24,000 nucleotides of DNA from Candidatus Competibacteraceae bacterium (GTDB taxonomy: Bacteria; Pseudomonadota; Gammaproteobacteria; Competibacterales; Competibacteraceae). The stretch lies in assembly GCA_003989085.1 (NCBI GenBank), contig RXIV01000011.1:51588-75587 (forward strand), read 5' to 3'. Made by a program: the position numbers and the translations under genes. Of this stretch, positions 1-24,000 are shown in pieces; position 1 is the first letter of the stretch, and each line of letters opens with the position of its first letter. The notes below the pieces were generated by a model. That model was not told the DNA's origin. It saw only the letters and a list, made by a program, of their open reading frames with translations, and searched no databases.

Positions 1-1272
1 TCGCGTACCGCGCCACTGGATGTCGAGTTCGACGGCAAGGCTGCCGCCATCGTAGTGGCCCGCGACATCACTCAGCGCAAACAGACCGAGACCCAGCTTC
101 GGCAAGCGCAGAAAATGCAGGCCATCGGTCAGCTTACCGGCGGTATCGCCCATGATTTCAACAACCTGCTGGCGATTATCATGGGCAATCTGGAACTGCT
201 GCATGAACAGCTAACGGCGCAGCCCCGGCTGCTTGATTTGGCCCAGCAAGCGCTTAAGGCCGTTGATCGGGGCGCTAATCTCAGCCGGCGGTTGCTGGCG
301 TTCGCCCGTCGCCAACCCCTGCTGGCGCAACCGACTGACCTGAATAAGTTGGCGCAGACCATGCTGGATTTGATGCGCCGCACCCTCGGCGCCACCATCC
401 AGGTGGACACGGCGCTGGCCCCGGATCTCTATCAGACACTAGTCGATCCGGGGCAGTTTGAGACCGCTCTGCTCAATCTGGTGATCAACGCCCGTGACGC
501 CATGCCGCACAACGGAAAACTCATCCTAGAAACGGCCAACGTCATCCTCGACCGCGATCATCTGGTCGCTCATCCTGATGTGCGGCCTGGGCCTTACGTC
601 ATGCTGGCGGTCAGCGATTCAGGCGTGGGCATGACCCCGGACCTGCTGGAACATGCCTTTGAACCATTTTTCACTACCAAGGAAGCCAGCAAAGGCAGCG
701 GGCTGGGCTTGAGCATGGTGTATGGCCTGGTCAAACAGTCGGGTGGGCATATCGCTATCTACAGCGAACCCGGCCAGGGCACTACGGTTCGGCTCTATCT
801 ACCGCCACTGTTGCGTCCAACGCTGGCACTGCCGGAAGCGCCGATAGCTGAAGTGATCCCCCAGGGCCAAGGCGAGACCATTCTGGTGGTGGAAGACGAC
901 GCCGATGTCCGCCAATTCGCGGTCAGCGCCTTACGGAACCTGGGTTATGACAGCCGCCAAGCGGGCGACGCCGAAACGGCGCTCCGGGTTTTGGAAACGA
1001 CCCCTGAAATCGATCTGTTGTTCACCGACATCGTATTGCCCGGAGGAATGGATGGCGTGGGGCTGGCGGCTGAAGTCCAGCGCCGTTATGTCGGCCTGCC
1101 AATCCTGTTCACCTCTGGTTACACCGAACACACCCTAGTCGGTGGTGGCCAGTTGGTCGATGGGGTCGAGGTGCTGACCAAGCCATATCGAAAGGTGGAG
1201 TTGGCCGGCAAGCTGCGGGCATTGCTGAACCGGCGGCCCGAGACCAAGATCCGCTCAGAATCCCGTGCTTGA
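1..1272 (+). CDS. Hybrid sensor histidine kinase / response regulator (5' end lies outside the window)
   Basis: Frame 1 is open from base 1 (..AAIVVARDITQRK, the tail of a PAS-like module), so the track start at GTG 55 is internal. H-box GGIAHDFNNLL; HATPase_c motifs (NLVINARDAM, DSGVGM, GSGLGLS); C-terminal receiver domain (ILVVEDD, DLLFTDIVLPGGMDG, LTKPY). Stop TGA 1270-1272. Confidence 0.9.
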   Translation, partial: SRTAPLDVEFDGKAAAIVVARDITQRKQTETQLRQAQKMQAIGQLTGGIAHDFNNLLAIIMGNLELLHEQLTAQPRLLDLAQQALKAVDRGANLSRRLLAFARRQPLLAQPTDLNKLAQTMLDLMRRTLGATIQVDTALAPDLYQTLVDPGQFETALLNLVINARDAMPHNGKLILETANVILDRDHLVAHPDVRPGPYVMLAVSDSGVGMTPDLLEHAFEPFFTTKEASKGSGLGLSMVYGLVKQSGGHIAIYSEPGQGTTVRLYLPPLLRPTLALPEAPIAEVIPQGQGETILVVEDDADVRQFAVSALRNLGYDSRQAGDAETALRVLETTPEIDLLFTDIVLPGGMDGVGLAAEVQRRYVGLPILFTSGYTEHTLVGGGQLVDGVEVLTKPYRKVELAGKLRALLNRRPETKIRSESRA

Positions 1273-1279
1273 CCAAGGA

Positions 1280-1308
1280 TTGGCTTGGGCGCAGTGGCTG
1301 GTTATTAT
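1280..1308 (+). promoter_or_regulatory. Candidate sigma70 promoter for aqpZ
   Basis: TTGGCT (1280-1285), a 17 bp spacer, then TATTAT (1303-1308), about 50 bp upstream of the aqpZ ATG. AAGGA Shine-Dalgarno at 1344-1348. Found by eye only. Confidence 0.3.
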
Positions 1309-1356
1309 GCGCCACGCTCATGACTCAATTCCACTAAATTACTAAGGAAATTTGAT

Positions 1357-2082
1357 ATGCCTCTGACCAACCGTCTCGCCGCTGAATTCATCGGCACCCT
1401 CTGGCTAGTGCTGGGCGGCTGTGGTAGTGCTGTGCTGGCCGCCGCTTTTCCCAGTGGCGATCCCACCAATCCTTTCGGCATCGCTTTCGTCGGTGTGTCG
1501 CTGGCTTTTGGCTTGACCGTACTGACTATGGCTTATGCCATCGGCCACATTTCCGGCTGCCATCTGAACCCAGCCGTTTCGGTAGGATTATGGGCGGGCG
1601 GGCGCTTTCCGGCGTCTGACCTAGTACCCTACATCATCGCCCAAGTGCTAGGCGGTCTGGCCGGCGCCACTATCATCTACCTGATCGCGACCGGTAAACC
1701 GGGTTTTGACGTGGTGGCGAGCGGCTTTGCCGCCAATGGTTTTGGTGAACACTCGCCGGGCAAGTACGGGCTGAACGCTGCGATCGTCTCTGAAATCGTG
1801 ATGACCTTCATGTTCCTGATCGTGATTCTCGGCTCAACCCACAAGAACACCCCGACCGGATTTGCGCCGATTGCCATTGGCCTGTGCCTGACGCTGATTC
1901 ATCTGATCAGCATCCCGGTCACTAATACTTCGGTTAATCCGGCTCGCAGTACCAGTCAGGCGATCTTTGTCGGTGGCTGGGCTTTGCAGCAACTGTGGCT
2001 GTTCTGGGTAATGCCGATCGTCGGCGCCGCCGCTGCCGGCTTCTTCCATCGCTGGATGGCGAGCGACCATCCATCCGCTTGA
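1357..2082 (+). CDS. aqpZ: Aquaporin Z (MIP-family water channel)
   Basis: 241 aa with six predicted TM segments and both NPA boxes (HLNPAVS, SVNPARS). Long stretches are collinear with E. coli AqpZ as I remember it ([54 protein letters not shown]). Confidence 0.95.
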
Positions 2083-2092
2083 TCCGGTAGAT

Positions 2093-2123
2093 GACGCCGG
2101 GTGCTTTCCTCGCACCCGGCGTC
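2093..2123. terminator. Strong GC-rich hairpin between convergent aqpZ and the DUF3047 gene (possible bidirectional terminator)
   Basis: GACGCCGGGTGC (2093-2104) pairs perfectly with GCACCCGGCGTC (2112-2123) around a 7-nt loop TTTCCTC. A T:A pair at 2092/2124 extends the stem to 13 bp. No clear U-tract on either strand, so intrinsic-terminator status is uncertain. Confidence 0.5.
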
Positions 2124-2130
2124 AGCCCCC

Positions 2131-2778
2131 TTACCGCGCCGTGAAATAAATATCACCGTACCAAGCGGCAGCGCGCTGACCACTGTTGTCGGTGTCAGTC
2201 ATCAGCGCCACGGCGTCCACAGCATCAATCTCCTCGCCAAACAGTTGCCGGAAGTCGACGCGGATATCGCGTTTCTCGCTGACCCAATGGCCGGCGTCCC
2301 TGGTTCCAGACCGTAACGCCATCACCCGGGCGTTGCTGGTAAAAGCGTTATTCCAGGTGGCCCCCACCGGCTGATTGCTGGACCAGACATAAATCAGCGA
2401 GCGGGTTTTCCAGAACGCCGCCCCACCGGAGACGACTATGTAGACCCGGGCTGGATAATCATCTCCGGCCTTGCTCCGCTCATCCACACCGTCCAGCACC
2501 TGATCGACCCGCCAGGACCAGTTCAGCCAGGGAGTACGGTTCAAATCGACCCGGATTTCCCGGTACAACCCGGACGCCGCCCCTTGGCTATCCGCAAACA
2601 GCGCCCGCCGCCCACTTTTATCGTCAATGCCATAGCGGGTTTCGCCCTTGAAAACTTTGGTCTGCCAGTCCGTCATCTCGCCGGCGGAAAACCGACCCAT
2701 CATGACCGATTCATCCGCTGCGCCCGCACCACTGGCAACCGCCAGCAGCACTGCACTCAACAGGGTTGGGTAGCTCAT
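2131..2778 (-). CDS. Periplasmic DUF3047 domain protein
   Basis: 215 aa. Sec signal peptide (MSYPTLLSAVLLAVASGAGA/ADES). Motifs I associate with Pfam DUF3047 (GDDYPARVYIVV, LMTDTDNSG, WYGDIYF). ATG at 2778 overlaps the stop of the upstream lipoprotein gene (ATGA, 4-bp overlap). Confidence 0.8.
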   Translation of the reverse strand: MSYPTLLSAVLLAVASGAGAADESVMMGRFSAGEMTDWQTKVFKGETRYGIDDKSGRRALFADSQGAASGLYREIRVDLNRTPWLNWSWRVDQVLDGVDERSKAGDDYPARVYIVVSGGAAFWKTRSLIYVWSSNQPVGATWNNAFTSNARVMALRSGTRDAGHWVSEKRDIRVDFRQLFGEEIDAVDAVALMTDTDNSGQRAAAWYGDIYFTAR

Positions 2779-4250
2779 GGTTGCTCCCTGACCGGTGTGA
2801 ACAGCCGGTCCAGCAAATCCGCATCATCAAAATGGCGTTGCCCCACGAAGGCAATCGCGTGTCGCCCCTGTTCGCGCATGGTGCCGGGCGAGGGAACGCC
2901 TGTCGGCCACAACAGCCAGCGCTCGGCCCGCTCGCTGCCCTCTACCAGCCCATCTGGCCCGAACAGGCTGCGTCGTCCGCCGCCCTCCACGGCCGCCGCA
3001 TACAGCATTGCGTAATCACGCGACGGTAGAATAGTCACCGCGCCCGGCTGGTCGCCGTAGACCCGTTGCAGCGAGTGACTACCGGAAGCCAGCCGGAGGA
3101 TTATCCGCTCACCCGGTTTGGGAATGGGCGCGGGTTGTGGCGCTAACGGGGGTTCGGCCCAATCCGCTGTTTCCGGCCTCAACCGCAAAGCCGGCCCCGG
3201 AAACAACAGGTGATAACAGCCACAGGGATGAATGCTGTCGTAGAGCAGGGGCTGGCCCGACTGATCCAGCGTCACCCGCCACAACATCCCATCCAACGGC
3301 CCGCCCAACAGATCGAATGCTCCGGTTTGCGGGCGGGCAGCGAACCAAACGAGGTAGTTCAGTTGCAGCACTGGTTCACCGCGCCAGCGAGTATAAGAGA
3401 CCGAGCGATAGACTACCGGTTCGCCAAGATTGACCGTCGGGATGCCATCAGCCCGCCAGTACGGGGTTCCAGGCTGGTCGGCATCACTGGCGACGTCAAT
3501 TTCCCAGATTGGCGCATGAGCCGCGAACAGGAGTTCCAGTTGTGCCGGTGTGGGTTCAGGAATGCCGAGCGCATCGCGGGGCAAGGCGGCGAAATCGGGG
3601 ACATCGGGCTGTTCAGGAGAACCATAGCGGCGCAATTCACCCTGAATCGGCAGTTCCGCCAGTGGTTGCGCGAACCAGGCGCGGGTTTCTGCCTGATAGC
3701 GGAATACCCCGAAATCCACCGGCAACATGGTCAGCGGATACAGTCCCACCACCTGATTCACAGTCAGGTATTCATCCGCGACTTGCGCCCGCGCCCGGAT
3801 CAGCGCCAGCCGTTCCTGATCGTGCAGATCAATAGCGCGCAGCGTAGCCGCACAACGCTCCAGCCGGGTGAGCATTCCGGTCCCCGGCGCATGACGGCGG
3901 TTTAACTCGGATTGAATCACGACCGGCAGCGAATTCCACTCCACTTGCCGGGCAGCCTGATCCAGCCGGTTCAGGCGTGTCAACCAAGCAGCAGTTGCAA
4001 CCGGGTTCATGGGTTGATTGCGGTAGCCCGCCAGAAAACGATCCACCCGCAGGTAGGGAAATCCGGCGATCCGGACCGGCGAGGATGGTGTAGTTCCCGC
4101 TGCCGCGACAGCGGTATCCAATGCGGCGTAAGCCTCCAGACAGTGTGCGGCGGCAGAATCCGCGGGTAGGCTGGGCGGATTCAGGGCGCAGCCGGCCAAC
4201 ATTGCCACCACTAATAAAAGTATGGGCAAGAACCACCGCAGTACATTCAT
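2775..4250 (-). CDS. Uncharacterised lipoprotein (491 aa), no family recognised
   Basis: Track ORF 2775-4421 trimmed to ATG 4250, which has GAGG 8-11 nt upstream. This gives MNVLRWFLPILLLVVAMLAGC, a textbook lipobox (LAG|C). The 57 codons upstream are basic and low-complexity, and would run into the divergent gene's ribosome-binding region. Conserved-looking IHPCGCYH and GRHAIAFVGQRHFDD segments. Confidence 0.75.
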   Translation of the reverse strand: MNVLRWFLPILLLVVAMLAGCALNPPSLPADSAAAHCLEAYAALDTAVAAAGTTPSSPVRIAGFPYLRVDRFLAGYRNQPMNPVATAAWLTRLNRLDQAARQVEWNSLPVVIQSELNRRHAPGTGMLTRLERCAATLRAIDLHDQERLALIRARAQVADEYLTVNQVVGLYPLTMLPVDFGVFRYQAETRAWFAQPLAELPIQGELRRYGSPEQPDVPDFAALPRDALGIPEPTPAQLELLFAAHAPIWEIDVASDADQPGTPYWRADGIPTVNLGEPVVYRSVSYTRWRGEPVLQLNYLVWFAARPQTGAFDLLGGPLDGMLWRVTLDQSGQPLLYDSIHPCGCYHLLFPGPALRLRPETADWAEPPLAPQPAPIPKPGERIILRLASGSHSLQRVYGDQPGAVTILPSRDYAMLYAAAVEGGGRRSLFGPDGLVEGSERAERWLLWPTGVPSPGTMREQGRHAIAFVGQRHFDDADLLDRLFTPVREQP

Positions 4251-4273
4251 CGTATTCGCCTCGTGTATTCTCG

Positions 4274-4297
4274 ATCCCAAAATCCCACCCAATCCCA
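4274..4297. promoter_or_regulatory. Three direct copies of ATCCCA in the 60-bp divergent control region
   Basis: ATCCCA at 4274-4279, 4282-4287 and 4292-4297 (starts 8 and 10 bp apart). They lie between the lipoprotein ATG (4250, minus) and the glycosyltransferase ATG (4311, plus). Candidate regulator-binding site; no known motif recognised. Confidence 0.3.
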
Positions 4298-4310
4298 ATT
4301 TGGAGAAACC

Positions 4311-5396
4311 ATGCGGGTTCATCTGCTCTCGACGGCGGTTGCGCCGCTCGGTTCCGGGCTGGGCGGCGGTGTGGAAACGATGGTCATCAACGCCGCTTCC
4401 CAGTTGCAGACTCTTGGCCATGTGGTACAGATCATTGCGCCGATAGGTTCAGTCGCCGCCGAGGTGACAGTGATTACCCTGCCGGGCCGGTTGGCGCCGA
4501 CTGCGGTGGGATGTGGCTACGACGCGCCGGCTACCCTCCAATCTGACGCCTTTCTGGCCCAAGCTCTGCGCTGGCTGGCTGAACAGGCCCGTTCCGGCGA
4601 TGTCATTCTGAACTTCTCGTATGACTGGCTGCCGCTGTTTCTGAGCGATTTCTTACCTTGCCCATTAGGAACGCTGATCAGCATGGGTTCGCTCAATCGC
4701 TCGCTGGATGAGGAAATCCGCCGCCTCGCCGCCGGGCATCCTGAACGGCTGGCTTTCCTCAGCACGGCTCAAGCTGCCAGTTTCGATCTAAATGCGCCGA
4801 TCCGCCGGATTCCGCCAGGGCTGGATTTGGCCCGATATCGCTACAATGCCCATCCTGGCCGCAACTTATGCTGGCTGGGGCGCATTGCGCCGGAAAAAGG
4901 GCTGGAAGACGCCTTCATCTTCGCTGCCCGCACCGGCCATGCCGTCACCGTGTTGGGCGTCCTGCAAGATCGCGACTACTGGGAACACTTGGTGCAAGGT
5001 TATCCCAAAGCCCCGGTTGATTATGGTGGCTTCCTGCGCCTGCCGGCGCTGGCTGAAGCGGTCGGGCAATTCCAGGCGCTGCTGATGACCCCGAAATGGC
5101 TGGAAGCATTTGGCATTGTTGGCATCGAGGCGCTGGCCTGCGGGACGCCCATCATCGCTTACCGGCGTGGCGGAATCAGCGATTATGTATTGGACGGAAT
5201 CACCGGTTGGCTGGTGGAACCGGACGATCTGGACGGACTCTGCGCGGCGGTAGCGCGAATGGGCCAGATTAACCGGAACGCCTGCCGGGCGCAGGTGGAA
5301 CAGGGCTATACCTTGGTGCAGTATGGGGCGGCGCTAGTGGACTGGTTGCGGACGATGACAGCAGGAACAGAACACTCAACAGGGGATGCAGGATGA
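4311..5396 (+). CDS. GT-B (GT4-like) glycosyltransferase, candidate pteridine glycosyltransferase (BGluT/PgtA-like)
   Basis: Track ORF trimmed to ATG 4311 (GGAGA at 4302-4306). 361 aa. The N-terminus MRVHLLSTAVAPLGSGLGGGVE resembles what I recall of cyanobacterial UDP-glucose:tetrahydrobiopterin glucosyltransferase. C-terminal retaining-GT motif EAFGIVGIEALACGTP. The stop overlaps the start of the next, PTPS-fold gene (ATGA at 5393-5396). Confidence 0.7.
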   Translation: MRVHLLSTAVAPLGSGLGGGVETMVINAASQLQTLGHVVQIIAPIGSVAAEVTVITLPGRLAPTAVGCGYDAPATLQSDAFLAQALRWLAEQARSGDVILNFSYDWLPLFLSDFLPCPLGTLISMGSLNRSLDEEIRRLAAGHPERLAFLSTAQAASFDLNAPIRRIPPGLDLARYRYNAHPGRNLCWLGRIAPEKGLEDAFIFAARTGHAVTVLGVLQDRDYWEHLVQGYPKAPVDYGGFLRLPALAEAVGQFQALLMTPKWLEAFGIVGIEALACGTPIIAYRRGGISDYVLDGITGWLVEPDDLDGLCAAVARMGQINRNACRAQVEQGYTLVQYGAALVDWLRTMTAGTEHSTGDAG

Positions 5397-5917
5397 CGGG
5401 GCAGAATGGACAGCAGCAGTGGCTGATTCACATCCGCAAGGATCATCTCAAATTCGCGGCGGCGCATATGACCGTGTTCCCCGACGGCGGCAAGGAAAGC
5501 CTGCACGGGCATAACTATCAGGTTGAGCTGACGGTGGAACTGACTGAACCGGCGCTGGCGCGGATGCTCAGTTACGAGGTTTTTAAACAGGCGTTAAAGA
5601 CCGTGTGCCGCGCTTGGGATGAGAAAGTGCTGATCGCCGCCGACAATCCGTGGCTGAAATGGCTGCCTGCCGAGGCCGACGAGTACGCCTTCCGGCTATG
5701 TGGCAAACGCTATGTGCTGCCGGCGGATGAAGTAGCGATGTTGGAGGTAGACAACATCAGCGCTGAAAATCTGGCCCGGCTGCTGTTTGAGCGGTTCTGG
5801 GCGGAACTGACTACCGACCGCGCCGTGCCGTGGCGGGAACGGATTATCGCCGTCAGTTTGCGGATTGATGAATCACGCGGACAGGGCGCGACTTACGCGA
5901 TTCGGTTCAAGAATTGA
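5393..5917 (+). CDS. 6-pyruvoyl-tetrahydropterin synthase / QueD-fold protein, non-canonical (paralog A)
   Basis: 174 aa. COG0720-type motifs FAAAH and LHGHNYQVELTVEL (zinc His triad present). The Cys of the CxxxHGH motif is Lys here (GKESLHGH). AGGGGA SD upstream; ATGA coupling to the preceding glycosyltransferase. Confidence 0.8.
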   Translation: MTGQNGQQQWLIHIRKDHLKFAAAHMTVFPDGGKESLHGHNYQVELTVELTEPALARMLSYEVFKQALKTVCRAWDEKVLIAADNPWLKWLPAEADEYAFRLCGKRYVLPADEVAMLEVDNISAENLARLLFERFWAELTTDRAVPWRERIIAVSLRIDESRGQGATYAIRFKN

Positions 5918-6713
5918 CGGTGGCGAACAGGTCCCAGTGGCCGACCACCAGCCGCGAATCACCTTGCTCAATGAGATGCTCGCGCTGCTTGGCCCAAATC
6001 CGCAGCCAGTCTGCCGGCTCTGGCGTTATTTCCCGCACCGCCGCTGCCCATCCGCTCAGTAGCGCATACTGCAACGAGGCGTGTTCCGGCCCCAGCTGCC
6101 ACGGGCTTGGCTGCAATTCCACCTGATAACCCCGCTCTTCCAACATCGCCGCCAGCATCGGAGCCGCGTCAGGACCCAGCGCCGGGCCAAACCCCTTATC
6201 CGTGTGTTGATGACGATTGATCAATTTGCACACTCGATCATCGCCGGCCAGCGCCGGTTCCCAGTGGATCGTCCCATCGTAACTCAACACGATGAAGACC
6301 GCTGCCTGCCAGGTCTGACATCGCCGGGCCAACCGCGCCAGCCCGTCGGTCGAAATCAGATCCAGCAGCGCCGAGGCTGTCACCAGTTGCACCTGCGGAA
6401 TATCCAGCCTTTCCCACGATCCTGCTAAATCCAGACAGATCGTTTCCAGTTGGAACGGGCCGGGGCAATCCGGGAACGGGGCGATTCGCGCCAGCAGTCC
6501 CGGATCATGATCAATCAGCCGCCAGTGCTGGCCGCCACCGAGCAACGGCGCTAGAAAGCGGCCATTGGCTCCGGCGCCACTGCCCAAATCCAGCACCGAC
6601 AAGTGGCCTTGTCCCCGCCGCCAGTCGCACAACCGGGCGGTGAGTTCCTGGTTGCGGGAGGCGGCGTCCACCGGTTCGCGCAACGCCAGCCAGTCGGCGG
6701 AAAAACGACCCAT
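5907..6713 (-). CDS. Class I SAM-dependent methyltransferase
   Basis: 268 aa. SAM-binding motif I VLDLGSGAGANG followed by an acidic motif II (WRLIDHD). Starts 6 bp after the stop of the upstream glycosyltransferase. Its 3' end overlaps the convergent PTPS-A gene by 11 bp. Confidence 0.8.
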   Translation of the reverse strand: MGRFSADWLALREPVDAASRNQELTARLCDWRRGQGHLSVLDLGSGAGANGRFLAPLLGGGQHWRLIDHDPGLLARIAPFPDCPGPFQLETICLDLAGSWERLDIPQVQLVTASALLDLISTDGLARLARRCQTWQAAVFIVLSYDGTIHWEPALAGDDRVCKLINRHQHTDKGFGPALGPDAAPMLAAMLEERGYQVELQPSPWQLGPEHASLQYALLSGWAAAVREITPEPADWLRIWAKQREHLIEQGDSRLVVGHWDLFATVNS

Positions 6714-6719
6714 TGCGAT

Positions 6720-7769
6720 TTACGCCCGCACGGCTTCAAGCGCCGCCGCAAACCGGGTGCAGGCTTGCGGCCAGTCGGGCAAGGTGTGTCGGGCAGCCCG
6801 CGCTCCAGCAGCCAGTTTCCGCCGCAGTTCCGGTTCATCCAGCACCCGCGCCAGCGCTTCGGTCAGCGCCGCGACATCCCCTGGCGGCACCAGCAAACCT
6901 GCGTCTGCTGGCACAGTGTCGGGAATCGCCCCAGCCGTGGTGCTCAGGATTGGCAAACCCCGCGCCAGCGCCTCCGCCAGCACCATGCCATAACCTTCGT
7001 GGAAAGACGGCAGTACGAAAGCATCCGCCTGCTGGTAAGCAGACTCCAGCGCCTCATGATCCAGTTCTCCCAGTAATTCAATCCGATCCGTCAACCCTAA
7101 TTCCCCAATCAGCGCCTGCAAACTGGCCGACGTGACGGGATCAAACACTAGACTTCCGGCGCAGCGCAGTCGCCATTCATACTGTTTCAGCCGGGCCAAA
7201 GCGTGAAACAGCACGGCATGGCCTTTGCGTGGGGTCAGGCTGGCAACGCATAACAACACCAGCTCCGTACCCACCGAACCGCTCGCCAATGACGCGGGAT
7301 CGGTACCCGGCAAAACGACGGCGCAATGTTCCGACGCCACCGCGTAATCGGCCAGCGCCTGCGCCGTGCTGGGACTGGTGACGATAACCTGTCGGACATG
7401 GCATAACGCCTCGCGCTCGCTGGCGTAAAACTGTTGCCGCTGCCGCCCGTCCAGCCCGGTTTCCAGCGCCAGCGGGTGATGCACCAGCCCGACCAACCGC
7501 AACCGCCGCCCGTGAGCTGCCGCGACGGCAGGCATTGCGCCCAGCGCCAGCCCATCGATCACCACCCGCGCCTGATTCGGCAACGCCGCCAACACCGCCT
7601 CCGCCTCCAGCAAGGCGCTTGCATCCGGATAGGGAAAGGTCGCGCTCAACCGATGCCTTTCGACTTGCCAACCCAAGCTTCCCAAGCCGTCCATAATCCG
7701 GCGGTCGTAGCGATAGCCGCCGGTGCGGGTATCGGGATCGCCAGGAATCAGGAAATAAACCACTTTCAC
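6720..7769 (-). CDS. Glycosyltransferase family 4/1 (GT-B)
   Basis: C-terminal [16 protein letters not shown] (E-x7-E) and a GT-B layout. I prefer the GTG at 7769 as start: it overlaps the stop of the upstream PTPS-B gene as GTGA and gives [24 protein letters not shown]. The track start at 7796 would overlap PTPS-B by 31 bp. 349 aa with the preferred start. Confidence 0.75.
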
Positions 7770-8167
7770 GGCAACGATCCCTCGTAAGACGCCCAAGCGA
7801 CGTGCGATTCATGCAAGGTAACGCGCATCGAACTGAGGCCAGCAGCGCCAGTTCCCAATTGACCATCCTCAATCCACATCGCGATGCGATCAAAAATCAC
7901 CCGCGCCAGCGCCTCGGTGGTGGTGTTGTGCCCAATAAATTGCGGCAGCTCGTCAAGATTGCGGTAATTCAGCTCATCCAGTGCGGCCCGCAAAGCGTCG
8001 CTGAGCTTGCCAATATCCACCACCACGCCGTCCGGGTCCAGTTCGGGCCGGCGCAGCTCCACGTCAACAACATAGGTTGCGCCGTGCAGGCGCTGGGCAG
8101 GGCCGAAGGTTTCGCCCCGAAAACTATGGGCGATCATGAAATGATCGCGGACGCAAATGGCATACAT
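7766..8167 (-). CDS. 6-pyruvoyl-tetrahydropterin synthase / QueD-fold protein, degenerate active site (paralog B)
   Basis: 133 aa. [29 protein letters not shown] has the COG0720 layout, but the HGH motif reads HGA and there is no Cys at -4 (AQRLHGA). AAGGA SD upstream of ATG 8167. Confidence 0.8.
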
Positions 8168-8232
8168 GGCGGATTCCTTATGGGTTGCTCATGGAGCATT
8201 GAGACGTTGAGCCAGTACGCAAGATCAGCGCA

Positions 8233-9201
8233 TCAGGCATAAACAATCCGCCGGCACAGTACACCTGTGGCCTTCTGACTCACTTCAGTCATGACCTGCG
8301 GCAGATCAGTAAAGGGACTTTCCCCGCTAATCAGCGCGTCCAGCGCCGGATCGTCCAGCAATTTCATCACGGTCGCCATGCGTCGTTGATGGTTCCAGCG
8401 ACTGCGTTGCGCCGTCGCAACCTGGCCGACCTGGGAACTGCGGATGCAGAGCCGTTTAGCGTGGAAGTCCTCGCCCAGCAGCAGGCTAACCGGCTGAGTC
8501 CCGAACCAGCTGGCTTCCACCACCATCGCCTCAAACCCGGCCAACCTGAGCGCTGTCGCCAGTCCAGCCGGCGAACCACTGGCATGGATCAGCACATCCT
8601 GCCCGTCTTCCGCCTGTTCTGGCACGGCGAAATGGACGCCCAGATGCGCCGCAAGCAGAGCCTTGTCCGGATCAATATCGATCAGTTGCACCCGGCAACC
8701 CGGCAATTTTCCCGCCAGCCGGGCGATCAGGCTGCCCACCACTCCAGCGCCGATCACGCTAATCCGATCGCCCAAACGTGGCGCGGCATCCCATAGGACA
8801 TTCAGCGCGGTTTCCATATTAGCGGCCAACACGGCCCGACCCGGAGGAACCGATGCTGGAATGGGAGTGATCGCCGTTGCCGGAACGATGTAGCGATCTT
8901 GATGGGGGTAGAGGCAAAAACCGACTTTTCCCTGCAAAGCTGCCGGACCGGCTTCGACGATACCGACATTGCAGTAGCCGTACTTGACTGGCGCAGGAAA
9001 TTCACCCTGCTGGAATGGCGCCCGCATGGCCTGATACTGGCTAGGAGGAACTTCGCCGCGAAACACCCGGCTTTCGGTGCCGCGACTGATGGCGGTGTAC
9101 AGCGTCCGCACCCGGACTTCATCGGGATCGGGCGGCGGGAGTGGTTCAGTGCGAAGCTCACCCCGACCAGGCGCGGTCAACCAGAAGGCCCGCGCTGTCA
9201 T
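8233..9201 (-). CDS. MDR-superfamily (zinc-type alcohol dehydrogenase-like) oxidoreductase lacking catalytic zinc ligands
   Basis: 322 aa. GroES-like N-terminal domain plus Rossmann motif VIGAGVVGSL. The positions normally GxCGTD and GHExxG read AISRGTE and YGYCNVG, reminiscent of the BchC-like MDR subgroup. Confidence 0.8.
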   Translation of the reverse strand: MTARAFWLTAPGRGELRTEPLPPPDPDEVRVRTLYTAISRGTESRVFRGEVPPSQYQAMRAPFQQGEFPAPVKYGYCNVGIVEAGPAALQGKVGFCLYPHQDRYIVPATAITPIPASVPPGRAVLAANMETALNVLWDAAPRLGDRISVIGAGVVGSLIARLAGKLPGCRVQLIDIDPDKALLAAHLGVHFAVPEQAEDGQDVLIHASGSPAGLATALRLAGFEAMVVEASWFGTQPVSLLLGEDFHAKRLCIRSSQVGQVATAQRSRWNHQRRMATVMKLLDDPALDALISGESPFTDLPQVMTEVSQKATGVLCRRIVYA

Positions 9202-9246
9202 GTTGGGAGCACAAATTTGGCAGCGGCAGAACCAGAAGAATCCAAC

Positions 9247-9792
9247 TCAGGATCGCTGCAACGCCGCTTCCACGGCATCGCGCTGAGTCCGCCCGCACAG
9301 CAGTTCGATAAGGGTCAAGCTGAAATCCAGCGCGGTGCCGGGGCCCCGTGACGTGATAAAGGTTCCGTCGCGCACCACCGCCGCGCTGCTCAACTGGATC
9401 TCCGCCCGCCCATCGAGAATGCCCGGATAGGCGGTGGCTTCCCGATCATTCAGCAACCCGGCCTTGGCCAGCACCCGAGGCGCGGCGCAAATGGCGGCGA
9501 CATAGCGGCCCTGTTCGGTCATCCGCCGCAACAACGCCGTAATCCGCCGATCCGCTTCCAGCCGTTCCGCGCCGCCCAGCCCACCGGGCAACACCACCAG
9601 ATCGAAATCCTGATCCAGCACTGCATCGAGTGTGGTTTCTGGCAGCAGCACGACCCCCCGCGAGGCTGTGACCGGCCCGGCCTCCAGTCCGGCGACCACC
9701 ACCGTCACGCCAGCGCGGCGCAGCAGGTCAATGATTGTGACCGCTTCCAGTTCTTCACAGCCCTGAGCAAGGGGGACCAATACGGTAGTCAT
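9247..9792 (-). CDS. DJ-1/PfpI (YajL/ThiJ-like) family protein
   Basis: 181 aa. MTTVLVPLAQGCEELEAV..; nucleophile-elbow Cys in AAICAAP; DLVVLPGG. Strong SD AGGAGAA 7 nt upstream. Starts 18 bp after the ctp stop. Confidence 0.85.
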   Translation of the reverse strand: MTTVLVPLAQGCEELEAVTIIDLLRRAGVTVVVAGLEAGPVTASRGVVLLPETTLDAVLDQDFDLVVLPGGLGGAERLEADRRITALLRRMTEQGRYVAAICAAPRVLAKAGLLNDREATAYPGILDGRAEIQLSSAAVVRDGTFITSRGPGTALDFSLTLIELLCGRTQRDAVEAALQRS

Positions 9793-9810
9793 GACCGGGT
9801 TCTCCTGGGG

Positions 9811-11172
9811 TTATTTCTGGATCGGGGATTGGGCGGATTCCGTCGTCTTGAGCGGTTGCAGCAGCGTCATGCCCTTGAGTAGGTTCAAGGCCTCATACAG
9901 TTGATAATCGCTGTGGGCCAGATCGCTATCGGGCGCTTTGGCGTCTACTGCGCCTGGCGCATCCTCAGCGGCTTTGTCTGATTTGTCGTTGCGCAGATGG
10001 CCGGTCAGATCGGCTTCCTTGATGGCATCGGTGTCGGCGCCATTATCAGCAGCCACTTTCATCGGCTTGAGCTGGATGTCAGGAACGATGCCTTCCGCCT
10101 GAATCGAACGGCCATTCGGCGTGTAGTAGCGGGCGGTGGTCAGTTTGACCGCCGTACCGTTGCCCAACGGCAGAATGCTCTGCACCGAGCCTTTGCCGAA
10201 GGTGCGCTCGCCAACGATCAGCGAGCGCCGGTGATCCTGCAAAGCGCCGGCGACAATTTCCGAGGCCGAGGCAGATCCGCCATTGACCAGAGTGACGATA
10301 GGCGCTGCCTTAAGCAGATCGCCCGGGGTGGCCTTGTAGCTCTGATCGGAGCCATTGCCGCGCCCTTTGGTCTGGACGATCACGCCGTCATCGAGGAAGT
10401 CGTCGACCACATCGACTGCGCCATTGAGCACCCCACCCGGGTTGTTGCGTAAATCCAGCACCAGTCCACGCAATGGGGCCTTGTTTTGCTGCTCCAGCTC
10501 CTGAATCGCCTGCTCCAGATTCTGGGCGGTCCTGGCCTGAAACTGGGTGATCCGCAAATAGCCGAAACCAGGCTCCAGCAAGCGGCTCTTGACGCTCTTG
10601 ACTTGGATCACTTCACGAATCAGCTTGATTTTGAGCGGCTTTCTGGCCCCTTCCCGGATAATGGTCAGGGTAATGGCCGTGTTGGGCTTGCCGCGCATTT
10701 TCTGGATCGCGTCAGCCAGCGCCATGCCTTTCACCGACACATCATCCAGCCGGATAATCAAATCGCCGGCGCGAATCCCGGCGCGTTGGGCTGGGGTATC
10801 GTCAATCGGGGCGATAACCTTGAGAAAGCCGTCTTCCTGCCCGACTTCGATACCCAGCCCGCCAAATTCCCCGGTGGTGCCGATTTGCAAATCCTGGAAC
10901 GCTTCGGCGTCCAGATAGGCAGAATGCGGATCAAGATTACTTAACAGGCCGCGAATGGCGTTTTCCAGCAGATCCTTGTCCTTGACTGGCTCGACATAAT
11001 CCTGCTTGACGGCATCGAGTACGCCAGTAAAGGTGCGCAATTCGTCCAGTGGCAGTTGATTGTCCGGCGGGGGTTCTTTCCCGGCGGCGGCCTGCGCCGG
11101 GCTTAGCGCTATGCCCGCCAGCAAGCTCAACGCCAGCGCCAGGCCGTGGCGGGTGGCAGTACGGATGTTCAA
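9811..11172 (-). CDS. ctpA: Carboxy-terminal processing protease (S41 family)
   Basis: PDZ region plus S41 catalytic core (GGSASASE, ..TFGKGSVQ). Track ORF trimmed to TTG 11172 (GAGGGA SD 7 nt upstream). This gives LNIRTATRHGLALALSLLAGIALSPAQA, a signal peptide, and a typical length of about 453 aa. The 74 upstream codons look non-coding and overlap the gpmA 3' end. Confidence 0.85.
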   Translation of the reverse strand: MNIRTATRHGLALALSLLAGIALSPAQAAAGKEPPPDNQLPLDELRTFTGVLDAVKQDYVEPVKDKDLLENAIRGLLSNLDPHSAYLDAEAFQDLQIGTTGEFGGLGIEVGQEDGFLKVIAPIDDTPAQRAGIRAGDLIIRLDDVSVKGMALADAIQKMRGKPNTAITLTIIREGARKPLKIKLIREVIQVKSVKSRLLEPGFGYLRITQFQARTAQNLEQAIQELEQQNKAPLRGLVLDLRNNPGGVLNGAVDVVDDFLDDGVIVQTKGRGNGSDQSYKATPGDLLKAAPIVTLVNGGSASASEIVAGALQDHRRSLIVGERTFGKGSVQSILPLGNGTAVKLTTARYYTPNGRSIQAEGIVPDIQLKPMKVAADNGADTDAIKEADLTGHLRNDKSDKAAEDAPGAVDAKAPDSDLAHSDYQLYEALNLLKGMTLLQPLKTTESAQSPIQK

Positions 11173-11311
11173 TGCGGAGTCCCTCAAAAGTAATGACCAA
11201 TTACAGCGGATAAAACCGGGCAGGCCGGCGACGATGGAATAAGACCACCGGTAGAACCCGGAAATTGCGGGGCCGGGATTTAATTTTAGGCGGGAAGTGA
11301 TGGCGAGAGCG

Positions 11312-11346
11312 CCCTGGTGTTCAATCCAAAGAATTAAACACCAGGG
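11312..11346 (-). terminator. Hairpin just downstream of gpmA (possible terminator or attenuator)
   Basis: CCCTGGTGTT (11312-11321) pairs perfectly with AACACCAGGG (11337-11346) around a 15-nt loop, 23 bp past the gpmA stop. No U-tract follows on the minus strand, so function is uncertain. Confidence 0.3.
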
Positions 11347-11368
11347 ATGAGGGGCAGCGAAATAACCG

Positions 11369-12121
11369 TTACTTGGCCTTGCCCTGGTTGGCAACCGCTT
11401 CCATCAGTTTCTTTAATTCTTCGGGGTCGGCGATGTAGCTGCCGCCCTTCTTGATCGGGCGCAGGTTGGCGTCGAGTTCATAGACCAGCGGCACTGCGGT
11501 CGGGATGTTCAGGGCGATGATCTCCTCGTCGGACAGATCATCGAGATACTTGACCAACGCCCGCAGACTGTTGCCATGCGCAGCGATCAACACCCGCTTG
11601 CCGGAGCGAATCGCCGGAACGATGGTGTCGTGCCAGAACGGCAACACCCGGTCAATGGTGGTCTTGAGGCTTTCAGTCGCCGGCAGCACCCGGGCGTCAA
11701 GGCCAGCGTAGCGCGGATCAAAGGCCGGATGACGCGGATCGTTCAGTTCGAGCGGCGGCGGCGGAATGTCAAAGCTGCGCCGCCAGATCTTGACCTGGTC
11801 CTCACCGTGCTTGGCGGCGGTTTCGGACTTGTTCAGCCCGGCCAGCGCCCCGTAATGCCGCTCGTTCAGCCGCCAGCTTCGTTGCACCGGAATCCAGGCC
11901 AGATCCATTTCATCCAGCACCGTCCACAGGGTATGAATGGCGCGCTTCAGTACTGAGGTAAAGGCGACATCGAAACCATAGCCTTCCTTTTTCAACGCCT
12001 GTCCACCCTTGCGGGCTTCTTCACGGCCTTTGTCGGACAGGTCTACATCGACCCAGCCGGTGAAACGGTTTTCCATGTTCCATTGGCTTTCGCCGTGACG
12101 GATCAGCACGATCTTGTACAT
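11369..12121 (-). CDS. gpmA: 2,3-bisphosphoglycerate-dependent phosphoglycerate mutase
   Basis: 250 aa. [29 protein letters not shown] (RHG phosphohistidine motif), ..ERHYGAL.., ..[12 protein letters not shown].. These are hallmarks of dPGM. Confidence 0.95.
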
Positions 12122-12233
12122 TATCGATGGCTCCTTGGTTCAGGGGTTCGGGGATTGCTAAAATGGCGGCAACATCCGGAGATTGGCAAAAATTAAACTG
12201 TTTGATCATACCCCTGGCCTGCTGGTTTCGCCA

Positions 12234-12264
12234 GTTGCGCCCTGTTGCGCACGATCCGCGCAAC
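12234..12264. promoter_or_regulatory. GTTGCGC repeat set, candidate operator in the gpmA / ArsR-regulator divergent region
   Basis: GTTGCGC at 12234-12240 and 12244-12250 (direct repeats), and GCGCAAC at 12258-12264 (inverted). Copies 2 and 3 form GTTGCGC-N7-GCGCAAC, about 93 bp upstream of the regulator ATG. Confidence 0.3.
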
Positions 12265-12356
12265 TTCTCAATGACACACCATTCCGCTATGCTGATTCAC
12301 GCTAATTCCCGGAGACCGGGTTTATTCAAGGCAAGGTGCGTAATGAGAGTGCGAGC

Positions 12357-12689
12357 ATGATGCTGATGAGCGCCAGCCATCCCCCAATGGATGCGCTGAT
12401 GCATCACGATGAGGAAATCGAACGGGCTTCCCGGGCGCTCAAAGCGATGTCGCACCCGTTGCGGCTCAAAATCCTCTGTACGCTGGGGGATCAGGAAAGC
12501 AGTGTTCAGGATATTGTTGATCAGGTGGGCACCTCACAGAGCAATATCTCCCAGCACCTGGCTATTTTGCGCGACAAGGGGATTTTGACCTGTCGCAAGG
12601 ACGCCAACCGGGTCTATTACCGGGTAGGCGATGCAGGCACACTGTGTCTGATTGGCATGATGCGGGATGTGTTTTGCAAACAGACCTGA
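12357..12689 (+). CDS. ArsR/SmtB-family transcriptional repressor, SqrR/BigR/YgaV-like (candidate persulfide/thiol switch)
   Basis: Winged-HTH core HPLRLKILCTL..SVQDIVDQVGTSQSNISQHLAILRDKGIL..RVYYRV. Start uncertain: GTG 12336 (track) or ATG 12357 (GAGAG upstream). Counted from ATG 12357 the flanking cysteines are Cys41 and Cys107, 66 residues apart, the spacing I recall for SqrR and BigR. Confidence 0.8.
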   Translation: MMLMSASHPPMDALMHHDEEIERASRALKAMSHPLRLKILCTLGDQESSVQDIVDQVGTSQSNISQHLAILRDKGILTCRKDANRVYYRVGDAGTLCLIGMMRDVFCKQT

Positions 12690-12743
12690 CGGACCACGGC
12701 CTGGCGATCAGCCCGCTCCAACCTTAATATCGAGATTAATCTA

Positions 12744-12980
12744 ATGAACAGCGAACGGATTATCCGGATCATGGCCGGATCTTTCATCCTGATTTCCCTG
12801 CTGCTCGGCGCACCGGCCAGCCCGCTTTACCACAGCAGTTACTGGCTATGGTTCACCGTCTTTGTCGGTTTCAACCTGTTCCAGAGCGGCTTGACCCGGT
12901 TCTGTCCGGCAGAGCTGATCCTGTGGAAGCTGGGCGTCTCGAAAGCCGGTGACCAAACCACTGGCTGCCCTCTGAAGTAG
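12744..12980 (+). CDS. DUF2892 (YgaP C-terminal-like) small membrane protein
   Basis: 78 aa with two hydrophobic helices and the conserved FCP motif (GLTRFCPAELIL) typical of DUF2892. Confidence 0.75.
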   Translation: MNSERIIRIMAGSFILISLLLGAPASPLYHSSYWLWFTVFVGFNLFQSGLTRFCPAELILWKLGVSKAGDQTTGCPLK

Positions 12981-12998
12981 CCTTCGCCAAGGACTGTC

Positions 12999-13430
12999 AT
13001 GAGCGATTTTGCCGAATTTGCCGTCCATAACTGGTTATTGTTTGTAGCGCTGTTCGCCATTCTGGGGATGCTGGCCGGCAACGAGATTCTGCGCAAAATG
13101 CGCGGGATCCACACCCTCAACGCGGTCGAGGCATTGCGGTTAATCAACGATCAGGATGCCTGGATCATTGATATCCGCGATGGCGGCGACTACAAGGACG
13201 GTCATATCCCACAGGCCCGGCACATCCCATTCGCCGCGCTCAAGGATCGGCTGGACGAGCTGGGCAAGGCCGCTGGCAAACCGATCATCGTCTATTGCCG
13301 CACTGGCTCAACTTCGCAATCGGCCTGCGCCCTGCTCCAGAAAGGCGGCATCGCCAATGTTTACAGTCTCAGCGGCGGCTTGCCCGCCTGGCAGGACGCC
13401 CATCTGCCAATCAGTCGCAAGAAAGCCTGA
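12999..13430 (+). CDS. Membrane-anchored single-domain rhodanese (YibN-like sulfurtransferase)
   Basis: 143 aa. N-terminal TM helix (NWLLFVALFAILGMLAG), rhodanese fold with active-site loop VYCRTGSTS, C-terminal GGLPAW. AAGGA SD. Same position relative to grxC-secB-gpsA as yibN in E. coli. Confidence 0.85.
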   Translation: MSDFAEFAVHNWLLFVALFAILGMLAGNEILRKMRGIHTLNAVEALRLINDQDAWIIDIRDGGDYKDGHIPQARHIPFAALKDRLDELGKAAGKPIIVYCRTGSTSQSACALLQKGGIANVYSLSGGLPAWQDAHLPISRKKA

Positions 13431-13455
13431 ACCGTCCACCAGATTGGCCCCTGTC

Positions 13456-13710
13456 ATGCCCAACATCGTCATCTACTCCGCCGACTATTGCCCCTACTGC
13501 CGGCAAGCACGGGCGTTGCTGGATCGCAAGGGCGTGAGCTATACGGTGCTGGATGTCAACCGCGATCCGCAGTTGTGGCGCGAAATGACCGCACGCACCC
13601 AGCGCGATACCGTACCGCAGATTTTCATTGGTGACCGGCATATCGGTGGTTGCGACGATCTGTTCGCGTTGGATCGGCGCGGCGGACTGGACCCGCTGCT
13701 GAGCGATTGA
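13456..13710 (+). CDS. grxC: Glutaredoxin 3
   Basis: Track ORF 13156-13710 trimmed to ATG 13456, because the upstream part overlaps the rhodanese gene in another frame. 84 aa: MPNIVIYSADYCPYCRQARALL (CPYC), TVPQIFIG..HIGGCDDL. Confidence 0.9.
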   Translation: MPNIVIYSADYCPYCRQARALLDRKGVSYTVLDVNRDPQLWREMTARTQRDTVPQIFIGDRHIGGCDDLFALDRRGGLDPLLSD

Positions 13711-13779
13711 ACTGGCCCCGCCCCTTGCGGCAGGCATTTCCCGGATTTCCCTTCCTCAACCTTAACCAAGGCATTCCGC

Positions 13780-14247
13780 ATGAGCGAACAACCACAGGCT
13801 CCCCAGCAGCACTTCGATATCCAGAAAGTCTATCTCAAGGATGTGTCGCTGGAGACCCCTAATTCTCCGACGATTTTTACCGAGCAATGGCAACCGGAAA
13901 CCGAAGTGCGGCTGGAAACCAACGCCACACCGCTGACCGAAGATTTGTTTGAAGTCGTGCTGACCGTGACCGTCACCGCCAAGCTAGGCGATCGCACCGC
14001 CTATTTGGCCGAGGTGCAGCAGGGTGGCCTGTTCACCCTGCGCGGCTTTGACGATCCACAGATGGGTCACATGCTGCACGCTTTCTGTCCCAATATCTTG
14101 TTCCCTTTCGCTCGCGAAGAACTGGGTTCGCTGATTGGCAAGGGCGGCTTCCCGGCACTGCTGCTCAACCCGATCAATTTCGACGGCCTGTATATGCAGC
14201 GCTTGCAACAACAGCAAGCGCCAATGGTGCCGGACGTATCCCACTAG
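13780..14247 (+). CDS. secB: Protein-export chaperone SecB
   Basis: 155 aa. FDIQKVYLKDVSLETPNSP, ..EVQQGGLFTLRGF.., ..CPNILFPFAREEL.. are typical SecB. Conserved grxC-secB-gpsA order. Confidence 0.92.
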   Translation: MSEQPQAPQQHFDIQKVYLKDVSLETPNSPTIFTEQWQPETEVRLETNATPLTEDLFEVVLTVTVTAKLGDRTAYLAEVQQGGLFTLRGFDDPQMGHMLHAFCPNILFPFAREELGSLIGKGGFPALLLNPINFDGLYMQRLQQQQAPMVPDVSH

Positions 14248-14260
14248 AGCCGGGCTTGGC

Positions 14261-15262
14261 ATGAACACGACCGTCACGGTGCTTGGCGTTGGGTCTTGGG
14301 GGACGGCGCTGGCGCTGCTACTGGCCCGCAACGGTCACACGGTGCGGTTGTGGGGCCATGATCCTGATGAACTTGCGCTGCTGGGCCAGTACCGGGAAAA
14401 CCGCCGCTATCTGCCGGGAATTCCATTTCCCGACTCGCTGACGATCGGCGTCGATCTAGCAGCGGCGCTGGTCGGCGTCGATCTGGCGCTGGCTGTCGTC
14501 CCCAGCCACGCCTACCGGGCGACGCTGGAGCGGATGCGCCCGCACCTGCCAGCCACTGCCGGGCTGGCTTGGGCGACCAAGGGCCTGGAACCGGGCAGCG
14601 GCCTGTTTCTGCACGAAGTCACCGCGCAAGCATTGGGCAGAGAGTGGCCGGCGGCAGTCATCTCCGGCCCCAGCTTTGCCGGCGAGGTAGCACAGGGTCT
14701 GCCGACGGCCGTCACTGTCGCTGCTCGCGAAGTCGATCACGCCCGCCGCGTGGCGACGGTGCTGCACGGCTCTAATCTGCGAGCCTACACCAGTACGGAT
14801 GTGATTGGCGTCGAACTGGGCGGGGCGATCAAGAACGTGCTGGCGATCGCCGCCGGAATTGCGGACGGACTGGGGTTCGGGGCCAACACCCGTGCGGCGC
14901 TGATCACCCGTGGTCTGGCGGAAATGGTGCGGCTGGGGCTAGCGGTAGGCGGCCAGCGCGAGACCTTTATGGGCCTAGCCGGGGTCGGCGATCTGGTGCT
15001 GACCTGCACCGATGATCAATCCCGCAACCGGCGCTTTGGGCTGGCTGTTGGTCGGGGCGAAACAGTCGAGGCGGCGCTGGCGGCAATTGGACAGGTGGTC
15101 GAAGGCGCGGTGACAGCGCGGGAAGCCTTGTTGTTGGCCCGCCGGCTGCGGGTGGAAATGCCGATTACCGAACAGGTGGATCGGGTGCTGCATCACGGCC
15201 AGAATCCTCGCCGGGCGGTGGAAATTTTACTGGCGCGGGATTTGAAGCCGGAAATCCTGTAG
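14261..15262 (+). CDS. gpsA: NAD(P)H-dependent glycerol-3-phosphate dehydrogenase
   Basis: Track ORF trimmed to ATG 14261, giving MNTTVTVLGVGSWGTALALLLARNGH (Rossmann GxGxxG). Further motifs: ..ISGPSFA.EV.., ..GGAIKNVLAIAAGI.., ..DLVLTCTDDQSRNRRFG. 333 aa. Confidence 0.93.
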   Translation: MNTTVTVLGVGSWGTALALLLARNGHTVRLWGHDPDELALLGQYRENRRYLPGIPFPDSLTIGVDLAAALVGVDLALAVVPSHAYRATLERMRPHLPATAGLAWATKGLEPGSGLFLHEVTAQALGREWPAAVISGPSFAGEVAQGLPTAVTVAAREVDHARRVATVLHGSNLRAYTSTDVIGVELGGAIKNVLAIAAGIADGLGFGANTRAALITRGLAEMVRLGLAVGGQRETFMGLAGVGDLVLTCTDDQSRNRRFGLAVGRGETVEAALAAIGQVVEGAVTAREALLLARRLRVEMPITEQVDRVLHHGQNPRRAVEILLARDLKPEIL

Positions 15263-15321
15263 TCGCCAGACGATAGGCCAGAACCGCAATCCTAGTCAGG
15301 CTTTGGCGCTATAAAGATCGT

Positions 15322-16956
15322 TCAGGCAACGTAGCCTGGAATCTGGTTGAGGTCCACCTCATCCAGTTGTTCCGGCTGCAAGTACTGCCGGGCATAGTCC
15401 AGCCAGACGCCTTCCCGGATGAAAACATCGAACAAATCCGGATCCAGCTCGTGGTTTTGCACCATCCGACCCAGGATGGTCAGTGTTTCGCTAAGCAGTT
15501 TGCCGGGTTTGTAAGGACGATCGACGGCCGTCAGGGCTTCAAACACATCGGCCAGACAGATAATCCGCGCCGGCAACGGCAACGCCGAGGCGTACAAGCC
15601 GCGATGATAGCCGCGCCCGTCGAGCTTCTCATGGTGGCTACCAGCGTATTCAGGCACCTTGCGCAAGGCTTTCGGCCACGGCAAAGCCTCCAGCATCTGC
15701 ATGGTCAGCGCCACATGCTCCTGAATAATGATCCGTTCGTCGGGATTCAGCGTGCCTTTGGGAATGCAAAGGTTGCCGATTTCCTCATCCGACAGGAATG
15801 GGCTTTCCCGACCATCCGGCCCTATCCAGCGCCGGGCGCCAATCCGCCGCACCCGCTCCTGCGCTGCCTCATCCATAAATTCACCACCGATATTGCTTTG
15901 GCGGAGGAAGGCGCGATCCGCCTCCAGTTCGTCCACCTGTTGCCGGAAACGCTGCTCCAGCGCCGGAATCGCCGTCAGTTCGCCACGTTCGAGCGCGGCC
16001 AGTCGTCCTGTCAGCCGTTCAATCTCTGCGTCGCGCCGGAGCACCTCGAAGCGGGTATCCACCAGAGCAATCCGGTCGAACAGAGTTTCCAGCTTGGTTG
16101 ACTTGTCCACCACATGCACCGGCGTGGCGATCTTGCCGCAATCGTGCAACAGCCCGGCAATCTTGAGTTCATACAGTTCGTCCGGGGTTGGACGAAAATC
16201 CTTGAGCAATCCCCGCTCGGAATGGCTGGCGGCGGCAGCGATCATCATGGTCAGCACCGGCACCCGCTGGCAGTGTGCGCCGGTATAGGGGGATTTATGA
16301 TCAATGGCGGTATTGATCAGCTGGATCAAACCCTCGAACAACTGCTGGAGCTGATCAAGCAACTGGTGATTGGTCAGGGCAATGGCCGCTTGGGAAGCCA
16401 GTGATTCCGCCAGTTGCCGGTCATCGGGCGAGAAGGTCCGCACCTGCCCGGTTTCCGGGTCGAGGGCGTTAATCAATTGGAAGACACCGATAATCCGCCC
16501 TTCATGATTTTTCATCGGCACGGTCAGGAAGGACCGGGAGCGATAGCCGGTCTTCTGGTCAAAACGCCGAGTCCCGGAGAAATCGAAGTCCTGATCGGTG
16601 TAGGCGTCGTCGATCATGATCGTCTTGTCGTGCAATACGGCGTAAGTGACGACCATGCCGGTCTGGGGTTGACCGTCCGGTGTGTATAGCGGAATCGGCG
16701 GGAACGGAATCGGCGAGCCACTGGCCCCGCCCATATAAAGTTGCAGTGAATCGCTGCGTAGTACCTCAAAGCGCAGACTCTGGCTCTCCTCATCCAGCAG
16801 ATAGAGTGTGCCGCCATCGGCGTTCAGCAGGCGCTTGGCCGCGATCAGGATAGTTTCCAGCAGCTTGGAGGTATCGCGTTCCTTCGACAGAGCGATGCCG
16901 ATCCGGTTGAGCTGTTCCAGACATTGCGCTAAATCCCTGGAATGGGATGGATGCAT
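15322..16956 (-). CDS. GAF-domain / HD-GYP-type c-di-GMP phosphodiesterase-like signalling protein
   Basis: 544 aa. N-terminal GAF-like region (..DGGTLYLLDEE..LRFEV..); HD motif LLHDCGKIATP; signature HHEKLDGRGYHRG (GYP reads GYH); ..LADVFEALTAVDRPYK. Confidence 0.85.
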   Translation of the reverse strand: MHPSHSRDLAQCLEQLNRIGIALSKERDTSKLLETILIAAKRLLNADGGTLYLLDEESQSLRFEVLRSDSLQLYMGGASGSPIPFPPIPLYTPDGQPQTGMVVTYAVLHDKTIMIDDAYTDQDFDFSGTRRFDQKTGYRSRSFLTVPMKNHEGRIIGVFQLINALDPETGQVRTFSPDDRQLAESLASQAAIALTNHQLLDQLQQLFEGLIQLINTAIDHKSPYTGAHCQRVPVLTMMIAAAASHSERGLLKDFRPTPDELYELKIAGLLHDCGKIATPVHVVDKSTKLETLFDRIALVDTRFEVLRRDAEIERLTGRLAALERGELTAIPALEQRFRQQVDELEADRAFLRQSNIGGEFMDEAAQERVRRIGARRWIGPDGRESPFLSDEEIGNLCIPKGTLNPDERIIIQEHVALTMQMLEALPWPKALRKVPEYAGSHHEKLDGRGYHRGLYASALPLPARIICLADVFEALTAVDRPYKPGKLLSETLTILGRMVQNHELDPDLFDVFIREGVWLDYARQYLQPEQLDEVDLNQIPGYVA

Positions 16957-17084
16957 GATCGTACCTTTAACAATGCGCGGAGTCGAAGTTGAGGATGGGT
17001 CGAAAGACGATGCCTAACGCCATTATAGGAGGCAAAATGATCGAATATGGTGACTGAACGGCGGAAGATCGCCTCCACCCAATC

Positions 17085-17100
17085 TTCACACCTTCCTCAC
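17085..17100 (+). promoter_or_regulatory. Near-consensus cre tag (CreB-binding direct repeat) upstream of creD
   Basis: TTCAC-ACCTTC-CTCAC at 17085-17100, against the published E. coli consensus TTCAC-N6-TTCAC (one mismatch). It ends 67 bp upstream of the creD ATG. Confidence 0.4.
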
Positions 17101-17167
17101 GCTTCGCTCATCGCCGCCACATCCGGGGTCATTAAGCTGGCCGCCTCATTCACCCGGAGGCGTTGCC

Positions 17168-18541
17168 ATGCGAAGCAGCCTGTTTGCCAAAATTGCCCTG
17201 ATTTTCCTGATTACTCTCATTCTAGCCGCTGGTCTGACCCGGATTAGCTTTCTGGTCGATGAGCGGACGGCGCGGCGTGACAGCGTGGTCGCCGACATCG
17301 CCGCCGCGACTGCGCGCGATCAAAGTGTGATCGGGCCGGTGCTGACGATTCCCTATACCCGGATCGTCAAGAGTTGGAAACCGAGCGAGAAAGATGAAAA
17401 CCGGATGATCGAAATCGAGAAACGCTTTACGGAGCAACTGTATCTGCTACCGGCGGATCTGGATATTCAGACCACTCTGAACACCGAAGCCGTGCGGCGC
17501 AGTCTCTATCAGGCGGTAGTTTTCGGGGCCAGCGCGGTCTTCAAAGGTCGGTTTGTCACTGACGGCGAGTTGCTGAAACCCGGTCCAAACGAGCAGATCA
17601 TCGTCGGTGAACCGCAATTGATCGTGGGCATTAGCGATCCACGCGGCATCCTGCGAGCGCCGGAGTTAACCTGGGCCGGTCAGCGTTTCGACTTTCTACC
17701 CGGCACCGGCGAAGAGCAAATGCCCAATGGCATCCACGCCCGCCCCAGCGGTATCCAGGTTAAGGAACCGTGGACTGCCGAATTTAGCTTCACGCTCGAT
17801 CTGCGCGGCACCCAGTCGTTTGGTCTTGCGCCGGTGGGCGACGCCACCCGAATCGGGGTGCGCGGCAGTTGGCCGCATCCCAGTTTCTACGGACAATTCC
17901 TGCCGGAAACCCGCGAAGTCACTGATACCGGTTTTACCGCCCATTGGGCCACTACCCGGCTGGCGACCAATATGCAACATCAGATCAGCGCTTATCTCAA
18001 CCATAATCAGGCGTTTAACACATTGATTGGGGTACGCTTTATTGATCCGACCGACAGCTACGCCCAGACTGACCGGGCGATGAAGTACGGATTGCTGTTC
18101 ATTGGCCTGACCTTCGCCGCCTTTTTCCTGTTTGAAGTCCTCAAGCGTCTGGCGATTCATCCCTTCCAATACGGACTGACCGGCGCGGCGCTGGTCCTGT
18201 TTTACCTGCTGTTGCTGTCGCTGTCCGAGCACCTGGATTTTGGTCTTGCCTATGCGATAGCCACCCTCGCCTGTGTGGCGCTGCTTGGCTACTATCTGGC
18301 TTATGTGCTGGGTAACTGGCGGCGGGGAGCCGGATTCGGGGCGTTGCTGGCTGGCGTATTCGGAATGCTGTATGTGCTGATCAGCCTTGAAGATCATGCC
18401 TTGCTGGCCGGCTCGTTCAGCCTGTTCGGATGCCTGACCCTGACGATGGTGCTAACCCGCAAGGTGGACTGGTACCAGTTGGGCGAGACGCTGGGACAAC
18501 GACGCAGCCCGGCCGCTGCGAGCGAAGCGCCGAATCGCTGA
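17168..18541 (+). CDS. creD: Inner-membrane cell-envelope integrity protein CreD
   Basis: 457 aa. N-terminal TM anchor, a large periplasmic region, and a C-terminal cluster of about 5 TM helices (..KYGLLFIGLTFAAFFLFE..). This is the layout and sequence character of the CreD family. Confidence 0.85.
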   Translation: MRSSLFAKIALIFLITLILAAGLTRISFLVDERTARRDSVVADIAAATARDQSVIGPVLTIPYTRIVKSWKPSEKDENRMIEIEKRFTEQLYLLPADLDIQTTLNTEAVRRSLYQAVVFGASAVFKGRFVTDGELLKPGPNEQIIVGEPQLIVGISDPRGILRAPELTWAGQRFDFLPGTGEEQMPNGIHARPSGIQVKEPWTAEFSFTLDLRGTQSFGLAPVGDATRIGVRGSWPHPSFYGQFLPETREVTDTGFTAHWATTRLATNMQHQISAYLNHNQAFNTLIGVRFIDPTDSYAQTDRAMKYGLLFIGLTFAAFFLFEVLKRLAIHPFQYGLTGAALVLFYLLLLSLSEHLDFGLAYAIATLACVALLGYYLAYVLGNWRRGAGFGALLAGVFGMLYVLISLEDHALLAGSFSLFGCLTLTMVLTRKVDWYQLGETLGQRRSPAAASEAPNR

Positions 18542-18614
18542 TAACCTTTGCTATGCTTTGCGCCATTTCCGCCCCTTGCCGCCCTACCGGCTTACTTGCC
18601 CGCTTCGAGGTCTG

Positions 18615-20438
18615 ATGAATATCCCGCAACACAGCCTGGCGCTGTACAAGAATGGTCCGGCCCGGGTGGTCGCGCTTGGCGATAAACTGGAAATTGAACT
18701 GGAGGATGGCCGGACACTGCGAGTTCGCCCCAAGGATATCGTATTGCTGCATCCCGGCCCGGTGCGTAGCCTGCGCGAGGTCGCGACCGCGCCGGTCGGC
18801 GCGGCAGAGGCGGAAGCGGCCTGCGAGTTGCTGGATGGCGGCCAAACCACTTTGGCGGAACTGGCGGAACTGGTGTGCGGCGACTACACACCAGTCACGG
18901 CCTGGGCCACCTGGCGTCTGGTGGATGAGGGCTTGTACTTCCACGGGACGCCAGAGGCGATTACCGCTCGGCTGTTGGCGGATGTCGCACGGGAACGAGA
19001 CTTGCGTGAGGCGAAAGCCGCGGAGCGGGAGGCTTGGAACGGCTTCCTGCAACGGGCGCGAGCGGGCTGCTGCGCCGCCCAAGATGCCCCTTATCTACGG
19101 GAAATCGAGGAAGTAGCCTGGGGTGAACGCGAGCAGAGCCGGGTATTGCAGGCGCTGGAAGTCAACCAGACCCCGGACAGCGCCCATGCCCTGCTGTTGC
19201 GGCTCCGGCACTGGGATGGGACGGCTAATCCCTGGCCGCGTCGGGTGGGAGCCATCTTGAGCCTGCCGATGATGGAGCTACCGGATCTGCCGGATGAACC
19301 GCGCCGGGATTTGACCGGACTGCCAGCCTTTGCCATTGACGACGAAGGGAATCTCGATCCCGATGACGCGCTCAGCCTGGATGGCGACCGCTTGTGGGTT
19401 CATGTCGCTGACGCCGCCGCCCTGATTGGGCCGGACAGTCCTGCGGATATCGAGGCGCGGGCGCGAGGCGCCACCCTGTATTTGCCGGAAACTACCATCC
19501 CGATGCTGCCGGCGGCGGTCATTCCCCGACTGGGACTGGGTTTGATCGAGATATCGCCGGCGCTGTCTTTCGGCTTAAACCTGGATGCGAATGGCGAGAT
19601 CATTGACGTAGAAATCACGCCGAGCTGGGTGCGAGTGCAGCGGTTGAGCTATGAAGACGTGGAAACGCGGCTGGATCAGGAGCCATTTCGCCGCCTGCAT
19701 GAACTGGCCGAACGTCACCAGGCACGCCGTCGCGCCAACGGCGCTGTTTTCATCGATCTGCCGGAAGTGAAAATGCAGGTGAGCCACGGGGAGGTCAGTA
19801 TCAAACCCTTGCCCCGGTTGCAAAGCCGGAAGCTAGTGGCCGAGGCGATGTTAATGGCTGGCGAGGCCGCCGCCCGGTTTGCGCTGGCTCAGAGGTTGCC
19901 CTTTCCGTTTACGACTCAGGAGGCTGCGGCGGATATTCCCGACCGGCAACCGACCAGTTTGGCGGCGATGTACGCCCTGCGCCGCAGCCTGCGACCACGT
20001 CAGTACCGCAGTCTGCCGGGGCCACATGGCGGGCTGGGGCTGGAAGCCTATGCCCAAGTGACCAGTCCACTGCGCCGCTATCTTGATCTGGTCACTCATC
20101 AGCAATTGCGAATTCTGTTGCGCGGCGGCGACCCGTTGGACGCTCAGGCGATTATTGAACGGGTCGGAGCGGCGGAAACGGCGGCGGGAGGGGTGCGACG
20201 GGCTGAGCGCTTGTCCCGTGAACACTGGACTCTGGTTTATCTCCAACAGCATCCGCACTGGCAGGGCGAGGGCATTTTGGTGGAGAAGCGGCCACCGCGC
20301 AGCGTGGTGCTGATTCCCGAACTGGCGATGGAAACACGGGTTAAGGTCAGTGAAAATGCATTGTTGGACAGTGGATTGCCACTGCGATTAACAGGAGTTG
20401 AATTGCCGGGGCGTGAGGCTTATTTCCGGATGGGATGA
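18615..20438 (+). CDS. RNB-domain 3'-5' exoribonuclease (RNase II/R family)
   Basis: Track ORF trimmed to ATG 18615 (GAGG at 18607-18610). 607 aa. RNB catalytic motifs AFAIDDEGNLDPDDALS and ..YAQVTSPLRRYLDLVTHQQL.. Small N-terminal and C-terminal OB/S1-like regions. Confidence 0.85.
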   Translation: MNIPQHSLALYKNGPARVVALGDKLEIELEDGRTLRVRPKDIVLLHPGPVRSLREVATAPVGAAEAEAACELLDGGQTTLAELAELVCGDYTPVTAWATWRLVDEGLYFHGTPEAITARLLADVARERDLREAKAAEREAWNGFLQRARAGCCAAQDAPYLREIEEVAWGEREQSRVLQALEVNQTPDSAHALLLRLRHWDGTANPWPRRVGAILSLPMMELPDLPDEPRRDLTGLPAFAIDDEGNLDPDDALSLDGDRLWVHVADAAALIGPDSPADIEARARGATLYLPETTIPMLPAAVIPRLGLGLIEISPALSFGLNLDANGEIIDVEITPSWVRVQRLSYEDVETRLDQEPFRRLHELAERHQARRRANGAVFIDLPEVKMQVSHGEVSIKPLPRLQSRKLVAEAMLMAGEAAARFALAQRLPFPFTTQEAAADIPDRQPTSLAAMYALRRSLRPRQYRSLPGPHGGLGLEAYAQVTSPLRRYLDLVTHQQLRILLRGGDPLDAQAIIERVGAAETAAGGVRRAERLSREHWTLVYLQQHPHWQGEGILVEKRPPRSVVLIPELAMETRVKVSENALLDSGLPLRLTGVELPGREAYFRMG

Positions 20439-20446
20439 GGATTACG

Positions 20447-21082
20447 ATGGACTCTGCTCAAATCCACCAACTGTTTAGCCGCTTGCAAGCCACCTGCCCA
20501 AAACCGACGACTGAATTACGTTATCACAGCCCGTTCGAGTTATTGATTGCAGTCATCCTGTCAGCGCAAGCCACCGATAAAAAAGTGAATGAAGCGACTG
20601 AATTGCTGTTTCAGGCCGCCTGTACTCCACAAGCGATTCTGGAGCTTGGCGATACGCGGCTGAAGGCGTACATCAGGACTATTGGTCTGTACAACGCTAA
20701 AGCCGCCAACATCCTCAAAACCTGCGCCTTGCTGCTGGAACAGCATGGTGGCGAGGTTCCCAGCAATCGGGCGGCGCTAGAAGCCTTGCCGGGAGTTGGA
20801 CGCAAAACCGCCAATGTCATGCTCAATACCGCGTTTGGTAAACCGACGATTGCCGTCGATACTCATATTTTCCGAGTCGCCAACCGGACTGGGCTGGCCT
20901 CGGGTAAAACCGTCCGGGAAGTCGAGGAGGGATTGCTGGCGGTGACGCCGGAGGAATTTAAACTGAGCGCTCATCATTGGCTGATTCTACACGGACGCTA
21001 TGTTTGCACCGCCCGCAAACCGCATTGCCTAGCGTGTCCAATCCGCGATCTTTGTGCTTATCCGCCACCGGAGACAAGTTGA
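20447..21082 (+). CDS. nth: Endonuclease III (DNA-(apurinic/apyrimidinic) lyase / glycosylase)
   Basis: ATG 20447 (GAGGA 5 nt upstream) gives 211 aa collinear with E. coli Nth from residue 1 (..PTTEL.YHSPFELLIAVILSAQATD). HhH-GPD (LPGVGRKTANV). 4Fe-4S ligands C-x6-C-x2-C-x5-C (CTARKPHCLACPIRDLC). The track start ATG 20435 overlaps the RNB stop and is an alternative. Confidence 0.93.
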   Translation: MDSAQIHQLFSRLQATCPKPTTELRYHSPFELLIAVILSAQATDKKVNEATELLFQAACTPQAILELGDTRLKAYIRTIGLYNAKAANILKTCALLLEQHGGEVPSNRAALEALPGVGRKTANVMLNTAFGKPTIAVDTHIFRVANRTGLASGKTVREVEEGLLAVTPEEFKLSAHHWLILHGRYVCTARKPHCLACPIRDLCAYPPPETS

Positions 21083-21514
21083 ATGTTTGGCAATGACCGC
21101 AATAGCCTGCGCCGCTATTACTACACTGTTTGGGAAAAAGCCAATACCGGTCAAGCACTGGAACCGCTGGAACGCCTGATTGCCGGAATCATCAGCGATC
21201 ATCCCGAGTATCAGCCCATGCTGGTTGATGCTGAAGCCGCATTACACCGGGACTATCTGCCGGAAATGGGGCAGACCAATCCGTTTTTACACCTTGGAAT
21301 GCACATTGCCATCCATGAACAACTGGGTAGCGACCGGCCTGCCGGCATTCTCGGTGTTTATCAGCAGCTTTGCCGAAAAGCGGGCGACAGCCATGAGGCT
21401 GAACACCAAATGATGGACTGTCTGGGCGAAACTTTATGGGAAGCCCAGCGCAATGGCCGGGAGCCAGATGAACAAGCGTATCTGGCAAGACTCATGCGGA
21501 AGCTCAGAAATTAA
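21083..21514 (+). CDS. DUF1841 family protein
   Basis: 143 aa. MFGNDRNSLRRYYYTVWEKA..LEPLERLIAGIISDHPEY.. matches my memory of DUF1841. The ATG immediately follows the nth stop (TGAATG). Confidence 0.75.
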   Translation: MFGNDRNSLRRYYYTVWEKANTGQALEPLERLIAGIISDHPEYQPMLVDAEAALHRDYLPEMGQTNPFLHLGMHIAIHEQLGSDRPAGILGVYQQLCRKAGDSHEAEHQMMDCLGETLWEAQRNGREPDEQAYLARLMRKLRN

Positions 21515-21519
21515 AGGCT

Positions 21520-21548
21520 AAAAACTACAGAGGCTCCGCAGAGCCTCT
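21520..21548 (-). terminator. Rho-independent terminator for the GT4 glycogen-synthase gene (may also serve the convergent DUF1841 gene)
   Basis: AGAGGCTC (21529-21536), loop CGCA, GAGCCTCT (21541-21548). On the minus strand the hairpin is followed by GTAGTTTTT (A-run 21520-24 on the plus strand). Confidence 0.6.
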
Positions 21549-21581
21549 TGAATCATCCGCTCTAAGTGCAGCTCGACCGGC

Positions 21582-22811
21582 TCAGCTCCGGTTGGGTCGC
21601 AGCCGGCGATAGAGATCGTAAGTCTGCTGGGCGATACTCCGCCAACTGTAGTACTGCTCCACTCGTTCGCGGCCCGCCTGACCCATCCGTTCGCGCAGTG
21701 CGGGATCAGCCGCCAGTCGGTTAATGGCGTCGGCCAACCCATGCTCAAAACGGGCTGGCGCGACGGGATCATGCGGCGATTCCGCCGACAGGTGCGGGTC
21801 CACCAGAAAGCCGGTTTCGCCGTCCACCACCACTTCGTTGATGCCGCCCACCGCGCTGCCGACTACCGGAATGCCGCAAGCCATCGCCTCCAGATTGATG
21901 ATCCCGAACGGTTCGTAAATCGACGGGCAGCAGAAAATGGCGGCATGGGAGTAGAGCGCGATGGTGGTTTGCCGCGACACCATCTTGGGAATCCAGACAA
22001 TGCCGTCGCGATGGGTTTGCAGCTCTTGCACCATATCTTCCATTTCGCGTTGCATCGCCAGGGTGTCGGCATCACCGGCGCACAGCACAATTTGCAACTT
22101 GGGATCGAGATGCGGAATCGCTTGCAGCAGATAGTACAACCCCTTTTGCCGGGTCATCCGCCCGACAAACAGCACATAAGGCCGGTTGGGATCAACGCCG
22201 AGCGCGGCAATCGCTTCAGGGGCGTGAACATCCCGGTATTCTTCAGTATCAATCCCGTTGGGAATGACGACGACCCGGGTCGGCTCCACGTCAAACAGCC
22301 GCAGAATATCGTCGCGGGTGCTGCGCGACACGGCAATGATCGCGTCGGCCGTTTCCAGCGCGGTTTTTTCGATCCAACGCGACAGATCGTAGCCGTGACC
22401 CAGTTGATCACGCTTCCAGGGCCGTAGAGGCTCCAGCGAATGAACGGTGATCACCATCGGGATGTTGTAGAGAATCTTGGCGAGAATCCCGCTGAAGTGG
22501 GCGTACCAAGTATGACAATGGATGATTTCAGCCGCCCCTTCCAGATCGCCAATGCCTTGGCCAACGAATGCAAGACAAGTGCTGAGCGCCTTGAGCGGCG
22601 AGACAAACGATTGCGGGCAGCCGGCAAAATGAGTGGTATCCATCTTGATGCCGCGCACATGCAACTGGCCCTCGTCTACGGTCTGGTCGTGGAAGCTGCG
22701 GACTTCAACCGGGGTCAGCTTGGCCAGCTCGCGGGACAGGTATTCGACATGGACGCCCGCGCCACCGTAGACGTAGGGGGGATATTCATTGGTAGTCAGC
22801 AGAACGCGCAT
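21582..22811 (-). CDS. glgA: GT4 glycogen synthase of the Corynebacterium/mycobacterial GlgM type
   Basis: Track ORF trimmed to ATG 22811 (AAGGGAG SD). 409 aa. The N-terminus MRVLLTTNEYPPYVYGGAGVHVEYLSRELAK closely resembles the actinobacterial GlgA/GlgM N-terminus as I recall it. C-terminal E-x7-E (EPFGIINLEAMACGIP). Confidence 0.75.
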   Translation of the reverse strand: MRVLLTTNEYPPYVYGGAGVHVEYLSRELAKLTPVEVRSFHDQTVDEGQLHVRGIKMDTTHFAGCPQSFVSPLKALSTCLAFVGQGIGDLEGAAEIIHCHTWYAHFSGILAKILYNIPMVITVHSLEPLRPWKRDQLGHGYDLSRWIEKTALETADAIIAVSRSTRDDILRLFDVEPTRVVVIPNGIDTEEYRDVHAPEAIAALGVDPNRPYVLFVGRMTRQKGLYYLLQAIPHLDPKLQIVLCAGDADTLAMQREMEDMVQELQTHRDGIVWIPKMVSRQTTIALYSHAAIFCCPSIYEPFGIINLEAMACGIPVVGSAVGGINEVVVDGETGFLVDPHLSAESPHDPVAPARFEHGLADAINRLAADPALRERMGQAGRERVEQYYSWRSIAQQTYDLYRRLRPNRS

Positions 22812-22945
22812 TGTTGTTGTACTCCCTTGGCCGGGTGTGCGGCGATAGGTGGGGACGAGTTGCGATGGAGCGTCAGTCAGAATCAATCAACCTTTGAATT
22901 ATGCCAAGCGAAACGGGGTTTTTGAACGGGTGACCGCAGCCTCAT

Positions 22946-23524
22946 TCAAAATGCCGCCGCCAACACCCGAACCTCTTCCAGCATCGCCCGCCGCGCCGTC
23001 TGGGTCACGCCAGTGACTTCATAGAACGCCTGGTACGTGACCTGGTGGACCCCACAAGCTCTGAGAATACCTTCGGTCATTGGCCGCGCCAGCAGTTCAT
23101 GCCAATCCTGTCGATGGTAGCTGGCTTCATCGCCGCCCAAGGTGTTGAGAATCAGCGCCCGCTCATGGGTCAGCAGCCCTTTCATGCCCTCGGCACCGAA
23201 GTCGAAAGCGAATTTGCGGGTGAACACCCGGTCGATCCAGCCTTTCAGAATCGCCGGCGGCCCAAACCACCAGATCGGGTAGATGAACGCCAAACCCTGC
23301 GCCCATAACACGGATTCCTGTTCCCGCCGAACATCTTCTGCAGGTTCACCGCGCCAGTTGCGATTCAAATCGTCGCTGTCCAGCACCGCACGAAACCGCA
23401 TCCGATACAGATCATGGGTTTGGGTCAGGTGGCCCCGGTCGCGCAAAGCAGCGTCCAGCGTGTGCAAAATAGCCTGGTTAAAACTGCGGGGGTTGGGATG
23501 AGCGTAGACGATCAGGACGTTCAT
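22946..23524 (-). CDS. Flavodoxin-like fold NAD(P)H-dependent (quinone) oxidoreductase
   Basis: Track ORF trimmed to ATG 23524, giving MNVLIVYAHPNPRSFNQAIL.. (Flavodoxin_2 / NQO-type N-terminus), ..IYPIWWFGPPAILKGWIDRV.. 192 aa. Starts 10 bp after the stop of the upstream FAH gene. Confidence 0.8.
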   Translation of the reverse strand: MNVLIVYAHPNPRSFNQAILHTLDAALRDRGHLTQTHDLYRMRFRAVLDSDDLNRNWRGEPAEDVRREQESVLWAQGLAFIYPIWWFGPPAILKGWIDRVFTRKFAFDFGAEGMKGLLTHERALILNTLGGDEASYHRQDWHELLARPMTEGILRACGVHQVTYQAFYEVTGVTQTARRAMLEEVRVLAAAF

Positions 23525-23534
23525 GCGCAGGCGC

Positions 23535-24000
23535 TCAGGCCAGCCGCGCACTAAAATCGTGATCCGCCAGACGAAGCAGCAACACATCGCCAGAGTGTAA
23601 CGGTCCAACGCCAGCCGGGGTGCCGGTCAGCACTACATCACCCGGTTGCAGGGTAAAATGGGTCGATATGTAGGCCATCAGTTCAAAGATGCCGATTATC
23701 ATCAACCGGGTGTTGCCTTGTTGCCGCCATTGGCCGTTGACCTGCAACGCCAGATCGGCGGCCTGTGGTTCGGGTAAAGATTCAGGTTTCAGGAAGGGTG
23801 ACAAAGGGCAGGCGCCGTCAAAGGCTTTAGCGGTTTCCCAGGGATGGCCTTTGCTCTTTAACTCGTTTTGCAGCGCTCGCAAGGTCAGATCGAGCGCGAC
23901 GCCATAGCCGGCGACAGCATCCCGCGCCCTTTCAGCATTGGCGTTGCGCAGTTCCCGCCCGACCAGCACTGCCAGCTCCACCTCATGATGGCATTCACCC
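23535..24000 (-). CDS. Fumarylacetoacetate hydrolase (FAH) family protein (5' end outside the window)
   Basis: The frame stays open to the window edge (..GECHHEVELAVLVG..; the track 'M' is an internal GTG). FAH-family motifs HHE.ELAV..G, ..WETAKAFDG.., ..LQPGDVVLTGTPAGVG. Confidence 0.8.
   Translation of the reverse strand, partial: GECHHEVELAVLVGRELRNANAERARDAVAGYGVALDLTLRALQNELKSKGHPWETAKAFDGACPLSPFLKPESLPEPQAADLALQVNGQWRQQGNTRLMIIGIFELMAYISTHFTLQPGDVVLTGTPAGVGPLHSGDVLLLRLADHDFSARLA

Follow-up and report, generated by a model that had tools for sequence, protein, structure and literature searches.

Two probably independent gene modules for GTP-derived heterocycles, placed tail to tail in a Competibacteraceae lineage

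The window, a 24-kb stretch of a Competibacteraceae contig, contains six open reading frames arranged in two convergent arms. The plus arm consists of a glycosyltransferase gene, GT-A (4311-5396, 361 aa), and a gene for a PTPS-fold protein, PTPS-A (5393-5917, 174 aa), which are joined by an ATGA overlap at 5393-5396. The minus arm, in the direction of transcription, encodes an MDR-superfamily dehydrogenase (8233-9201, 322 aa), a second PTPS-fold protein, PTPS-B (7766-8167, 133 aa), a second glycosyltransferase, GT-B (6720-7769, 349 aa), and a class I SAM-dependent methyltransferase, MT (5907-6713, 268 aa); PTPS-B and GT-B are coupled through a GTGA at 7769-7766, and 6 bp separate the TAA stop codon of GT-B (6722-6720) from the ATG of MT at 6713. 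The initial annotation described the same genes and junctions, all of which are evident in the sequence and ORF coordinates, and it was also correct that folE, que, and folate genes are absent from the 24-kb window. Gene prediction carried out independently on a sister contig (L099) yields the same lengths for all six proteins. PTPS-A and MT share their last 11 bp (5907-5917), and this overlap marks the boundary between the modules; no terminator-like site was found at this junction.

GT-A (Pfam GT4/Glycos_transf_1, E 1.4e-15) is, by sequence, a member of the pteridine glycosyltransferase (PGT/BGluT) family. It matches the UDP-glucose:tetrahydrobiopterin glucosyltransferase BGluT of Synechococcus (PDB 5ZER and 5ZE7) over its full length (phmmer E 1.9e-84), with 44% identity over 344 columns and no gaps; its homologs carry the same pteridine glycosyltransferase name in JGI annotation, and its nearest relatives beyond Competibacteraceae are cyanobacterial (46-48% identity). 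The grouping with pteridine glycosyltransferases that had been expected for this protein is thus found. The gene is preceded by a ribosome-binding site, GGAG, at 4302-4305, 5-6 nt upstream of the ATG at 4311. A PGT of the GT-A type lies directly upstream of a PTPS-A-type gene in 16 of 33 related loci, and PGT and an SDR reductase are the commonest partners of PTPS-A elsewhere: the SDR gene is downstream of PTPS-A in 11 of 40 related metagenome loci, follows it immediately in sister genomes (L011), and in a distant branch of the family is upstream and divergent (23/26). Sister Competibacteraceae have the plus arm either alone or with the SDR gene. Because GT-A belongs to the pteridine glycosyltransferase family and is coupled to a PTPS-fold gene, the plus arm is, with high probability, a pterin-glycoside module, with a pterin glycoside as its likely product.

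The combination of PTPS, sepiapterin reductase, and PGT is the logic of the pteridine glycoside pathway (PMC4133829, PMC5683033). With the cyanobacterial and Chlorobium versions of that pathway (BGluT of Synechococcus PCC 7942, PgtA of Synechocystis, and CtPGT) the plus arm shares the full-length, gapless BGluT homolog, the PTPS-fold gene paired with it, and the SDR seen in sister genomes. It differs in its gammaproteobacterial host, in the PTPS subfamily (ExxHGH and WDEK motifs instead of the CxxxxxHGH of the PTPS-II type), and in the translational coupling of GT-A and PTPS-A, whereas a cyanobacterial PGT locus (L013) has no PTPS neighbor; it also differs in having genes for a secreted DUF3047 protein and a lipoprotein as conserved divergent neighbors.

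The minus arm has other affinities. PTPS-B (Pfam PTPS, E 3.9e-27) is a PTPS-IV T-fold protein that matches PDB 3D7J, "uncharacterized protein SCO6650" (E 1.5e-49), and carries FGPAQ, the PTPS-IV signature (PMC5445326). LHGA replaces HGH in this protein, the third zinc histidine and the catalytic cysteine are lacking, and H14, H28, D51, and E120 are invariant in the family alignment. GT-B is a GT4 glycosyltransferase (Pfam Glycos_transf_1, E 1e-34) whose top PDB matches are MshA (7QSG), Tll1590, PimB', and PimA, along with sucrose-phosphate-synthase-like proteins; it stands outside the pteridine glycosyltransferase family. MT contains the SAM motif VLDLGSGAG and matches Methyltransf_25 weakly (E 0.0016); 11 of 12 orthologs also match this domain (best E 3e-10). 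The dehydrogenase matches ADH_zinc_N and TIGR01202 and is BchC-like or polyol-dehydrogenase-like; its AF2 model (pLDDT 85, confident) has threonine, idonate, butanediol, xylitol, and sorbitol dehydrogenases as top Foldseek matches in the PDB (TM about 0.75), confirming, at the level of predicted structure, an MDR-superfamily dehydrogenase nearest to polyol and threonine dehydrogenases.

A PTPS-IV search of a one-genome-per-species collection gave 596 related stretches (about 600 matches), and neighbors were counted over 80 PTPS-IV loci. MDR and GT4 genes each occur in 77 of the 80 and an MT gene in 72, with MDR directly upstream of PTPS-IV; the order MDR, PTPS-IV, GT4, MT is colinear in 69, and GT4 and MT are fused in frame in 14 of 71. 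The minus arm is the colinear core of this widespread cluster of the SCO6650-SCO6655 type, with which it shares the FGPAQ signature, the 3D7J match, and a gene order also present in Streptomyces, Rhizobium, Methylosinus, Thiodictyon, Halomonadaceae, and Haloarcula. The cluster is spread over Pseudomonadota, Actinomycetota, Acidobacteriota, and haloarchaea, and annotated examples include those of Thiodictyon, Methylosinus, Rhizobium, Microbacterium, Streptomyces, and Haloarcula; the literature searched describes no product of the cluster for any organism. Accessory genes encode a CDP-alcohol phosphatidyltransferase (64/80), a RibD_C reductase (55/80), GTP cyclohydrolase II (GCH-II, 42/80), a flippase-like LPG_synthase_TM protein (42/80), and a creatininase-type hydrolase (30/80); a PTPS-IV neighborhood with PF00925 and PF01872 has been described in the literature. 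With GCH-II, RibD_C, the phosphatidyltransferase, and the flippase-like protein as partners, the evidence points to a GCH-II-derived product, possibly membrane-linked, rather than to a decorated GCH-I pterin, and the route of the cluster probably starts from GTP. The canonical Tyr is kept in 36 of 39 cluster GCH-II proteins, so a deformylase role for the creatininase-like hydrolase is uncertain outside Streptomyces.

The locus differs from the full cluster in carrying the four-gene core only, the five accessory genes being absent within 24 kb, and in having the PTPS-A/PGT arm in the position, convergent to MT, that the RibD_C gene occupies in Competibacter relatives (L020-L022). SDR, folE, GCH-II, RibD_C, and CDP-alcohol transferase genes are all missing from the window, so both pathways are incomplete as seen, and the rest of the genome is assumed to complete them.

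An alternative for the minus arm places it in riboflavin or deazaflavin (F420) precursor metabolism instead of the synthesis of a pterin-like product, with PTPS-IV and MDR processing ribitylaminopyrimidines, for example at a missing deaminase-type step, and GT and MT decorating a flavin-type molecule. Enzymes of early riboflavin/FO synthesis are indeed among the neighbors (GCH-II/IIa, RibD_C, and the creatininase/ArfB-like hydrolase), and in Streptomyces an F420-dependent oxidoreductase is encoded near the cluster. Full clusters resemble the archaeal ArfA, ArfB, and ArfC steps (GTP cyclohydrolase IIa/III, formamide hydrolase, and reductase) in encoding either GCH-II or GCH-IIa, a protein of the creatininase family that matches ArfB weakly, and a RibD_C reductase matching TIGR01508; the window has none of these genes, and full clusters also encode MDR, the T-fold protein, GT4, methyltransferases, and membrane-lipid enzymes, none of which takes part in the riboflavin/F420 route. 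Genes for lumazine synthase, riboflavin synthase, and FO synthase, as well as Cof genes, are not among the conserved neighbors of PTPS-IV. GT4 and MT, like the CDP-alcohol transferase and the flippase-like protein that are also conserved, have no place in known flavin or F420 routes, and a 2026 review regards the function of the cluster-type GCH-II of S. coelicolor as new and "unrelated to flavin biosynthesis". This alternative is rather unlikely. A published remark, citing unpublished data, assigns PTPS-IV to F420 synthesis (PMC5041015), at odds with the pterin-type proposal.

The initial annotation joined all six genes in one pathway to a glycosylated, methylated pterin. Cyanopterin of Synechocystis is 6-hydroxymethylpterin with a 4-O-methylglucuronosyl-galactoside, and such a compound would be consistent with two glycosyltransferases, one methyltransferase, and a PTPS whose motif is of the 6-hydroxymethylpterin-forming type: GT-A, a true pteridine glycosyltransferase, would add the first sugar and GT-B the second, MT would methylate, and MDR would serve as the side-chain reductase, in principle substituting for the SDR, which in sister genomes comes after PTPS-A and which the plus arm lacks here. 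GT-B and MT clearly cooperate, as their fusion indicates, and a methylated sugar would agree with this; several close-relative contigs (L099, L100, L103, L104, and L107) keep the tail-to-tail layout with its 11-bp 3' overlap. Across genomes, however, the six genes are not conserved as a set: PGT and PTPS-A were found within 10 kb of the PTPS-IV core in 0 of 80 loci, only 3 of the 40 metagenome loci that could be tested, all of at least 84% identity, have the minus arm convergent to PTPS-A, and otherwise the arms adjoin in two contigs of one close relative, whereas sister genomes from other Competibacteraceae have them at separate places. The same GT-B and MT partners occur in phyla with no pteridine glycosyltransferase seen nearby, convergence of the arms means that they are not co-transcribed, and no link of GT-B and MT to cyanobacterial pgtA loci was found (L013). 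The repeated coupling of a PTPS-fold gene to a glycosyltransferase, which had been taken to indicate a pterin-type sugar acceptor, brings together unlike pairs: the plus arm has the BGluT-family GT-A, and the minus arm combines a PTPS-IV protein with a non-PGT glycosyltransferase. The second glycosyltransferase and the methyltransferase belong to a separate conserved module, and the cyanopterin gene count depends on the arms lying side by side, which is peculiar to one lineage. One pathway of six genes leading to a methylated disaccharide of the cyanopterin kind is accordingly not supported, and one cyanopterin-like metabolite from all six genes is unlikely. Since the layout is kept in several close-relative contigs, a functional link between the arms may exist, limited to this lineage.

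PTPS-A (Pfam PTPS, E 3.6e-13) represents a distinct PTPS subfamily. It retains the zinc His triad and has a PTPS-III-like motif, K-E-x-x-H-G-H; WDEK replaces the Asp-His dyad, Asp-Glu being found across the whole family in alignment. With Glu in place of the dyad His, the reaction may differ from those of all characterized PTPS types. That PTPS-A is instead a PTPS-III folate enzyme, bypassing FolB to make 6-hydroxymethyl-dihydropterin of which GT-A glycosylates only the surplus, is quite improbable, for although ExxHGH defines PTPS-III and the closest structural relatives (top PDB match, Plasmodium PTPS 1Y13/2A0S) feed the folate pathway, the conserved partners are SDR, PGT, and DUF3047, no folK- or folP-like genes emerge as conserved neighbors in related loci, and the dyad is Asp-Glu throughout.

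The preferred reading, which we consider probable, is that two independent modules for GTP-derived heterocycles were set tail to tail by rearrangement in this Competibacteraceae lineage. Of these, module 1 (4311-5917, plus strand) would be a pterin-glycoside pathway in which PTPS-A acts on 7,8-dihydroneopterin triphosphate, presumably provided by a folE at another site in the genome, to give a 6-substituted pterin; the PTPS-A motifs are compatible with either 6-pyruvoyl-tetrahydropterin or 6-hydroxymethyl-dihydropterin. An SDR encoded outside the window, as the adjacent gene of sister genomes suggests, would reduce this product, and GT-A would transfer the sugar of a putative UDP-sugar donor to a side-chain hydroxyl.

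Module 2 (5907-9201, minus strand) comprises the MDR, PTPS-IV, GT4, MT core. From the usual partners of this core (GCH-II, creatininase/ArfB-like hydrolase, RibD_C, CDP-alcohol phosphatidyltransferase, and flippase-like protein) we infer a route in which GTP would be opened to 2,5-diamino-6-ribosylaminopyrimidinone phosphate and then reduced to the ribityl form. MDR would oxidize one of the secondary hydroxyls along the polyol chain; if it acted at C2', this would yield exactly the Amadori-type ketone from which a dihydroneopterin-phosphate-like ring forms by closure. The zinc-poor T-fold of PTPS-IV may bind the 2-amino-4-oxopyrimidine moiety and promote ring closure or rearrangement, GT4 and MT, fused in some genomes, would add a methylated sugar, and in full clusters the product might be attached to a phospholipid and flipped to the other membrane face. 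Membership of the module 2 genes in the cluster is observed, and their chemistry is hypothetical.

Two genes on the minus strand adjoin the plus arm. A predicted lipoprotein (2775-4250, 491 aa from M58, lipobox LAGC) is encoded divergently from GT-A, with about 60 bp between the genes; it has no match in Pfam or NCBIfam, and a 491-aa gene is called at the same position in L099. Overlapping it by 4 bp is the gene for a DUF3047 protein with a signal peptide (2131-2778; Pfam DUF3047, E 1.5e-63). Many related loci have lipoprotein and DUF3047 genes upstream of PTPS-A/PGT; DUF3047 is upstream of this arm in L011, L012, and L099 and, counting only related metagenome loci whose upstream DNA extends far enough, in 13 of 22.

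On present evidence, the six genes considered here represent a juxtaposition of two modules and not one six-gene pathway. The plus arm consists of a glycosyltransferase gene (GT-A, 4311-5396) followed by a gene for a PTPS-fold protein (PTPS-A, 5393-5917); the minus arm runs from an MDR dehydrogenase gene (MDR, 8233-9201) through a second PTPS-fold gene (PTPS-B, 7766-8167) and a second glycosyltransferase gene (GT-B, 6720-7769) to a methyltransferase gene (MT, 5907-6713). All six open reading frames are present, in coordinates and translation, as the initial annotation described them, and all six lengths agree with the gene calls on a sister contig. Pfam and NCBIfam recognize GT4 domains in both glycosyltransferases, PTPS in both PTPS-fold proteins, an MDR/BchC-like match in MDR and a weak class I methyltransferase match in MT. 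The annotated couplings can be read in the sequence: ATGA joins GT-A to PTPS-A at 5393-5396, GTGA joins PTPS-B to GT-B at 7769-7766, and 6 bp separate the GT-B stop from the MT start. GGAG stands 5-6 nt before the ATG of GT-A at 4311, and the convergent arms share 11 bp at their 3' ends (5907-5917). A scan of 2000-12500 for promoters and terminators did not exceed the level expected from shuffled sequence and showed no site at the arm junction. The window is of a Competibacteraceae-type gammaproteobacterium; its G+C content is about 60%, and near-identical proteins are found in Competibacter and Contendobacter MAGs.

The initial annotation assigned all six genes to one cyanopterin-like pathway. 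Its account of the plus-arm genes, the couplings and GT-A as a pteridine glycosyltransferase (PGT) stands, but the single six-gene pathway is not supported. PTPS-B is of the PTPS-IV type, and neither a PGT nor PTPS-A lies within 10 kb at any of 80 PTPS-IV loci (the best 80 of at least 596); the minus arm is present at 3 of 40 testable PTPS-A loci, all from relatives of at least 84% identity. The tail-to-tail layout is likewise confined to the closest relatives: two loci of a close relative (L099 and L100; GT-A 89% identical) and three metagenome contigs whose PTPS-A is 84-95% identical. Two other Competibacteraceae genomes have the GT/PTPS-A arm alone, followed by a short-chain dehydrogenase/reductase (SDR) gene or by nothing, and in Competibacter denitrificans and two related MAGs (L020-L022) the gene convergent to MT is RibD_C. 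At the junction in the window neither module has the gene that usually ends it, an SDR downstream of PTPS-A in one case and RibD_C convergent to MT in the other, which is the pattern expected from a rearrangement joining two loci. In other Competibacteraceae lineages the MDR orthologue occupies a separate site, adjoining or near a CDP-alcohol transferase gene, and a further lineage retains the DJ-1/MDR synteny but has an IS transposase after MDR. IS or transposase genes adjoin the MDR orthologue in three loci from other contigs (L101, 11185-12033; L102, 10978-11826; L014, 8024-9753), and the PTPS-IV, GT and MT genes are missing at the IS-flanked MDR sites of Competibacteraceae; the PTPS-IV cluster appears to have been scrambled by mobile elements in these bacteria. 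That all six genes nevertheless lead to a single cyanopterin-like product in this one lineage is unlikely, and the comparisons lend that reading no support.

Within the juxtaposition, GT-A of the plus arm is placed by sequence homology in the PGT family. The comparison with BGluT by which the initial annotation proposed to check this assignment is positive, with PGT structures ranking first: in a phmmer search of all PDB sequences the top matches are UDP-glucose:tetrahydrobiopterin glucosyltransferase (5ZER/5ZE7, E 1.9e-84) and a second tetrahydrobiopterin glucosyltransferase (9V0L, E 4.8e-78), followed by 7FG9 (E 3.5e-19) and generic GT4s (E 1e-7 or weaker). The remaining GT4 structures are at least 60 orders of magnitude weaker than the BGluT match, with which GT-A aligns over 344 columns without gaps at 44% identity. 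A search of 5.8 billion proteins gives Competibacteraceae at 64% identity or more and cyanobacterial proteins as the next tier (46-49%); many of these matches carry a BGluT-type enzyme name from JGI. GT-A combines full-length homology far above that to other GT4 clades with a genomic association with pterin side-chain genes (PTPS and reductase). Prediction of the donor sugar of GT-A from residues 218/258 of Arthrospira PGTs was set aside, since according to a published study these residues only modulate specificity.

In PTPS-A all three zinc histidines are retained, as is the C-terminal Glu, and K34-E35-S-L-H38-G-H40 and H25 are invariant across its family. It thereby carries ExxHGH, the PTPS-III signature defined by the de Crecy-Lagard group (PMC5041015); its best solved relatives are Plasmodium enzymes. 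Also invariant in the family are D76-E77 (in WDEK), at the position of the Asp-His dyad of PTPS enzymes, and the family-specific blocks LCGKRYVLP, DEV and GQGA. Assignment of PTPS-A to PTPS-II, the true 6-pyruvoyl-tetrahydropterin synthases, is rejected on the missing Cys of CxxxxxHGH and on the dyad reading D76-E77. PTPS-I/QueD is rejected on the Lys at the Cys position in PTPS-A, on LHGA in PTPS-B and on the lack of que genes in the window; the QueD equivalog model gives 44-50 bits against a cut-off of 89. The folate association expected of PTPS-III, the FolB-bypass type that forms 6-hydroxymethyl-dihydropterin, was sought by ORF clustering around PTPS-A (84 loci), which gave no fol-gene cluster; the conserved neighbors are SDR, PGT, a DUF3047 protein and a lipoprotein. 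Neither folE, folK/P nor que genes were seen as conserved partners in this clustering or in that around PTPS-IV (80 loci, the best of at least 596), and besides the known partners the two returned just lineage synteny (purEK, MdoGH and an FkbM methyltransferase). The product of PTPS-A is probably either 6-pyruvoyl-tetrahydropterin or 6-hydroxymethyl-dihydropterin. In a distant branch of the family (locus L001, 10544-10918, and loci L152, L157, L171 and L178), the gene immediately after PTPS-A encodes another small PTPS-fold protein, of about 124-134 aa; this protein has a Pfam PTPS match, no NCBIfam match and an H-F-H motif, and may be a partner subunit.

The context of the plus arm was counted in 80 metagenome loci, with denominators limited to loci having sufficient flanking DNA. 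In the Competibacteraceae-like branch, 16 of 33 loci have a PGT gene immediately before PTPS-A and 11 of 40 have an SDR gene after it; PGT-PTPS-SDR operons occur in a sister Competibacteraceae genome (L011) and in loci L115, L133, L135 and L146. The distant branch (~50% identity; freshwater and marine) has the SDR as divergent neighbor in 23/26 loci and no GT. The label 'sepiapterin reductase' for these SDRs is rejected, since NCBIfam yields generic SDR/FabG-like matches only; the window has no SDR gene. PTPS, SDR and a pteridine GT together follow the logic of known biopterin-glycoside pathways, and on this ground the plus arm is assigned to pterin-glycoside synthesis, with family membership and coupling observed and with substrate, product and sugar inferred by analogy. 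The arm adds to the known pteridine-glycoside systems one from a new phylum with a new PTPS subfamily, and is ordinary biology in an unusual host. It extends pterin glycosides, so far found mainly in cyanobacteria and Chlorobium, to glycogen-accumulating wastewater Competibacteraceae, and it defines a PTPS subfamily (ExxHGH, WDEK, LCGKRY, GQGA) with the SDR as steady partner, which offers a testable route to a tetrahydropterin for many uncultured bacteria of freshwater and activated sludge.

In the Competibacteraceae-like branch, a secreted DUF3047 protein is encoded divergently upstream of PTPS-A/PGT in 13 of 22 loci, often with a lipoprotein like the one at 2775-4250 in the window. The two window genes (2131-4250, minus strand) are conserved neighbors of the plus arm, found also in the sister genomes L011 and L012, in the close relative L099 and in many of the loci L105-L151. 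The lipoprotein (491 aa, lipobox LAGC, no family match) overlaps the DUF3047 gene by 4 bp, and about 60 bp separate the pair from the divergent PGT gene; through these neighbors the pterin glycoside may be connected with the periplasm or cell envelope. In one Competibacteraceae genome, an Oxidored_molyb (sulfite-oxidase-like) protein is encoded beside DUF3047 and the PGT arm (L012, 7610-8524). The Oxidored_molyb fold includes periplasmic pterin-binding regulators, and this neighbor could be relevant to a pterin-glycoside role.

The minus arm is of a different kind. The initial annotation took a PTPS fold coupled twice to a glycosyltransferase as a repeated signal, but PTPS-B differs in kind from PTPS-A: LHGA replaces HGH, the catalytic Cys is missing, and residues 21-25 read FGPAQ, the published PTPS-IV signature (PMC5445326). 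PTPS-B matches PDB 3D7J, the structure of the uncharacterized Streptomyces coelicolor protein SCO6650, with E 1.5e-49. The pterin-anchoring Glu (E120) is invariant in the PTPS-IV alignment and the full zinc site is not kept; SCO6650 is presumably without zinc as well. GT-B is a generic GT4 whose closest structures are MshA, PimB'/PimA and sucrose-phosphate-synthase-like enzymes, and with these matches to other GT4s it is rejected as a pteridine GT. The structure model of MDR is confident (pLDDT 85) and has polyol, threonine and butanediol dehydrogenases as neighbors at 14-21% identity, which at best suggest a substrate class; the single-sequence model of MT (pLDDT 38.6) is unusable.

The minus-strand order MDR, PTPS-IV, GT4, MT is the core of the PTPS-IV cluster, and the arm is an incomplete version of this cluster, which earlier work had noted, with PF00925/PF01872 neighbors and a solved SCO6650 structure. 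A tblastn search of annotated plasmids and chromids finds these four genes in unchanged order in Thiodictyon, Methylosinus trichosporium OB3b, Rhizobium, Microbacterium and Streptomyces; Haloarcula has MDR, PTPS-IV and GT4 in this order with a hypothetical protein at the MT position. Companion genes in annotated clusters encode a CDP-alcohol phosphatidyltransferase, a RibD-family reductase, GTP cyclohydrolase II (GCH-II; GCH-IIa in the haloarchaeon), a creatininase-family protein, a 'lysylphosphatidylglycerol synthase TM' protein and sometimes cytochrome b. A scan with the PTPS-IV alignment over one genome per species gave at least 596 related stretches, and the best 80 include Pseudomonadota, Actinomycetota, Acidobacteriota, Gemmatimonadota and Myxococcota. 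Among these best 80 of at least 596, MDR and GT4 are each present in 77 loci, MT in 72, the CDP-alcohol transferase in 64, RibD_C in 55, GCH-II and the flippase-like protein in 42 each and the creatininase-like protein in 30; in 69 the four core genes are colinear. Matches to Pfam and NCBIfam confirm the identity of the accessory domains. GCH-II (PF00925) and RibD_C (PF01872) are absent from the 24-kb window and present in orthologous loci (42/80 and 55/80), the RibD_C loci including the Competibacter relatives L020-L022. In 14 of 71 loci a single reading frame of about 640 aa joins GT4 to MT (L041, 10396-12330; also L029, L038, L042, L052, L053, L055, L062, L066, L068, L078, L079, L084 and L089), mainly in Halomonadaceae but also in a Burkholderiales MAG, Rhodovulum and Actinomadura, so the two act together.

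The cluster GCH-II varies at the residue aligned with Tyr105 of E. coli RibA: among the loci compared it is Met in Streptomyces alone (loci L017, L086 and L095; LRAMALQ), His in Spirillospora, Actinomadura and Nocardiopsis (L077, L089 and L096; RTHILQ) and Tyr in 36 other loci, many of these with a creatininase-like gene. The Tyr-to-Met change is associated with formation of a formylated pyrimidine (FAPy), which SCO6655 presumably forms. A scheme of FAPy followed by a deformylase does not generalize to the whole cluster, since Met occurs in just the three Streptomyces loci. According to a 2026 review, the cluster-type GCH-II of S. coelicolor has a new function that lies outside flavin synthesis, and an aside in a published paper links PTPS-IV to F420 (PMC5041015). 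Full-text searches of the accessible literature found no description of the cluster product. The minus arm is the more valuable lead, as part of a nine-to-ten-gene cluster in hundreds of species of at least five phyla and in haloarchaea, which includes a member with a crystal structure (SCO6650) and a GCH-II homologue of reported new function. Its neighborhood census (CDP-alcohol transferase, flippase-like protein, GT-MT fusions and polyol-dehydrogenase-like MDR) yields a concrete hypothesis, open to testing, for how an orphan GTP-derived metabolite is made.

In this hypothesis membership of the cluster is observed and the chemistry would follow from the partner enzymes. GCH-II and RibD_C would yield 2,5-diamino-6-ribitylaminopyrimidinone phosphate, and the polyol-dehydrogenase-type MDR could oxidize the C2'-OH; the resulting aminoketone would be an Amadori-type intermediate closing to dihydroneopterin, as in the GTP cyclohydrolase I reaction, and the T-fold PTPS-IV protein, with E120 and an incomplete zinc site, could hold and cyclize or rearrange it. 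GT4 and MT would add a methylated sugar, and the PgsA/AIP-synthase-like transferase and flippase-like protein suggest phospholipid attachment and export to the outer leaflet. The core and its GCH-II, RibD_C, CDP-alcohol transferase and flippase-like partners would then make an undescribed GTP-derived cofactor-like molecule, with a pterin-type ring built without GTP cyclohydrolase I (by oxidation of a ribitylaminopyrimidine and closure on a zinc-less T-fold protein), a methylated sugar and a phospholipid anchor on the outward-facing side of the membrane; taken whole, this scheme is speculative and rather improbable. If it holds, the pairing of the core with a true pterin-glycoside module here would reflect pterin chemistry common to both.

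Ahead of MDR lies a co-directional run of genes for GpmA, a C-terminal processing protease (Ctp) and DJ-1/glyoxalase III (9247-12121, minus strand), with 45 bp between DJ-1 and MDR. L099-L102 retain the GpmA/Ctp/DJ-1/MDR synteny, including those in which the remaining minus arm is missing, so the minus-arm promoter may be upstream of DJ-1. GpmA, Ctp and DJ-1 are rejected as cluster members, as the synteny persists in L101 and L102 without PTPS-IV, GT and MT.

In Halomonadaceae and Rhizobium the PTPS-IV cluster has a second methyltransferase, of FkbM type, at its flank, and periplasmic-glucan genes lie near the cluster (MdoH and MdoG in Halomonadaceae, MdoH in Methylosinus); one Competibacteraceae genome has MdoG about 5 kb from its PGT arm. 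These sites (L041, 16172-20362; L007, 6070-7872; L009, 5128-5883; L011, 3272-4552) may be syntenic by chance or have a connection with envelope glycans. The window has a third GT4 of 434 aa (21582-22886, minus strand) at a distance of 12 kb from the gene group; it combines Glyco_transf_4 and Glycos_transf_1 domains with a starch-synthase-like segment, is only 25% identical to GT-A and appears unrelated.
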